Counted from the stretch's first letter, positions 1-64,000 are shown. The stretch is 64,000 nt of DNA from Promethearchaeota archaeon (GCA_016839555.1 JAEOUA010000006.1:384001-448000), one strand, 5' to 3'. Notes: a model not told the origin generated them from the sequence alone. Translations and numbers: made by a program.

Positions 1-326
1 AATAATTTATTTTCTGGAGCAGTTGCTATTCCGAACACAAAATTTAATCCTGCAGAGTAAATATCCACATCCAATATTCCCAATGTACGAAAGAATTGTT
101 TGTTGATTGAATATTGAAAAAGGCGATTTAAAATAGGATCAGCAAAATATTGTTGTCTTGCTTTATTATAATCTGATTGCTTTAAAGGCATTTCATCATT
201 TAAAATTTTAATCGAAAGATTGAATTTATTGAATATTTTATTTAACCCATCCTTTAATTCTTCCAGAATTGTATTATTTATATCCCCAATTTTTCGAATA
301 TAGATTTTTTTTTCGGTCTTAAACAT
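1..326 (-). CDS. amzA: Archaemetzincin (AmzA-family Zn protease), N-terminal part; runs off the window
   Basis: Hand translation from ATG at 326: MFKTEKKIYIRKIG...YNKARQQYFADPIL...LGILDVDIYSAGLNFVFGIA. The RxQY and DxDxYxxGLNFVFG motifs are typical of archaemetzincins. Not in the ORF track. Confidence 0.8.
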   Translation of the reverse strand, partial: MFKTEKKIYIRKIGDINNTILEELKDGLNKIFNKFNLSIKILNDEMPLKQSDYNKARQQYFADPILNRLFQYSINKQFFRTLGILDVDIYSAGLNFVFGIATAPENKL

Positions 327-377
327 TTCAAATTACATAAAATTTTTTTATTAAAAAGAATTTTAGTAAATACTAAG

Positions 378-496
378 TCAAATCAAAACATCTTCTAAAG
401 GGCTTAGTACGTAAACACGGTTTCAATATGGTGTGATCAATATATTGGAATGTGAATCTTTAGAATTATTCAAATCTTAGATTATGTTTTGGTTGA
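378..496 (+). promoter_or_regulatory. Putative structured 5' leader of the rpl11 operon
   Basis: Nested helices 378-391/484-496, 393-401/457-465 and 421-430/441-450; the G-U pairs form only on the + strand. Confidence 0.5.
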
Positions 497-520
497 AATT
501 TAAGAAAAAAGTTGAACATC

Positions 521-1018
521 ATGAGTGAAACTGAAAGAGTTGTTGTGAAAGCTCTAGTGACTGGAGGAAAAGCGTCAGGTGGACCTCCTATTGGTCCTGC
601 CGTAGGGCCGACAGGGATAAATATCAAAGATGTGGTGGATGCGGTGAACGAGAAGACTCAAATGTTTAAAGGACTCTCCGTCCCCGTCCGAATTGAATGC
701 GATCCCGAAACTAAACAATTTGAAATATTCGTTGAGACACCTTCAACTTCGAGTCTCTTGTTGAAAGAATTGGGAGCATCAAAAGGAAGCTCTTCGAGGA
801 TAGAAGAAAAAATCGGTGATTTAACCTTAGACCAAGTGAAAGAGGTTGTAAAAGCAAAAAAAGATATTTTTTTGGATAAAACATTTAAGGCAGCTGTGAA
901 ATCTGTGTTAGGTACGGCATTATCTATAGGGGCCACCGTTGAAGGAGAAAATCCTCGTGTAATTCAAAAAAGGATCGATAATGGAGAGTATGACGACCAA
1001 CTAACGGAGGAAATATAA
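521..1018 (+). CDS. rpl11: 50S ribosomal protein uL11
   Basis: GGKASGGPPIGPAVGPTGINI motif; ATG at 521 preferred over TTG at 512. Confidence 0.97.
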   Translation: MSETERVVVKALVTGGKASGGPPIGPAVGPTGINIKDVVDAVNEKTQMFKGLSVPVRIECDPETKQFEIFVETPSTSSLLLKELGASKGSSSRIEEKIGDLTLDQVKEVVKAKKDIFLDKTFKAAVKSVLGTALSIGATVEGENPRVIQKRIDNGEYDDQLTEEI

Positions 1019-1746
1019 TGAAGGTAAGTGAAAAATTATTAAAAAAATCTTTAGATGCTGCGATAGACTTATCGGTGAGAAGAAAGAAGGGATTCGAGCC
1101 TAAAAAAAGAAAGTTTGATGAAAGCATTGATTTAATCATAAATTTAAAAGATATTGATTTACAAGATCCTAAGCAAAGAATCGATAAAGAATTAATTCTT
1201 CCACATCCCATTTCAAAAAGTCGAAAGGAACAACTTTGCGTTATCGCAGATGGAGAATTCTTAGTACAAGCCAAAAATCTTAATGTAGATACAATGAGTC
1301 AAGAAGATTTGGAAAAACTAAATACCCAAGAGAAAAAGGAAAAGAAAAAGTTCGTTAAAAAATATGATTTTTTCATAGTGGAATCTCGGTTCATGCCGAC
1401 TCTGGCTCGTTATTTAGCTCGATTTCTGGGTCCTCAAGGAAAGATGCCAAAACCATTCCCTGCAGGGTATGGAATTGTATCCTCACCAGAAGAACTTGAA
1501 AATGCTATTGATCGATATAAGAGAATAATTCAAGTTCGAATAAAGAAAAATCCTATAGTTCAGGTTAAAGTAGGAAAGAAATCAATGGAAATGCAAAAGC
1601 TCTTCGAAAACATTAAAACAGTTGTAGATTATGTAGTTGATCAAATGCCACATAAGTTTAATAATATCAATTCTATATATATAAAAACAACAATGGGAAG
1701 ACCTGTGAAAGTAGAAGAGGAATTCCTGGAGGATATTGGTGAATAA
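1018..1746 (+). CDS. rpl1: 50S ribosomal protein uL1
   Basis: RKFDESIDLIINLKDID, LGPQGKMPKP, IKTTMGRPV motifs; operon position. Confidence 0.97.
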   Translation: MKVSEKLLKKSLDAAIDLSVRRKKGFEPKKRKFDESIDLIINLKDIDLQDPKQRIDKELILPHPISKSRKEQLCVIADGEFLVQAKNLNVDTMSQEDLEKLNTQEKKEKKKFVKKYDFFIVESRFMPTLARYLARFLGPQGKMPKPFPAGYGIVSSPEELENAIDRYKRIIQVRIKKNPIVQVKVGKKSMEMQKLFENIKTVVDYVVDQMPHKFNNINSIYIKTTMGRPVKVEEEFLEDIGE

Positions 1747-1748
1747 AT

Positions 1749-2735
1749 ATGATAACTGAAAAAAAAGTTCCTCAATGGAAAAAGAATGAAATTGAGTACT
1801 TAGTTAATCTAATGAAAGAATATAAGAATATCATTGTAATTAACGTATCAAATGTTAATGATAAACAGATACAAGAAATGAGGAAGTTATTACGTGGAGA
1901 TGCAGTTATTCGAATGTCAAAAAAATCCTTGCAAAAACGGGCGATTAAAAGATATGAAGAAGAAAGTGGAAAAGAAAATTTAGATCTCCTCAAAAAAAAA
2001 ATTCCAGGGCAATCAGCATTAGTTTTTACAGACTTAGATCCATTTGAACTAAAACGCATATTTTTAGAGAATAAATGGATGGTTGCTGCAAAGCCAGGAC
2101 AAATTGCGCCCGTAGATATTGTTGTTCCTAAAGGAGATACGGGATTGCCCACAGGACAAGTCATAAGTGAACTTAATATGATTTTGAAACTTCCTACTAT
2201 GTTAAAAAATGATACTATTCATATCCGAGAAGATACCGTGACACATAAAAAAGGTGATATTGTATCTATGAAAGAAGCCTCAGTATTAAAAAAATTAGGT
2301 ATTGAGCCAATTGAATCTATCATTAGAATCCATAGTACATGGTCAGATGGGGATCTTATACCAGCTGATATATTATATATGGATATAGAACAATTCAGAG
2401 AAGATATTATAGAAGCACATCTCACAGCAACAACAATAGCTATTGAATTGGGAATTCTAGATAAGGAAACTATTCGTCCGCTATTACAAAAAGCATATAG
2501 AGAAGCCTTATCTGTATTATTTGAGTTATCAATAGTAGATATGAATTTCATAGAAGAATATATCAAAAAAGCAGAAATGAATGCAAAATTACTAAGTGAA
2601 ATTGCATTTAGAGGGGTCCCTGCTCCGGATATACAAGACCAACATGGAAAAAAGCAAGAGAAAAGCGATACTGAGAAAAAAAAATAAGAGAAAGAATCTG
2701 ACGACGAGCTTACTGGAATTGGCTCGTTATTTTGA
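1749..2735 (+). CDS. rpl10: Ribosomal stalk protein uL10 (P0); in-frame TAA at 2685-2687 precedes the conserved C-terminal tail
   Basis: VPQWKK, AKPGQIAPVDIVVPKGDTG and LKKLGIEP motifs. After the TAA the same frame reads EKESDDELTGIGSLF-TGA (ends 2735). Confidence 0.93.
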
Positions 2736-2794
2736 GCAATATGATTATAAAAAAATTACTAAAATAAAAAATAACAAGAGGTTGTTAATATAAG

Positions 2795-3094
2795 ATGGAA
2801 AGTGTATATGCTGCTCTTTTACTTCATAAAGCTTCCAAAGATATTACAGAAGAAAGTATTGAGAAAGTATTAAAGGCTGCAGATGTGAAGCCAAATAAGG
2901 AACAGATTACAAAGTTAGTATTGGGTTTAAAAGAAATGAATATAGAAGAAATTCTTAAGTCTGCTGCTATTACTCCGGTAGCTTCGGTTCCTTCGGGAAA
3001 AGCGGCACCAGTAAAAGAGGAAAAGAAGAAAGAAAAGAAAGCGAAGGAAGAAGAGGAAGAAGAAGAGCCTACTGGTATAGGAAGCTTATTTTAA
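2795..3094 (+). CDS. rpl12: Ribosomal stalk protein P1/aL12
   Basis: YAALLLH N-terminus, acidic hinge, GIGSLF C-terminus. Confidence 0.96.
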   Translation: MESVYAALLLHKASKDITEESIEKVLKAADVKPNKEQITKLVLGLKEMNIEEILKSAAITPVASVPSGKAAPVKEEKKKEKKAKEEEEEEEPTGIGSLF

Positions 3095-3373
3095 AATATT
3101 TAAAACATTGACTAAAAATTGTAAGTATAAAATATAAATACATTCAATTTTTTTAATTCTTTTTTATTAGTAAGCATTTATCATACATCATAATTATTGC
3201 TATCATAATATATTTGTTCGAATTCTAAAAGAACTAAGAAATTTTAAAATCAATTTTATTTAGGGGGTTTCTTAAAATACAAAACTTTTTTTAAAATTTT
3301 GATTTATTTTCTTTAGAAACTAGATATACCTAAATAAATACTTCTGTATTATCCTAACGAGAATAAAATAAAA

Positions 3374-4840
3374 ATGGCTGGAAAATTTTTAAAACTCTTT
3401 TCTCCACTGGTCAAAATAATGCCTGAGGTTCGGCAGCCACAGCGTGAAGTAACTTTCAAACAGAAATTTATATGGACAATGGTGGCATTAGTCATCTACA
3501 TTGTAATGAGCAATATTCCTTTGTATGGTGTAAATATTGCGGAGTCCCAAGATTATTTTTATTGGTTAAGAGTCATCCTAGCCAGTCATCGAGGAATGCT
3601 TACAGAGCTTGGGATCGGTCCAATAGTAACTGCGGGATTAATTATGCAGCTTTTAAATGGTTCAAAACTTATTAATGTGAATATGGCAGATCCGTATGAT
3701 CGGGCGATGTTCAGTGGTACCCAAAAAGTCTTGTCTATGATATTAACTGTATTCAATGCTATTGCATATTTATTTGGGGGTGCATTCGGACCTGTCGAGG
3801 ATATAGGTCTCATAAATGGAACTCTTATTTTTATCCAATTATTCGTTGCTGGAATAATTATTATCTTATTAGATGAATTGCTGCAAAAAGGCTGGGGGAT
3901 AGGAAGTGGAGTTTCATTATTTATCGCCGCAGGAGTCGCTGGGCAAATATTTTGGAACATATTCAACTTTATCGAAGCTGATGAGGGAATTCCAAGAGGC
4001 ATCTTAATTGCATTTTTTAGCGTATTATTTGATGGGAATCCAGAAACTACCTTAGCTGATATTTTTGTGAGGGAACAATTGCCCTCGATTATAGGAGGTA
4101 TTACTACCCTAATTATTTTTGTTATCGTGATTTGGTTTGAAAGCGCTCGGATTGAGATTCCACTTCAATATAAAGGATACAGTGGATTTAAGGGAAAATA
4201 TCCTATCAAATTATTGTATGTGTCCAATATTCCCGTTATATTAGTAAATGCTTTATATGCAAATTTCCTCTTTTTTGGTCAAATGCTTGCTGGACCGGAT
4301 TCAGTTCTCCGAGGAGGCGGAGCTGATTTTTGGATTGATCTAATTGGGACGTTTACCACTGAGCAGGCTCAGACTGGAGGTGGAGGCACTCGATTAATAC
4401 CCACGGGAGGACTTATATATTTCTTTACACCACCTCAAGGATTAGGCCAATTAATTGGAGATCCGGTCCGGGCTATAATATATTTAGCCATATTCATCGT
4501 TTTATGTGTCTATCTAGGTCGTGTATGGGTGGAGGTTAGTGGATTAGCTCCCAGAGATGTGGCAGCTCAAATACTTGATTCGGGAATGCAAATTCCAGGA
4601 TTTAGAAGTTCCGAAAAAATAATCCGGAGAATTTTAAAACGATATATTCCTGTCCTCGTCGTTTTAAATGGTATTATAATTGCACTTTTAAGTTTCTTCG
4701 CGGACAGTCTCGGTGCACTTACTTCTGGAACGGGATTGCTCATAGCGATTGGCATAACGCATCAATATGCAGAAACAATCTCTAAGGAGCTCGCTGCAGC
4801 CCAATACCCCGGGATGCGAGGATTATTAGGAATGGACTGA
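3374..4840 (+). CDS. secY: Preprotein translocase SecY/Sec61alpha
   Basis: ELGIGPIVTAGLIMQLL, KGWGIGSGVSLFIA, YPIKLLYVSNIPVIL, IPGFR motifs; about 10 TM segments. Confidence 0.98.
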   Translation: MAGKFLKLFSPLVKIMPEVRQPQREVTFKQKFIWTMVALVIYIVMSNIPLYGVNIAESQDYFYWLRVILASHRGMLTELGIGPIVTAGLIMQLLNGSKLINVNMADPYDRAMFSGTQKVLSMILTVFNAIAYLFGGAFGPVEDIGLINGTLIFIQLFVAGIIIILLDELLQKGWGIGSGVSLFIAAGVAGQIFWNIFNFIEADEGIPRGILIAFFSVLFDGNPETTLADIFVREQLPSIIGGITTLIIFVIVIWFESARIEIPLQYKGYSGFKGKYPIKLLYVSNIPVILVNALYANFLFFGQMLAGPDSVLRGGGADFWIDLIGTFTTEQAQTGGGGTRLIPTGGLIYFFTPPQGLGQLIGDPVRAIIYLAIFIVLCVYLGRVWVEVSGLAPRDVAAQILDSGMQIPGFRSSEKIIRRILKRYIPVLVVLNGIIIALLSFFADSLGALTSGTGLLIAIGITHQYAETISKELAAAQYPGMRGLLGMD

Positions 4841-5074
4841 TGATAGATAGAAATTAGCAATCTATTCAACAATAAATCATCTAAAATTAAATGTTTAATT
4901 TCTAAAATTTAATACTATAGCTTTTTTGGTTATTCAGTTAGTTTAAATATAATTTATTTAGAATTTTAGACATATAAAAAAATCATTTCGAATATTAACT
5001 TTAGTCGAGTTAAATCAAACTAAACTATTTGGCTAAAATTTTAAATTAATGCTAATTTAATTATATGTATAGTT

Positions 5075-5866
5075 ATGTTATTTCAAATATTTCAAACAGG
5101 TACAATTAAGGAGATTTTATTAACCCCTCCAGGTTCTATGTTTTTTATATTATTGTTAGCAGCGGGTATCGCATTAATTTCTTCGGGACTGACGAAATGG
5201 TTAACTGACACAGAGGAGATGGAGAGAAAGCAGCGACAAATTAAGGAACATGAGGAGGAAAAAGAAAAGATTATTGAATTAGCCGAAAATAATCCAATTA
5301 AATACAGAAAAGAGCGAAAACGATGGGAACGCAAGGATGAAATGTTTAAAAAAAGTCAGCAAGGAATGGCAATGCAACGAATTAAACCCACATGTATTAC
5401 CTTGCTTCCGATGATCATTTTTTTCCTCATAATCCGGGCATTATTTAGTAATGAGCCAATTGCTCTTTCGCCGATGAATGCAAATGATATCCCGCTTATT
5501 GGGGGGATCCTTCAAGGGGTAACTGGAACATTGAGCGAGGCAAAATTAGCAGATAACCTTGCTTCATTGGTTAAAATTGGTCTTTCTAATCCCGAGATTT
5601 TTGAACAATATCAAGAATTAATTTTAAATGCATATATTCTGCTAAAAGTGGTAGCTGAGCCTTGGACAGAACTTTTTTATGAGTTGCCGGCGATTATTGG
5701 TCCGTATGATGGTTGGATTAATTTCACCACATGGTATTTTTTGGCGAGTTTTGGGGTGAATACATTAATTCAGAGACTTCTGGGAATTCAAACCCAAACA
5801 ACAGGTGGCATGTCTCAAATGATGGGTGGTTCAAAAGCGAAAACTCTCGAATTTCCTGATGTGTAA
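5075..5866 (+). CDS. EMC3/TMCO1 (DUF106, Oxa1-superfamily) membrane insertase
   Basis: TM1, coiled coil, KP..ITLLP TM2 and WYFLAS TM3; usual position downstream of secY. Confidence 0.85.
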   Translation: MLFQIFQTGTIKEILLTPPGSMFFILLLAAGIALISSGLTKWLTDTEEMERKQRQIKEHEEEKEKIIELAENNPIKYRKERKRWERKDEMFKKSQQGMAMQRIKPTCITLLPMIIFFLIIRALFSNEPIALSPMNANDIPLIGGILQGVTGTLSEAKLADNLASLVKIGLSNPEIFEQYQELILNAYILLKVVAEPWTELFYELPAIIGPYDGWINFTTWYFLASFGVNTLIQRLLGIQTQTTGGMSQMMGGSKAKTLEFPDV

Positions 5867-6107
5867 TTTTTCTAATAATTTTAAGTGTTTCGATTTTTCT
5901 GGTAATTTTTATTTTTTTAATCATAATTTCTGAAAAAAATTTTTCCCCTCAATTTGTAAAAGGGGTGCAAAAAACAATATTCCTCCACTTAAGGAAATGG
6001 TTAAAAATTATTATGAATTGAGGGTCTTTAATAAGTATAAAATTCTATCTTAATCTTTTCTTTTATAATTATGCTAAAATTGATATTAAAAAAAAAAAAG
6101 AGATTTT

Positions 6108-7385
6108 TTATAGAGTGTGTTCATAGTCTTTCGGATCTAATAACAAGAAGCCAATAAGACCCAGATTTGAAATCACTGCCACAAAGATAAAAACATATAT
6201 GTATGATGCTGTGAGTTCTAGGACAAATCCTGATAATGAAAGCCCTAATATACCTCCTAAGTTTGCAAATGCATTGCAGAGTGAATAATATGTGCTGTCC
6301 ATTTCAAGATGTTGTTTACTGATTTCTGTTACGACCGCAGCATAACTAGAATGCCTCCAGCCTATAGCGACTCCTACAAAAGACGAAAAAATAAGTAAAA
6401 TAGGCCAAGCAATTGGGATAATCATTAAAAATAAAGCAATTGTGGTGATTATGAATGCTAAAAACACACTAAGCCTTCTCGTTTTCTTATCTGCAATTTG
6501 ACCTGCGATAAGGGCTCCAGCTACAACTCCCAAAGAGACAATCATTGTGATGAAAGCATTATAAAGATATACATCAACATCACCGCTCGGTAAAGATAAT
6601 TCCGTTCCAACAGAGGTTAAAACGCCCATTTCAACTAACACAAAAATGGAAATGATCAGTACGCCCACACTTTCTACCATAGCTGAAAATAAAGAAAATC
6701 CATAGGCTTTCCAATCTCTTGAATTATTAAACATATTTTTGAGATGTAATCCTAATTTTACTTCTGGATATTCTTTTGGTTCTTTTATAAATATTGTTGA
6801 AAAAGACGATAAGATTGTAAGGATACCCACTATGATAAACAGCATCGATACATTAAGTAGACCTGAAACTAAAAGGATGGCAAATGCTGGACCTCCAGCA
6901 ATCGCACCTATAGATCGCATCCCCCAAGTATATCCGGAGATTCTGCCCAATTTTTCTTTTGGTGTAATATCTATAAATAATCCATCAATAATTGTGTCTC
7001 CAAACGCCATACCGAGAAAAATCAAGAACCCCATTATGGTAAACGCTGTAATTGCATTTGATGCGGTATAAAAATTAGGAATTCCCATGATTATCCACAA
7101 AATTCCAGCAAACGACACCATTCCAATTATCCAAGGACGTCGTCTTCCAAATCTTTTTGATCCAAACTTATCTCCAATCATACCATAAAGTATTTTAAGA
7201 ATCCACGGTATCCCTATGATAGAACCTAAAAAGGCAATCGCAGACGCATCTAAAACACCTATAATTGAAATCAAATAGATTGGAATAATAATCGCAAATA
7301 GAGATTGATCAATCCCTTGAAAAAGGTAATTAACCGAGAATACTGCGATATAATAGTTTTTAAATTCTAAAATTTTTTCTCCCAT
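6108..7385 (-). CDS. MFS transporter
   Basis: About 12 TM segments; PWILKILYGMIGD...GRRRPW motif. Confidence 0.9.
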   Translation of the reverse strand: MGEKILEFKNYYIAVFSVNYLFQGIDQSLFAIIIPIYLISIIGVLDASAIAFLGSIIGIPWILKILYGMIGDKFGSKRFGRRRPWIIGMVSFAGILWIIMGIPNFYTASNAITAFTIMGFLIFLGMAFGDTIIDGLFIDITPKEKLGRISGYTWGMRSIGAIAGGPAFAILLVSGLLNVSMLFIIVGILTILSSFSTIFIKEPKEYPEVKLGLHLKNMFNNSRDWKAYGFSLFSAMVESVGVLIISIFVLVEMGVLTSVGTELSLPSGDVDVYLYNAFITMIVSLGVVAGALIAGQIADKKTRRLSVFLAFIITTIALFLMIIPIAWPILLIFSSFVGVAIGWRHSSYAAVVTEISKQHLEMDSTYYSLCNAFANLGGILGLSLSGFVLELTASYIYVFIFVAVISNLGLIGFLLLDPKDYEHTL

Positions 7386-7484
7386 TGTTTTCCCACTAAT
7401 GTAATATGTTTTGTTATAAAATCTTAATTAATTTATAAAGGTATAGAATTTCAGTTCATAAGTAAATTTAATATTCAGTTAAAA

Positions 7485-7506
7485 TCGTGAAATCAATGTT
7501 TCACGA
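7485..7506. promoter_or_regulatory. Perfect palindrome TCGTGAAA-N6-TTTCACGA upstream of the MFS gene
   Basis: 8-bp inverted repeat about 100 bp upstream of the MFS start. Confidence 0.35.
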
Positions 7507-7594
7507 AGAATTTTATATAACACACAAAAAACCAAAAATGAGTTTCTCCTTTTATTCTGATATAAATTTATTGATTAAGAAAAACAAGAATAAG

Positions 7595-7701
7595 CGCAGC
7601 GGATGGGATTCGAACCCATGCACGTATAAACGCACTGGCTTTTTGGCATAATAACCAGAATAGCTCCAAGCCAGCGCCCTACCAGGCTAGGCGACCGCTG
7701 C
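7595..7701 (-). tRNA. tRNA-Ser(GGA) with a 23-nt intron at 37/38 (7641-7663)
   Basis: Acceptor GCAGCGG/CCGCTGC with G discriminator; anticodon stem CTGGC/GCCAG; loop TT-GGA-G^A; long variable arm; T-arm ATGGG-TTCGAAT-CCCAT. Confidence 0.9.
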
Positions 7702-7918
7702 TCAAATACTAGTCAAATCTTTAGATAAGCTACTTTTTTAAAAGCAACGGACTTAATTAATTTTTTCATTATATATCAGGTAAAAGGCTGGATAAAAATT
7801 CATTAATAAATTACTATTCCCATTTACTAATTTGATTATCTTTTATTGTTAATTTCAGAGGAATGCCTTAAAATAAAGTTATATAAGAGATAAAACAAAA
7901 AAAAAGATAGTAAAAAAA

Positions 7919-8191
7919 TTATGCTGTGGGAATTTCAACCATTTTGCTCATTAAATCCTCAAGTTTGGCAGATTTAATAGCTGCGAGTACATCTTTATGA
8001 GAGGCTCCTTTCTTTATATCTATGGTTTTATCAATAGGCTCAAGATGCTTATAATTACATCTTCTTCGCTTGATTTTTGTACCATCAATAAGAAGATAAT
8101 TTTTATCAATGATGTCAACGATTACACAATATCGTGCGGCTTCTCTTCCCATAGTTTTTATGCACAATCTACCAATATCGTATACACTCAT
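7919..8191 (-). CDS. rpl14e: 50S ribosomal protein eL14
   Basis: GRLCIKTMGREA..CVIVDIIDKNYLLIDG..KRRRCN.KHLEP. Confidence 0.96.
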   Translation of the reverse strand: MSVYDIGRLCIKTMGREAARYCVIVDIIDKNYLLIDGTKIKRRRCNYKHLEPIDKTIDIKKGASHKDVLAAIKSAKLEDLMSKMVEIPTA

Positions 8192-8308
8192 TATAATTCG
8201 TCACCAAATTATTATTGTTCAATTAGCATACTAGTTTTTCACCAGTATGATAATTCTTTTATTATTAAATCAATAAATCTAAAAAAAATAAAATCTTTAT
8301 GATTTAAT

Positions 8309-8863
8309 TCATAATTTATTATGTTTATTTCTTTTTTGTAATTTCTGAATAATTTTATTAACAACCTGCTCAATGGATAGGTCTTTTGTATCAATGATTA
8401 TATCGAATATTTCTTTTTTTAGTTCTTCATTAGTTATATCGATTCCATACAAATCTTTAAAGCGCGAAATTTCCGAATTTTCTCTGAGTTTCGTCTCTTT
8501 TAGTTTTTTTTGATAATCTTCCTCATCTCGAGCCATCATTCGTCGTACTCGTGTTTCTAATGGTGCTTCAAGCAAGACAGTGCAATCTGCGCTATCTTTA
8601 AGGAGGTAACCACTTAAAAGGCTATCTATAACAAGATCCTTCTTTTCAGTAGCAATTTTTAGAATTTTTTGATCTAATTCTTTATCGATTTGCGGATTTT
8701 TTTCAACATACATAGAGAATTGCTCTAAAGACATATTTTTTTCAGATGCTAAACTTCTAAACGCATCACCCGTAGAATAATAGTCGAGTTGCAATTTTTC
8801 TGCCAATAAACGTCCGATAGTACTTTTGCCTATGCCATGAAGGCCCGAGATGGTTATGAGCAT
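8309..8863 (-). CDS. cmk: Cytidylate kinase (archaeal type)
   Basis: ITISGLHGIGKST P-loop, RFKDLYGID; located between eL34 and eL14. Confidence 0.93.
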   Translation of the reverse strand: MLITISGLHGIGKSTIGRLLAEKLQLDYYSTGDAFRSLASEKNMSLEQFSMYVEKNPQIDKELDQKILKIATEKKDLVIDSLLSGYLLKDSADCTVLLEAPLETRVRRMMARDEEDYQKKLKETKLRENSEISRFKDLYGIDITNEELKKEIFDIIIDTKDLSIEQVVNKIIQKLQKRNKHNKL

Positions 8864-9025
8864 GATAATTATTAGTAATTTTTTAAAACATGAATTAATT
8901 ATCCATAAAAATTGGAGATAATATAATTATTTTATTGCTTTTATTCTAAATATTAGAGCTCTTTTTGAAGGGAATTAAAGGGTGTTAATTTAAAAAATAA
9001 GTAAATACATCATTTCAAAATGAAT

Positions 9026-9295
9026 TTATAAACTTCTTACTTTCTCTTGTAGAAGAGTTTGAAGGCACTTGGCGCAATACCTCCCACTTTCTGGCCTTGT
9101 CGCCCTCCTTGCGGTCTTATTCGTTTTTTTCATATCAACAGGGCGAAGTCGAGGGATTGATTGTAAAGGTCTCTTGCAAATTGCACAATGCGCCCTTTTT
9201 GGCTTTCTCCGCCAATAATGCGTCGTATTTTCATTTCCAGGCGTTCTTATTGTTTTTCTCTTTTGAGTTTTACTTCTTAAACCGGGTCGAGGCAT
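9026..9295 (-). CDS. rpl34e: 50S ribosomal protein eL34
   Basis: RTPG, CAIC...RP..GRYCAKC zinc motif. Confidence 0.96.
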   Translation of the reverse strand: MPRPGLRSKTQKRKTIRTPGNENTTHYWRRKPKRAHCAICKRPLQSIPRLRPVDMKKTNKTARRATRPESGRYCAKCLQTLLQEKVRSL

Positions 9296-9669
9296 TTTAA
9301 TCGTATTATTTTATTTATTTTTTCTTTAATTTGCTCATAAATTATGTCTTTTATAATATTATGAACTTAATTAACTTAACTAAACTGATTATAGCTTAAA
9401 AGGAGAGAAAAATAGTATTTAATTCTCGTTGAACATGGTAATATCTAAAAAAGATTCCTTGTCTGAATACTTAGCGGGTTTTTCCGATACTTAATTAGAT
9501 CAGGCTATTCACGAGTACGGATTGAAGGGATCAAGTTTTGCCGTAAATCTATTTTTTTATTTCCATTTCATAAAAAATAAAAATAGTATTAAATTATTAA
9601 CTGAATTATTTCTTATTTGAAATTACAATTTTGAATTATATTTAAAAAAAATATGAAATATTAATAAAT

Positions 9670-9972
9670 TTGAAGGGAGATATGAAAATGCCAAAATATA
9701 TTGTGATTCATCCATATAAGGAGCGATCTTTAAAGGCAATGATAGACTTTCCTCCTGAGAAAAATGTGATATTCAAAACTTTAAAATCAAATTGTACAAG
9801 CGATGCTGATTGGGTGAGAAGCTGGGCAGTACTTGAACAGGAAAAGTTATATTGCGAATGGAATGCAAAAGATCCTGAATCTATTCGTGCTGTATTTGAG
9901 AAGATTGGAGGAAATGTTCCAATAGAATCAATTGATGAGCTGCACGTAATAGAAGGAGATGATTATAAATAG
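9670..9972 (+). CDS. DUF4242-like small protein (start probably at MPKY)
   Basis: MPKYIVIH...WVRSW...EKLYCEWNAKDPESIR pattern. Confidence 0.65.
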   Translation: MKGDMKMPKYIVIHPYKERSLKAMIDFPPEKNVIFKTLKSNCTSDADWVRSWAVLEQEKLYCEWNAKDPESIRAVFEKIGGNVPIESIDELHVIEGDDYK

Positions 9973-10137
9973 TAGCTAATATGTGAAGTAATTCAACCCT
10001 ATGACTTCAAAAATCAATTATTTAATTATTTTTTTTTTCTTTATCTTTATTTATTCTATTTTTAGAATTAACTTGTACTTAGTGAGGAATAATTTATATA
10101 AATGAAAATATTAAAAATTCAATTAATAAAATCTTAA

Positions 10138-11079
10138 CTAATATCCAAATATTGTAGGTCTTAATAAATAGAAAAAAATACCGACTAATATCCCAATTAT
10201 AAGAGAAGAGATTAATACACGCAGTGTTGAAGAATTGGATAATTCTCTAATAGCTATTGTGATTAATATTGGCACCCAAAAACTCATTGTAATAAATTCT
10301 ATTATATGAACAGTAGCCCAAACCGGAGAATTTGGACTTAACAGCGAGAAAAATGTTTCATCAATTTGTGAACTACTGGCAATACTGACATCTGGTAAAC
10401 CAATCCAGAGTATGATAGCATTTAAAATATTGATTAATAATAGGGGAGCAAAAGCGCACAGCATCATTTTTGTTTTATATGCTTTTTGTTTTTGGAGTAA
10501 AGTTCCCCCCTTATAAATACTGAAAGGACTTAATTCTCTTTCTTTAAGTTGCTGCTTTTCTATAGATTCCCTTCCAAATCTCTGCTCTAATCTTTCACTA
10601 AAATTTACGGAGTAGTTAGCTCCTTTTCCATATAACCATATTAAAAAAAGATATAGAAAAGATTGAAAGACGGATCCAAAAATAAAAAATGTGAGGAAAA
10701 CAACTAATGATAATAATATAGGAAATCGCATAGTTTGGATAATTTCTTCGACATAAATATGAGAAAAAATTGTTAATCCTTGTATACCGAATGCTAATGA
10801 ATTAAATAAGAGAATAAGATATCCAGGGCTTTTCTTTCGAAGATGATTTATATCCCAAAATGCTCTAGCAGGATTAATAAATAAATATATTATGGTCTTG
10901 ATAAAACCCAAGGGAGCTACCCATTCTTCTTCTATTCTGCGTAAAAGAGGAAAGCTTTCTATTTTTTCAGTTCTTAACCTTTTACCGCAAAATGTACAAG
11001 TAAAATAATTTGCTCTATTTTCATTACCGCAGCGGGGGCAACGCAGAGTTGCTATTGTCGACATTTTTGAAAAGATCAA
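10138..11079 (-). CDS. Zinc-ribbon plus Yip1-domain membrane protein
   Basis: CPRCG...CTFCG double zinc ribbon; LFINPARAFWDI followed by about 5 TM segments. Confidence 0.7.
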   Translation of the reverse strand: MIFSKMSTIATLRCPRCGNENRANYFTCTFCGKRLRTEKIESFPLLRRIEEEWVAPLGFIKTIIYLFINPARAFWDINHLRKKSPGYLILLFNSLAFGIQGLTIFSHIYVEEIIQTMRFPILLSLVVFLTFFIFGSVFQSFLYLFLIWLYGKGANYSVNFSERLEQRFGRESIEKQQLKERELSPFSIYKGGTLLQKQKAYKTKMMLCAFAPLLLINILNAIILWIGLPDVSIASSSQIDETFFSLLSPNSPVWATVHIIEFITMSFWVPILITIAIRELSNSSTLRVLISSLIIGILVGIFFYLLRPTIFGY

Positions 11080-11122
11080 ATAAGTAGATTATGATATATA
11101 TAAAAATAATAGTTTAAAAATT

Positions 11123-12193
11123 TCATTTCAATTTAATTATTGAGAAATTTGTTGATTTTTCAATATTATAGTCTCTGTTCGTGAACTGCTTTATAAGGTC
11201 TAAATTAGTTTTTGCATGATTCGTGACTTTTAATACCTTAATTTTAGATGGCGCATTAACAGAGGCCATCAACGGAAGTAATTGATCACTCAAATAATTA
11301 TCAACAGGAATATGATTTTGAATATAGGGAATAATATTACTAGCTGCCATTTTTCCAACTTGTTCTGAGGTGGTATGTTTTTCTCCTAAAATCGTTCCGC
11401 TTGAAATTATTGCTCCAGTATCTCCATTAGCCCATAAAGAAAGTCCTACTCCAGTACTTAAAGATTTAACATATTCAAATTTAATAACCGTTTTAAGTCC
11501 TAATTCTTTATATATTGTCTTTTCAGCGGAAGATTTTATTCGCTCTGCTACATGGGCATTTGATAAGTTGGTAGTACAAACAATTTTGCCCGCAATAAGA
11601 TCCACAGTTCCTAATTTTGTGAGATTAATAGGTTTTAAACCCATTTTTGGTGGAAAAATTTCACATATAGTAAGAGCACCTCCTTTTGGATAAAATCCAT
11701 ACTTTTGGATTTGTAGATTAATTGTAAATCCTAAGTCTTTGAAAATTTGATATGTTACATGATTTAGATAATTTAATCCAGGTGCCCATTTACCCAATGT
11801 ACCTCCTCCATTAAGATTAATAAGAACTTTTTCTGGTTGAGTAAAACCTAAACAAGCAATTTGGATTGGTTGTAATAAGAGGCCAATACTCGCCGCCGTT
11901 CCTATATTTATATCTAACTTCTGTTTTAATCTTTTTGATTTTGGTTCAAATTTTACTTCTGTAGTTCCTACTTCACATTCACTAAGCTTACTATTAGTTA
12001 ATTCTGCAAGGCACCTTAAGCCCAAAAGATGCTGGAGTCTCAAGCCAGGACGGGAACGATTTGCTCTAATATTATAGATATAAATTGGCTGATTAAATAA
12101 TACAGAAAAGCCAGCACTTAATCTTAAAATAGCCCCTCCTCCCTCCCCCATTGATCCATCTATTTCAAGAATATCTATATCCTTATTATTCAT
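11123..12193 (-). CDS. rtcA: RNA 3'-terminal phosphate cyclase
   Basis: IDGSMGEGGGAILR, IRANRSRPGLRLQH, GFYPKGG, DNYLSDQLL, TNHAKTN. Confidence 0.96.
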   Translation of the reverse strand: MNNKDIDILEIDGSMGEGGGAILRLSAGFSVLFNQPIYIYNIRANRSRPGLRLQHLLGLRCLAELTNSKLSECEVGTTEVKFEPKSKRLKQKLDINIGTAASIGLLLQPIQIACLGFTQPEKVLINLNGGGTLGKWAPGLNYLNHVTYQIFKDLGFTINLQIQKYGFYPKGGALTICEIFPPKMGLKPINLTKLGTVDLIAGKIVCTTNLSNAHVAERIKSSAEKTIYKELGLKTVIKFEYVKSLSTGVGLSLWANGDTGAIISSGTILGEKHTTSEQVGKMAASNIIPYIQNHIPVDNYLSDQLLPLMASVNAPSKIKVLKVTNHAKTNLDLIKQFTNRDYNIEKSTNFSIIKLK

Positions 12194-12195
12194 TG

Positions 12196-13257
12196 TTATT
12201 CTTCATGTTCTTTATATAATGTCTTGATCCTTTCAATTCCATTGAAATCCTCGAATCTATTAATGACTTCATTAGGAACCAATGATCTCCACTTCTTATT
12301 GTTTTGATTTATTAAATTTCTAATATGGGTTCCATTATATTTATTCTGAAAAATAGTTATTTTTTTTGAAATCTTATAGCCTTTTTTTTTGAAGAGTTCT
12401 CGTACCCAATCGCTATTAGAAAATAAAATATCAAAATCTCCAATAATGGAAACCACATGTTCAACCCATTTGCTTGCATCGAAAATATCTGGGATATAAT
12501 AAATGGAATATCTACTCTCAGGAATCTCTCTTTTTTTTAGAGCTGCCCTAATAAACTCTTTCCTTTCTTCTTTAGTAAAGGGATTATATTTAGTGTGTGA
12601 TATTTGGGAGCTTCCAATCCCAATCTTCAAATAGTTATGGCTTTCAAGAATGCGATAAATTACATGAATATGACCATGGTGGAGAGGTTGAAACCGTCCA
12701 ATAAAAAGTGCAATATCTTTAATTTCTCTTTTTTTTTCAGATTTTTGTTCAGTAGTAAAAAAAGATTCTAAATTAGTGTCTAATAATTCATTCCAAATTT
12801 CTTTAGAATAATCTACTAAATTATCTTTCTTTAATAAGTCTATTAATTCCTCTCTTGTATAAAACCTACTCTCTTTTGGTTCTAATTCTTCTGGATTGGG
12901 TTTTAATTTTACCCCGGGATTGACAATTCCTAGAAAAATATAGGCCACTTCTTTTGTAAATTTATCCTCTTCAGCATTTAGGTCATAGAAAGTTAATTTT
13001 TGGACTTCTTTTGGATGAATACCGAGTTCTTCTTCAAGTTCTCTAAGAGCGTTAGTTTTTATCGCATCCAAATTGAGATGTTCTTGATATTCAACATGTC
13101 CGCTCGCACTATCTGTGAAGTATCCTGGATATGATTTTTTATTTTTAGATCTCTTTTGGACTAGAAATAGTATGTTACCATCTTTATTTTTTGTGATAAT
13201 AAATACCCGAATAATTAAATGGGGAATTTTATTTTTGTGAGCCTTTTTCCTTTCCAT
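12196..13257 (-). CDS. Nudix hydrolase - nicotinamide-nucleotide adenylyltransferase (NadM) fusion
   Basis: N-terminal QKRS..K.SYPG...SASGHV...ALRELEEELGI Nudix box; C-terminal FIGRFQPLHHGH, GIGSSQ, NPFT.EER. The frame stays open for 33 codons further upstream. Confidence 0.9.
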   Translation of the reverse strand: MERKKAHKNKIPHLIIRVFIITKNKDGNILFLVQKRSKNKKSYPGYFTDSASGHVEYQEHLNLDAIKTNALRELEEELGIHPKEVQKLTFYDLNAEEDKFTKEVAYIFLGIVNPGVKLKPNPEELEPKESRFYTREELIDLLKKDNLVDYSKEIWNELLDTNLESFFTTEQKSEKKREIKDIALFIGRFQPLHHGHIHVIYRILESHNYLKIGIGSSQISHTKYNPFTKEERKEFIRAALKKREIPESRYSIYYIPDIFDASKWVEHVVSIIGDFDILFSNSDWVRELFKKKGYKISKKITIFQNKYNGTHIRNLINQNNKKWRSLVPNEVINRFEDFNGIERIKTLYKEHEE

Positions 13258-13356
13258 AGGAAAAATATGTTTTGATATTTGCCCCGATTGAAGATATTTT
13301 ATTTCCTCTTTTTTAATACAAGCTAAAGTTTCATTTTCCGTAAATAATTCAACCCT

Positions 13357-14238
13357 TTATGATAATTGAATTTTAATTATATCTCCTGAAGCAATATTTA
13401 ATTTTTTTGCGGCATTTTTTTGGTTTAAAGATATTTCAAGATATCCTGTAGAACCCTTCATAAATAGCAAAGTATTTATGGGAACATCTGCAAAATGAGA
13501 GACATATTGTCCCTTATATGTTTTATTATTAACTTGTAATAAAAGATTTTGATTTTTATTCAGAAAGAGATTGAGTCCCGGATCCATAGTTTGAATTTGA
13601 TTATTATCGTGTATTTTAATTGTGGTCGTGATATTTCCGAAATTATCAATATATTGTACGGTACATTTCATTACACCTGTCTTTGAGCTTATTTCATTTA
13701 AAATAGGGATTTTAATTAAATCATTTTTATCTATACTTGAACCAAAATTATTTAGGGAAACATTATTAGAAATATAAGCACCAACGGGAGCCATAATATC
13801 TCTTCCATGAAATGTTTTTGATACTGGCTTGTGGAAATATTTCTCGTTTTCAACAATATAACATTCCATAATATTATCTTCTAACGCATTAGGAAAAATA
13901 CCATTATCGGGCCCTACAAAATAATATTTATTTTTAGTTTTTATGACTAAGATCTTTCTTTTACTACCTACTCCTGGATCGACTACACAAATAAATACGC
14001 TTCCTTCGGGAAAATACCTATAAGTTGATTTTATAAGATATGAGGCTTCAATAATAGAAAATTTCGTGATAGAATGGGATAAATCTATAATTTTTATTGA
14101 GGGATTAATTTTAAGTATTATAGCTTTCATCGATGCAACATAATGGGACCCTCTTAATCCAAAATCTGTTAATAGTGCAATTACTCTCTTTTGTAGCTCA
14201 TTATTTCTATTAAATTTATACATGATTTGATTATACAA
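13357..14238 (-). CDS. SAM hydrolase / SAM-dependent halogenase family (DUF62)
   Basis: LLTDFG, VVDPGVGSKR, VGPDNG, TFHGRDIMAP, IDNFGNI. Confidence 0.95.
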   Translation of the reverse strand: MYNQIMYKFNRNNELQKRVIALLTDFGLRGSHYVASMKAIILKINPSIKIIDLSHSITKFSIIEASYLIKSTYRYFPEGSVFICVVDPGVGSKRKILVIKTKNKYYFVGPDNGIFPNALEDNIMECYIVENEKYFHKPVSKTFHGRDIMAPVGAYISNNVSLNNFGSSIDKNDLIKIPILNEISSKTGVMKCTVQYIDNFGNITTTIKIHDNNQIQTMDPGLNLFLNKNQNLLLQVNNKTYKGQYVSHFADVPINTLLFMKGSTGYLEISLNQKNAAKKLNIASGDIIKIQLS

Positions 14239-14326
14239 TTAATTTGTGAATAAATTAGTCTAAAAAATAAAGAATAACCTCAAAGATGTTTTTTGAGAAT
14301 TAAAATATCTAATTTTGTTAACTTAA

Positions 14327-14746
14327 TTATTTTTTTAACTGTTTCAAATAAGTAGATAGGTTTTTAATAATAGTTAGGAGTTGCGCATAATAGAGATTAT
14401 CGCTCACTGCTTTTTCAGTTTTTTTTATAGTATTAATTTCTTTTTTTGTTTCTTGTAAATATTTTTGAATCTGATCCTCATCTAAGATTTCCTTAACTTT
14501 GGTATTTAATTCTTTGGATAATTCATTTACACTTTTGTTTGACTGGATTCGAAATTGCTTTAACGCCTCTACAATAAGTCTCACGTTTTCTGTTAAAGAA
14601 ACTGTTTCCTTGGAAAACGTTTTACTCATTTGGTTAATTGCTTTATTCATCTTCTCCACTTGTGCTATTGTTCCATCCAAGCTTTCGGTAATTTGGTTTA
14701 TTTTATTAATCATCTCATCAAGAAGTTGTTCCATATTTTCACTCAT
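14327..14746 (-). CDS. Coiled-coil hypothetical protein (paralogue of 14788-15213)
   Basis: Heptad-rich, 139 aa; N-terminus similar to the neighbouring gene. Confidence 0.75.
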   Translation of the reverse strand: MSENMEQLLDEMINKINQITESLDGTIAQVEKMNKAINQMSKTFSKETVSLTENVRLIVEALKQFRIQSNKSVNELSKELNTKVKEILDEDQIQKYLQETKKEINTIKKTEKAVSDNLYYAQLLTIIKNLSTYLKQLKK

Positions 14747-14787
14747 GCTATTTTCATCTCCTATATAAATTTATTTTTAATTTTTAA

Positions 14788-15213
14788 TTACTTTTTTTCC
14801 GCTTCTTTTTCTATAATACCTAATTGCTGCTTTTTTATATATTTAACCGTGGAAATCGCTTCAGATAAGAGCATTTCTACCGTCTCTTGATTTAATATCT
14901 CTTCTGACAATTTAGAAAAATTTTCTAATTCATTAGTTAATTTTTTAATTGAGGTGAGACCGGTTCTATCTTTTATTTTTTCAATTTCATCAGTTGCAGA
15001 GGTACCTATCTTTTTAAGAACTTCTATATGTTTGGTCTGAGTTAAAGCGATCTCATTTGAGAATTCATTTAATTTTTTATTTAACGTACTCACCTTGTCC
15101 TCGATGCTCTTATTAAGACCATCTAAACTAGTTTTTAATTCTTGAATTGTTTTTCCTAATTGGGAAATTCTATTATATATATTTTGAAGTAAATCTGTTA
15201 ACATTTCAGCCAT
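14788..15213 (-). CDS. Coiled-coil hypothetical protein
   Basis: Heptad-rich, 141 aa. Confidence 0.75.
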   Translation of the reverse strand: MAEMLTDLLQNIYNRISQLGKTIQELKTSLDGLNKSIEDKVSTLNKKLNEFSNEIALTQTKHIEVLKKIGTSATDEIEKIKDRTGLTSIKKLTNELENFSKLSEEILNQETVEMLLSEAISTVKYIKKQQLGIIEKEAEKK

Positions 15214-15426
15214 TTTGCTATACCTCTTTCATAAGTTCATATTATAAGCTCTTTCTTTATTCAGAGTTCTTATAAATATTATAAAAATCTTAATTTATAT
15301 AATTATTTAAACATTTTTTAAAATTTTAAGAAACCCTTTGTTATATTCTCATTAAGAATAAAATTTTTATTTTTTCTATTATATTATTTATTAAGGTTTA
15401 TGCTCCGCATTAAGCGCCAAGCCTGT

Positions 15427-15603
15427 GGTCCATTAGCTCAGCCTGGTTTAAAGGTTTCTTACAAGCTTGACTACAAGCGCAGGTCTTATAAATGACCGAT
15501 GGACATACAAAGAAAAAAGTGTCCATTCTCAATAAAAACCTGAGATCCGGGGTTCGAAATGAATCTCTGATTAAGAAATTTCATGAAAATCCCCGATGGA
15601 CCA
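15427..15603 (+). tRNA. tRNA-Ile(UAU) with three introns (15451-15474, about 15492-15537, 15559-15589)
   Basis: Acceptor GGTCCAT/ATGGACC with A discriminator; anticodon arm CAGGT-CTTATAA-ACCTG; T-arm CGGGG-TTCGAAT-CCCCG. Removing the three BHB-flanked inserts gives a 76-nt cloverleaf. Confidence 0.88.
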
Positions 15604-15722
15604 CTCTTTTTTTCTAAATCTTTAAAATATTATAACAAAGGAACTTTAAAAATTTTTAAATTAAAAATTCCCTCATTTTTGAAAATAAGGAGAAGATTGA
15701 AATATAAACAAACCAGAACGAA

Positions 15723-16412
15723 TTATTTCGCGTCTCTATCTAAGTGAGAATCTATTAATTTCAATAACCATCGTTTTATCTGCATAAGGTTTTTAAGTAA
15801 TCCTGGGACGCGTGTTTCTGGAAAGGTTTTTTCGGGTTGGAGATTCTGAGCCGTGACCATCCATTTATTCAATGCCAACTGAACTAAATTGGCACCTTCC
15901 GCTTGCATAAATAGGGGAACAACAGCCGCAGATTCTCTGGCATCTCCAATAGCAAAATATATCTTTCGATTAATATCTTTTGTCATTGTTAAATTGGCGC
16001 ATTCGTCTATTTTACGCTCTACTAATATCGTTTTTAAAATTTGAGTTTTAAGATCTTTGTCCTTCTTATTAAACCTCACTTTTCTCTTTAATAGCAGTGG
16101 GAGAGAGCAATTTTTTAATCGGTCAGAATTTTTATCATCGTTATAATAGTTTTGAATCTTTATTGTGTTATCCTCAAAAATTTCTATTGAGGTAAACGTT
16201 TTATTATTTGAATAGAGAATTGCTTTAGAGCCCTCGTTAAAATCTTGAATTAATTTTAACCAGATACATCGAGTTTGCACGCTATTCTCTGTATGATATG
16301 CCAATTCAAAAAATTCTCGTTTGGTTAAGGGCTCAATGGGTTCGATGATCTCTTCCTTAAACCATTCCCGTGAAATCACATCATTGAATTGAGATAAGAG
16401 TCTATTGTTCAA
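15723..16412 (-). CDS. Hypothetical protein
   Basis: 229-aa ORF with coding-like composition; no motif recognised. Confidence 0.7.
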   Translation of the reverse strand: MNNRLLSQFNDVISREWFKEEIIEPIEPLTKREFFELAYHTENSVQTRCIWLKLIQDFNEGSKAILYSNNKTFTSIEIFEDNTIKIQNYYNDDKNSDRLKNCSLPLLLKRKVRFNKKDKDLKTQILKTILVERKIDECANLTMTKDINRKIYFAIGDARESAAVVPLFMQAEGANLVQLALNKWMVTAQNLQPEKTFPETRVPGLLKNLMQIKRWLLKLIDSHLDRDAK

Positions 16413-16736
16413 ATTATATCTCCCAATTATTAATTTTTATATTAATTAAAATTATTATAAAATTTCAAGTTATTTAATAGTATATTCTTTTTTTAAATTA
16501 ATTAATTTTCTTATTTATTTATTATCTTGTTAGCTATACAATAAGAAGAGAGTAAAAAATGGGGAAATGATATTGAACGAAATTAAATAATATTAAAAAT
16601 AAACAGAGTTAAGATTTAACCTAAAACCTTATCATAAGAACTAACTACCAAAACGGTAAAAAACGGAATAATGAGGTTTTAAAATATTGGTTTTTAAATT
16701 CTTTTTATGAAAATCTCCCACAAAAAAGAAAATAAG

Positions 16737-18110
16737 TTAAGAATTTATTTGAAAATAGGCTTTTTCTAATCTTTCAACAGCCAAAATAATATCCTTTTTA
16801 GTAGATCCAATAGCTGCATTCATGACGATATATGGGATTGGATAATTTTCAATACAGTTGCCAAAGGTTTTTTGATTTGGGTCATACACTCTTGGACCTG
16901 TAACTCTGAGGTTATAGAGAGCCCCTCCAAGTTCAAACAATTTTTTTTGTGTAAGATTTTGTAAGCTCATTGCTACTGCCACAGGATTAAAAATATCTAA
17001 TACTCTTTCATTAATTTTTTTAGCAAAGTTATATAATAGATCTTCCAATAATTTCCGATTTTTTTGTTGCTTTTTAATAAGCTTGTTATATCCTTCAATA
17101 CCAAGTGATAAAATTGAAATTAAGAAATTCACTACTGGCGATGCGGAAGCTCTTCCTGGATAGGCTCTACTAATTTTTTCGATGGTTTCTTCATGTGGGG
17201 AGGCGATCAAAGCACCACCTACAGGAGTAAGAAAGTTTTTATCTGTTGATTGAATAATAGCATCTACCCTTCCCGCATCGATAGCAGAACGGATCAATCT
17301 CATCCATTCAATACTTTGTACTCCATAGGCATTAACAACAATATGAACAAGATTTTTTCTTTCTGCAAGTTTACTAATTGCCTTTACATCATCAGCTTCC
17401 CTTGGAGGAAAAAAACTCGTAAAAGACACTATGGCGAAACAATTTTCATTTAATCCACTTTCAATATCTTCAATGGGTATTCTGACAGCATCCCCGAAAA
17501 GTTTTCCCTCCACAATTTTTGGGTAAAGCCCAACAAAATCTATAGATTTTAAAATCGAGTTGTGATCTAGCCGTGGAATTAAAACCGTTCTTTTCGTATT
17601 CGAATCATTTTTGTTTCTATTTGGTTTTAAAGCAGTTAAAGCTAACGCTAAGGACATACCGGTAGCAACTGGAGTGATAATCGCGGCTTTAATATTAGGT
17701 AATCCAAAGTTTCTCATAATATCTCTTGCTAAGTAATTCGTGATTTCGTACATGATTGAGCCCCCAGGAGCTTTAGGCTGTGGAGCCGTTAAAAAACCAC
17801 TCCTTCCTACTCCATGGCAGAAACCACCTGAGATTTTTAAATGCAAGGGAGATGCGATCCTTGCCTCTCGTTCGCCAACTTGAGACGCATTCATATCCTT
17901 ATCTGTATCCATCTGAGAGAGCACATTTAATAAAAATTCAATTTGTTCATCGGTCCATGGATTAGTTGGTACATTTTTTTGCTCAAATAAAATTTTGATT
18001 GGTTTTAAATAATTTTTTAATACTAATTGTCCTCTATTAAGTATATTTTCGGGAATTTTCGAATGTTTGAAATATTTCATAATTTTATTTAGATTTACCA
18101 TAAGTATCAC
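16737..18110 (-). CDS. spcS: O-phosphoseryl-tRNA(Sec) selenium transferase (SepSecS)
   Basis: VGEREARI, HGVGRSG.L.APQPKAPG.S, P.ATGMSL, NAYGVQ, GRVDAIIQSTDKNFLTPVGG (PLP lysine), YPGRAS, VTGPR. Confidence 0.97.
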   Translation of the reverse strand: MILMVNLNKIMKYFKHSKIPENILNRGQLVLKNYLKPIKILFEQKNVPTNPWTDEQIEFLLNVLSQMDTDKDMNASQVGEREARIASPLHLKISGGFCHGVGRSGFLTAPQPKAPGGSIMYEITNYLARDIMRNFGLPNIKAAIITPVATGMSLALALTALKPNRNKNDSNTKRTVLIPRLDHNSILKSIDFVGLYPKIVEGKLFGDAVRIPIEDIESGLNENCFAIVSFTSFFPPREADDVKAISKLAERKNLVHIVVNAYGVQSIEWMRLIRSAIDAGRVDAIIQSTDKNFLTPVGGALIASPHEETIEKISRAYPGRASASPVVNFLISILSLGIEGYNKLIKKQQKNRKLLEDLLYNFAKKINERVLDIFNPVAVAMSLQNLTQKKLFELGGALYNLRVTGPRVYDPNQKTFGNCIENYPIPYIVMNAAIGSTKKDIILAVERLEKAYFQINS

Positions 18111-18239
18111 TCACTTTTGAGCTTTAATTAATTATTCAAATAATAATTGCTATTACCTAAATTAAATTTTATTCTCAAATATTTTTATTGAAGATCTTAT
18201 CAACCCAAAATATCGAGTTAAAGAAGAAGAAAAATATTT

Positions 18240-18362
18240 TGGCGGCCCTCGAGGGGAATCGAACCCCTACCCCTTCGCAGGGTAACTGGATTTGAAGTCC
18301 AGCGTCAGAGACCACTTATCTTTCGCAAGCGAAGCGCTTCCAAAATCCGACCGTCAAGGGCC
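18240..18362 (-). tRNA. selC: tRNA-Sec(UCA), 9/4 fold, encoded CCA, 30-nt insertion/intron in the D-stem (18316-18345)
   Basis: 9-bp acceptor GGCCCTTGA/TCGAGGGCC, G73, 4-bp T-stem, 6-bp anticodon stem with CT-TCA-AA loop, long variable arm. Splicing gives the 7-bp D-stem GTCGGAG-TGGT-CTCTGAC. Confidence 0.92.
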
Positions 18363-18573
18363 ATTTTATTTACAAATGAGAAAAATAGAAAACAATCTCT
18401 ATGTGAGAGATATTAATTATTTTTATTGAAATTTCTGCTTTTAAATTATTATAAAGATTCAAAAATTTCTATTATTTAGTTTTTTAAAAAAAATATAAAG
18501 AATATAATTATAAGTGTTTAAAACAATAATACAAAATGTAAAATGTAATTTAAAAAAAGGTGATTAAAAAAAT

Positions 18574-20370
18574 ATGGTAAAAGTGAATGGGGCACAATTG
18601 ATTGTACGCGCCTTAAATAATCAAGGGGTTGAAGTGATCTGGACTTTATGCGGAGATAATGATATGATATATAATTATTGTCATGATAAAGAATGTACGG
18701 AAACAGGTATCGATTTAATCGATTTTCGCCATGAGCAAGCAACCGGTCATGCTGCAATGGGCTATTATCTAGCTACAGGAAAGGTTGGTGTCTGTTCTGT
18801 TCAGTCAGGTCCCGGGATTACAGATCTATTTCCCTCCATTCCAATTGCTTGGGATGCAAGTATCCCTGTAGTTGCGTTATGTACAGCTACTCCATTAATG
18901 GAGTTTGAAAAGCTTGCCTCCAATGAAATAGATGTAGTGCCTGCTTTTCGCCCTGTGACAAAATGGGCGGGATATTGTTATGAAACCGCACGATTACCTG
19001 AATACATCAATATGGCTTTTCGAATTGCATCTACGGGTCGTCCTGGACCAGTACTCTTATTAGTCCCGGTTGATGTTTTGGTTAAAGAATGTGATGATGA
19101 GCTTGAGATTGTCAAACAAGCTTTTAAGCCAGTAGAAACACTTCGAGCTTTTGAAGGGCCTTATGGAAACGAAAAACAAGTTAAAAAAGCACTTGATTTA
19201 TTATTGGAGGCTAAACGTCCACTAATATTCGCAGGTACGGGAGTTAATTTTTCGGGAGCTGCTGAAGAACTTCTAAAGTTTGCTGAAATGACACAGATCC
19301 CCGTAGGAATGTGGGGTTTTGGTCTTGGATGTTTTCCTCCGGATCATCCTTTGTATTTCGGTTTAGCAAGTCCATTAGATGGTCCTGGGACAACATTACT
19401 TAGTACAGTGGACGTCGTTTTAATATTAGGATCAAGAATTACTGGAATGATGAATTTTGGTTATATGCCGTGTTTTAATGATGATGCTAAACTTATCCAG
19501 GTTGATATTAAAGCAGAAGAGATAGGTAGAAATCGTGCTATTAATGTACCTATAGTAGGCGATATTAAAGGTGTTCTTACTCAATTAAATAGATTTGCCG
19601 CAGAAAAATTAGAAAATTTCTCGATAAACCATAATTCTTGGATTAAAGAAGTGCAAGAACAACTTAATAAATTTTATGAACGTGTGGAGAAAGAAGGGTC
19701 CTCTGATAAGATACCAATTCAGCCTCAACGCTTAGTAAAGGAGATCGGTGAGTTTATGCCTGAGGATAGTTATATTATTTTAGATGGTGGGGATACTACA
19801 GTGTGGGGATTGACTGCTTTAAAATCGTTTTTCCCGAAGTCTATTTACTTTTCAGGTGCCCTAGGAATTCAACATCTGGGGGGGGGAGTACCTTGTGCGA
19901 TTGCTACAAAATATGCTCATCCTAACAAGAAAATACTTGTTCTTACGGGTGATGGTTCGTTTTTATTAAATGGAAAAGAGCTAGATACCGCTAGAAGACA
20001 TGATTTACCTTTTGTTGTGGTGATTAATAATGACCGCTTATGGGGAATGGTTGCTAGAGGGCAAAAAATTGCGCACGGAAGAAAAGCTTTCGGATTGGCA
20101 TCAAGTCTTAGTGATGAAACTAGATATGATAAATATGCTGAAGCCTTTAATTGTTATGGGGAATTAGTCACTGATCCAAATGAAATTAAGGCAGCATTAC
20201 AGAGAGCTTTCAATTCTGGCGTCCCTGCTGTAATAGATGTACGGGTCAATCCAAAAGTGAATACTGTAATGGATTATTTAGCAAAAGAAACTTACAACCC
20301 AGCAACATGGAAGCGAGAGGTGAAAGAAAAAGAAGAAGCAGAGGAAATAATTTTAGAAGTTAAAGATTAA
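18574..20370 (+). CDS. Thiamine-diphosphate enzyme (acetolactate synthase-like / 2-hydroxyacyl-CoA lyase-like)
   Basis: FRHEQATGHAA, GRPGPVLL.VPVD, GDGSF...NND TPP-binding motif. Confidence 0.9.
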   Translation: MVKVNGAQLIVRALNNQGVEVIWTLCGDNDMIYNYCHDKECTETGIDLIDFRHEQATGHAAMGYYLATGKVGVCSVQSGPGITDLFPSIPIAWDASIPVVALCTATPLMEFEKLASNEIDVVPAFRPVTKWAGYCYETARLPEYINMAFRIASTGRPGPVLLLVPVDVLVKECDDELEIVKQAFKPVETLRAFEGPYGNEKQVKKALDLLLEAKRPLIFAGTGVNFSGAAEELLKFAEMTQIPVGMWGFGLGCFPPDHPLYFGLASPLDGPGTTLLSTVDVVLILGSRITGMMNFGYMPCFNDDAKLIQVDIKAEEIGRNRAINVPIVGDIKGVLTQLNRFAAEKLENFSINHNSWIKEVQEQLNKFYERVEKEGSSDKIPIQPQRLVKEIGEFMPEDSYIILDGGDTTVWGLTALKSFFPKSIYFSGALGIQHLGGGVPCAIATKYAHPNKKILVLTGDGSFLLNGKELDTARRHDLPFVVVINNDRLWGMVARGQKIAHGRKAFGLASSLSDETRYDKYAEAFNCYGELVTDPNEIKAALQRAFNSGVPAVIDVRVNPKVNTVMDYLAKETYNPATWKREVKEKEEAEEIILEVKD

Positions 20371-20548
20371 GTAGATTTTAACCAATACTCAAATTATTTT
20401 TTCATAATTATTTTATTTTTTTTTAATCATTTTTTACTTGATTAAAATTTCTAAATTTAAGAATACATCAATTTTAATACATCAAAAGTGAATTATTTTG
20501 CCAGAGATTTATAAATCCTAATCGCTCCAAATTACAATATAAAAGAAA

Positions 20549-21253
20549 TTATGGGTATGACGAGTTGATCTTACTTTCATTCTTTTTATTTAAGTCATCG
20601 CAGTCTAATCTTCGATATCCTGGTTTCATTAATTGCAGATCATAAATTCTTTGTAAAAATGACACGATTATATGGGAAGTAGCTCCGAATATGGTGTATT
20701 TTTTATCATTTGAGGGACGATAGACATATTTTCCAACTGCAATCTTATTTTCACCCAAATGATATTGTCTTTCTTTATAGTTTCTTTTATTGGCGAAAAA
20801 AGTAATGGGTATTTTGACAATTTCCCTGACTTCACTCTCTTGTTTTATCATTGGTTGGTCATAATTAATATATGCTATAATTGGGGTTATGATAAAGAAT
20901 TTAGGAGTAATATGGTCATTAAGGGCACCCAATATTTTTATTTTTTCTCTGGGAATTCCTAATTCCTCTTCTGTTTCTCTTAAGGCAGTATCTAAATAAT
21001 CATTATCTTTTTCTTTTTCAAATTTTCCTCCCGGAAAGGACATTTCACCGGAATGTTTGTCTTCTTTTCTATGGGTTCTTTTTATTAATACTAAATAGTA
21101 GGGTTTAGTTTTATTTTTATGTGGAAGAATAAGAAATGAGACCGCCCCATGTGTAAAAGCTTTATCTTGAAAACATAATCGGGAGGATGAATTTAGTTTT
21201 AATGCCTTCTTTAAAATTAAATCTCTATTAAAACAAAAATCTTTTAAGTCCAT
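20549..21253 (-). CDS. CoA pyrophosphatase-type Nudix hydrolase
   Basis: KRT....KHSGEMSFPGG...TALRETEEELG; IFGATS. Confidence 0.9.
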   Translation of the reverse strand: MDLKDFCFNRDLILKKALKLNSSSRLCFQDKAFTHGAVSFLILPHKNKTKPYYLVLIKRTHRKEDKHSGEMSFPGGKFEKEKDNDYLDTALRETEEELGIPREKIKILGALNDHITPKFFIITPIIAYINYDQPMIKQESEVREIVKIPITFFANKRNYKERQYHLGENKIAVGKYVYRPSNDKKYTIFGATSHIIVSFLQRIYDLQLMKPGYRRLDCDDLNKKNESKINSSYP

Positions 21254-21966
21254 TAGTCTAAGTTTTGTGTGATTTTATTTTTATGTTTTAGATATTCTTT
21301 AAGTGAAAGTATTTTGTTAAGGGTGAACCGTTTAAGCCCTGATTTGGATAATTGATATCCATATACTCTTTCGATAAACGTGGCAATCATAAACGCGGTT
21401 GCTCCCCATATAAGATAATTTTTATTTGTTTCTTTATCAGAATAATTAAAATAAAAGATGGGAAATCGTTTTTCTTCTATTAGGAATGCTTGCTCCTTAA
21501 AGTTTTTTGTATTGGTGAAAAATTCAATTGGAATTTTAACAATTTCTTTTACTTCTTTATCATCTTTAACTAATTTATTATTTGAATCAATTTTTCCCAC
21601 TATAGGTGTTATTATGTATTTAGTCATTGTTGGAAAATCATTCAAGCACCCAAGAATTTCAATCTTTTCTCTTGAAACTCCTATTTCTTCCTCAGCTTCT
21701 CTTAAGGCGGTGTCTATTAAAGTGATATCTTTGCTAGGCTCAAATTTTCCTCCTGGAAAGGACATTTCACCTCTATGATTTCTGCCTTTATTTGTTCGCT
21801 GAATTAAAATCAAATCATATGATTTATTTTCGTAGGGGATAATCGAAAAAAGCACAGCTGAAGTTACAAAAAAGTTATCATTTAATCTAATTCTTAGAGG
21901 ATCATCAAAAGCATATAATTTAGCTCGAATTAGATCCTCATTATATATAAAATTCATAAAAGGCAA
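21253..21966 (-). CDS. CoA pyrophosphatase-type Nudix hydrolase (tandem paralogue)
   Basis: QRT...NHRGEMSFPGG...TALREAEEEIG; IWGATA. Confidence 0.9.
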   Translation of the reverse strand: MPFMNFIYNEDLIRAKLYAFDDPLRIRLNDNFFVTSAVLFSIIPYENKSYDLILIQRTNKGRNHRGEMSFPGGKFEPSKDITLIDTALREAEEEIGVSREKIEILGCLNDFPTMTKYIITPIVGKIDSNNKLVKDDKEVKEIVKIPIEFFTNTKNFKEQAFLIEEKRFPIFYFNYSDKETNKNYLIWGATAFMIATFIERVYGYQLSKSGLKRFTLNKILSLKEYLKHKNKITQNLD

Positions 21967-22053
21967 ATTTGCAAAAAATTTTAAGATTATCCTTAATTAT
22001 TAATAATCAAAATATTTAATTTTTTAAATTTTTTAGCAGATGATGAATGAAGC

Positions 22054-22350
22054 ATGAAATTACCGAAGGAGATTCAAGAGAAGCAATATCTTAAGACGGC
22101 GGGAGGTATGAAAAGAACTTGTTCGGTAAAAGGATGTAATAATGAAGCCGTTAGAAGTCTTTCAGAAGAAACATGGGAAGGATATTTAAGATTGGCGGAT
22201 TTAGATTATGTTGAGAATCGCAATAAAAAGATTTTTTTATGTAAAAAGCATTATAATGAAGCTAAAAAAGTAAAGAAAGAAGAAGATAAATATAATTTGA
22301 AAAAGGGTTTTCTCCAAGATTCTCGGTATTCAGGGAGGGAGCCTCTTTAA
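22054..22350 (+). CDS. Small zinc-binding hypothetical protein
   Basis: CSVKGC...AVRSLS...LCKKHY. Confidence 0.75.
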   Translation: MKLPKEIQEKQYLKTAGGMKRTCSVKGCNNEAVRSLSEETWEGYLRLADLDYVENRNKKIFLCKKHYNEAKKVKKEEDKYNLKKGFLQDSRYSGREPL

Positions 22351-22351
22351 G

Positions 22352-22519
22352 TCAGAAGTTTATTGAACTAACTATATCTTCAAAAGGGATAAAGGATGTT
22401 TCTGCTATCATTTGAGCATAAAATCCATTTATCAAATTATATTGAGCTAATATTAGCCCATACGTGAAAAATATAAGCGCAAGAAGTAATATAATGATAC
22501 TTATAATTTTTTTTCTCAT
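22352..22519 (-). CDS. Small single-pass membrane or secreted protein (55 aa)
   Basis: Hand translation MRKKIISIIILLLALIFFTYGLILAQYNLINGFYAQMIAETSFIPFEDIVSSINF; fills the gap between genes and is below the ORF-track cut-off. Confidence 0.55.
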   Translation of the reverse strand: MRKKIISIIILLLALIFFTYGLILAQYNLINGFYAQMIAETSFIPFEDIVSSINF

Positions 22520-22608
22520 ATCTGATTGTGAAATAATTTATAAAAATAGATAAATATTTGGAAATAAATGACCCAATCATTAAAAATTTAGAAAGAAGAA
22601 ATTAAAAA

Positions 22609-23490
22609 TTAGCCTTCAATTAATTTCTCTACCGTTTTTATCTTTGCTTCTACTTTTTTGAGTTTATATTGTAATTCATTATCGGTGTCTTTATAGTCTT
22701 CTTCATCAATTTCTTTTGAAGAGTATCTTCCTTTATTGAGCCTGATTTCTCCAATTAAATCATTTTTCTCTAAAATTAAGTCTTGAAGCCATAATCCTAG
22801 CCCACCTTTTAATTCTTCACGCTCTTCTTCTAAGTCTTGCTTTTCGCCTTTATATCTGTCTTTTAATTTATTAAATATATTTTCGTCCACTTTTTTTAAT
22901 CGATATTCTCTGGTGAGATTTTTAAGCTGATAAATTTTAGCATCAATTTTATTACTTAAATCTTGTATTATGAATACATCATCCATTTTTTTCGTTAATT
23001 CATTTTCTCTTTCTTTTAATTCTTTTATGAGGGTTTTAACAGCTTTTAGTTTGATATTGACATTCTGTTTATAGTCAAAATCGGTCTCATATCTATCATC
23101 CTTCATCATATTTGAGACTTCATCTAATTTTTCAAGCAATTTTTCTTTCTCAAATTGTAGGTCGGAATATTCAGCATACAATTCGACTTGATATTTTACC
23201 TCTTCTGGCAGTGGTTTAATCTCCTTTTCCTTTTCTTTTTCCTTTTTCTTCTTTTCTTCTTCCTTTTCTGCTTCTTCTTTCTCTTCCTCTTTTATTTTCT
23301 TATCTTTCTTTTTTGTGATTGTTTTACTTATAATTTTTGCCTCTTTAATATCATCTTGAACCTTGCTTTCTGCTTCTTTATTTGCTTTTGTTGGCAAGTC
23401 TGAAAGTAAAGGCTTGCCACAAATTATGCAGTATTTATCCTTTGGGCGAATAGGATTGCCACAATAAGGGCAAAACTGCCTCTCTGACAT
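22609..23490 (-). CDS. Zinc-ribbon plus long coiled-coil protein
   Basis: CPYCG...CIICG, K/E-rich linker, repeated helical segments. Confidence 0.8.
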   Translation of the reverse strand: MSERQFCPYCGNPIRPKDKYCIICGKPLLSDLPTKANKEAESKVQDDIKEAKIISKTITKKKDKKIKEEEKEEAEKEEEKKKKEKEKEKEIKPLPEEVKYQVELYAEYSDLQFEKEKLLEKLDEVSNMMKDDRYETDFDYKQNVNIKLKAVKTLIKELKERENELTKKMDDVFIIQDLSNKIDAKIYQLKNLTREYRLKKVDENIFNKLKDRYKGEKQDLEEEREELKGGLGLWLQDLILEKNDLIGEIRLNKGRYSSKEIDEEDYKDTDNELQYKLKKVEAKIKTVEKLIEG

Positions 23491-23762
23491 CGTAAGATTA
23501 CCTTTAATTATTTTTTTGTTTTATTGATTGTATTATTAAAAGAATTAAAATTATTATAAATAAATCTGATGGAGTTCAATATTTAATATTTAAATGAATA
23601 ATTAAAGAAATTGACTTTGATTAATAATCTATTTAATTTAGTTTTATAGCATTTTCAGATTATGATATATGATAATAATAAAGATTAGAGAGATAGAGTT
23701 AATAAGATTATTTTGGATTAAAAGACTTTAGAAATGTAGAATTAGGTAAATTTTATATAAAG

Positions 23763-25181
23763 ATGAATATAGAAGATAAAATTCCTATTAATATGGGCCT
23801 GCTTGGGCATATTGATTCTGGAAAGACTGAAATCGCAAAATGTTTGTCAGAAATAATTTCTACTGCAGGGATCGATGCCCATCCGCAAAGTAAGGAAAGA
23901 GGGATCACAATAGATTTGGGATTTACCAGCTTCATGTTAAATAATTATTTAGTAACCTTAGTTGATGCTCCAGGACACGCAGACTTGATAAAAATTAGCG
24001 CCTCTTCATTAGAAATCATAGATTTAGCCTTAATGGTCATTGATATTAATAAAGGGCCACAAATCCAAACTGGAGAACATTTAATTATGATTGACTCGTT
24101 AGGTATTACAGATATTGTGGTTCTTTTAAATAAAACCGATTTATTTGAGGGGAATATCAAAGATCAAATCAAAAAGACAAGAAAATTTTTCGCAACAACA
24201 TCATTTGGCTCAAATGTTCCAATCTATCCAGTATCCGCAAAAGAAGGAACGGGTTTTGAAGAATTAAAAAAAGGGTTACTTGAAATTATAAAGGATTTAA
24301 CTATCAAGAGGGATTATAAAGGAGATATAATAATTCCCATAGATCATCATTTTATAATTAAAGGGAGAGGCGCGGTGATAACGGGGACTTTAGTGTCTGG
24401 AAAGTTATCAATAAACCAGCAATTAACAATCCTTCCTATTAACTCTACTACTCGGGTTAAAAATATCCAAATATTTCATCAAAATGTTGAGTCCGCACGT
24501 GCGGGACATAGAGTGGGCATAAATTTAAAAAATATTGAGATCAAAAATATATTTCGCGGATGCTATGCGACTGATAATGTTAATGCTTTTGATATAAGTA
24601 GAATATTCGAAATTGTGGGTGAGAAAACTGATCTTTTTAAGCATGAAACGAAGTTTGGCACCCAATTGCATGTTACAATTGGAATGGACACCACTATTGG
24701 AAAAATATACCCCTTTAAAGAATTAGATGGAAAAAAACTTAAATCCTCAATTAAAGCTCATGAGAATGGATTTAAAGCCATTTTAATTTTAAATGAAAGA
24801 ACTTTGATTAGAAAAGGGCGAAATATTATGCTCTTAAGCAGATTAGATTTGCCCCCTAACACATTACGTATATTAGGATCCGCGAAACTCACAAGGACTT
24901 ATGATGCACCTCCATTATTCTATAAATATAAAATTAAAAAGGGTAAAATTGATAATCTCGATCATCCTCAAGGAATTATCTGTACAGGGTTGGCTCAGAG
25001 TATTGAAGGAGCAAGAAAAATAGTTGGCAGAGAATTAGAATCCCCCTTTTCTCAAGTTATTGATACATTTGGAACTAAAGGAGCAGTTATTATAGGAATT
25101 GAGGATAAAACTCTCAATATACAAAGAAATGAGCAAGTAGTTCTCAAAGAACTCAGGAGTTTTCGATTAAAATTCCATTAA
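23763..25181 (+). CDS. selB: Selenocysteine-specific elongation factor SelB/EFSec
   Basis: GHIDSGKT, DAHPQSKERGITIDLGF, VDAPGHADLI, DHHF.IKGRG.VITGT, RLDLPP.TLRI.G; archaeal/eukaryal-type domain IV (GLAQS, TFGTKG). Confidence 0.95.
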   Translation: MNIEDKIPINMGLLGHIDSGKTEIAKCLSEIISTAGIDAHPQSKERGITIDLGFTSFMLNNYLVTLVDAPGHADLIKISASSLEIIDLALMVIDINKGPQIQTGEHLIMIDSLGITDIVVLLNKTDLFEGNIKDQIKKTRKFFATTSFGSNVPIYPVSAKEGTGFEELKKGLLEIIKDLTIKRDYKGDIIIPIDHHFIIKGRGAVITGTLVSGKLSINQQLTILPINSTTRVKNIQIFHQNVESARAGHRVGINLKNIEIKNIFRGCYATDNVNAFDISRIFEIVGEKTDLFKHETKFGTQLHVTIGMDTTIGKIYPFKELDGKKLKSSIKAHENGFKAILILNERTLIRKGRNIMLLSRLDLPPNTLRILGSAKLTRTYDAPPLFYKYKIKKGKIDNLDHPQGIICTGLAQSIEGARKIVGRELESPFSQVIDTFGTKGAVIIGIEDKTLNIQRNEQVVLKELRSFRLKFH

Positions 25182-25244
25182 ATAATATTTAAATTTTTAT
25201 TAAGATATTATATTAATAAGTAAGTTTAATATGGTAAGCTGAAT

Positions 25245-25670
25245 ATGGCAAGTTCACATTTTTCAGAACTAAATAATATAGATAAAGAAGTCCTTTCCGA
25301 ATTAATGCGGAATTTAGAGTGGTTAGAAAGTTCCACTGATTTAGAGGGTACTGCTATTATCTCAAAGACAGGCTTGCGAATTGCTAGTTCTGAAACGGCT
25401 GATCTAACAGCAGACATCTATAGTGCCAGTCCCGCTACATTAATTTCATTGGGGGAGAAAATAAGTAGTGGATTAGAACAAGGTGAGCTGCGAGATATTG
25501 TTATTCGAGGAGAGGATGGCTATACTATTATAGTAGTTGGCTCGAAAGAGAATAATTTCATGCTCTTTACAAATTGTAAAAAAGCCTATAAGCTTGGGTA
25601 CTATTTCCATAAGATTCGTAAAGCTTTCAAATCTATGGAATCGCTGCTTAACAAAATAGAAGCTGAATAA
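25245..25670 (+). CDS. Roadblock/LC7-domain protein
   Basis: LEGTAIISKTGLRIAS...SA..ATLISLGEKISSGLEQGELRDIVIRGEDGY. Confidence 0.9.
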   Translation: MASSHFSELNNIDKEVLSELMRNLEWLESSTDLEGTAIISKTGLRIASSETADLTADIYSASPATLISLGEKISSGLEQGELRDIVIRGEDGYTIIVVGSKENNFMLFTNCKKAYKLGYYFHKIRKAFKSMESLLNKIEAE

Positions 25671-25713
25671 TCTAATTTTATTTTAAATAAGAAATTAAGT
25701 TGTTATTTTTAAT

Positions 25714-26157
25714 TTAGACATGTTTCCAAATAATAAAATCATTATTTTTTAAATTGTAAAAATTACACGCAAAACTCGGCGAAAAACCATTTACTTTATA
25801 AATCCATCCTTCTCCAATGCCATTAATACCTTTTACATAAATTTGCGGTCCATAAAATGCTATATCTACAACACAACGACTAATTAAAGCATGATACACA
25901 GTAGTTAGGCCATTTGTAAGAGTAATATTTTGATGGATTTCATTTGTTTTTAATCCCGAATAATCAATAATTAAGGTAATATTATACACTTCAGGAACTC
26001 TGACACCATAAAAATATGGAATGGAATTAGTACTTGAATCCTCAGATTTAGGAGGATCGAGATAGGGAAGAATGTAATAATTAAAATAAATTAAGGAGCC
26101 AAAACTAACGATTCCTATTATTGCAATAACTATATATTTAATGTATTTTTTTTCCAT
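25714..26157 (-). CDS. Membrane-anchored DUF4430 (transcobalamin C-terminal-like) protein
   Basis: N-terminal TM; TVYHAL...YVKGINGI..GWIYKVNG...Y.LKNND.I.W. Confidence 0.75.
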   Translation of the reverse strand: MEKKYIKYIVIAIIGIVSFGSLIYFNYYILPYLDPPKSEDSSTNSIPYFYGVRVPEVYNITLIIDYSGLKTNEIHQNITLTNGLTTVYHALISRCVVDIAFYGPQIYVKGINGIGEGWIYKVNGFSPSFACNFYNLKNNDFIIWKHV

Positions 26158-26181
26158 TGTTTAAAAATAAAATAAAGTGGA

Positions 26182-27069
26182 TTATAAATTATATTGTTCA
26201 AATAAAATTAAAAGCACTATTAGTACTTGAGTATCATCGAGTTCATAATTAGTTTTTAAGAAATCGTATATAATTTTTAATGATGTTAATATCTCAATGG
26301 TATTAACGTTTGGTTTTAGTGTGTAATCACCACGGAGCATTTCGAGATAATATGTTCCAAAGGCATTTATCTTTGCATAGATTAAAATCCCAGTTATTCT
26401 ACTATAAATGAGTTCTGTTGACTGAATTCCAGTTTGTTTAATATTAAATTGAATAAATTGAAAATCTTCCTGAATATTTAATATATAATTATTTTCAGTC
26501 GCAGTCTCGATTGCTAATTGCTTTACATATTTCAGATTTTTAGGAATTAAAATCCCAGAATCAAATACATAATGTCCTAAATACATATTATAATAAATTT
26601 CGCCATTTGAACAATTATTACGAGTTAGATTCACTGAGCCTCTCGGTTTAGTAATGATTATGTCCATATAAGGCATATTTGTATTTGGAAATTTATTATA
26701 AAATCCCCAAGTGTCATTTACATGCCGGTCATAAAAGCCAGTAAAATTAACCTTAACTTTTCCTCCTGGACCTGTTGCCCACTGTTGCCAAACATCTTGC
26801 CAATTGTCTGTTGAATTCTTATCAAAGTTATACCAAGGATAAGTAACACCAAATCCTATAACATTATAAATATATTCAGTACTCATATTTATTTTACTTG
26901 AATACTCATCTGGAATACTAGATTGTGTATGTGGGTTAGGAGAATTTTTTACGGCGGTAAATGCATTGAAATCAACATTTTGACTATTTGGTTGGATTTT
27001 AAGAAATGCCAATGGAAAAAAAATTCCTATAAGTAAGATAGTTGCAATTATGATAATCTTATTTTTCAT
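26182..27069 (-). CDS. Secreted/surface hypothetical protein
   Basis: N-terminal signal/TM; N-, Y- and W-rich with several NxS/T sequons. Confidence 0.7.
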   Translation of the reverse strand: MKNKIIIIATILLIGIFFPLAFLKIQPNSQNVDFNAFTAVKNSPNPHTQSSIPDEYSSKINMSTEYIYNVIGFGVTYPWYNFDKNSTDNWQDVWQQWATGPGGKVKVNFTGFYDRHVNDTWGFYNKFPNTNMPYMDIIITKPRGSVNLTRNNCSNGEIYYNMYLGHYVFDSGILIPKNLKYVKQLAIETATENNYILNIQEDFQFIQFNIKQTGIQSTELIYSRITGILIYAKINAFGTYYLEMLRGDYTLKPNVNTIEILTSLKIIYDFLKTNYELDDTQVLIVLLILFEQYNL

Positions 27070-27112
27070 TTTTTCATATCTATTTTTATTTTTAGATTAA
27101 CTTAATATATAA

Positions 27113-27218
27113 TAGGTTAACTTTCCTATAAAAATTTTTCCTTTTTGATTGATTATCTAAGGTTCATGGTTTAATATCATATAAATTGTAAAAATTTATT
27201 AGTAGGATAAATTACCTA
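27113..27218. promoter_or_regulatory. Two TAGG-N8-CCTA palindromes (27113-27128, 27203-27218) beside the TATA boxes of divergent promoters
   Basis: TAGGttaactttCCTA and TAGGataaattaCCTA, each just upstream of a TATA-like box on its own strand. Confidence 0.5.
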
Positions 27219-27256
27219 TAGTTTATAAGAAAGAAAAAATTAGTAAACATGAATAA

Positions 27257-27979
27257 ATGATGAATAAAAAACCAAATATGAATGATAATAAAATTATTAA
27301 AACATTCAAGGATAATGAATCTAGCTATACTGAAACGGAAATAAATTCTGATAATGAAATTCTCTTAAAAAAACAATCAGAGTTAAAAGGTAAGGAAGAA
27401 AATTATATTCAATCTGTGTGGTTACAAAAATTTTCATTCAGAATCGCCCTTATTAGTATGTTTAGTGCGCTTGCAGTAGTTTTAGGGTATACTTTAGCTC
27501 CTATCCCTAATGTAGAACTCTTTACCTTAATGATATTCCTTGGAGGCTTCATAATGGGCTATAAAGAAGGAGTAATAATAGGGCTTTTAAGTTCTTTTAT
27601 ATTTGTATTTTTTAATCCTTATGGAATATCACCTTTACCCCTTTTAACATATCAAATTATACATTATGGATTAGTAGGATTAGCGGGAGCCTTAACCTAC
27701 AAATTTCTGAAAGGGAAAGATTTTTTTAAACCAAAAGATGATTTATATGTATTTAAAATTATACTTTTATTCGGATTTATTGGGGCAATTATCACAGTTA
27801 CTTACGATTTAATTACAACACTTATTGGCGCAATTATGATATATAGTACTTTTGATGCTTTCGTACCTTATTTTCTTTCAGGTGTATTTTTCACTACTGT
27901 TCATGAGATCGGGAACACGCTCGGTTTTGTTTTTATCTTACCTGGATTAATCCAACTGTTATATAAAATCTTGTATTAG
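27257..27979 (+). CDS. ECF transporter S component (probably cobalamin)
   Basis: IALISMFSALAVV...PIPNVEL.TL..F..G...G...G.IIG...NPYG; HEIGNT; divergent from the DUF4430 gene. Confidence 0.8.
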   Translation: MMNKKPNMNDNKIIKTFKDNESSYTETEINSDNEILLKKQSELKGKEENYIQSVWLQKFSFRIALISMFSALAVVLGYTLAPIPNVELFTLMIFLGGFIMGYKEGVIIGLLSSFIFVFFNPYGISPLPLLTYQIIHYGLVGLAGALTYKFLKGKDFFKPKDDLYVFKIILLFGFIGAIITVTYDLITTLIGAIMIYSTFDAFVPYFLSGVFFTTVHEIGNTLGFVFILPGLIQLLYKILY

Positions 27980-28114
27980 GAGTTTATTTTAAAAAAATTA
28001 GTATTAAAGATATAGATTTATATCTGTTGTTAAGATCCTTTTTTATTAAATTATTCAATCTGATTAGATTTTATAAACAAATAGAATTAGGAATGAGCTA
28101 AAATTCCGATTAAA

Positions 28115-28603
28115 TTAATTTTGATCTTCCAGATATAGAAAATTTAGTTCTCCACCCGCTTCTTCGATTTTTTCAATCGCTTTTTTACTCGCTTTTTCTA
28201 CAGTTATGTTTACTTTTTTGTTTATTTCTCCTCTTCCCAGAAGTTTTTGAATATTAATCTCATCCAAATTTATAGTATACATATCTCCCGATTTTGAAGC
28301 TTTTTTCTGTTGTACATATTTATTAAGATTTAAATCCAAATCTTTTACATTTAGAGAATTGATGTGGGAGAGTCGAACCATATCTTGAGGGCGTTTAAAG
28401 CCCTTTTTACCCAATTTCCAATCGGGATCTGGAAAGCCAAGTTCCTTTTGTTTGAGATAATAACTTTTCATACTTTTTTTCAATTGTGTCGTTTTACCCC
28501 GTCCTGCGCGTTGTCCAGTTTTTCGATGTTGGCCAACCCGACCATAGCCCATGGTCCTATTTCCTCTTTTTTTCTGAGACTTCTTTTTATATTTTCGTGT
28601 CAT
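28115..28603 (-). CDS. rpl15: 50S ribosomal protein uL15
   Basis: RGNRTMGYGRVGQHR, KLLGRG, KAIEKIEEAGG. Confidence 0.96.
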   Translation of the reverse strand: MTRKYKKKSQKKRGNRTMGYGRVGQHRKTGQRAGRGKTTQLKKSMKSYYLKQKELGFPDPDWKLGKKGFKRPQDMVRLSHINSLNVKDLDLNLNKYVQQKKASKSGDMYTINLDEINIQKLLGRGEINKKVNITVEKASKKAIEKIEEAGGELNFLYLEDQN

Positions 28604-28616
28604 TTTTCATTCCTCT

Positions 28617-29165
28617 TTACATCATTTTATGAATTAGTTGATTGATATACACGCCAACATAACCAAGAGTACCTCCTTCATTGAAATGTTTTTTTATGGA
28701 TCCTAAATGTCCTCCTTTAGGCGGATGTAATCTGAAGACAGGTTTAATTTTATGGATGTATTTATTATGATATTTAATTTTACCTTCAATTAAATTATTC
28801 GCTAAATCTTTAATATTTTTATAATCAGTATATTTACGAAGATATTCATCTGTGAGTGGTTTATTACCCTCAACTTTTCCTCGAGTCCTTAAAAGTCTAA
28901 CGAGTGTTTTTTTATCAACTTCACCAAAACAAATATAACTATTAACTTTTAGAAGCATTCCTAATTGACTTTTTACACCCCATACGAGCACTGCATGGTT
29001 TACTTTATGCATTCGTAGCATTTTAAGTGTATCTTCATTTTTCTTACTCATTCTTGGGGCACCTCTAATACGAATTGCCATATATAGCTGGGGAGCTTCT
29101 ATCTGGTTTAAGTTAATTTTTAGCTTCTTCCTACTTATTATGTCATTAGCCATCATATTCTCCAC
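28617..29165 (-). CDS. rpl30: 50S ribosomal protein uL30
   Basis: AIRIRG, KPVFRLHPPKGG, GGTLGY. Confidence 0.96.
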   Translation of the reverse strand: MENMMANDIISRKKLKINLNQIEAPQLYMAIRIRGAPRMSKKNEDTLKMLRMHKVNHAVLVWGVKSQLGMLLKVNSYICFGEVDKKTLVRLLRTRGKVEGNKPLTDEYLRKYTDYKNIKDLANNLIEGKIKYHNKYIHKIKPVFRLHPPKGGHLGSIKKHFNEGGTLGYVGVYINQLIHKMM

Positions 29166-29177
29166 TCTATGTAAATA

Positions 29178-29795
29178 TTATACATTAAAATTGTATTTAT
29201 GAGCGTTTTTTAAAGCATTAAAAGTCGCTTTAACTAGGTTTTCACTTGTTCGTGTATCACCGAAAGTTTTAGACCAAATATCTTCAATTCCCGCTAGTTT
29301 CAAAACTTGCTTTACTTTATCTGCACAAGCGAGACCAATACCTGCAGGAGCAGGAATTAATTGAACTTTTACAGAACCACATTTTCCTTCCGTTTTAAAT
29401 GGAATACTATGATTTCCTCCACAGCCACACTCAATACTGCCACAACCTCTTAATACGGGAACAACAGCTAATTTCGCTCTATCTATTGCCTTACGGATGG
29501 CGGGTCCAACTTCCTTATTTTTTGCGCTACCATAACCTAAAAATCCATCAGCTCCTACAATAACAACCGCTTTAAATCGTGATTTTTGTCCACTAGCAGT
29601 CATTTGCTGAACCATTTTAATAGTAATAACATCTTCCTCGAGTTGTGGTAGAAGTTGGTCAATAACTTCCTTTTCCTTCACAACTAAATTATTTTGAAAT
29701 ATTTTATCAATTGTGATTAAACCTTGTTGGACAAGCTCGCCTAATTTTGTTTTAGGGATCCACAGATCCTCAGCTTCTTTTCGACGTCTGCTCAT
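29178..29795 (-). CDS. rps5: 30S ribosomal protein uS5
   Basis: WIPKTKLG, RGCGS.ECGCG..HSIPF, LIPAP.G.GL. Confidence 0.97.
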   Translation of the reverse strand: MSRRRKEAEDLWIPKTKLGELVQQGLITIDKIFQNNLVVKEKEVIDQLLPQLEEDVITIKMVQQMTASGQKSRFKAVVIVGADGFLGYGSAKNKEVGPAIRKAIDRAKLAVVPVLRGCGSIECGCGGNHSIPFKTEGKCGSVKVQLIPAPAGIGLACADKVKQVLKLAGIEDIWSKTFGDTRTSENLVKATFNALKNAHKYNFNV

Positions 29796-29802
29796 TTTTT
29801 TA

Positions 29803-30396
29803 TTAATTGTTTGATTTTATACTTTCAAATGTAGTTTTAAAAATTTTTGTAAAATTTTCAGGATTAATATCTTTTTTCTTTAGATATCCTGAGAACACCT
29901 CTTGGTATTTTTCTGGTTGTTGTTTTTTTAATAATTTAGCATAATCTTCTATATGAGAACCATTATACCTATTTTCTAAACTTTCTGGAAAAAATTTCTC
30001 ACGATAAGGGATATTCATCCCAGTATCAATTATCCCTTTAAAAGCGGCAAGCACGCGGTTTTTATGATAAAAAATACCTAAATCAAGGATAGCTTCTTTT
30101 ATTCCCGCTTTTTTAGCACGTATACCTGCTAAATATCCTGTTAAATATGATGCGGGTATATTACCTGTATTAGCTTGCCAATTAAAATTATTAGATAGTT
30201 CTTTTGAGTTTGCAGAGCTAATAACTTCGTCTCCTCCAAATTTTGACTTGATAAATTGAACTTCAATATGATTTAAAGAAGCTCTAATAATTGCTCTTAA
30301 TTTTTTTGATTTTATTAATTTTAATCTCTTTTTATAATTTGTATTTCCCTCAATTCTTCTGCGTAAAGGTAGACGGTGTCTGGGACCTTTTGCCAT
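29803..30396 (-). CDS. rpl18: 50S ribosomal protein uL18
   Basis: RRRIEGNTNYKKRL, GNIPASYLTG, AILDLG, GSHIEDYA. Confidence 0.97.
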   Translation of the reverse strand: MAKGPRHRLPLRRRIEGNTNYKKRLKLIKSKKLRAIIRASLNHIEVQFIKSKFGGDEVISSANSKELSNNFNWQANTGNIPASYLTGYLAGIRAKKAGIKEAILDLGIFYHKNRVLAAFKGIIDTGMNIPYREKFFPESLENRYNGSHIEDYAKLLKKQQPEKYQEVFSGYLKKKDINPENFTKIFKTTFESIKSNN

Positions 30397-30400
30397 ATAA

Positions 30401-30856
30401 TTATCGACCTCTCCTTATTAAATCATGTTCATTAATATATCGATTTAAATGGGCAACATTATTAAACATCCCACCTTTTGCTTTTTTATAGAGCTCACGA
30501 TAAGTAGTTTTAGTAATAATCTTTCTATCCCGCAATTTTTTTAAGGTCCTACGAAGTGGACGGATACGCTTCATCCATGCTTGCTTTTTTGGAGTTCTTG
30601 CTTTTTTAGCACCCTTTCTTTTTCCTAATCCTGTACCAAGACCCTTCTTCTTTCGTTTATGTTGTAATTTTTGTCTATAATTAGAAGTGCCTTTTTTGTA
30701 TTCTTTTCTAATAATTCCTTCCTTTATTAAATTGCGTATATCTTCTCTCGTGATAGCCATCTTAATTTCATCTAGGAAATATGGATCGAAATACACTCGA
30801 TTTTCTCCGCAGTTTAAAATTTCTGCAGCCATCCTTTTTTGCGCACTTACATTCAT
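30401..30856 (-). CDS. rpl19e: 50S ribosomal protein eL19
   Basis: QKRMAAEILNCGENRV, GKRKG.K.AR, YKKAKGGMF. Confidence 0.97.
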   Translation of the reverse strand: MNVSAQKRMAAEILNCGENRVYFDPYFLDEIKMAITREDIRNLIKEGIIRKEYKKGTSNYRQKLQHKRKKKGLGTGLGKRKGAKKARTPKKQAWMKRIRPLRRTLKKLRDRKIITKTTYRELYKKAKGGMFNNVAHLNRYINEHDLIRRGR

Positions 30857-30922
30857 TTCAATTCAGTTTTAATAATATTGTATAGTTTTAATTAAAATAT
30901 TATTTTTTATGATGTATTCTTA

Positions 30923-31390
30923 TTAATCTTCTTCCACTAATTCTTCTTCATCTATATCAGGAATCTCTCCCTCTATAATTGCTTCCAACTCTTCAAGTTC
31001 TCTTTGTGAGATTCCAACATTCAATATTTTAAATCCTTTATTTCGTGCAAAATCTATTAGAGGAATTCTCTTTCGAGCCCCTATTCTCCTCGATATTTTT
31101 ATAGCATGGCGTTTCGGATTCAAATCTTCTAAATCTTGTTTGGTAATCACTCTTACTTCCTCATATCCAGAAGGATGAATACCTCTTATTTCTTTAGGAG
31201 TTCGATATCCTATATTAGGTGATTTCACTCCGGATTTTGTTTTTTTCCTCGTTTTAGAATCAATACCTCTGGCTTTTCTCCATGAATCTTTAACCCTCTT
31301 ATATCTCCAAGATTCAACTCTTCTAAATTCTGGTCGTTTCTTTTTCATTTTTTTTCGCAGTTCCAATAATTTCTCTTTAGAACGATTCAT
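30923..31390 (-). CDS. rpl32e: 50S ribosomal protein eL32
   Basis: WRKARGIDSK.R, GYRTPK..RG.HPSG. Confidence 0.97.
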   Translation of the reverse strand: MNRSKEKLLELRKKMKKKRPEFRRVESWRYKRVKDSWRKARGIDSKTRKKTKSGVKSPNIGYRTPKEIRGIHPSGYEEVRVITKQDLEDLNPKRHAIKISRRIGARKRIPLIDFARNKGFKILNVGISQRELEELEAIIEGEIPDIDEEELVEED

Positions 31391-31412
31391 AATTTTACAC
31401 CTTTTAATGGTT

Positions 31413-32000
31413 TTATCTTATCTCCCATAAAACTTGATCTCCATGCAATATTTTATAAAGATATACTCCATCTTGATAAATTCTTGGGTCTTTTTTGCGA
31501 ATCCTACATATTTTTTTAATATTTGCTGCGGTTTGACCTAATATTTCTTTGTCAGGACCAATTAAATGGACATCTTCTCCTTTTACTTCAACATCCAATT
31601 TTGTTGGATCATATTTAACTTTTCTCGGCGCACGTTCCCCTAAAAAATTAATAATCCGGATTTCTTTTTTCTGAGGGTCTGCTTCAACAGAACAGGGGAA
31701 ATGAGAATAGCAGACTTTAGAAATATAATGATAATTTGTTGTGATTCCTTTCATTAAATTTTGAATAATATTGATAATAGTGTTAGCTAATGCAACTGTT
31801 GAGCTTTTCGGGAAATGAGCTTTAAAAATTAATTTATTCTTTTCTTTTTCAATAGAAATACCTCTAATATGGGAAAAATCTTTTGAGACGGAACCATTGG
31901 GGCCTTCTATTTCTATATAATGATTTTCACCTAATTTTACTTGTACCCCTTCCGGTATTTCTATTTCCTCCTTAAATAATGCTTGTTTTACCATAGTCAT
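31413..32000 (-). CDS. rpl6: 50S ribosomal protein uL6
   Basis: YSHFP, NFLGERAPR, KDPRIYQDGVY. Confidence 0.97.
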   Translation of the reverse strand: MTMVKQALFKEEIEIPEGVQVKLGENHYIEIEGPNGSVSKDFSHIRGISIEKEKNKLIFKAHFPKSSTVALANTIINIIQNLMKGITTNYHYISKVCYSHFPCSVEADPQKKEIRIINFLGERAPRKVKYDPTKLDVEVKGEDVHLIGPDKEILGQTAANIKKICRIRKKDPRIYQDGVYLYKILHGDQVLWEIR

Positions 32001-32013
32001 TCATCATTTCATT

Positions 32014-32400
32014 TTAATAAATTACCGCTAGAGTTTGGCCCCCGATGTGCTTTTCTTCTGCCTCTTTCATAGTCATTATACCTTGATTGGTACTTAAAAT
32101 AATGATACCTAATCCAGGTGCAGGAAGAAGTTCCCGTTCTAACGATTCATACTGTTCTAATCTATAATTTAATCGTAATAGCGCCTTACACTCATTAACT
32201 CTTCCCAGTAAGGCAATTTTAAATTTTCCTTGCCTCCCATCATCATACCGTTCAAATTCCCCAATATACGCATATTGTTGTAATATTCGGAGGATACGTT
32301 GAACCAATTTAGAGGCAGGATAAACGATCACCTCCTTATGACGTGCACTTTCAGCATTTTTTATCTGAACAAGGCAATTTGCCAGAGTGCGATTTCCCAT
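32014..32400 (-). CDS. rps8: 30S ribosomal protein uS8
   Basis: YIGEFE..DDGRQG, LLPA..G..ILSTNQG. Confidence 0.97.
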   Translation of the reverse strand: MGNRTLANCLVQIKNAESARHKEVIVYPASKLVQRILRILQQYAYIGEFERYDDGRQGKFKIALLGRVNECKALLRLNYRLEQYESLERELLPAPGLGIIILSTNQGIMTMKEAEEKHIGGQTLAVIY

Positions 32401-32443
32401 TCAAATCATCTCAGTTTTTCTTATTTTTTTGATTTTTTTATCT

Positions 32444-32593
32444 CTAACTATACCGCTTAAATCCTATTTCACTAGCGATTTCATAGAAGCATCTTCGGCA
32501 TATGTTTATCCCATATCTTCGAATGATGCCTTGATGAGAACCACATCGCCTACATACCCGCTGACCTTTTCCTTGTTTACCTCCTTGCGGCAT
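32444..32593 (-). CDS. rps14: 30S ribosomal protein uS14 (Zn-binding; missed by the ORF track)
   Basis: Hand translation MPQGGKQGKGQRVCRRCGSHQGIIRRYGINICRRCFYEIASEIGFKRYS; sits between rpl5 and rps8. Confidence 0.96.
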   Translation of the reverse strand: MPQGGKQGKGQRVCRRCGSHQGIIRRYGINICRRCFYEIASEIGFKRYS

Positions 32594-32632
32594 TTTTAAA
32601 TCTTCTCAGTTTATTTTTTATTATTAGTTTTC

Positions 32633-33220
32633 TTAATATTCCCTTTCAATCTTTTCAACTACTTGTAAATTAAAGAATTTTTGTAAAAAGTATTGTGTTT
32701 CTTCCCGAGAAACGTAATGTTCTCTTGGAATTTTTGCTTTATGGGCCTTTCTATATCTTACACGCATACCTGGTCGGACTACGCGTCCCATTACATCGAG
32801 TCCCCATATCCCGACAAGATTATCATATTCCACGCCTGGAATAGAAATATGCTCTTTAATACCAAAACCAAAATTACCGTAATCATCAAAACTGCTTCTC
32901 TTTATTCGATTATTATTAATAATCAATAATCTTTTAAAAAGTTCTACTGCCTCTTCATTTCTAACTGTAACTTTCACTCCAATAGGTCTTCCTTTTCTTA
33001 AATTGAATTCTTTTATATTTTTCCGAGAAAGTGTTTTTTTCGGCGTCCTCCCTGTAATAGTTTCTAATACCGTAGCAGCACGTTCCAGTTCCTCACCACC
33101 GCTACCAACTCCTATATTTAACACCACCTTTTCTAAATATGGTTTTCTCATAGGATTATTCCACTTTTTGTCATAATCATTTAATTCTGGTTGTTTCTTT
33201 TTTTTTGTTTTTGAGGACAT
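32633..33220 (-). CDS. rpl5: 50S ribosomal protein uL5
   Basis: NPMRKP.LEKVVLNIGVG, FDDYGNFGFGIKEHI. Confidence 0.97.
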   Translation of the reverse strand: MSSKTKKKKQPELNDYDKKWNNPMRKPYLEKVVLNIGVGSGGEELERAATVLETITGRTPKKTLSRKNIKEFNLRKGRPIGVKVTVRNEEAVELFKRLLIINNNRIKRSSFDDYGNFGFGIKEHISIPGVEYDNLVGIWGLDVMGRVVRPGMRVRYRKAHKAKIPREHYVSREETQYFLQKFFNLQVVEKIEREY

Positions 33221-33244
33221 TTATTATATTCCCTTTTTTTGGTT

Positions 33245-34003
33245 TTAATCATTAATTCTTTGTGGTAAATCAATTTCTGGTTGATCTTCACCCACAACAA
33301 AAGTGTAATCATACAGAGTTTCTGTATGTGTACCATCTCTCTCAATTGAAACGAGAGAAGCTTTTGGTCCAAATCGTTTTTCTATTTTCGTAATTTTCCC
33401 CAATATTCCGATATTTTTACCGGCCATAATTAAGGCTAAATTATTTTCTTTAAATTCAAGTTTTTTTAGGATATCTTGATCGGGTAGGGAAATTTTTAAT
33501 ACATCCATACACTTATACATATCTTCTTCCGGTTCTTTAGGATCTTTTACATGAATTAAGATATTTCTTCCATCATGAAGGTTTAATTGAATATTCCCCC
33601 CTTTTACCGTAGTTTTATGATCTATTCGACAAAGTTTAGTCAGACTCTCCTCTTCTGGAATCTTGTGTAATATTAATCCATAATGAGAATCCGGAACGAT
33701 TCGATAATGGGTGTTTGTCTCATCAATAGATAAGACATCCATTAGTCCAACCGGAAATCTTCCCTCTGTTACTTTTTTTCTGTCGATCTTAAAATAACCT
33801 AAACCAATAAGTTTCTTCGCTTCTCTATGATTATCTACTATTTCTAAAAGATCTCTTACAATATGAAGCAATGGTAAGCAAAACCGTTTTGGATGAGGCC
33901 CAGGTAATGGATTTACAAGAAATTTTCCGTGCTTTCGCTCGATTTGAAGATATTTGGGGGTATTTAGCCTTTTTAAGTGCTTAGATCCGCCATGACGAGT
34001 CAT
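33245..34003 (-). CDS. rps4e: 30S ribosomal protein eS4
   Basis: KHLKRL, PGPH, FPVGLMDV, QLNLHDGRN. Confidence 0.97.
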   Translation of the reverse strand: MTRHGGSKHLKRLNTPKYLQIERKHGKFLVNPLPGPHPKRFCLPLLHIVRDLLEIVDNHREAKKLIGLGYFKIDRKKVTEGRFPVGLMDVLSIDETNTHYRIVPDSHYGLILHKIPEEESLTKLCRIDHKTTVKGGNIQLNLHDGRNILIHVKDPKEPEEDMYKCMDVLKISLPDQDILKKLEFKENNLALIMAGKNIGILGKITKIEKRFGPKASLVSIERDGTHTETLYDYTFVVGEDQPEIDLPQRIND

Positions 34004-34030
34004 TTTTTTAATTTCACCTTAATTTTATAA

Positions 34031-34453
34031 TTATTTTTTCGGTCCCTCTAGTGCTTCTTTCCATTTAAATCCGAAAACAGACTTTCTATCAATCATATGC
34101 GCACGCCAAGGGTCCATGTTCTTCTCTTCTTTAAATTTAGTTATAATTACATTTGAAACATGAATAGAAGGATTCCATTCAGTTCCATCAGCTTTTTCAA
34201 ACGCAGCTTCCTTAATTTTTACGCGAAGATTTTTAGTTATCTCGGTAATCTCCCCCTCAAACGCTTTAAATTCGCCTTTGACAATTCTCACATGGTCGCC
34301 AACTCTTACTGGAAGCGTTCTTACACCATAATCTTCTTGAAGAAAGTCAGCTAATCTTGCCCTTAAAAGCTTCGAGCGCTGATGATTTTTATAATTAAAA
34401 AGCGCTTTTCTTTGCTTCTTTGGTTTTTTTGAGGTTACTTTCAATTTGGACAC
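34031..34453 (-). CDS. rpl24: 50S ribosomal protein uL24
   Basis: KPKKQRK, VRVGD.V.IVKG.FK..EG, IHVSNVII; GTG start. Confidence 0.96.
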   Translation of the reverse strand: MSKLKVTSKKPKKQRKALFNYKNHQRSKLLRARLADFLQEDYGVRTLPVRVGDHVRIVKGEFKAFEGEITEITKNLRVKIKEAAFEKADGTEWNPSIHVSNVIITKFKEEKNMDPWRAHMIDRKSVFGFKWKEALEGPKK

Positions 34454-34750
34454 TTGCGTATGTTTATATTATTATTTCATTTTATAAACGGAATAGTGAA
34501 GAAAACCACATTCCAATTTATTTTAAAGTTTTGTAAACACTATAATTAATATTACTATGTATCTAATTTAGTTTATAATTAAATTTTAATTTTATGGATA
34601 AAGATTGTAAAAAAGAGTTCTAAACGATAAACTTTATAAGGGAATATTTGAAAAATTGAGTTTATAAGATTTACTCTTTATTTTTTGTCGATAAAAGAGA
34701 AATCTTTAGAGGGGATATGAAGAACTACTAAAACCTTATTTTAATTTGGA

Positions 34751-35185
34751 TTAAATAATAAGTGAGCTAATGCTAGCTAATCGAGGAAAAGTTTCTGCCG
34801 CCTCTCGAGCTATAGGACCTCTAATTTCCGTCCCCTTGGGCTCTCCTTCTTTTGATACAATTACTCCTGCATTATCTTCGAAACAGAGGCGTGTTCCATC
34901 AATTCTTCTATAAATCCTACGCTGTCGAACGATTACGCATTTCAGGATGTTACCTCTCAGCTCGGGTTTTCCTTTCCTAATTGTGACCGTACAAATGTCC
35001 CCAACTGTAGCTGCGGGGAGTCTTCTCTGTCGTGTTTTTTTATGATCTACATTAATTATTTTTGCAATTTTGGCACCAGAGTTATCGGTAATAAATACTT
35101 TAGAACCGTTCATGAGACCGTAGCTAGTTTTTGGCTTAACGATCTTCTTTCTTCCCAATTTTCGTCTTGTTCCTATTTTAACCAC
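34751..35185 (-). CDS. rpl14: 50S ribosomal protein uL14
   Basis: DNSGAK, VIVRQR..YRR.DG..L.FEDNAGVI. Confidence 0.97.
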   Translation of the reverse strand: MVKIGTRRKLGRKKIVKPKTSYGLMNGSKVFITDNSGAKIAKIINVDHKKTRQRRLPAATVGDICTVTIRKGKPELRGNILKCVIVRQRRIYRRIDGTRLCFEDNAGVIVSKEGEPKGTEIRGPIAREAAETFPRLASISSLII

Positions 35186-35531
35186 CTACTTTTTGGACCT
35201 TGTTTAATACTACAAATGCTTTTGTTTTGGATATTTTTCTGCTTTCTCCTACAATTACTGTATCTCCGACTTCAATCATATCTTCTAAACACGAAGGTAA
35301 ATGACACGCTAATCTTGAGTTTCTACGTTCATAGCGTTGATATTTTGGTACAAATTGTACATAATCAAATCTAATAATTACTGAATTATGAGACTTTTTG
35401 GAAACTACTAATCCTTTTGTGATTTTTCCTCTAATTCTGATAGTTCCGTGAAAGGGGCAGTTTGGATCATTACAGTCTTCTGCCTTTACATTGGGAGGAG
35501 TCACATTTGGAATACCAATATTTCTACTCAT
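35178..35531 (-). CDS. rps17: 30S ribosomal protein uS17
   Basis: CNDPNCPFHG..RIRG, PKYQRYERR, ISKTKAFVV. Confidence 0.97.
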   Translation of the reverse strand: MSRNIGIPNVTPPNVKAEDCNDPNCPFHGTIRIRGKITKGLVVSKKSHNSVIIRFDYVQFVPKYQRYERRNSRLACHLPSCLEDMIEVGDTVIVGESRKISKTKAFVVLNKVQKVGG

Positions 35532-35857
35532 TTTCTAAACCTTTTTTTCTTTTTCAAATGTCTTAATCGATTTTCAGGACGTCCAACAATTTTAGAACCA
35601 TCAACTTCTAACAGATGGGTTTTGGTATCCTGATTTATATTCGGAATTTTAATTCGAAATATGTAATTTTTTTTTATGAATTTTTTAATATTATTATTGA
35701 GAGTTTTTATATATAAGAGGTTTTCTGTATCGTTAATGATTATTCCGCTATATTTAAAGTTTTTGCTTTCTTTTTTTTTTGATTTTAGTTTCACATAAGC
35801 TTCAAAACCAATTAAATCATGATAGATTAAATATTTTGGATTTACATTAAGGTTCAT
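35528..35857 (-). CDS. rnp1: Ribonuclease P protein Rpp29/Pop4
   Basis: HDLIG...G.IIN.T.N...VDG.KIVGRPE.R; canonical operon position. Confidence 0.9.
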   Translation of the reverse strand: MNLNVNPKYLIYHDLIGFEAYVKLKSKKKESKNFKYSGIIINDTENLLYIKTLNNNIKKFIKKNYIFRIKIPNINQDTKTHLLEVDGSKIVGRPENRLRHLKKKKRFRK

Positions 35858-36065
35858 TTTTTAATTTTTCTTGTTTTTCCTCATTAATAACTGTCAAGAT
35901 CCTCGCGATTTGCTTTCGCAACATTTTTGCTTTGGCGGGATTATCTGAAACACCTCCGCCGGTTTGAGTGCTATATAACATCATCAACTCTTCCCGCAAA
36001 TCTACTAATGCTCTTCTTTTTTCTCGATAATCCATTTTTCTGATTTCTGATGTTTTTAGAACCAT
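35847..36065 (-). CDS. rpl29: 50S ribosomal protein uL29
   Basis: EIRKM...NP.K...LRKQIARILT. Confidence 0.95.
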   Translation of the reverse strand: MVLKTSEIRKMDYREKRRALVDLREELMMLYSTQTGGGVSDNPAKAKMLRKQIARILTVINEEKQEKLKNEP

Positions 36066-36101
36066 TTTAAATCATTCTATCAGTAATATAATTAATAATT
36101 A

Positions 36102-36929
36102 TTATGGTTTTTTTTTATTTTTTATTTCTTCTTCCATATCTTCATTCTCTTCGGGAGATTCAATTGAAACTTCTGAAATATCCTCTTCATCAACTTCATC
36201 CAGTAATTCTTGATCTTCTAAACTCAGTTCTTCTTCAATCTCCTCCACTAAATATTCACCAGCCCTTAGTTTTTCCGCTTTTGTTTTTGGTTTCTTAGCT
36301 TCAATTTCTTGTTGCTTTTTCTTTAGTAATTCCTCTTTAATTTTTACTTCATCACCAGTATCATAATCGGCATTGAAAATCTTTACAATAATCCCTAATG
36401 TTCCTGATTTTTGAATACATTGTGCAACACCTTTATCTACAGCAATTTGAGCTGGATAACCACTTTTTTTCATTGTTCCCGACCGAAATATTTGCGTTCG
36501 GGCTCTTTGAGAAGTTACTTTTCCAGAGATTCTGATTTCTACTCCTTTCGCACCCGCATCTATTATTCTGCGAAGGATATAATATCCTGCCCTTCTATAA
36601 TGTCTTCCTCTGTCTAATGAATATGCTAATCGTTCAGCCATGATTTGCGCATCTAAACTGGGATTTTCGATTTCTTCGACCTCAATCTGGGGTCGTTCAA
36701 GGTTAAATTTATTTTCAAGCGTTTCCGTTATTTCTTGAATACGTTTCCCCCCCTTTCCTATAACTAAACCCGGGCGGGAGGTTTTTAACGTAATACGTAC
36801 TCCAAGAGGTGTTTTCTGGAAGTCGATACCGGAAAATCCTGCTCTTACAAGTTCAGAACGCAGATACTCATTTATTTGCATTAATTTTATACCTTGCTCG
36901 ATAAAATGTTTGGCGAGGGGCATTAGCAT
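36102..36929 (-). CDS. rps3: 30S ribosomal protein uS3 (acidic C-terminal tail)
   Basis: RPGLVIGKGGKRI, GAKGVEI.ISGK...RAR. Confidence 0.97.
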   Translation of the reverse strand: MLMPLAKHFIEQGIKLMQINEYLRSELVRAGFSGIDFQKTPLGVRITLKTSRPGLVIGKGGKRIQEITETLENKFNLERPQIEVEEIENPSLDAQIMAERLAYSLDRGRHYRRAGYYILRRIIDAGAKGVEIRISGKVTSQRARTQIFRSGTMKKSGYPAQIAVDKGVAQCIQKSGTLGIIVKIFNADYDTGDEVKIKEELLKKKQQEIEAKKPKTKAEKLRAGEYLVEEIEEELSLEDQELLDEVDEEDISEVSIESPEENEDMEEEIKNKKKP

Positions 36930-36994
36930 TCACCGATTTTTTTTATACTCATTTTAATAAATCTTTTTGATAAATTTTTAATTTTATTTTTGGA

Positions 36995-37474
36995 TTAAGA
37001 AGGAAATTCATACACTACTATTTCTACATGAGAAAGATGCTTGTAACTTGCAGTAGACCGACCATAAGCGCGCTCTATATATCTTTTTATTATTCTTCCT
37101 CGTTGCGTTGCGGCATGAATTATGCGACAGTAATCTATATCCAAACCTTTAAATTCTGCATTTGATTCTACTTGAGTCAAGATTTCATAAATTCTTGCAG
37201 CTGCTTTTTTGGGATATCTTCCCGCATACCAATTGAATTTTTTTAAGTCTTTTTTATGAGCGACCTTTTTTTTATGGCGTCGAAATGGCACCGATTGCTT
37301 TAATCGAATTACTTTTTCTAAAAATGTTTTTGCTTCATCGATATACATTCCTTTAATAACATCGCATATTTCTCTTGCATGTTTTGGCTTAATACGTAAA
37401 TCTCTTCCGCTAGCTTTTGCTAATCGTTCTGAATCATATTTCTCTTCTGCAAAAGAGTATCCCCAGTTTGGCAT
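36995..37474 (-). CDS. rpl22: 50S ribosomal protein uL22
   Basis: VPFRRH, GRYPKKAA, NAEFKGLD, RAYGR. Confidence 0.97.
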   Translation of the reverse strand: MPNWGYSFAEEKYDSERLAKASGRDLRIKPKHAREICDVIKGMYIDEAKTFLEKVIRLKQSVPFRRHKKKVAHKKDLKKFNWYAGRYPKKAAARIYEILTQVESNAEFKGLDIDYCRIIHAATQRGRIIKRYIERAYGRSTASYKHLSHVEIVVYEFPS

Positions 37475-37513
37475 TGATTTAATCCACTTTTATTTTTTAT
37501 TATTAATAATTGA

Positions 37514-38038
37514 TTATTTTAACGGAACATATTTAGAACTTCGAGTAGCTCCAATTCCAGGAGTACCATGTTCTACTCTCTTCCTGGTGGGTGAAAATTC
37601 TCCTAAAAAATGTCCTATCATATCAGGTTTAATTTCTACTACATTATAATCAAGTCCATTGTAAACACCAATCGTAAGGCCCACCATTTCGGGAAAGACT
37701 AACATATCTCTGACGTGGGTTCGAGTAAGTAAATCCTTTCCATGCTTTTTGGCGCGATAGGCTCTTCTTAATCGTTCAAGAAGCTTTTTCTGTCTGGGTG
37801 GGAGTCCTCGCTTTAGAGAGCGTCTTGCTCTTGCTGGCAATAATTGTATAAAGGTATCCATATTCATTTTCTTTAATTCTTCTAAGGTATATCCACGATA
37901 ATGAAATTTTAATCTCTCTAGTTCCTTTTCGGCATCCAGATCCTCTTTTTCTGAGGGTTCCTTTCCCTCCGGTTCTTCTTCAAGGTCTTCTTCGGAATCC
38001 TCTAGTTCCTCTTCGTTAATCTCTTCATCTGGAGTCAT
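37514..38038 (-). CDS. rps19: 30S ribosomal protein uS19 (acidic N-terminal extension)
   Basis: [39 protein letters not shown]. Confidence 0.97.
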
Positions 38039-38245
38039 TTTCTCATCAAATTGTGTTATCTCAATAAAGATCGTTCCATTAATTGTTTGTTAAATATAAT
38101 AATCTGTGTATTAATAATTCAATTAAATTTTTTAATTTAATTGATTTTGATAAAAAAAGAACTTCTAGAATGTTTAAAATCATAAAATTTTTATAGTATT
38201 ATTAAATCCTTTTTTATTTTCCCAATTAAACATTTTTAAATGGTT

Positions 38246-38920
38246 CTAGTGATAATGATTTGGATTAAATACCCTTGTAATATCTTCCTCATCAAAATGT
38301 CCGCTCCAACGCTCCTTAATCACGACAAATTTTTCTTTTTGAGTATTTGCATTTATAATTGAATGGTAGCTGCCAACCGGATTTTTAATATGAGTTCCGG
38401 ATTCAACAAAATAATAGACTCGATGACCAGTCAAAACGATGGGTTTTCCTTTTAGTATTTCCCAGTATTCGCTGCGCTCTCTATGAATTTGGAAGGAAAT
38501 CCCCATCTCAGGTTTAATAAAAATGAGATTATATTCTGGATACGTGAATTTAATACTGTACCATTTGGATAAAATATCAATATATCCATCTGGAACCTCA
38601 TGAGATTTTTTGAATTCAATTGGATCTATTTTGATTTTTTGAGCCTTTTCGTATTTGTATGGATTATAAATAATTTGATGCTGAGAAACATCCAGATTAT
38701 ATTTGATATGGATTTCTTTATCAGATCTATTAATTATCATATAATATCCATTAGGAGGAATTATTAAATCTTGCGAGCTAATATCCTCTGTGAAAAATAT
38801 ATTACCATTAATTAAAAAAATATCCTTTAAATACTTCACCTTAATGTCGATAAGTAATAATTTTGAATCATTTTTCCGCAATAAAGTCCCTCTATTTGAT
38901 CCTAATTTTTCACTATACAT
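38246..38920 (-). CDS. Cupin protein, similar to the C-terminal domain of type II mannose-6-phosphate isomerase
   Basis: ISFQIHRERSEYW..LKG...H.I.N...E...G.FDEEDI.R. Confidence 0.7.
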   Translation of the reverse strand: MYSEKLGSNRGTLLRKNDSKLLLIDIKVKYLKDIFLINGNIFFTEDISSQDLIIPPNGYYMIINRSDKEIHIKYNLDVSQHQIIYNPYKYEKAQKIKIDPIEFKKSHEVPDGYIDILSKWYSIKFTYPEYNLIFIKPEMGISFQIHRERSEYWEILKGKPIVLTGHRVYYFVESGTHIKNPVGSYHSIINANTQKEKFVVIKERWSGHFDEEDITRVFNPNHYH

Positions 38921-38949
38921 CTTTCACTTATTTCCTCTAAAAAAGATTC

Positions 38950-39960
38950 TTATTTCATCTTATTATACTCTTTTACGCGATTTATAATTTCCTCTTGATA
39001 GGGAATTGAGCTTTGAGCGCCCTCTCGGGTCACCGCAATCGATGCGGCACACGTTGCAAATTTTACAGCTTCTCTTATATCTTTTCCCTTACATAATTGG
39101 CTTGCGAGTACCCCATTGAAACAATCACCTGCTCCCACCGTATCAACTGCCTTAACTTTAAAAGCAGGCATCTTGGTTGCTACATTTTCTTTTCCATCAT
39201 ATATAATACAACCATCAGGACCTATTGTAGTAATAATATTATGAATTCCTAATTCAGAAATGTTTTTTGAGATAGCAATAATCTTTTGGATTAAATTTGC
39301 TCTTTTTTCGAAGTTTTCCTCAAATCCTAAGAGTGAATGCAATCTGAAGAGTTCTCCTTCATTTGGCACGAGGATATCAATATTTTTCAATAGTTCCTTG
39401 GGTATTGCTTTTAATGGAGCAGGATTAAGGATTTTTATACATTCTCCTTCTGATGCAATTGAATAAATTTGTTGGATTGTTTCAATTGGGATTTCCATTT
39501 GTACTATTAAAGATTTCGCATTCCGTATAATATCTCCTTTATTTCGTATTTCTTCTGGGCTTAATAAAAAATTAGCGCCAGGTGCTACACTTATCATATT
39601 CTCTCCATTCTCATCGATCATTATAAATGCAACTCCACTATGCTCTTCTGGATCTCTTATAATATTTGTAGTATCAATCTCTTCCTTTTGTAGTTGTTCC
39701 AGCATTTGGTCTCCAAAAGCGTCTTTCCCAATTTTTCCAATAAAAATCGTAGTGCTTCCATCTCTCGCTGACGCAACAGCTTGATTAGCTCCTTTTCCTC
39801 CAAACGATTGTCTGAAAATGCCACCAGTCACCGTTTCTCCTGGTTTTGGAAGTCGCTTAGAATAAATATTCAAATCCATATTACAGGAACCAATTATCAA
39901 GACATACTCGTTTTTAGTATTATTCATATTACTTAAAGATAACCTAATTATAATATTCAA
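38950..39960 (-). CDS. rbsK: Ribokinase
   Basis: GSCNMDL, GGKGANQAVA, NPAP, PNEGE, DTVGAGDCF. Confidence 0.93.
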   Translation of the reverse strand: MNIIIRLSLSNMNNTKNEYVLIIGSCNMDLNIYSKRLPKPGETVTGGIFRQSFGGKGANQAVASARDGSTTIFIGKIGKDAFGDQMLEQLQKEEIDTTNIIRDPEEHSGVAFIMIDENGENMISVAPGANFLLSPEEIRNKGDIIRNAKSLIVQMEIPIETIQQIYSIASEGECIKILNPAPLKAIPKELLKNIDILVPNEGELFRLHSLLGFEENFEKRANLIQKIIAISKNISELGIHNIITTIGPDGCIIYDGKENVATKMPAFKVKAVDTVGAGDCFNGVLASQLCKGKDIREAVKFATCAASIAVTREGAQSSIPYQEEIINRVKEYNKMK

Positions 39961-40151
39961 AATGGCTGTTTTTTATACAATTCTCTATTGATTGAAAAAT
40001 GATCTCTTATTTTTAATTAATTGATATAAAAATCTTAAACCTTCAATAATTCAAATGGTTTTTATTTTATTTGATTTTATAATATAACATATATATTAAA
40101 CTAAATAATTTAGTATCTAAAAAAAAATTAAATAAAAAAAGGTAATAACAA

Positions 40152-40493
40152 ATGGGCGTAAGTAAAGATAAGATTATCGGAGCAATAGTCATTATATTAG
40201 GCATACTCATTGCTGTCATCTATACCCTTGGATCTATTGTCGACTTAATTTGGGAAGAGGTAGATCCCTTTTCACATGGCGTCGATTTAACCTCCTCATG
40301 GCTGAGCGAGATTGATTTATTTAACTGGAGATACTTTGTTGTTGGTCCAATGTGGTTAGTCGTCATGCTTATCGCTATCATCGCAATTTGGATCGGATAT
40401 AGTATGCTCACAACACCTGCTCCAGTTCCGCTTGAAGAACTTGAAGAAGAGCTTGCAGCAGAAGAGGAAGAAATCGCTAAAGAAGATGAATAG
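40152..40493 (+). CDS. Two-TM small membrane protein, DPM2-like
   Basis: KDKIIG...IYT TM1 and RYFVVGP...WIGYSMLTT TM2, then an acidic tail. Confidence 0.55.
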   Translation: MGVSKDKIIGAIVIILGILIAVIYTLGSIVDLIWEEVDPFSHGVDLTSSWLSEIDLFNWRYFVVGPMWLVVMLIAIIAIWIGYSMLTTPAPVPLEELEEELAAEEEEIAKEDE

Positions 40494-40740
40494 TAAGTCC
40501 TAATCTATTTTATTTTTTTCTTATTTCTTATTTTCTTTTTTAAACTCTTTGTTTTTTTTTAGAAATATTAAATGTAATGATTTATTGTTTAAGACTCTTA
40601 AAGCCTATTTGAATACTAGACTTACTCCTCTGAATCAAGAAGTTTTTATTATATTATTATTTTTTCTAAATATAATTGAAAATTTAATTCTAATTGCTTT
40701 CAATAAAGCTTTAAATAAATATTAAGGAGAAAAATAGAAA

Positions 40741-40938
40741 ATGAGTTTCGAAATTGAAATCGACATGGATGCTTGCACGGGATGCGGTACATGCTATGAG
40801 GTCTGCCCATCAGAGTGTTTTGGCGAACCAGAAGGTGGAAAAGTTAATGTGATCGAGGATATGAGAGATGAATGCGTTGGATGCCGTGCATGCGAAACGC
40901 AGTGCCCAGAAGAGGCAATTACAATTACAGAAGTCTAA
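40741..40938 (+). CDS. 2[4Fe-4S] ferredoxin
   Basis: CTGCGTCYEVCP and CVGCRACETQCP. Confidence 0.96.
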   Translation: MSFEIEIDMDACTGCGTCYEVCPSECFGEPEGGKVNVIEDMRDECVGCRACETQCPEEAITITEV

Positions 40939-41442
40939 AACAAATGTACTAGAATTTTTTATTCTTTTTTTTTCTTTTTTAACTATTTTCTTTTTCTATT
41001 TATATTTTCAATATATAAATTCAAGTTTCATAAATCCCAGAGAATTTCTGGTGCTCGATAATGAAAAAAAGAAATGAGATTAACAAAAATTTTAAATAAT
41101 AAGAAATTATAAGAAGTAGATATAAAAAAAAATAATGATGATTAATTTTCAGTGGGTGGTAATTAATCCTTAACTATTTTTTCTTGTTTTAGTTAATTTA
41201 TCACCTTTGATTAGGTAATTAAAATTCTGGTCCAAAAAATTGGACACAATAATAAAATGGTTTATTAATTATATAAATGTTTTGTTTATCAAATATGTTC
41301 AGTATTACTAGGAGATTTCTAAAATTTGTTTATTTTTTCAAAAAAATTTTAAAATATCATTAAACTTTTTTTAGAAAAGTAAACAAACTTCATAATATAA
41401 AAAATTTATTGAACACAATCGAGAAAAAAAACAGAATTTTCA

Positions 41443-42570
41443 TTACCACAATAGAATTCTACCGCATTGTTTACACGTCCCTTGATTAACTTGCTGATGA
41501 ATACAGTTTTCATGGTAAAGAGCTCCACATTCTTTACATTGATATATTTTTTTTGTACTTTTTTCAAACCCATATCCGCAATAGGCGCATTTATTTGTTA
41601 AAGCAGTGTCTAGGTCATTTGGGCTAACTTCTATGATTTGAGAGGTCGTTGTTAAGCCGATTCCCTCGTTTCCAGTAATATTAGAGGGAGTAACATACTC
41701 TTTTTGAGGGTCAGGGGTTATCCATTGTTCTTCTAAAGGAATTTGAGGAGTTGGTGTTTGGGTTTGAATCTTTCTACCAGGTTGTTTTATCCCCATTTTT
41801 TGAGAGATTTTTTCATCTAGAATATTAGTTAAGATAAGTGCGGAAGTATATCTCCCTCTTTTTCCTCCTTTTTGAAGGTGAACATGTGAAATAAAATGAA
41901 TAACTCGGCCACCCTTTTTTCCAAAATCAAAATAAACTAGTACGGGTCCATTTTCCCATTTTTTCTTGAGTTCATTCGAACTGATGAGCACATGGACGTC
42001 ATTTACACTCAGCAGTTCAATTGGAAAACTTTTGGTTTCTAACCACCATTTAAATTCATCGCTTTTAGATTTTTTTGAATTCCATTTACTCTGTTGTATC
42101 TCTCCTAAAACACTATCAAGAAAAGGATGATCTGGTTGTTGGATTTGGCATTTTATGACGACATCACCAGTCCGTCTTCGATTCCAACGAATATAGCCCG
42201 GAAAGATATTTTCCACAATATAAAGTAATGCCCAGTCTGTGGTAATTAGCCACCCTCCATTAAGTACGTAGTCCTTTATTTTCGAGTATACAGACTTAGG
42301 AATCTCTTTTCCAGGACATCCAATTAATACGACATCAAATCGATTCAAATTTAAATCTTTTAATTCTTTATCGATATCCTTTCTCTTAATAAAAACTTTC
42401 TCAGAAGCGTACATATGTTGGATAACTTTCTTAGGTTTCTCGTATTGACCCTCAATTGCCAGGATTTTTCCGTGTTTTTCGACTGCTTGTACAATTTCCT
42501 TTTTATTAAGCGCTTCCATCTTGCGCTTTCTCACTTCAGAATAAAGATCTTTAAAAGAAATTTCTCTCAC
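41443..42570 (-). CDS. Protein with a GATase-like alpha/beta N-domain and a C-terminal RING/PHD-like finger
   Basis: IGCPG...YV..GG.LITTDWAL...FPG; CAYC-x13-CKEC-x4-HENC-x9-CKQC. Confidence 0.7.
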   Translation of the reverse strand: MREISFKDLYSEVRKRKMEALNKKEIVQAVEKHGKILAIEGQYEKPKKVIQHMYASEKVFIKRKDIDKELKDLNLNRFDVVLIGCPGKEIPKSVYSKIKDYVLNGGWLITTDWALLYIVENIFPGYIRWNRRRTGDVVIKCQIQQPDHPFLDSVLGEIQQSKWNSKKSKSDEFKWWLETKSFPIELLSVNDVHVLISSNELKKKWENGPVLVYFDFGKKGGRVIHFISHVHLQKGGKRGRYTSALILTNILDEKISQKMGIKQPGRKIQTQTPTPQIPLEEQWITPDPQKEYVTPSNITGNEGIGLTTTSQIIEVSPNDLDTALTNKCAYCGYGFEKSTKKIYQCKECGALYHENCIHQQVNQGTCKQCGRILLW

Positions 42571-42666
42571 CTTTAAAATTTTTAATTTTCTTAATGTATT
42601 ATCATATAATAAGAGAATAAAATAAATGTTTCTTATTTACTATAAGAGAATCAAGAGGAAAACCTT

Positions 42667-44190
42667 ATGGATTTTACGATAAAGAACATAGGATATCCTT
42701 CGGAATTTTGGATCTATTTTGAAGAGATCTCTAAAATACCGCGCTGTTCCGGAAAAGAAGAGAAAATAAGATCTTATATAGAAGAAGTTGCTAGATCTTT
42801 TCATTATAAGACCAAAATAGATAAAGCAGGAAATTTATTAGTATTTAAGGAGTCTAATAGAAATCCTCTAAAGAAAAAGAAGAGAAAAACAATTATCTTC
42901 CAGGCGCATTTGGATATGGTCTGTGAGAAAAATAGGGAAGTTTACCATGATTTTAGCAAAGATCCTTTATCATTAAAAGTTATTAAGAAGGAGGGCGAAG
43001 AATGGTTAACTGCGGATTGTACAACTTTAGGAGCGGATAATGGGGTTGGAATCGCCTATTGCTTGACATTAATGAATTATTTAAATAATAAAAAACTCGA
43101 TTTTACCAATATTTTTATAGATTTCCTTTTTACTGTGGAAGAGGAGGTGGGGCTTAATGGAGCATTTAATATCAACCAAGATTTTATTGAAGGCAATTTT
43201 TTAATCAACTTAGATTCCGAAGAAGATAATAAATTTACCATTGGATGTGCTGGCGGTATAAATACCATTGGAACTTTAAAATTAACATTCAAAAAAGTAA
43301 ACGAATATCCTAAGGAATTGATTCCGATAAAATTAACTATAAAGGGTCTGCTTGGTGGACATTCAGGAAGAGATATTAATAAAGGGCGGGCGAATGCTAT
43401 TAAAATCATATCAAAAATTTTATGGAAAGTAAATAATAAATATGGGTTATATTTAAGTTCATTAAATGGTGGGAATTTATCAAATGCGATTCCCAGAGAG
43501 GCAGAAGCAAGATTTTATTGCAAGAAAGATGATAAATCGGCAGTATTTAATTTTATTGATCATATTAAATCCGAAATAGAACTAGGGATTTCCAAAATTG
43601 AACCGGATATGGAAATTATTTCGAAACCTATTGAAGAATCCGATGAATATATTATTTTTCCAAAAGAAATAGGGGATAAATTAATTCATTTACTTTATGT
43701 AATGCCGAATGGTCCTATTTCCATTCATCCCAAAGATCCTGATTTAGTCTACACCTCAACAAATTTAGCATCAATAAAAATGTCCGATGAGCAATTAGAA
43801 ATGGTTACTAGTCAGAGGAGCTTACATGAAATTTCTAAAACAATTATTTATGAAAAGATTGAAGCGTTATTTAAGTTAGCGGATCTTCATATTGAAATCT
43901 CTCATAAAGGAGATTATCCTAGTTGGGAACCTAATTATGATTCAACACTTCTTAAAATCGCTGAAAAAAGTTATGAGGATTTATTTCAGAGCGCCCCCGA
44001 TATTCAAACAATTCATGCGGGATTGGAAACGGGTATTTTGAATAAAAAATTTCCGGAAATAGAAATGATTTCACTGGGGCCTAATATCCAAGGTGGACAT
44101 TCGCCTGATGAGAAACTTCATGTGAAAAGCGTCGAGAAAATATGGAAACTTTTATGTGAGCTCTTAAAAAATTTAGATACATCAAATTAG
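42667..44190 (+). CDS. pepD: Aminoacyl-histidine dipeptidase (M20C)
   Basis: QAHLDMVCEK, TTLGADNG, EEVG, NLDSE, GGHSG, IHAGLE, HSPDE. Confidence 0.95.
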   Translation: MDFTIKNIGYPSEFWIYFEEISKIPRCSGKEEKIRSYIEEVARSFHYKTKIDKAGNLLVFKESNRNPLKKKKRKTIIFQAHLDMVCEKNREVYHDFSKDPLSLKVIKKEGEEWLTADCTTLGADNGVGIAYCLTLMNYLNNKKLDFTNIFIDFLFTVEEEVGLNGAFNINQDFIEGNFLINLDSEEDNKFTIGCAGGINTIGTLKLTFKKVNEYPKELIPIKLTIKGLLGGHSGRDINKGRANAIKIISKILWKVNNKYGLYLSSLNGGNLSNAIPREAEARFYCKKDDKSAVFNFIDHIKSEIELGISKIEPDMEIISKPIEESDEYIIFPKEIGDKLIHLLYVMPNGPISIHPKDPDLVYTSTNLASIKMSDEQLEMVTSQRSLHEISKTIIYEKIEALFKLADLHIEISHKGDYPSWEPNYDSTLLKIAEKSYEDLFQSAPDIQTIHAGLETGILNKKFPEIEMISLGPNIQGGHSPDEKLHVKSVEKIWKLLCELLKNLDTSN

Positions 44191-44304
44191 GCAATAAACT
44201 ATTTATTAAGAAAAGTTTAAAAAAAGATATAACAAAAATATTTTAATTAAATCTAAATTTATTTATTTAATAATAATCAATAAAATGAGACTTATTATTG
44301 TGTT

Positions 44305-44856
44305 ATGAGAAAGAAATCGAGAAAAACCAAGGATATAAAAAGAAGTGAGATGAATGGGTCTGAGACCGTTCTAGAAAAGCTTAAGGATAAGACCCCTTGG
44401 ATATTTGGAAGCAAAATTAGAAAGCCTAAGATTAAATTTCCTTCTCTTAGCACTCGACGGAGAATTTCGGTGCCTTCTCCATCAAAAACGTTTGTTTTAA
44501 TTATTATATACATTATTCTTTTTGTTTTACAATGTGGGACAATCTATATTGTATATCGAGAAACTATCGCCTTAGGTGCAACTGATAGTGGTGAGCCCTT
44601 ATTTCTTTACCCAAGTATTTCGGAACAATTTATCCTTGAAGGTATAGTTGCATCGGTCCTGTTTTTAATTGGCAGTCTGGGGTTTATTTTAATCTATCAA
44701 GCAAGTAGGTATGTGTATAACCGCAGTACAGTCATTAAAATATTGGCTATTGGGCTTATTTTTATTTTAGTAGCATTTATTATTCTACAGATAATGCTTT
44801 CGATTAAAACGGCGAGCTTCAGGCAATTCTTGTCAGATTTAATCTCACAATATTAA
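44305..44856 (+). CDS. OST3/OST6/OSTC(DC2)-like oligosaccharyltransferase accessory subunit
   Basis: 3 TM segments; G.IY...E...LG...P.FL...EQFILEGIVASVLF.IG.LGFILI motif. Confidence 0.75.
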   Translation: MRKKSRKTKDIKRSEMNGSETVLEKLKDKTPWIFGSKIRKPKIKFPSLSTRRRISVPSPSKTFVLIIIYIILFVLQCGTIYIVYRETIALGATDSGEPLFLYPSISEQFILEGIVASVLFLIGSLGFILIYQASRYVYNRSTVIKILAIGLIFILVAFIILQIMLSIKTASFRQFLSDLISQY

Positions 44857-44913
44857 ACCTAAATTTTTAAATAAAAAACAATAAAATCATTAATTTTAAA
44901 ATAATTATTAATC

Positions 44914-46056
44914 TTATTTTACTTCACATATTTTTAATTCGTCATAATCTACAATTACACGATATAGCCCTTTCATTTCCTTGTCTAATTGAGGATCTCT
45001 AGTATCAATTCTTAAGATTTGATTTGGTATTTTCATAAGTTTATATTTTGTAGCGATAATTATTAAGTTTTTAGAGGTAATTTTTTTAAGAATTTTGGGG
45101 GTAAATTGAAGATTTCCTCGCCCAAAGATGAATCCTTGCCTCCCAATAGGAGAAATAATAATTTTTAAGGGATTGTTATTAATTTTAGTTAATATCTCTT
45201 GCTCATTTAAATCTAAGGCGATAATTTTTTTATTTAGAAGTAAATCGACCCCTAATACTGTTTTTTTCTGATTTAAAGCATCAGTAATAGCTTTAGTTGT
45301 AGTTCCAGGACCAAGTAGATAATATATATCATTTTTAAGATCTTCGACTATTTTTTTAGCTATTCTTTCTTGATTCGTTAAATCAGAATCGGGAGTACCC
45401 ATTTTAGATTGTTGAGAGAAGTCAGGATTAAACGGCGTGAGCATATATCCATAGAGTTTTGAAACTAATTTTCCCTCTCTAAATGCTTCTTCATCAATAT
45501 CTAAAACTTCTGATTTTTTTAACGGAATTTCATCCCATAGAAATTGCATAACCAACGAGCCCGCAATTCGTGGATTTAATGCAAACACGCTTGAATAGAT
45601 TTTTACTCCTGCGGGAATTCCTAAACAGGGTTTCTTTTCATTTACGATGCTTTGAATATCCTGGGCCGTCCCATCCCCTCCTACAAAGATCAGCAACTTT
45701 AACTTTTGATTCTTCCTTAAAATCTCTGCTACTATTTTGGTGTGATCTGCGGTGGTATCATAGATATTTTCATATTCTTGAAATATTGGATGATCAATTT
45801 CTTCATATTGGAATCCTAATCCATTCAAAATATATGCCCCCATAAATTTAGGGCACGTGATGAATTTTAATTTGCTTTTTACTGATTCGAGTTCTTTTAA
45901 TAATTCTTTTGTTCGTTCTTCAGCATTTGGCGTTGCACCTAAATTAATGGCTCTCTTCAAAATAGATTTTCCATCTGTACCTTTTAATCCTACCGATCCC
46001 CCCATCCCTGCGATAGGATTAATTATTAAACCTAATATAAACTTGGATTCTGACAT
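44914..46056 (-). CDS. ATP-NAD kinase family protein
   Basis: NPIAGMGGSVGLKGTDG, GGDGT, GIPAGVKIYS, QGFIFGRGNLQ. Confidence 0.9.
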   Translation of the reverse strand: MSESKFILGLIINPIAGMGGSVGLKGTDGKSILKRAINLGATPNAEERTKELLKELESVKSKLKFITCPKFMGAYILNGLGFQYEEIDHPIFQEYENIYDTTADHTKIVAEILRKNQKLKLLIFVGGDGTAQDIQSIVNEKKPCLGIPAGVKIYSSVFALNPRIAGSLVMQFLWDEIPLKKSEVLDIDEEAFREGKLVSKLYGYMLTPFNPDFSQQSKMGTPDSDLTNQERIAKKIVEDLKNDIYYLLGPGTTTKAITDALNQKKTVLGVDLLLNKKIIALDLNEQEILTKINNNPLKIIISPIGRQGFIFGRGNLQFTPKILKKITSKNLIIIATKYKLMKIPNQILRIDTRDPQLDKEMKGLYRVIVDYDELKICEVK

Positions 46057-46113
46057 ACTTATAGGTAAAAATAAAAAAAAAAATTCAAAAAATTAATGAT
46101 ATTTTCGAAATAC

Positions 46114-46533
46114 TTATTCTAAACCGGCAATAAAATCTTTATAGGCTGCTGCATCAAGTAAATTTCCCTTCTCTCCATCAAAATCGGAAGCATCAACTGC
46201 AAATAACCAACCGGCTCCATAAGGATCTTCATTAACCCTTTCAGGATAATCTAATAAATCACTATTTACATCTGTGACAGTTCCAGATACCGGACTATAA
46301 ATATCTCCAATTGCTTTACTTGACTCGACAGCAGCATCTAATGGATCGCTTGCTGGCTCATCGCCGCTCATCTCAACCTGACTTACATCTAGCCCATTCA
46401 CTGGGTCCACGTCAACGAACGTTATTTCACCAAGCTGATCCGCAGCAAACGCAGTAATCCCTACTTTTCCAGATGCAGGGTCGTACCATTGATGAGTCTT
46501 CGTATAATATAATCCATCTTTTACTTCAGACAT
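46114..46533 (-). CDS. gcvH: Glycine cleavage system H protein
   Basis: GIT.FAADQLGEITFV, VESSKA (lipoyl Lys), SPVSG.V..VN, NEDPYGAGWL. Confidence 0.93.
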   Translation of the reverse strand: MSEVKDGLYYTKTHQWYDPASGKVGITAFAADQLGEITFVDVDPVNGLDVSQVEMSGDEPASDPLDAAVESSKAIGDIYSPVSGTVTDVNSDLLDYPERVNEDPYGAGWLFAVDASDFDGEKGNLLDAAAYKDFIAGLE

Positions 46534-46719
46534 TTTTCTTTAACAACTCGTTTTTAATTTTAATACTTGATATTAAGGATATTTACAATTAATTTTTAGA
46601 AAAATAAAAAATTTTTTATCGAAAATCATGAATTGAGGTTTTTTTTTTAAAAATAAAATCGTGCAAGATTTAATATCTCTTAATTGTTTATAAAAACAAA
46701 ATAGATGATGGTTTAATCT

Positions 46720-47559
46720 TTGAACAATGATCAAAATAAAGAGACTATAAATTTTTTTCAAGGGTTTCAAAAATGGTACATTCGAATCATAAATGAGTTT
46801 AATTACGACGAGAATAAAGATCGTGAGGCAAGAGATGTTTTATTAAGGATCTTGGATGAAAAGGATCGGGATTGGAGTAGTAAAGATATATTAAGAGAAT
46901 TTAAAGAGAGATTAAATGAAAAGCAAAATTTATTAATTTTTGGATGTGGTCCAAGTTTAGAAAGTTCTATTAATTCAATTATTAAAAAGAAGGGTGCAAA
47001 TTTCTTTAATAATTTTATTAATTTAACCGCAAATGGGGCATCTGTATTATTAAGGGAAGAAAAATTACCTATTGATGGACTTTTTTCAGATCTGGATGGG
47101 ATTACAAAACAAGAATTTAATTATGCCAAATTTGTTATAGTGCATGCGCATGGTGATAATATAGAAAAGCTTTTGCATTTCAAGAAGGAAATTATTCATA
47201 AAAGAAATATTATTCCTACAACACAAGTTAAACCCAAAAACGGTATATATAATCCAGGGGGATTCACGGATGGAGACAGAATAGTATATTTCATAAAAAA
47301 TCTTATTCTTCCTCATCAAAAGTTGTATCTAATTGGAATGGATTTTAAGGAAACCGTTGGTAGATTTTCTAAAACTTATATGAAACAAGATGCCCTTGCA
47401 ACTCCCATAAAGATTAAGAAATTGGAATTTGCAGTCAAATTAATCGAAGAAATATACAAAGAGTTAAAAAATGAGTTATATTTTGTGAATTCAAAGAAAG
47501 TCTCTAAAAAATTTACTTATCTTTCTTTATCACAATTTCTTAAAGAAGAAGGAAATTAA
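46720..47559 (+). CDS. mptE: 6-hydroxymethyl-7,8-dihydropterin pyrophosphokinase MptE-like (DUF115)
   Basis: GCGPSL, SDLDG, VHAHGDN, TTQ, GGFTDGDR, GMDF, KIKKL. Confidence 0.88.
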   Translation: MNNDQNKETINFFQGFQKWYIRIINEFNYDENKDREARDVLLRILDEKDRDWSSKDILREFKERLNEKQNLLIFGCGPSLESSINSIIKKKGANFFNNFINLTANGASVLLREEKLPIDGLFSDLDGITKQEFNYAKFVIVHAHGDNIEKLLHFKKEIIHKRNIIPTTQVKPKNGIYNPGGFTDGDRIVYFIKNLILPHQKLYLIGMDFKETVGRFSKTYMKQDALATPIKIKKLEFAVKLIEEIYKELKNELYFVNSKKVSKKFTYLSLSQFLKEEGN

Positions 47560-47572
47560 TGTGTCAGCGAGC

Positions 47573-48391
47573 TTAAATTTTATAATCAACCAAACCTTTT
47601 GGAGTTATTTCATATAGTAATTTTTTTTCAGGAAGAAACGAGGAATTAACACGATGAATATAACAGAGGTTCTTTTCAACATCATTCTTGTGGGATAAAT
47701 AAAACATTTCTGAAAAAAAGTGGTTTAAATAGTGGAGTCCCACTGGATATTCTTGTATAATAGCATCTTCGATAAAATTAGGAGTAATTTGAGCAGTTAA
47801 AATCGTGATTAAATTAAATGTTTTGGTTAATTCATATATTTTTTGTAAAACACTTAGAAAGGTATTTTTTAGTTGAGAGAAGGAAATTGCTGGATTACCT
47901 TTTTCAGAGCGGTAATAGTTATTAATTGTATCGATAATTAGCAACTGGATTGGGTTCTTTTTAATTTCCTTTTCCAGGCTCTTTAGAGAGATTAATAAGG
48001 CATAATTACTCATAATTTTTGAAACCAAAATCGTGTTTAACACTTTATTATAATTTAATTGTCTTAATTTTGATATCTCCTCTATTCTTTCAGAGCGAAA
48101 GGTGTTCTCCGTATCATAATAAAGGCAATATTTCGCATTTTTTTTCGAATGTTTATGAGATGATTGTTTAAATACTTGAATACACATTTGATGGCATAAT
48201 TGTGTTTTCCCTGTCCTATTAGCTCCAAAAAATAAATATATAGATCCTTTTTTAAAGCCTCTTCCTAATATTTTATCAAGACTTTTCGCCCCAGAGGAAA
48301 GTATAATATCTTTCTTTACTTTCTTTTGGAGGAGTAATTTTAAATTAGTAATTTGATTTTTATTTATCTTGAGTGCGTCGTTTATATTCAT
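47573..48391 (-). CDS. RadA/Rad51 paralogue (ATPase core, no HhH N-domain)
   Basis: SG...LDKILG.G, FGANRTGKTQLCHQ, YYDTENTFRSERI, LLIIDT. Confidence 0.85.
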   Translation of the reverse strand: MNINDALKINKNQITNLKLLLQKKVKKDIILSSGAKSLDKILGRGFKKGSIYLFFGANRTGKTQLCHQMCIQVFKQSSHKHSKKNAKYCLYYDTENTFRSERIEEISKLRQLNYNKVLNTILVSKIMSNYALLISLKSLEKEIKKNPIQLLIIDTINNYYRSEKGNPAISFSQLKNTFLSVLQKIYELTKTFNLITILTAQITPNFIEDAIIQEYPVGLHYLNHFFSEMFYLSHKNDVEKNLCYIHRVNSSFLPEKKLLYEITPKGLVDYKI

Positions 48392-48509
48392 TGTAATACA
48401 TTAATTTATTAAGACAAGAATTATTTAAAAAATGAAAAAAATACAAAAATTATTATTAGTTTTTTAAAATTTTTTGCATTATGAGATTATATAAGAATAA
48501 ACTACTTAA

Positions 48510-49148
48510 ATGTTCAACTACCTAAAAATGGCAAAAAAAGCTAAAGAAGTTTGCCCGTATTGTGGAAAAGAGTTCACTTACCTCAGCAGACATAAATGTA
48601 AAGTTAAAGAGCGCATGGAAAGTAAAGAGGATGAATCTACTCAGAAGGAAATAAGGCAGGAAAGGGTTAAGGAAAGAAAAAAGGAATTAACCCGAAAATT
48701 AAATAAAGATGAACAGGAAGTTCTTGATATTATTAATAAAGAAAAGGATTTAATATTTGAAGAGTTAATAGATATGGTGGATATTGAAAGAAATAAGTTA
48801 GATGAAATAATTGATTTATTAGAATTACAATCAAAAATTAAAGTAAGAAGAGAACTTATAAATGCCTCTTGGAGTAAACATATTTTTTCAATAGAAGAAT
48901 TAGAGGAAGATCTTAAGGTAGAAAAAATTGAAATTGATAAAAGTAAACCAGATTGGTTGTGGAGAGAATTTTTAAAGCAACCATGTTTTATTTGTCCATT
49001 CACAGAACAATGTAGCGATGATAATCCAGATATTTATAATCCAAATCATTGTCCATGGTTAACTGAATGGATAGAAGCATCTCTTTCCGGGGAGGAATAT
49101 ACAGCTAATTTTGATATTTACAAAGAAGAATATTTTGGGGAAGAATAA
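48510..49148 (+). CDS. TFE-beta / RNA Pol III RPC34-like protein (winged helix plus C-terminal Fe-S motif) with an N-terminal Zn finger
   Basis: PCFICPFTEQC...NPNHCPWLTEW; CPYCGK..YLSRHKC at the N-terminus. Confidence 0.75.
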   Translation: MFNYLKMAKKAKEVCPYCGKEFTYLSRHKCKVKERMESKEDESTQKEIRQERVKERKKELTRKLNKDEQEVLDIINKEKDLIFEELIDMVDIERNKLDEIIDLLELQSKIKVRRELINASWSKHIFSIEELEEDLKVEKIEIDKSKPDWLWREFLKQPCFICPFTEQCSDDNPDIYNPNHCPWLTEWIEASLSGEEYTANFDIYKEEYFGEE

Positions 49149-49182
49149 TTATGAAAATTATTAAGTTTATTTATTCATAACA

Positions 49183-49824
49183 TCATATTTTTTTAAGACA
49201 AATAACATATATTTCATTACTTTTATTTTTAGACGCTTTTGGTTTATAGACTTTTACAAACCTAAAATATTTTTTTAAATCTTCTTTTATTACCTTCATA
49301 TCGGGACCTTGGAAGAGTTTAATTACTAGGTTTCCCTCTACTCTAAGGAATCGTTTAGCGATATCAAGCACCTTATAGCATAACTTAATTTGTTGAATAT
49401 GATCACTAAAATGATTACCCGATTTCTTAATAGACGCATCAGAAAGAATTAAATCCAATTTTTTATTATTAAAAAACTCACTAATTTGATCTTTAAATTC
49501 AGGATTTCTAAAATCCACTCTTACTACTTTTACGCCTTCTATTGGAGAAATATGTTTTAGATCTGCACCCATTATTTTAAAATGGTCTCTAGAGTAATGA
49601 CTATCATTATTTTTTTCCATATTTCTTTCAGCATATTGTTTCGCAACTTGAAGCCAGGAACCTGGAGCACTTCCTATATCTAATATATAAAACGCTCGTT
49701 TGAAAATCTTAAACCTTTTATGAATGTTTAATAATTTATATGCCGATCTTGCCCGATATCCCTCTTTTTTAGCCTTAATATAATGAGGATCTCGTTTATG
49801 TCTATAAGAATCATTATCAGTCAA
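49183..49824 (-). CDS. rlmE: 23S rRNA Um2552 2'-O-methyltransferase RlmE/FtsJ
   Basis: AKKEGYRARSAYKL, DIGSAPGSWLQV, LSD, K.FQG, KP.AS...S.E.Y. Confidence 0.95.
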   Translation of the reverse strand: MTDNDSYRHKRDPHYIKAKKEGYRARSAYKLLNIHKRFKIFKRAFYILDIGSAPGSWLQVAKQYAERNMEKNNDSHYSRDHFKIMGADLKHISPIEGVKVVRVDFRNPEFKDQISEFFNNKKLDLILSDASIKKSGNHFSDHIQQIKLCYKVLDIAKRFLRVEGNLVIKLFQGPDMKVIKEDLKKYFRFVKVYKPKASKNKSNEIYVICLKKI

Positions 49825-49825
49825 T

Positions 49826-51088
49826 TTAATCTACCCCATTCTCTAATTTTTTTAATAGATTTTTTAAAGAGATGATATCCATAGTAGTTTTTATGGATGT
49901 GAAATCAAAATGTGTTCGGGATGCTTTATAGCCTTCTTTCTGTATTTTGTTGATTAAGACATCCATGGTTGGAATAGATTTATTAGCAATTTGATGGCAA
50001 AGAGTATGAACATTATAATATCCTATTGGCATATTTATCTCATCTAAACAAAATTTCAATATATTAGCAATTCTTTGATTGTTTTTTATGACGAATTCCG
50101 ATTTTTTATTTAAATCATTAATTTTTTTGATAAAATTAAAGTAATGGAGTTTGCCAATCCATAAAGGACCCGCATAATCTAGATTTTCTGCTCCGCATAG
50201 TTTACATTTAATGGTTTTATTCAAAATATTAAAATTGATGGCGAAATGGTGTCCACAATCTCTACAATAAATAATATAGCCATAATTGCCCATTGATTTA
50301 AAAATTTCTGTTTTAGATTTAAATGTTATTAAAAAGAGCCGAATGAAATGATTAGAATAAAAAGTTAATATAGGAATAATTCCAAGATTGTTAATATTTG
50401 CAATTCTTGAGATGAAATAAATCAAAATTCGCGCGCCTATTTCCTTACAGAAGTTATTATGTAGTGGCTTCGCTATATATTTCCTTAAGCAAGCTTTTGG
50501 TCTAACACCAAAAAGTACTGGAGTATCGGTAGCGGTAATACATAATAGTCCATGGTCTTGATTTATAGCTTTAAACAAACTATCAATATATAGATTTGGA
50601 GTCCCAAAAGGATCGATTGATATAATATCTGGTTTCTTATAACTTGATGATTCTTCATTAAAGCTTTTTTGAGCTATTTCATTAAAGAGAAGATTAGCAT
50701 CTTTTCTTGAGATGTTAATTTCTATAGGTCTATCCAATAAATTATTTAATTCAAGGTTTTTTTCGATTAATCTTGTTGCAGAAGGATTTATATCATTTAT
50801 AACCATTTTTTGTATATTTGCACAATTTTTTAAAAGCCTAATAGCTCCTATTCCTGACCCTGCCATGGAATCAATAAAAGTTAATTCTTTTTTATCATAA
50901 AGTTCGCTATAGCCTTGAACAGCCAGAACTGTTATATCTCGATTTAATTCCATTTTTTTATTATAGAAAACATTCATAGATTTGGAGGGAGTGGAGTCTA
51001 TATCTTCAGCGAAAATGAAAAATTGTGCTGTGCTTTCCTTTAATTTTTTGAGGTTCTTCTCTTTAAATGACCTATTATTCTTGCTCAT
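49826..51088 (-). CDS. trm1: tRNA (G26) N2,N2-dimethyltransferase
   Basis: VFYN..MELNRD, NDIN, IDPFGTP, TATD, E.G.RIL, GPLW.G.L, SRTHF. Confidence 0.95.
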   Translation of the reverse strand: MSKNNRSFKEKNLKKLKESTAQFFIFAEDIDSTPSKSMNVFYNKKMELNRDITVLAVQGYSELYDKKELTFIDSMAGSGIGAIRLLKNCANIQKMVINDINPSATRLIEKNLELNNLLDRPIEINISRKDANLLFNEIAQKSFNEESSSYKKPDIISIDPFGTPNLYIDSLFKAINQDHGLLCITATDTPVLFGVRPKACLRKYIAKPLHNNFCKEIGARILIYFISRIANINNLGIIPILTFYSNHFIRLFLITFKSKTEIFKSMGNYGYIIYCRDCGHHFAINFNILNKTIKCKLCGAENLDYAGPLWIGKLHYFNFIKKINDLNKKSEFVIKNNQRIANILKFCLDEINMPIGYYNVHTLCHQIANKSIPTMDVLINKIQKEGYKASRTHFDFTSIKTTMDIISLKNLLKKLENGVD

Positions 51089-51134
51089 AGTCTTTATTTA
51101 AGATTTATTTCATTTGCTAAGGTCTTTAATGCCC

Positions 51135-52145
51135 TTAAACTGAATAAAACATTTCAACAGCGTCTTTACTTCCAATTAGACCTCCACAAGTTTTATCATG
51201 GATCTCCTTCACATTATTTAGATTTAAAAGGCTGACATCCTCAATTTTTTTCACAACTTCGGGCTCTTTCTCATCACCAATTATAAGAAATTCTCCTCCT
51301 AAAGTTTTAGCAATGAATGCTAAGGGGAGCCATTCATAATAAAGGCGGATCTTTGGTTTCGGTGATAAGAAATAAGAATAAACTCCCCCATATTTAAGCA
51401 CCGCATGAAAATCACCTACAAAACTTCCACTGTATCTATCTTTAAATTCTTGTTCTATTAAGAGATCTTGATATTTTTGACATTGTTGGTACCATTTATT
51501 TGGATTCCCTCCTAAACATTTAATACCTCCTTTTTTTGGATTTGGAAGTAATAATTCTTCCAAAAAAACATAATGATAAAATGTGGTGCTATAAGGAGTC
51601 GTATCAAGAATGAATTCAGCAACTTTCCCATTAATAGAGATAATTAAATTGGTAAAAATTCCATATAATACATAGAAACTACAAATAATTTTTCCCTCCT
51701 TATTAAAAATACCTACAATCGTGCCGACAGTTCTATTTACTGCTACGTTTGAGGACCCATCTACAGGATCGATTGTTATACCAAAATGTCCATCACCAAG
51801 AACAGGTTCCGCCTCCTCCGAAGCTATAAAAGCAAAATCAGCATCTCCATCCTGAATGGCTTTTAAAATTATGGAATGAGTTAATATATCTTCATGAATT
51901 TGTTCCTCATCATAAATATTTATGGAAATTTGTTGAGGGTCTGTAATATTCAATCGATAATGTAGTTCGTTTGAAGTTATTCCACGTTCAAGAAGACCAC
52001 GTATGGGAACAGTTGCTTCTGCGATGGTGTTGATTATATCAATTAATTCACCGCGATAGGGTGCATAAGATGAGACGTTTTCTTCTAAATATTTTGAGAG
52101 TTTTATATTCTGTTTAAATTGTTGTTTTTTTGAAGAATCTTTCAT
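51135..52145 (-). CDS. fbp: Fructose-1,6-bisphosphatase class 1
   Basis: NIYDEEQ, ASEE, DPVDGSSNV.VNRTVGTI.GIF, RYSGSFVGDFH, K.RL.YE..P.AFI. Confidence 0.88.
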   Translation of the reverse strand: MKDSSKKQQFKQNIKLSKYLEENVSSYAPYRGELIDIINTIAEATVPIRGLLERGITSNELHYRLNITDPQQISINIYDEEQIHEDILTHSIILKAIQDGDADFAFIASEEAEPVLGDGHFGITIDPVDGSSNVAVNRTVGTIVGIFNKEGKIICSFYVLYGIFTNLIISINGKVAEFILDTTPYSTTFYHYVFLEELLLPNPKKGGIKCLGGNPNKWYQQCQKYQDLLIEQEFKDRYSGSFVGDFHAVLKYGGVYSYFLSPKPKIRLYYEWLPLAFIAKTLGGEFLIIGDEKEPEVVKKIEDVSLLNLNNVKEIHDKTCGGLIGSKDAVEMFYSV

Positions 52146-52345
52146 ATCTCTTCACTATTCATTGATTCTTAAATTTAACAATGATTCCTTATTGAAAACT
52201 TTTTATATTTCTTATATTCTTAAAGCGTTTCAATTAAAAATTGGAAAAAGAAATTTTTTTAAGGCAAATACATACGATAGTGAGAAAAATAAGAAATGGA
52301 CTATTGAAATAATTAATTTTTATATTTTTTTATAATATAAAAAAT

Positions 52346-52966
52346 TTGGATGTGACTGTAACTAAATTAGAGCTTATAGATTTTGTTCCGTCAGAGCGCG
52401 CTTCTGAAGTTTCTGATATTGCGCTTTCACCATTAGAATTAGAAAAGTTTGGAATTTATCTATGCAGATTATGGAAAAGGATAATTGATAAAGATTTTCC
52501 ACTCTCTTTATCATATAGAAATCCCACATTTACAAGAATACTTGCTCAAAAGTTTCCAAATGTGAGGGCTGTTCCTTTATTTAAAGCCATTTTTCCAAGA
52601 AACACCTTAAAATTTTTTAATTTTAATGAAAGCTTAGAGAGAGGAATGTGGGGCTCTCAAACACCCTTTTCTCCATTTATTACTGGATGTAAACCGGGTT
52701 TTTATGTATTTCATATCAAAACAAATGGAGATATAACCCCTTGCCCCTTAAATCCTGCTTATCTTGGAAATGTTAAAACGCACCGGATTAAGGAGGTATG
52801 GCAAAATTCAAAAATATTAAATATCTATAGGAATTTAAAGTTTGATAAACACTGTGGGAAATGTATCTACAAAATAATCTGCGGAGGCTGTCGGGCTAAA
52901 GCATATATAGAATTTGGAGATCACTCGGCTTCGGATTACTCTTGTCTATATAATAAGAGATGTTAA
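52346..52966 (+). pseudogene. C-terminal (SPASM) part of a radical SAM protein; the CxxxCxxC core is absent
   Basis: GC.PG..FHI..NGDITPCP...LGNV....I.EVW...CGKC.Y..ICGGCRA.AY...D..C; in-frame TAA at 52310 closes the frame upstream. Confidence 0.6.
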
Positions 52967-53093
52967 GCATCTATTAATTTAAAAAAACTCAAACTTCTTT
53001 TTTAATTTTTTACAGATATTACTTATTACATATAATAATTTTAATAAATCCAAATAAAAATTTTAAAAAAATGCTAAAATTGAAAGAACTAAA

Positions 53094-54230
53094 ATGAGAA
53101 AAAAACCAATTAAATTTATATTAACCAAAATCAATATGCTTATACGACAGAATCTGGGAGCGTTTTTAATCGTATTTGTATGGTTTTTAGCGAATTATTG
53201 TTATTTTCTATATGAAACATCATTTAATTTTCTTGAAAGTATCCATATACTTTTATATTTCAAAGAAAGTTCTACTTTATGGGGTAATTTCTATGCTAAT
53301 TTTACAGAATTCATTATTTTTGGATTAATCTTTGGACTTATCACGATTGATTTATTTCGAAAATATAATCCCGTTGAAACATGTCGAAAATATGCCTCCT
53401 TCTTAGACAATCATATAATAATAATAGGGTATAATAATATTGGTCGCAGGCTTGCTGATTATTTTCGTTCAATAGAAAAAGATTTTATTATTATTGATAA
53501 GGATCCTGAAGTAGTTGCAGATTTAATTGACAGAGAGGAACCTGTTATTGTTGATGATAGTCTCTCTTTAAAAGCACTTCTTGATGCGGGAGTGAAGAAT
53601 GCAGCTGCCGTGTTCATAATGTCAGATCATCTCGACTTATTAATGGTAGTATCTGCTAATGTGAGACACTATAATAAGAAATGCTTGCTTGTGTGTAGGG
53701 TGTTTGAAGATGATATCGCAGAGGTTATTGCAAATACTTATAATGCGATTACAATATCGACTTCAAAATTTGCTGCGGATGTTATATTTAATGAGATAGA
53801 AAAAAACAATCCTCAAAACATTCTGCTTATTGGAATGAATCATATAAATATAAGATTATTAGATAAGATAAAAAAGAATTTCAAGGATGTAAATTATTGT
53901 TTAATAGAGGAAAACGAGGAATTAGTTGAGGAACTTTTAGAAGAAAAGGATACTAAAGTGATTATCGGAGATCCAAAGGAATATATTACTTTACAAAAAA
54001 TACCTATTAATAAGGTGACCCTAGTAATTAACACCTTACCTGATGCTGCAAAATCGATACTAATAACAAAGCGTATCAGAGATCTTAACCAGAATTGCAA
54101 AATAATCTCAAGATTTTTCTTAGAAAATGTGGCCGAAGTTATGATGGAACCTCCCTTTAATGCTGAAGTAATTAGTTCTTCAAAGTTTACTATAGAATTT
54201 CTGAAAAAAAAAGGAATCCTTAATATTTAA
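53094..54230 (+). CDS. Potassium channel-related protein with two TrkA-N (RCK) domains
   Basis: 2 TM segments; NHIIIIGYNNIGRRLA; second RCK domain (IIGDP). Confidence 0.8.
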   Translation: MRKKPIKFILTKINMLIRQNLGAFLIVFVWFLANYCYFLYETSFNFLESIHILLYFKESSTLWGNFYANFTEFIIFGLIFGLITIDLFRKYNPVETCRKYASFLDNHIIIIGYNNIGRRLADYFRSIEKDFIIIDKDPEVVADLIDREEPVIVDDSLSLKALLDAGVKNAAAVFIMSDHLDLLMVVSANVRHYNKKCLLVCRVFEDDIAEVIANTYNAITISTSKFAADVIFNEIEKNNPQNILLIGMNHINIRLLDKIKKNFKDVNYCLIEENEELVEELLEEKDTKVIIGDPKEYITLQKIPINKVTLVINTLPDAAKSILITKRIRDLNQNCKIISRFFLENVAEVMMEPPFNAEVISSSKFTIEFLKKKGILNI

Positions 54231-54284
54231 TTTTAGTTATCTTAGAAGGGAATTTATACTCTATAGGAACTAATCTTTATTTTA

Positions 54285-54998
54285 TTATTTAATCTCTTCA
54301 AACCCATATTTAGTTATATCAAGTTCGAATTCTAATGGTATTTTTTGATTAGATTGAATTAATACTAATTTCCTCCTATTTAAAATCTCGGTTCGTTCAA
54401 TTTTAAGCGAATAAGAAATCCAATAGTCCATAACAGCACCTCCGCTGGAAACATCTTCAACTACTCCATCCTTGGTATCTTTACTGCTTTCATTGATAAG
54501 CAATATTTCTACATCATATTTCTTATTTAAATACTTTAAATTTGCTAAAATTTGATGCAATTGATAATTTAGCTTAACATTTTGCTCTTTTTTTGTTGGA
54601 TTTAAGTTTAATTTATATAAATCTGTAAGAGAGTCAATAATAATTAAATTAATAGATTTATTTTCAATTTTTTTACCCTCCAATAATAAGAATTCAAAAT
54701 TAAAGCTCGCTTTAAATAACTCATTAAAGTTAATAATATTTATTAATTTTAGATTTTCCATTACTTTTGGAGACAAAGAATGGATTTTTGGTTCAGAAAT
54801 AGTTTTAACTTTTTCTATAGGTAATTCTGGTTTAGTATAAATATATAAGATGCTGTAGTGAGGAGTTAACGAATTAAGTGCGGTCTGAATCGCGAAGGTG
54901 GTTTTTCCCACACCAAAATCTCCAAAACAACTGAGCAATCCTTTAATTATGGAAACATTTTTAAAAACTTTGTTTAGCTTTGATGCGGGGAAAATCAT
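54285..54998 (-). CDS. RadB-like RecA-superfamily ATPase
   Basis: FGDFGVGKTTFAIQ, LIIIDS...LY, ILLINE, GG.VMDYW. Confidence 0.8.
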   Translation of the reverse strand: MIFPASKLNKVFKNVSIIKGLLSCFGDFGVGKTTFAIQTALNSLTPHYSILYIYTKPELPIEKVKTISEPKIHSLSPKVMENLKLINIINFNELFKASFNFEFLLLEGKKIENKSINLIIIDSLTDLYKLNLNPTKKEQNVKLNYQLHQILANLKYLNKKYDVEILLINESSKDTKDGVVEDVSSGGAVMDYWISYSLKIERTEILNRRKLVLIQSNQKIPLEFELDITKYGFEEIK

Positions 54999-55048
54999 TA
55001 TTCTAGTTTAAAAATTTTTAATTTTATGATTAATTTAATTATTATGAA

Positions 55049-55927
55049 TTGAGTAATAAAACTAAAACTAAAGTCTTTGTCATTAGTAATGATTATAAAT
55101 ATTTCTACAAATTAAATCGGGCCCTTAAACGTTTAAGAATCCTATTTAAAATTGTTAATTTTAATGATAGATTACCCAATACTCCCGCTCTTTTGCTCAC
55201 CACAGAAAATGAGCTAGAAAAATTAAAATCCAAGAATAAAAATCACGTAATTCTGCCTTATGATAGAAAAGAGGATTTTGAAAAATATGTTTTTGATATT
55301 TTAAAGATTCATAATTGTGGACCAGATTTGCATTCTGAATTATTATTTTCAATTGATCCGGGTGATACTATCGGCTTAGCTGTGTTCTTAGATGGAACTT
55401 TTTTCTACTCTCACACGTTTTATAGTAAAAAAACTCTAATAGTGAATATTAAAAAGTGTGTTGAAAAAATAGAAGAAGGAGAAGATCAGAAAAACGGAAT
55501 AAAAATAATATTTAAAGTGGGAAGAGGGGTATTTCCATTAACTTTGGATCTTATAGAGACTATTTATGAAATGTTTTGCAAAAAAAATGAGCTTGCGATA
55601 TATATGGTAAATGAATCAAAATCTTCTAAAATAAAGTTCCATAAATATTTTAATAACCTTTCAAAACACGAATTATCAGCTTTAATTCTTGCGCTTAGAA
55701 AAGGTATAAAAGCTGACCAAAATAATTATGTTAAATTTTTTGAGCTTAAAAAGGGAAATAAAGAAATAAAAGAAAAATTAGAAAAAGAATTAATGGATAT
55801 CTCCTTTTTAACTAAGGAGCGTGAGTTACTTAAGAAATTAATTTCTGATTTAATAAATTGTAGGATATGTATTGATGAAGCTTTTAAAATAATAGAGCAG
55901 AAAAAAGCTATTTCTACGTTTACTTAA
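55049..55927 (+). CDS. Hypothetical protein with an RNase H-like (IDPG..GLA) domain
   Basis: SIDPGDTIGLAVF...KVGRG...VNE..SS...H..SA..LALRKG. Confidence 0.65.
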   Translation: MSNKTKTKVFVISNDYKYFYKLNRALKRLRILFKIVNFNDRLPNTPALLLTTENELEKLKSKNKNHVILPYDRKEDFEKYVFDILKIHNCGPDLHSELLFSIDPGDTIGLAVFLDGTFFYSHTFYSKKTLIVNIKKCVEKIEEGEDQKNGIKIIFKVGRGVFPLTLDLIETIYEMFCKKNELAIYMVNESKSSKIKFHKYFNNLSKHELSALILALRKGIKADQNNYVKFFELKKGNKEIKEKLEKELMDISFLTKERELLKKLISDLINCRICIDEAFKIIEQKKAISTFT

Positions 55928-56213
55928 AAATTCTTAGTTCATATTTTTTAAGTTAATAAATATAAATTATAGATTTATAAACTCTACTTCTTTAAACATT
56001 TGTAATATCAGAAAATTCATTTAGTTTATTAGGTATATTCAAAATTTAAAAAAATCATTAAAAAAAAAAGCAGTGTTGATATATCTAAAGGATTTGGAAG
56101 CGAAAGAGTTAATATTAAACTTTTTATTAATAACGAAACAAATATAACATTATTAACATAGGATCGGTTTAATTTGATTTTAGTTTCTATATCTCGGATA
56201 TATAAAGCATCAT

Positions 56214-57035
56214 CTATTCCTTTAGAAAATCAATAATTAATTGATTAACTTTTGGTGCCTCCTCAATAAAAACATGATGACCTGCATTATTTATAAGTTC
56301 CAATTTACTATGGGGTAATGCCTCATGCATTTCATCTAAGACCAATTTTGGAGACATTTTATCATTAGCTCCACCAATAATAATGGTAGGCTGTTTTATT
56401 TCAGATAAACGATCTAAGAGGTTATGCATAGACCCAGCTTTTTCAAATCTATCGTAATCTTCAGGAGTCATTTTATTACCGGTAAATTCCTTAATTAGAT
56501 CTTCAGCTGACCATAAATCATAGAATTTCTTTTTTGGATTTTCTTTCATTTCTTTTAAAAATCTTCGATGGTGCATTAATTTCGCATATTTCCAAAAGGC
56601 TTCTTCTTTATCTGTTTTAGCCAGCTCATAAAGATCAATAAGAGTATTTTTCAGAATTGTCAATCCAGCCCCTTTGTGATTTGTTCCTATCAATATCAGC
56701 TTATTCACTTTATTCGGATATTTTAATGTGAAATTCTGAGATACCCATCCCCCCATAGACTGCCCCATCAGATGAGCTTTATCCACTTTTAAAAAGTCCA
56801 TTAATCCTTTTAAATCTTCCACCAACGTATCTAGTGTATAATCTTCATTAGGATGATCTGATTCACCAGAGCTTCGCTGATCATAAACAATTACCTTAAA
56901 ATGGGCTGAGAGAGCATCAATCTGTCCAATCCAAACCTTACTTGTCGCTCCATATCCATGAAGCATAAATAAAGGATATCCATCGCCATGGATTTCATAA
57001 TATAATTGAATTCCATTAACTTCTGCAAATGCCAT
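56214..57035 (-). CDS. Alpha/beta hydrolase
   Basis: HGYG, DQRSSGES, GQSMGG nucleophile elbow, AGH. Confidence 0.93.
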   Translation of the reverse strand: MAFAEVNGIQLYYEIHGDGYPLFMLHGYGATSKVWIGQIDALSAHFKVIVYDQRSSGESDHPNEDYTLDTLVEDLKGLMDFLKVDKAHLMGQSMGGWVSQNFTLKYPNKVNKLILIGTNHKGAGLTILKNTLIDLYELAKTDKEEAFWKYAKLMHHRRFLKEMKENPKKKFYDLWSAEDLIKEFTGNKMTPEDYDRFEKAGSMHNLLDRLSEIKQPTIIIGGANDKMSPKLVLDEMHEALPHSKLELINNAGHHVFIEEAPKVNQLIIDFLKE

Positions 57036-57218
57036 AATAATAAATATATATCTTAATTAATTTATAAGTTTTTAATTAGGTTTTATTTCTTATACTTGAA
57101 GTATTAAATATAAATTACAGAATCTTATAATTCATTTCGCTTAGATTATTTAATAACAGAACTTTCATTTGGGTAAATTAATATATATTCAAAATTTAAA
57201 AAAATAATAAGGAAAAAA

Positions 57219-58232
57219 ATGAGTATTGATATATCTGAAGGAATTGAAAGTGGGAAAGTTACCATCAAAGTGCTCACAACTAATACAACAAGTATTACAT
57301 TATTGACTGAAGATAAATTCAAAGGAAAGGTCATACACCCTCAGACTGCAGCGAATAGATTGGTGGGAGAACATGGATTATCATTGAGTTTTCATATAGA
57401 AGAAAATGGTGTGTCACATCTTTTTTTAATGGATACAGGCGGTCTAGGTCAAAATATAGTAGAAAATAGCGAACAATTGAGGGTAAATCTAAATGAAGCG
57501 GAAAAGTTAATATTAACTCACGGCCATACAGATCATTGGGGTGGCCTAACAGCTGTTTTACCTCTACTTAAAGAAGGGACTGAATTTATTCTAAATCCCA
57601 AAGTTTATCAGCAAAATTATATCGTGGTTACTAAATCGGGAGAGGAGATACCTGCCGAAGAATTAGGATCTAATTTTAAAAGATTAGATAAAGCGGGAAA
57701 GTTTAGATGGACTTTAAAAGTACCATTATTGAACAAAAAGTTAGTTACTAACTATGTGGAACAAAATAAAATAAATATTATTGAAACAAATGAACCCATG
57801 AAACTATACGAGGGAATAACCACAAGTGGCGAAATCGAATTATTTAATGAAGATGAGGTTACCAAGGGATTTTATATTCAAAAAAGTAGAAATGAATTTG
57901 AAAAAAATTGGTTTAGGGATGAAACCTCTATTTATATTAATGTAAAGGATAAGGGTCTTGTCGTTATTACTGGATGTGGACATTGTGGAATTATTAATAC
58001 CATAGAACATGGTAAGAAATTGACTGGGATTGATAAAATTTATGCTGTAATTGGTGGATTCCACGAAGAATGGAATTCGAGAGAAAGGATTAAGGAAAAA
58101 GTGAAATATTTCGAGGAGATTAATCCAGAAATCATTGCGGGATTTCATTGCACGGGATTTGAGTTTAATAAGTTAATGTCTCATCATCCTGCGCACACTT
58201 TGGCTGTCTCTGGAACAGAATTTCATTTATAA
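57219..58232 (+). CDS. MBL-fold metallo-hydrolase (dihydropterin-aminobenzene phosphate synthase-like family)
   Basis: GEHGLS, DTG, THGHTDHWGG, DE, TGCGHCG, GGFH, HCTG. Confidence 0.9.
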   Translation: MSIDISEGIESGKVTIKVLTTNTTSITLLTEDKFKGKVIHPQTAANRLVGEHGLSLSFHIEENGVSHLFLMDTGGLGQNIVENSEQLRVNLNEAEKLILTHGHTDHWGGLTAVLPLLKEGTEFILNPKVYQQNYIVVTKSGEEIPAEELGSNFKRLDKAGKFRWTLKVPLLNKKLVTNYVEQNKINIIETNEPMKLYEGITTSGEIELFNEDEVTKGFYIQKSRNEFEKNWFRDETSIYINVKDKGLVVITGCGHCGIINTIEHGKKLTGIDKIYAVIGGFHEEWNSRERIKEKVKYFEEINPEIIAGFHCTGFEFNKLMSHHPAHTLAVSGTEFHL

Positions 58233-58390
58233 TTAATTTCTCTTTTTTATTTTTCTAAATTATTTGTATCGAATATTTTTAAATATAATTTGATTAAATT
58301 TCTCTCTTGAAAAATATCTAAATCAAATAAAGTAGGATTTTCAGATGAAATCTTTAAATATTTAAAAATTTAATCTTAAAATGATACATC

Positions 58391-59803
58391 ATGAATCAAA
58401 AAAATGATGCTGAAAAAGGAAAATTAAAAAGAGAATTAGGTTTAATATCCGTAATCTTTTTCTTGTTTGGATATATAGTAGGAGCAGGTATTCTTCTACA
58501 AACAGGAACCGCTGCTGCCATTACAGGCCCTGGCCTTTGGTTGGCATTCATTATTGCTGGGATACCTAATATGGTAAGTGCTATTATCATCTATTATATC
58601 GCCTCAGCTTTTCCCGTATCTGGAGGTGCATGGGTTTATTCTTCTAGATTACTTTCACCCTTTATTGGTTTTTTAGTATTAACTTCGGTAATGATACATA
58701 TTATTGGTGCATTATCATTCATTTCCATTGGATTTGGAAAATATTTTGAGCCCTTTATACCTGGTTCTACCTATTATATTGCATTAATAATATTAGCGAT
58801 TTTTTATGGTTTGAACATTTTTGGAGTAAAATTTACAGGCTCGGTTCAAGTTGTTTTAGCAATCTTAGGAGATTTTCTTATTTTAATTCTCTTTATAGTA
58901 ATAGGACTTCCTAATGTTGAAATTGCAAAACTGGCTGGCACGGAACAAACTATTTTTGGAAGTGCAGAGGGGATATTTCCTCAAGGTCTCGGAGGTGTAT
59001 TCGTAGGGGCCGTTATATTATCTTTCTCCTATGCTGGATTTACAGCAATCGTGGAAATTGGAGGCGAGATTAAAAACCCGAAGCGAACGGTTCCTTTAGG
59101 ATTATTTATAAGTTTAATAATGATTATGATTTTATATATTCTCATCTCCATAGTATTTGCTGGAAATTTGAGCTATTTCGAAATAGAAACAGGGAATAAA
59201 ACACTTATCAGCGTTTTTGAAAAAATAGGGATTTCTGGTTGGTTCTTAGTTTTTTTAAATATTCTGGTATTGATTGCGATTGGGTCCACGCTACATGGAA
59301 TCATTCTGGCATATTCTAGAAACCTTTTTTCTGCCGCAAGGGATAAAGTACTCCCTGATTTTTTAGCTAAGGTAAATAAAAGGTTTAGCACCCCCCATTG
59401 GGCAGTAACGTTTTTCTGCATTTCCTCCCTTGTTTTGTTAGTTTTTCGTCCTTCATATACAGATCTACAGTATTATTGTTCTTTAACTATAGCTATACCA
59501 ACAGTTATTCTAGCATTTGTTCCCTATTTACTTGGAAAGAAATATCCTGAACTTCTCGAAAAATCAAAATTCAAGATTAAAAAAAGATACCTCCTTATCT
59601 TGATTATATTTAACGTAGGGTATTCAATGTTGTCGATACTTGCGATTATAGGAATTAAGCTTTATCTTGTCCTCATAGTTGCGGGTTTATATGGCATCGC
59701 AATAATCTACTATGTTCTTAGAAAAAAATGGTTAAAAAAGAAAGGATTTGATCTTGACGAGATCTGTAGGCAAATCCCAGAAGAAACAAAGGAAGTAATA
59801 TAA
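58391..59803 (+). CDS. APC-family amino acid permease
   Basis: LKRELG, IVGAGI, FPVSGG, FSYAGF...EIKNPKR, SR.LFS.ARD..LP. Confidence 0.93.
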   Translation: MNQKNDAEKGKLKRELGLISVIFFLFGYIVGAGILLQTGTAAAITGPGLWLAFIIAGIPNMVSAIIIYYIASAFPVSGGAWVYSSRLLSPFIGFLVLTSVMIHIIGALSFISIGFGKYFEPFIPGSTYYIALIILAIFYGLNIFGVKFTGSVQVVLAILGDFLILILFIVIGLPNVEIAKLAGTEQTIFGSAEGIFPQGLGGVFVGAVILSFSYAGFTAIVEIGGEIKNPKRTVPLGLFISLIMIMILYILISIVFAGNLSYFEIETGNKTLISVFEKIGISGWFLVFLNILVLIAIGSTLHGIILAYSRNLFSAARDKVLPDFLAKVNKRFSTPHWAVTFFCISSLVLLVFRPSYTDLQYYCSLTIAIPTVILAFVPYLLGKKYPELLEKSKFKIKKRYLLILIIFNVGYSMLSILAIIGIKLYLVLIVAGLYGIAIIYYVLRKKWLKKKGFDLDEICRQIPEETKEVI

Positions 59804-59907
59804 AAAAATATTTTTAATCTTTCATTTCTTTTTTATTTTTCTTTTAAGCTAAATGACATTACTAGGACTAATCGAAAAAAGAAAAGGAATTGAGTAATTA
59901 TTTAAAC

Positions 59908-61104
59908 TTAAAACATATTCAAATCATAGATATTTCCTTCAGAATAAGTTTGAAATACTTGCCCCCACTCTGTCTTCATGAACTTTTTAATTCTTTTTTT
60001 GCCAACGGTGGGGTACCAAATCGCATCATGATAAATGAGTGATGCCATAATAGGAAATGCAAAAAAGATTTTATTATGTAATAAAGGCTCAAGAAAGCTC
60101 AATCTCCCCTTTCGCACAATTTGATCCACCCATATTATCAAACTTCTTTTAGCGGTGAAATCCCAATTTATTTCTGAGACATTTTCGCCTATTATTTCAA
60201 TTTGTTCAAAATCGCCACATCCAAGTCCCTCATCATGTGCCATTTTAATTGCGGGTAATTTCATGGGCTCAAAGCCGAGCATTTTCGACACCACAGTATC
60301 CACCGCTACTTGGTCATATCCTGCCAAGAGAAAATTTTTAATGCGAGGGATCATAATTCGCGGTCCAGCGCCATCTCCACAAACAGTGCCATCTACTATA
60401 GCCATAATTTCTGGATGAATTTGTTTCTGAATTATCAATAAATCTACAAGTACTTCGGACATAAATTGATGGCTGAAATGCCTCCGTTTAGTTAATAATC
60501 CGCCAAAAGCATTCTTCATCGCGCATGTAATACCTCCGTTTTTCATTTGACCTTTTGTGTATTTTAAAGAACCTCCCTCCTGTCCTGTATGACCATGGGT
60601 TTTCATTGTGGGCAAGTGGATTATAGGTTTATTCAAATAGAATTTTGGAATTCTAAACCCTTTTGGAAAGATTTTTGAATCTAATACATGGAGTTGTTTA
60701 TCTTTATATTTTATGAATTTATCCCGAAGAGATTCATATGGAACAAAGGGGATTCGTGTTAAGGGAACAAACCACGCGCCATATTTTTTAATGAGAGGGG
60801 CCCATCGATTCCCTTGAAGACCTTTTGCAATATTAGTAACCACCGTTTTGTTTTCTGCTGTAAAAAGTTTCTTAGGATTATATCCATCCTCAGTCATAGT
60901 TTTCAATACACCTTCTACTTGCCAGGGAGGGCTGCTACAAGCGGGAAAGAATTTAGACCAACTAAGATTGAGTTTAAGAATTATTTTCTGCTTTTTATTT
61001 AATTTTTTCTCATACCCCGCCATATGCATTAATTTTGCATAATCTTCCAACACTGTTTTTGGCGAAGTTTTAATAACGAATATTTGGGAGTTTTCTTTAG
61101 ACAT
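59908..61104 (-). CDS. DUF362-family protein
   Basis: KLNLSW..FFPACSS.PWQ, LPTMKTH, T.AMKNAFGGLL..RRH, DGT..GDG.GPR, D.VA.D. Confidence 0.88.
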   Translation of the reverse strand: MSKENSQIFVIKTSPKTVLEDYAKLMHMAGYEKKLNKKQKIILKLNLSWSKFFPACSSPPWQVEGVLKTMTEDGYNPKKLFTAENKTVVTNIAKGLQGNRWAPLIKKYGAWFVPLTRIPFVPYESLRDKFIKYKDKQLHVLDSKIFPKGFRIPKFYLNKPIIHLPTMKTHGHTGQEGGSLKYTKGQMKNGGITCAMKNAFGGLLTKRRHFSHQFMSEVLVDLLIIQKQIHPEIMAIVDGTVCGDGAGPRIMIPRIKNFLLAGYDQVAVDTVVSKMLGFEPMKLPAIKMAHDEGLGCGDFEQIEIIGENVSEINWDFTAKRSLIIWVDQIVRKGRLSFLEPLLHNKIFFAFPIMASLIYHDAIWYPTVGKKRIKKFMKTEWGQVFQTYSEGNIYDLNMF

Positions 61105-61114
61105 CTCTATTATT

Positions 61115-61810
61115 TTAAAAATATATTTCTTTTTTTATTTTATTTATTATAGTCAAAAAGTGAACAAACGGAGAGGAGAGATGCCCTTGGCTTTTAGCAT
61201 TATTGCTTAAAAGTTCATTTTTAATATTTTCTTGAGAAATATTTAAGTTCGTTTGAATTAAGGTATATCCATTGCCTATTTCTTTAATTGTATGTGCATC
61301 TGAACCTCCTGTTTCAAATAGATTATATTTATTTTTAAATTTCTCTGCTTTTTTTAAACAAAATTTAAAAATAGTACGGGAATTCATAATTTCTACCCCA
61401 TCAATATACTTATCAATCATATTTTTGGTTAAGAATTTTGTTTTTAAATGATTATCTCTTAGAAAATCAAAGGGGTGAGGGATTACTATTAATCCATTAT
61501 TCTCTTTAATATTCTGTATTATCGTGAAAAAATCATTATCCTTACAATCTATCTCATTGTCGATAAAGAGGGCTAACACTTCTCCTATATTTGTTTCAAT
61601 TTCCATCCCAGGAATGATTAAAAGATCTTTCGATTCTGGGTATTTTTTCAATATTTTATATGCTTTCAAACTATTATGGTCTGTGATTGCAAAGCCATCT
61701 AGCCCAATTTTCTTAGAATAAATAAGCAGATCCCTTGGTTTTATTAAAGAATCGCCGGAATATATGGTATGTACATGCATATCTAATTTTATTTCCTTCA
61801 TGATATTCAA
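61115..61810 (-). CDS. PHP-domain phosphoesterase
   Basis: DMHVHT.YS.D, AITDHN, GME, PHPFD, GGSDAH. Confidence 0.92.
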   Translation of the reverse strand: MNIMKEIKLDMHVHTIYSGDSLIKPRDLLIYSKKIGLDGFAITDHNSLKAYKILKKYPESKDLLIIPGMEIETNIGEVLALFIDNEIDCKDNDFFTIIQNIKENNGLIVIPHPFDFLRDNHLKTKFLTKNMIDKYIDGVEIMNSRTIFKFCLKKAEKFKNKYNLFETGGSDAHTIKEIGNGYTLIQTNLNISQENIKNELLSNNAKSQGHLSSPFVHFLTIINKIKKEIYF

Positions 61811-61823
61811 ATTCTAAAGAGCA

Positions 61824-62777
61824 TTAGAGAAATAGATTAAATAAATTATTAATAATGTTCATTATTTGGTCATAATAAAAAGAATATAATAATACAGCAC
61901 CAAATATTAAGCCTGCAATTATTATTCCCTTATCGAGAAAAACTTTTTCAGTGTTGCGGGCTATCTCTGGTCGTATTGAGGTTAGATACATATATCTCAT
62001 AAGTATGTATAAAACAATTGGAATTGTAAGAATAGTAATATATTCATTTATATGTACCCGCGTAGCACTAAATAGATCAAATTTGAGGATAAGATAAAGA
62101 CTATAGGTGATAAATATTGATCCAGCCATTAAAATATGGAGATGGTCTAAAAGTTTCAAGGAATAGGCATTATAGACTTTTTTATGTTTAATAGCATCCT
62201 CTTGGTTTCCCAAAGCACTTAAATCACCTTTTCGTTTAGCGATAACCAGAAATAATGCAATTTCATAGATTGATAAGATTAACCACGCAGAGATAAATTG
62301 ATTAATAAGAAAACAGCCCGCTAATGCCCTCCACACATATCCTAAAGACAATATTAAAATATCAATAAAAACATAGTTCTTTAACAAATGAGAATATAAT
62401 TGACCCGTAATTAGCATTAATAATAATATTATCGCAAATTCAAGGTTTGGAACGATAAAAATAAGACATAATGCTATTATAGCACCTAGAATTATTATTA
62501 TAATAATTGCAGTAGGAATCGATAAATCACCAGAAGCCAGAGGTTTCTTTTTGAATTTTTCGGAATGTTGTTTATCATACTCTATATCAACTATATCATT
62601 GATTATATAATTAATTGAAGATGTGAGGCCCAACAAGATGAATCCAATGATTAAAGAGATATAATATGAATAATTGAATAAATTTTCACTAAAAAAAATT
62701 CCAAGAAAAATTAATAAATTCTTATAATATTGGCGAAAGCGTAATAGCTTAATAATACTCTTAATATTTCTTAACAT
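61824..62777 (-). CDS. UbiA-family prenyltransferase, decaprenyl-phosphate phosphoribosyltransferase-like
   Basis: R..QYYKNLLIF, YIINDIVD.E.D..H..K.KPLASG, YS..LK....DI, KRKG.L, RY.YL. Confidence 0.88.
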   Translation of the reverse strand: MLRNIKSIIKLLRFRQYYKNLLIFLGIFFSENLFNYSYYISLIIGFILLGLTSSINYIINDIVDIEYDKQHSEKFKKKPLASGDLSIPTAIIIIIILGAIIALCLIFIVPNLEFAIILLLMLITGQLYSHLLKNYVFIDILILSLGYVWRALAGCFLINQFISAWLILSIYEIALFLVIAKRKGDLSALGNQEDAIKHKKVYNAYSLKLLDHLHILMAGSIFITYSLYLILKFDLFSATRVHINEYITILTIPIVLYILMRYMYLTSIRPEIARNTEKVFLDKGIIIAGLIFGAVLLYSFYYDQIMNIINNLFNLFL

Positions 62778-62812
62778 ATGTTAAAAAGTAAAAAAATTGT
62801 TAAAATTAAAAT

Positions 62813-64000
62813 TTATTGAAATATAATCATTTCTGGTCTTAATCTCTGAAATAATTTGTAAAAACCTTTAGAAAAGATTGACAATTCTGATTTTTTTTGA
62901 ATCATTCCCGTTTTACATTTGAAGTTAATAAAATCAAGCTGATTTAATGTAAGTTGTTTAATTTGATTAAAAATTGTATTAATTGTAATTTCTATTGCTG
63001 GTTCATCTTTCTCAGAATTTTTTCCTTTACCCCCAGAAGGTGCCGTGTTATAAACAAGATTTTTAATAAATCCTATTTCCATATTATTAACAGGTTTTTT
63101 GAGATAAAAATTAGCCTTAACATGATGGTTTTTTAACCATTCTAATAATTTTAGATCCGTATCTTTTAATTTTCCGTGTTTATTTATTGCTAATTGAACT
63201 CTTTCAGGAAAAATGATTACATCTTTAATACATATTGATAAAGTATCTTTTTCTTGTTCTGGTTCGGAATCTGCCTTTAATTCAAGAATTATATGATTGC
63301 TACCAGAAGATTTAACATTTATACATTTAAAAATGTGTATTGTTCCTTTTATTTTAAGAAAAATAGATCGCCCCTTAAATGATTCTATGAATTCTATCGG
63401 ATAAGGAATTTTAGTTTTATTAATAGGTTTTCTAATAATTTTCCCATTACAATCAGAAAAAATATAATTTCCTTCTGTTCCATAAGACCTTAATTCGATA
63501 TCATTCAATAATAGCGTTTTATCATCGATATAATAAGAACTATTTAAACTAATTTTCGTTCTTGAATAGAGAGAGGTACTTAGTAATTCAATTTTTCCAG
63601 TTTTTAAATTTTGTATTAAATAATATTCGGGATCGCATACATTATCTTGGAATTTAATATCTATTAATTTACCGATAATAATTTCCTTAGTTATTAGATT
63701 TCGGAAAATAAATTCTCTTCCTAAAGCTAATTTGTAATTCTCTTTTATTTTGAGATCTTCAGATAATTGAGCAACACTTTCGATCTTAAAATATTCTTTG
63801 AATTTTTTTGTTGCTATCTTTTGAATTATGTCTCGAACTTCTGAAAATTTTTTACCATATTTTCTCTGTTTAGATCTTCTTAGACATATAAAAGGTAATA
63901 TGGCTTCTTTTGCTGGTTTTATACTATTATTATTATCCAATATCGCAGCCAAGCGATGGAATGTTAAGGGATGAGAGTTTAAAAAATTGCTGAGGAGTGA
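62813..64000 (-). CDS. C-terminal part of a large protein, possibly an M48 peptidase with a long C-terminal extension; starts outside the window
   Basis: The frame is open to the window edge and reads SLLSNFLNSHPLTFHRLAAI; HP...R is typical of the M48/HtpX C-terminus. Confidence 0.55.
   Translation of the reverse strand, partial: SLLSNFLNSHPLTFHRLAAILDNNNSIKPAKEAILPFICLRRSKQRKYGKKFSEVRDIIQKIATKKFKEYFKIESVAQLSEDLKIKENYKLALGREFIFRNLITKEIIIGKLIDIKFQDNVCDPEYYLIQNLKTGKIELLSTSLYSRTKISLNSSYYIDDKTLLLNDIELRSYGTEGNYIFSDCNGKIIRKPINKTKIPYPIEFIESFKGRSIFLKIKGTIHIFKCINVKSSGSNHIILELKADSEPEQEKDTLSICIKDVIIFPERVQLAINKHGKLKDTDLKLLEWLKNHHVKANFYLKKPVNNMEIGFIKNLVYNTAPSGGKGKNSEKDEPAIEITINTIFNQIKQLTLNQLDFINFKCKTGMIQKKSELSIFSKGFYKLFQRLRPEMIIFQ

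What the first reader, a model, noticed from the sequence alone, without database searches (positions are those of the whole stretch)
15427..15603. tRNA-Ile with a UAU anticodon interrupted by three introns
Seen in sequence: exons 15427-15450, 15475-15491, 15538-15558 and 15590-15603 join into a 76-nt cloverleaf with anticodon loop CU-UAU-AA. Each insert has splice-motif geometry. D-arm (21/22): helix GGTT/GACT with bulges TAA and ACA. Anticodon (37/38 or 38/39): TTAT/ATAA helix plus an 8-bp ATGGACAT/GTGTCCAT stem. T-loop (59/60): textbook BHB with helix TTCG/TGAA and bulges AAA and AAT. Established: most archaea read AUA with an agmatidine-modified CAU tRNA (TiaS); UAU-Ile is the eukaryotic solution and is rare in prokaryotes; multi-intron tRNAs are best known from Thermoproteales. 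Inference: this probable Asgard archaeon decodes its abundant ATA codons in a eukaryote-like way, needs a broad-specificity splicing endonuclease, and needs a U34 state that avoids misreading AUG. Standard tRNA scanners could miss this gene.
Basis: partly seen in the sequence, partly recalled or inferred. Interest (0 to 1): 0.88.

Follow-up and report, generated by a model that had tools for sequence, protein, structure and literature searches.

The report
Three-intron Asgard tRNA-Ile(UAU), no TiaS
This is a real isoleucine tRNA gene, cut by three small introns and carrying the unusual anticodon UAU, that most likely reads the very common AUA codon in a Loki-type Asgard archaeon whose whole order lacks TiaS, the enzyme most archaea use for AUA; a few other archaea are already known to do this.

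Summary
The four exons join into a 76-nt cloverleaf that ARAGORN calls tRNA-Ile(TAT). ARAGORN and Rfam both miss the genomic gene. Homologous genes in over 40 related genomes all keep the anticodon loop CTTATAA. Relatives without the D-arm or T-loop intron carry exactly the predicted spliced sequence. The stems co-vary.

TiaS was not found in any of 68 sampled genomes of the family or 7 of the sister family, but it is present in 171 of 301 sampled Asgard genomes. AUA makes up 35 of every 1000 codons. Two EndA paralogues fit a two-subunit splicing enzyme.

Best reading: this tRNA is the AUA reader that replaces the TiaS and tRNA-Ile2(CAU) route. Splicing, charging and the state of U34 were not observed. 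My tRNA census is incomplete, so a hidden CAU isoleucine tRNA is not excluded.

It is a new member of known kinds. UAU without TiaS is published for Nanoarchaeum, Korarchaeum and ARMAN. Heavily interrupted Asgard tRNA genes are also published. I found no paper linking TiaS loss to Asgard archaea. This scan has already reported the same trait on other Asgard genomes.

One thing remains unexplained. The anticodon intron is always present and unusually conserved, with a co-varying hairpin followed by an invariant ACA.

The parts
15360..15376 (+). Conserved upstream A/T motif (AAAATTTTTATTTTTTC), a promoter-like BRE/TATA candidate about 50-67 nt before the tRNA 5' end. It implies a 5' leader that RNase P would remove.
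   Evidence: The same AAAATTTTTAT(T/G)TTTT motif lies upstream of the homologous gene in L004, L006, L007, L009, L013, L015 and L018. Its promoter function is inferred, not tested.
15427..15450 (+). Exon 1: acceptor 5' strand, U8-A9, D-stem 5' strand and D-loop (tRNA positions 1-21).
   Evidence: The acceptor stem co-varies in relatives: GGTCCAT/ATGGACC, GGTCCAG/CTGGACC, GCTCCCG/CGGGAGC, GGACTCG/CGAGTCC.
15451..15474 (+). Intron 1, 24 nt, in the D-arm between positions 21 and 22. It has relaxed bulge-helix-bulge geometry.
   Evidence: Helix GGTT/GACT, bulges TA^A and AC^A, inner helix 6 bp. It is absent in L009, L012 and L019, whose sequence there (TGGTTAAAGCGCAGG in L009 and L019, TGGTCAAAGCGCAGG in L012) matches the predicted splice product. 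In 11 homologues the best motif gives the product TGGTTA/AAGCGCAGG.
15475..15491 (+). Exon 2: D-stem 3' strand, position 26, anticodon stem 5' strand and anticodon loop CTTATAA. The anticodon TAT is at 15487-15489.
   Evidence: The loop is CTTATAA in all 19 BLAST homologues and in 25 of 26 model hits (CTTATAT in the other). The anticodon is always TAT.
15492..15537 (+). Intron 2, 46 nt, in the anticodon loop (equally 15491-15536). It has a conserved 5' GACC, an 8-bp co-varying hairpin (15498-15505 with 15520-15527) and an invariant ACA at 15507-15509.
   Evidence: It is present in every homologue. The structure is 92.6% paired over 37 distinct sequences, with 11 pairs showing compensatory change and 0 of 500 shuffles as good. 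The invariant columns are listed.
15538..15558 (+). Exon 3: anticodon stem 3' strand, variable loop AGATC, T-stem 5' strand and T-loop positions 54-59.
15559..15589 (+). Intron 3, 31 nt, in the T-loop between positions 59 and 60. It is a strict bulge-helix-bulge.
   Evidence: Helix TTCG/TGAA (4 of 4 pairs), outer helix 5 bp (the T-stem), inner helix 4 bp. It is present in 10 of 18 full-length homologues. It is absent in L004, L006, L011, L012, L015 and L017-L019, which have an uninterrupted seven-base T-loop (GGGGTTCAAATCCCC in L004 and L006).
15590..15603 (+). Exon 4: T-loop position 60, T-stem 3' strand, acceptor 3' strand and discriminator A73. No CCA is encoded.
15607..15613 (+). Run of seven T three bases after the discriminator: a likely archaeal transcription stop.
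   Evidence: Sequence. T-rich tracts follow the other tRNA genes of this genome. This is an inference.

Best explanation
The locus is the single-copy, functional gene for tRNA-Ile(UAU) of a Loki-type (Promethearchaeia) Asgard archaeon.

The likely pathway is as follows. The gene is transcribed as a precursor of about 200 nt. The tRNA-splicing endonuclease, here most likely a two-subunit alpha/beta enzyme, cuts out three introns: D-arm 21/22, anticodon loop 37/38 or 38/39, and T-loop 59/60. A ligase joins the four exons, and CCA is added. Isoleucyl-tRNA synthetase charges the 76-nt tRNA, which reads AUA directly with U34.

This replaces the usual archaeal route, a CAU tRNA whose C34 is converted to agmatidine by TiaS. 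That enzyme is missing from this whole order.

Shown here: the gene, its cloverleaf, its conservation, the intron boundaries, the failure to find TiaS, the abundance of AUA, and two EndA genes.

Inferred: transcription, splicing, charging with isoleucine, and whatever U34 state (for example pseudouridine, as in eukaryotes) prevents misreading of AUG.
For: - The spliced sequence is called tRNA-Ile(tat) by ARAGORN.
- Homologues in 19 relatives by BLAST, and in 24 of 25 family genomes plus 1 of 2 sister-family genomes by a covariance model, all have the TAT anticodon. There is one strong hit per genome.
- Natural 'splice controls' exist. L009, L012 and L019 lack the D-arm intron, and L004, L006, L011, L012, L015 and L017-L019 lack the T-loop intron. 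All have the predicted joined sequence.
- There are compensatory changes in the acceptor, T and anticodon stems and in the intron hairpin.
- The T-loop intron is a strict bulge-helix-bulge, and the D-arm intron has a 4/4 central helix.
- TiaS_FLD: 0 of 68 family genomes and 0 of 7 sister-family genomes, many of them 98-100% complete. It is found in 171 of 301 Asgard genomes and in all four archaeal controls.
- A whole TiaS protein from another Asgard genome finds nothing in this genome or in 28 of 30 relatives.
- AUA is 35 per 1000 codons, 33.5% of Ile codons, and about twice as frequent as AUG.
- There are two EndA paralogues. One is close to crenarchaeal heterotetramer alpha subunits (3p1z_B, E = 5e-40).
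- A TiaS-positive Asgard genome (G064) shows CAU but no UAU among its 38 recovered tRNAs.
- A complete sister-family genome (G032) has tRNA-Ile(tat) with only the canonical intron.
- An identical contig exists in a metagenome from another study.
Against: - No RNA data were available, so the spliced product, the charged amino acid and the modification at position 34 are all unobserved.
- The anticodon intron's 3' splice site is not a strict 3-nt bulge in register with the anticodon stem.
- The D-stem has a C13-A22 mismatch.
- My census of tRNA genes in this genome found only about 35 loci. It found one CAU tRNA and no initiator. It therefore cannot exclude a hidden, heavily interrupted tRNA-Ile2(CAU).
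- The genome is 92% complete.
Confidence: 0.85

Rival explanations
1. The UAU tRNA is real but is not the only AUA reader. A heavily interrupted tRNA-Ile2(CAU), missed by every finder, is modified at C34 by an enzyme unrelated to TiaS.
For: The tRNA census is clearly incomplete. The initiator, Asn, Tyr and about ten other tRNAs were not located, so hidden genes exist. Bacteria show more than one cytidine derivative for this job (PMC11938285).
Against: Neither the TiaS domain nor a whole TiaS protein finds anything in about 75 genomes of the order. The TiaS-positive genome that was sampled has CAU and no UAU, which fits replacement rather than coexistence. Published TiaS-less archaea (ARMAN) also lack the CAU isoleucine tRNA (PMC3239211).
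Confidence: 0.07
2. The tRNA is made and charged with isoleucine, but its unprotected U34 reads both AUA and AUG to some extent. The lineage either tolerates some Ile-for-Met miscoding or relies on ribosome and synthetase changes, as Mycoplasma mobile does, rather than on a U34 modification.
For: Only one TruA/Pus1-family gene is present, as in other archaea. M. mobile uses an unmodified UAU anticodon (PMC3575796).
Against: The anticodon intron is kept in every homologue and is unusually conserved. That hints at a step acting on the precursor. Nothing here measures decoding.
Confidence: 0.05
3. The locus is a decaying or non-spliceable tRNA pseudogene, and the three 'introns' are insertions that inactivated it.
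For: Standard finders reject it. The D-stem has a mismatch, and one splice site is only a relaxed motif.
Against: It is a single conserved copy in 40+ genomes, with compensatory changes in all stems and an invariant anticodon. Its inserts sit at splice motifs and are precisely absent in some relatives. About 70% of the tRNA genes found in this genome are longer than 92 nt, so interruption is the norm here.
Confidence: 0.02

Closest known systems
tRNA-Ile(UAU) of TiaS-less archaea: Nanoarchaeum equitans, Candidatus Korarchaeum cryptofilum (PMC6000648) and ARMAN-2, -4 and -5 (PMC3239211)
   Same: A UAU anticodon is encoded in the gene, no TiaS homologue is present, and there is an intron beside the anticodon. 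Introns are reported for Korarchaeum and ARMAN-2, and the ARMAN-2 precursor was cleaved in vitro by its EndA.
   Different: Those genes are reported with a single canonical intron, whereas this one has three. The lineage is Asgard, for which I found no paper mentioning TiaS or agmatidine. Here the anticodon intron is conserved in sequence across a whole family.
[quoted passage not shown] 2024, PMC11291895; Goswami et al. 2026, bioRxiv 10.64898/2026.10.13.758758)
   Same: There are several tRNA-type introns per gene, many of them non-canonical and in the D-arm. They are often missed by standard annotators, sit at bulge-helix-bulge motifs, and occur alongside two EndA paralogues.
   Different: Those studies centre on Atabeyarchaeia and Jordiarchaeia/Freyarchaeia and do not discuss isoleucine decoding (no mention of Ile, UAU or TiaS). 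This genome belongs to a Loki-type family.
Eukaryotic tRNA-Ile(UAU), including the three-intron gene of the red alga Cyanidioschyzon merolae (PMC9602550)
   Same: UAU is the AUA reader, and an anticodon-loop intron is always present. [quoted passage not shown] In yeast the intron is needed for pseudouridine at positions 34 and 36.
   Different: No orthology is shown. Only one TruA/Pus1-family gene is present here. The modification state is unknown. The resemblance to C. merolae may be coincidence.
Multi-intron tRNAs of Thermoproteales (Sugahara et al. 2008, as cited in PMC11291895)
   Same: Up to three bulge-helix-bulge introns per gene, at positions such as 59/60. They are processed by a heterotetrameric EndA.
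   Different: A different phylum, and those organisms use TiaS with a CAU tRNA (the latter from my own knowledge).

Membership tests
tRNA (class I cloverleaf), isoleucine isoacceptor | A 7-bp acceptor stem, D-arm, 5-bp anticodon stem with a 7-nt loop and U33, a T-arm with a TTCRANY loop, and a discriminator base | tested here: met
   ARAGORN on the joined exons gives tRNA-Ile(tat), 76 nt. There is one C13-A22 mismatch in the D-stem.
tRNA (class I cloverleaf), isoleucine isoacceptor | Selection on the structure, shown by compensatory base changes in stems across relatives | tested here: met
   The acceptor, T and anticodon stems co-vary. The anticodon is invariant in 40+ genomes.
tRNA (class I cloverleaf), isoleucine isoacceptor | Charged with isoleucine by IleRS | not testable with these tools
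   Only indirect evidence: A37, A38, A73, C4:G69 and U12:A23 are present in the sequence. These are Ile identity elements in E. coli, from my own knowledge.
Archaeal bulge-helix-bulge (BHB) tRNA introns | [quoted passage not shown] | tested here: met
   The T-loop intron meets it strictly (helix 4/4, outer 5 bp, inner 4 bp). The D-arm intron meets it with two G-U pairs and a 2-bp outer helix.
Archaeal bulge-helix-bulge (BHB) tRNA introns | The same geometry for the anticodon-loop intron | tested here: inconclusive
   The helix TTAT/ATAA and the 5' bulge are present and conserved. The 3' side is a 2-nt bulge opposite C32, not a 3-nt bulge in register with the anticodon stem. This is a relaxed form.
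Archaeal bulge-helix-bulge (BHB) tRNA introns | Precise absence in some orthologues, leaving the predicted exon junction | tested here: met
   The D-arm intron is absent in L009, L012 and L019. The T-loop intron is absent in eight homologues.
Archaeal bulge-helix-bulge (BHB) tRNA introns | Cleavage by EndA and ligation in the cell | not testable with these tools
   No sequencing run on record as RNA holds the stretch. Two EndA genes are present.
TiaS-independent AUA decoding by tRNA-Ile(UAU) | A genomically encoded UAU anticodon | tested here: met
   An identical contig exists in an independent metagenome.
TiaS-independent AUA decoding by tRNA-Ile(UAU) | No TiaS gene | tested here: met
   TiaS was not found in this genome (92% complete), in 68 family genomes or in 7 sister-family genomes with PF08489. 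The archaeal controls ring. It was also not found with a whole TiaS protein.
TiaS-independent AUA decoding by tRNA-Ile(UAU) | No tRNA-Ile2(CAU) | tested here: inconclusive
   Only one CAU tRNA was found (C4:153046-153175, elongator type). The census misses the initiator and about ten other tRNAs.
Eukaryotic-type tRNA-Ile(UAU) with intron-dependent pseudouridines 34 and 36 | An intron next to the anticodon in every copy | tested here: met
   It is present in all 19 BLAST homologues and all 26 model hits.
Eukaryotic-type tRNA-Ile(UAU) with intron-dependent pseudouridines 34 and 36 | Pseudouridine at positions 34 and 36, made by a Pus1-type enzyme on the precursor | not testable with these tools
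   There is one TruA/Pus1-family gene, as in other archaea. No modification data exist.

The most novel reading that the evidence does not exclude
The anticodon intron may be kept because the wobble uridine has to be modified on the precursor, as in eukaryotic tRNA-Ile(UAU).

A specific, speculative form of this idea follows. Intron bases 4-7 (GRCC) pair with tRNA positions 29-32. This short helix stacks on the 8-bp intron hairpin to give a helix of about 12 bp. One variable base and an invariant ACA follow.

This copies the T-arm plus acceptor minihelix with its N-CCA tail. It puts U33 and U34 where U54 and U55 sit. A pseudouridine-55 synthase (aCbf5, whose PUA domain binds ACA or CCA, or Pus10) could then make pseudouridine 34 before the alternative, splicing-competent fold forms.
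Probability: 0.12. Interest if true: 0.8.

Novelty: new member of a known kind. Interest (0 to 1): 0.45.

Why it matters
AUA is one of the ten commonest codons in this genome, so the cell depends on whatever reads it.

The work shows that a whole order of Asgard archaea has dropped the standard archaeal TiaS/agmatidine route. It uses a UAU tRNA with an obligatory anticodon intron, which is the arrangement eukaryotes use. Other Asgard families keep TiaS.

This gives a datable switch inside the group closest to eukaryotes. It also gives, in the cultured relatives, a direct way to ask how U34 is kept from reading AUG.

On the practical side, standard annotation leaves these genomes apparently unable to read AUA, because the gene is invisible to common tRNA finders.

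Tried and rejected
1. Complete tRNA census of the genome. I tried four custom finders:
   - loop-intron-tolerant cloverleaf search;
   - anticodon-arm-first search for CAT and TAT;
   - acceptor plus 5'-motif search;
   - removal of 742,000 bulge-helix-bulge candidates in intergenic DNA followed by the cloverleaf search.

   I also ran BLAST with tRNAs taken from relatives. Together these gave about 35 loci, including one CAU tRNA. The initiator, Asn, Tyr, Glu(TTC) and others were never found. The census cannot settle whether a CAU isoleucine tRNA exists.

2. Sequence greps for an initiator-type anticodon arm gave only noise.

3. Expression. No run on record as RNA holds the stretch. Laying DNA contigs showed one identical contig from another study and fragments of relatives' genes, and nothing about splicing.

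4. Rfam at a permissive threshold over the locus gave only chance-level hits, E above 1.

5. The genome-collection pattern scan with GCGCRGGTCTTATAA was too unspecific. It was still useful for organism names.

6. The covariance model of the anticodon arm plus intron is too specific to find UAU or CAU relatives outside the order. I therefore did not test whether the other TiaS-less Asgard families carry UAU.

7. Origin of the UAU tRNA from tRNA-Ile2(CAU). Its identity to a TiaS-positive genome's Ile2-like CAU tRNA is the highest among those compared (0.74), but the margin is too small to decide.

8. A second Pus1-like enzyme was sought. Only one TruA-family gene is present.

9. Reading the intron as a box C/D or H/ACA guide RNA was rejected. 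No box C/D motifs are conserved, and the intron is too short for an H/ACA hairpin with a pocket.

Full report
**The observation**

The window lies on contig C5 (384001-448000) of a 3.74-Mb genome. The genome has 29.5% G+C, 12 contigs and is estimated 92% complete.

Joining its four proposed exons gives 76 nt, which ARAGORN folds as tRNA-Ile with anticodon TAT. The fold has a perfect 7-bp acceptor stem (GGTCCAT/ATGGACC), anticodon stem CAGGT/ACCTG, loop CTTATAA, variable loop AGATC, T-arm CGGGG-TTCGAAT-CCCCG and discriminator A. The one blemish is C13-A22 in the D-stem.

The unspliced gene is invisible to ARAGORN, even with its intron option. It is also invisible to the Rfam tRNA model at gathering and at permissive thresholds. 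The 177-nt precursor folds far better than shuffled copies (z = -5.1). Its minimum-energy structure already contains the acceptor stem, the T-stem and the intron hairpins.

**Is it a real gene, with these boundaries?**

BLAST of the locus against 40 relatives found a homologous locus in 18 of them. A covariance model of the anticodon arm plus intron then found one strong hit in 24 of 25 sampled genomes of the family and in 1 of 2 of the sister family. Every copy has the anticodon TAT.

The relatives act as natural splicing controls.
- L009, L012 and L019 have no D-arm insert. At that place L009 and L019 read TGGTTAAAGCGCAGG and L012 reads TGGTCAAAGCGCAGG, which is the predicted exon junction.
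- L004, L006, L011, L012, L015, L017, L018 and L019 have no T-loop insert and carry an uninterrupted seven-base T-loop (GGGGTTCAAATCCCC in L004 and L006).
- L007, L014 and L016 carry a fourth insert in the D-loop.
- L017-L019 carry one in the variable region.

The acceptor stem changes in a compensatory way between relatives: GGTCCAT/ATGGACC, GGTCCAG/CTGGACC, GGGCCAT/ATGGCCC, GCTCCCG/CGGGAGC, GGACTCG/CGAGTCC. The T-stem does the same. A pseudogene or a sequencing error at position 34 is therefore excluded. In addition, a 330-nt contig in a marsh metagenome from a different study is identical over 15380-15650. That run may itself be a source of near-identical DNA.

**Splice motifs**

I used the canonical geometry on each strand: four helix bases, then a 3-nt bulge cut after its second base.

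- The T-loop insert is a strict bulge-helix-bulge at 59/60. Its helix is TTCG/TGAA, its bulges are AA^A and AA^T, the T-stem is the outer helix, and it has a 4-bp inner helix. The same motif holds in 7 of the 10 homologues that have this intron.
- The D-arm insert has GGTT/GACT (two G-U pairs), bulges TA^A and AC^A, a 6-bp inner helix and a 2-bp outer helix. In 11 homologues the best-scoring motif yields the junction TGGTTA/AAGCGCAGG, identical to the intron-less genes L009 and L019.
- The anticodon insert pairs positions 33-36 (TTAT) with ATAA or GTAA near the intron's 3' end. Its 3' cut site is a 2-nt bulge opposite C32 rather than a strict 3-nt bulge, so it is a relaxed form.

Over 37 distinct sequences, the anticodon stem, this helix and the intron hairpin are 92.6% paired. 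Eleven pairs show compensatory change, no shuffle out of 500 reaches this, and shifted controls reach 36-41%.

**The AUA-decoding context**

ATA accounts for 35 of every 1000 codons in 1406 long ORFs. That is 33.5% of Ile codons and almost twice the frequency of ATG.

The Pfam TiaS domain PF08489 finds nothing in this genome. All four archaeal control genomes ring. Across 301 sampled genomes of the phylum it is present in 171. It is absent from all 68 of this family and all 7 of the sister family, many of which are 98-100% complete. It is also absent from five other families that I did not examine further.

A complete TiaS protein from a TiaS-positive Asgard genome finds nothing in this genome or in 28 of 30 relatives. 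The two exceptions are a partial N-terminal match in an incomplete genome of another family and a marginal hit.

A complete TiaS-positive genome (G064) yielded 38 tRNAs, with two CAU and no UAU. One of the CAU tRNAs is Ile2-like and is the closest of those compared to the UAU tRNA (74% identity). That margin is too small to prove descent. A complete TiaS-negative genome of the sister family (G032) has tRNA-Ile(tat) with only the canonical intron, which ARAGORN finds readily.

**What I could not show**

My own census of tRNA genes in this genome recovered about 35 loci. Of the 36 loci counted, one of them a likely false positive, 26 are longer than 92 nt and so are probably interrupted. There is a single CAU tRNA, at C4:153046-153175. 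It is an elongator-type gene whose D-arm intron resembles the one in the UAU gene (CAAGCTTGGCTAC versus CAAGCTTGACTAC).

The initiator and about ten other tRNAs were not found by any method. The absence of tRNA-Ile2(CAU) therefore rests on the absence of TiaS, not on the census. No RNA data exist for the stretch.

**Splicing enzyme**

The genome has two EndA paralogues, each with the N-terminal and catalytic domains.
- The 198-aa protein is closest to solved chains 3p1z_B, 3ajv_B, 2cv8_A and 2zyz_B (E = 5e-40 to 4e-30). From my own knowledge these are catalytic subunits of crenarchaeal heterotetramers.
- The 208-aa protein is much more divergent.

This fits the two-subunit architecture that handles non-canonical introns. 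It agrees with the published survey in which 44 of 60 Asgard genomes had two paralogues (bioRxiv 10.64898/2026.10.13.758758, section 2.6).

**Identity of the organism**

The same multi-intron gene sits in GenBank MAGs labelled Promethearchaeota or Promethearchaeia archaeon. These come from several studies. One is labelled Hodarchaeota. A Woesearchaeota genome carries a tRNA-Ile(tat) with a nearly identical anticodon arm and T-arm and one 60-nt canonical intron.

**Comparison with what is known**

tRNA-Ile(UAU) without TiaS is published for Nanoarchaeum and Korarchaeum (PMC6000648) and for ARMAN, where the intron-bearing precursor was cleaved in vitro (PMC3239211). Bacteria such as Mycoplasma mobile also use UAU (PMC3575796).

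Asgard tRNA genes with several introns, many missed by tRNAscan-SE and many in the D-arm, are published (PMC11291895; bioRxiv 10.64898/2026.10.13.758758). The preprint does not mention isoleucine, UAU or TiaS. No paper in the searchable library contains both 'TiaS' and 'Asgard', or both 'agmatidine' and 'Lokiarchae'.

The red alga C. merolae has a tRNA-Ile(UAU) gene with introns in the same three arms (PMC9602550). That is a striking parallel, but orthology is not shown.

This scan has already followed up the same trait on other Asgard genomes. Those reports reached the same reading.

**The unexplained part**

The anticodon intron is present in every copy and is far better conserved than the other two introns. 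It has a 5' GRCC, an 8-bp hairpin in which 7 pairs co-vary, and an invariant ACA one variable base after the hairpin's 5' strand. The ACA is conserved even in the sister family.

GRCC can pair with tRNA positions 29-32 (89.7% of cells paired; changes are on one side only, because the exon side never varies). That short helix abuts the hairpin. In the window's own sequence the result is a 12-bp stack followed by N-ACA. These are the dimensions of the T-arm plus acceptor minihelix with its N-CCA tail, and U33 and U34 fall in the place of U54 and U55.

Archaeal Cbf5 makes pseudouridine 55 without a guide RNA and is anchored by its PUA domain to the CCA end (PMC2018633; PMC1616971). I offer intron-dependent pseudouridine 34 formation by such an enzyme only as a low-probability hypothesis. 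The helix lengths vary by one or two pairs in some relatives. The short helix is not evident in the sister-family gene.

**Verdict**

This is a confirmed, functional-looking three-intron tRNA-Ile(UAU) gene. It very probably replaces the TiaS route in this order. It is a new member of two known kinds, with one open question: why the anticodon intron is so conserved.

Noticed in passing
G000 C4:153046-153175 (+), outside the window: This is the only CAU tRNA I could find, an elongator Met type with an odd T-loop (CTCGTAT). It has a D-arm intron at the same site as the UAU gene, with a similar 3' part (CAAGCTTGGCTAC versus CAAGCTTGACTAC). In several homologues the intron's 3' part looks like a copy of the D-loop (CAGCTTGGCCAAC). 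That hints at origin by local duplication or at copying of an intron between tRNA genes.
   Followed up: partly
window 15498-15527, and alignments A1 and A2: An invariant ACA (15507-15509) follows the co-varying hairpin of the anticodon intron in 43 sequences from two families. The loop around it varies freely. No known motif explains this.
   Followed up: partly
whole genome G000: Neither the four custom finders nor BLAST with relatives' tRNAs could locate the initiator tRNA, tRNA-Asn, tRNA-Tyr, tRNA-Glu(TTC) and about eight others. They are either missing from the assembly or built in a more exotic way, such as introns in stems or split or permuted genes.
   Followed up: partly
G000 C1:402640-402680: The sequence AAATCCCGCT, 16 nt, then AGCGGGGTGG reads like a tRNA 3' end followed closely by an initiator-like 5' end. 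This recalls permuted tRNA genes. I could not build a tRNA from it.
   Followed up: partly
L041 (GenBank OZ242164, Woesearchaeota), around 1966-1980: This is a DPANN tRNA-Ile(tat) with a 60-nt canonical intron. Its anticodon arm and T-arm are almost identical to those of the Asgard gene (CAGGTCTTATAA ... GCCTGAGGTCCGGGGTTCAAATCCCCG).
   Followed up: no
window 7595-7701 (-) and 18240-18362 (-): Two more intron-bearing tRNA genes lie in the window. One is tRNA-Ser(GGA) with a 23-nt intron (ARAGORN and Rfam). The other is the tRNA-Sec already noted by the scan.
   Followed up: no
G026 C79:18969-19412 (locus L267): A 387-aa ORF in a same-order genome (66% complete) matches only the N-terminal 150 residues of TiaS (37% identity, E = 2e-13). 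It may be a TiaS remnant, a related kinase-type domain or contamination.
   Followed up: no
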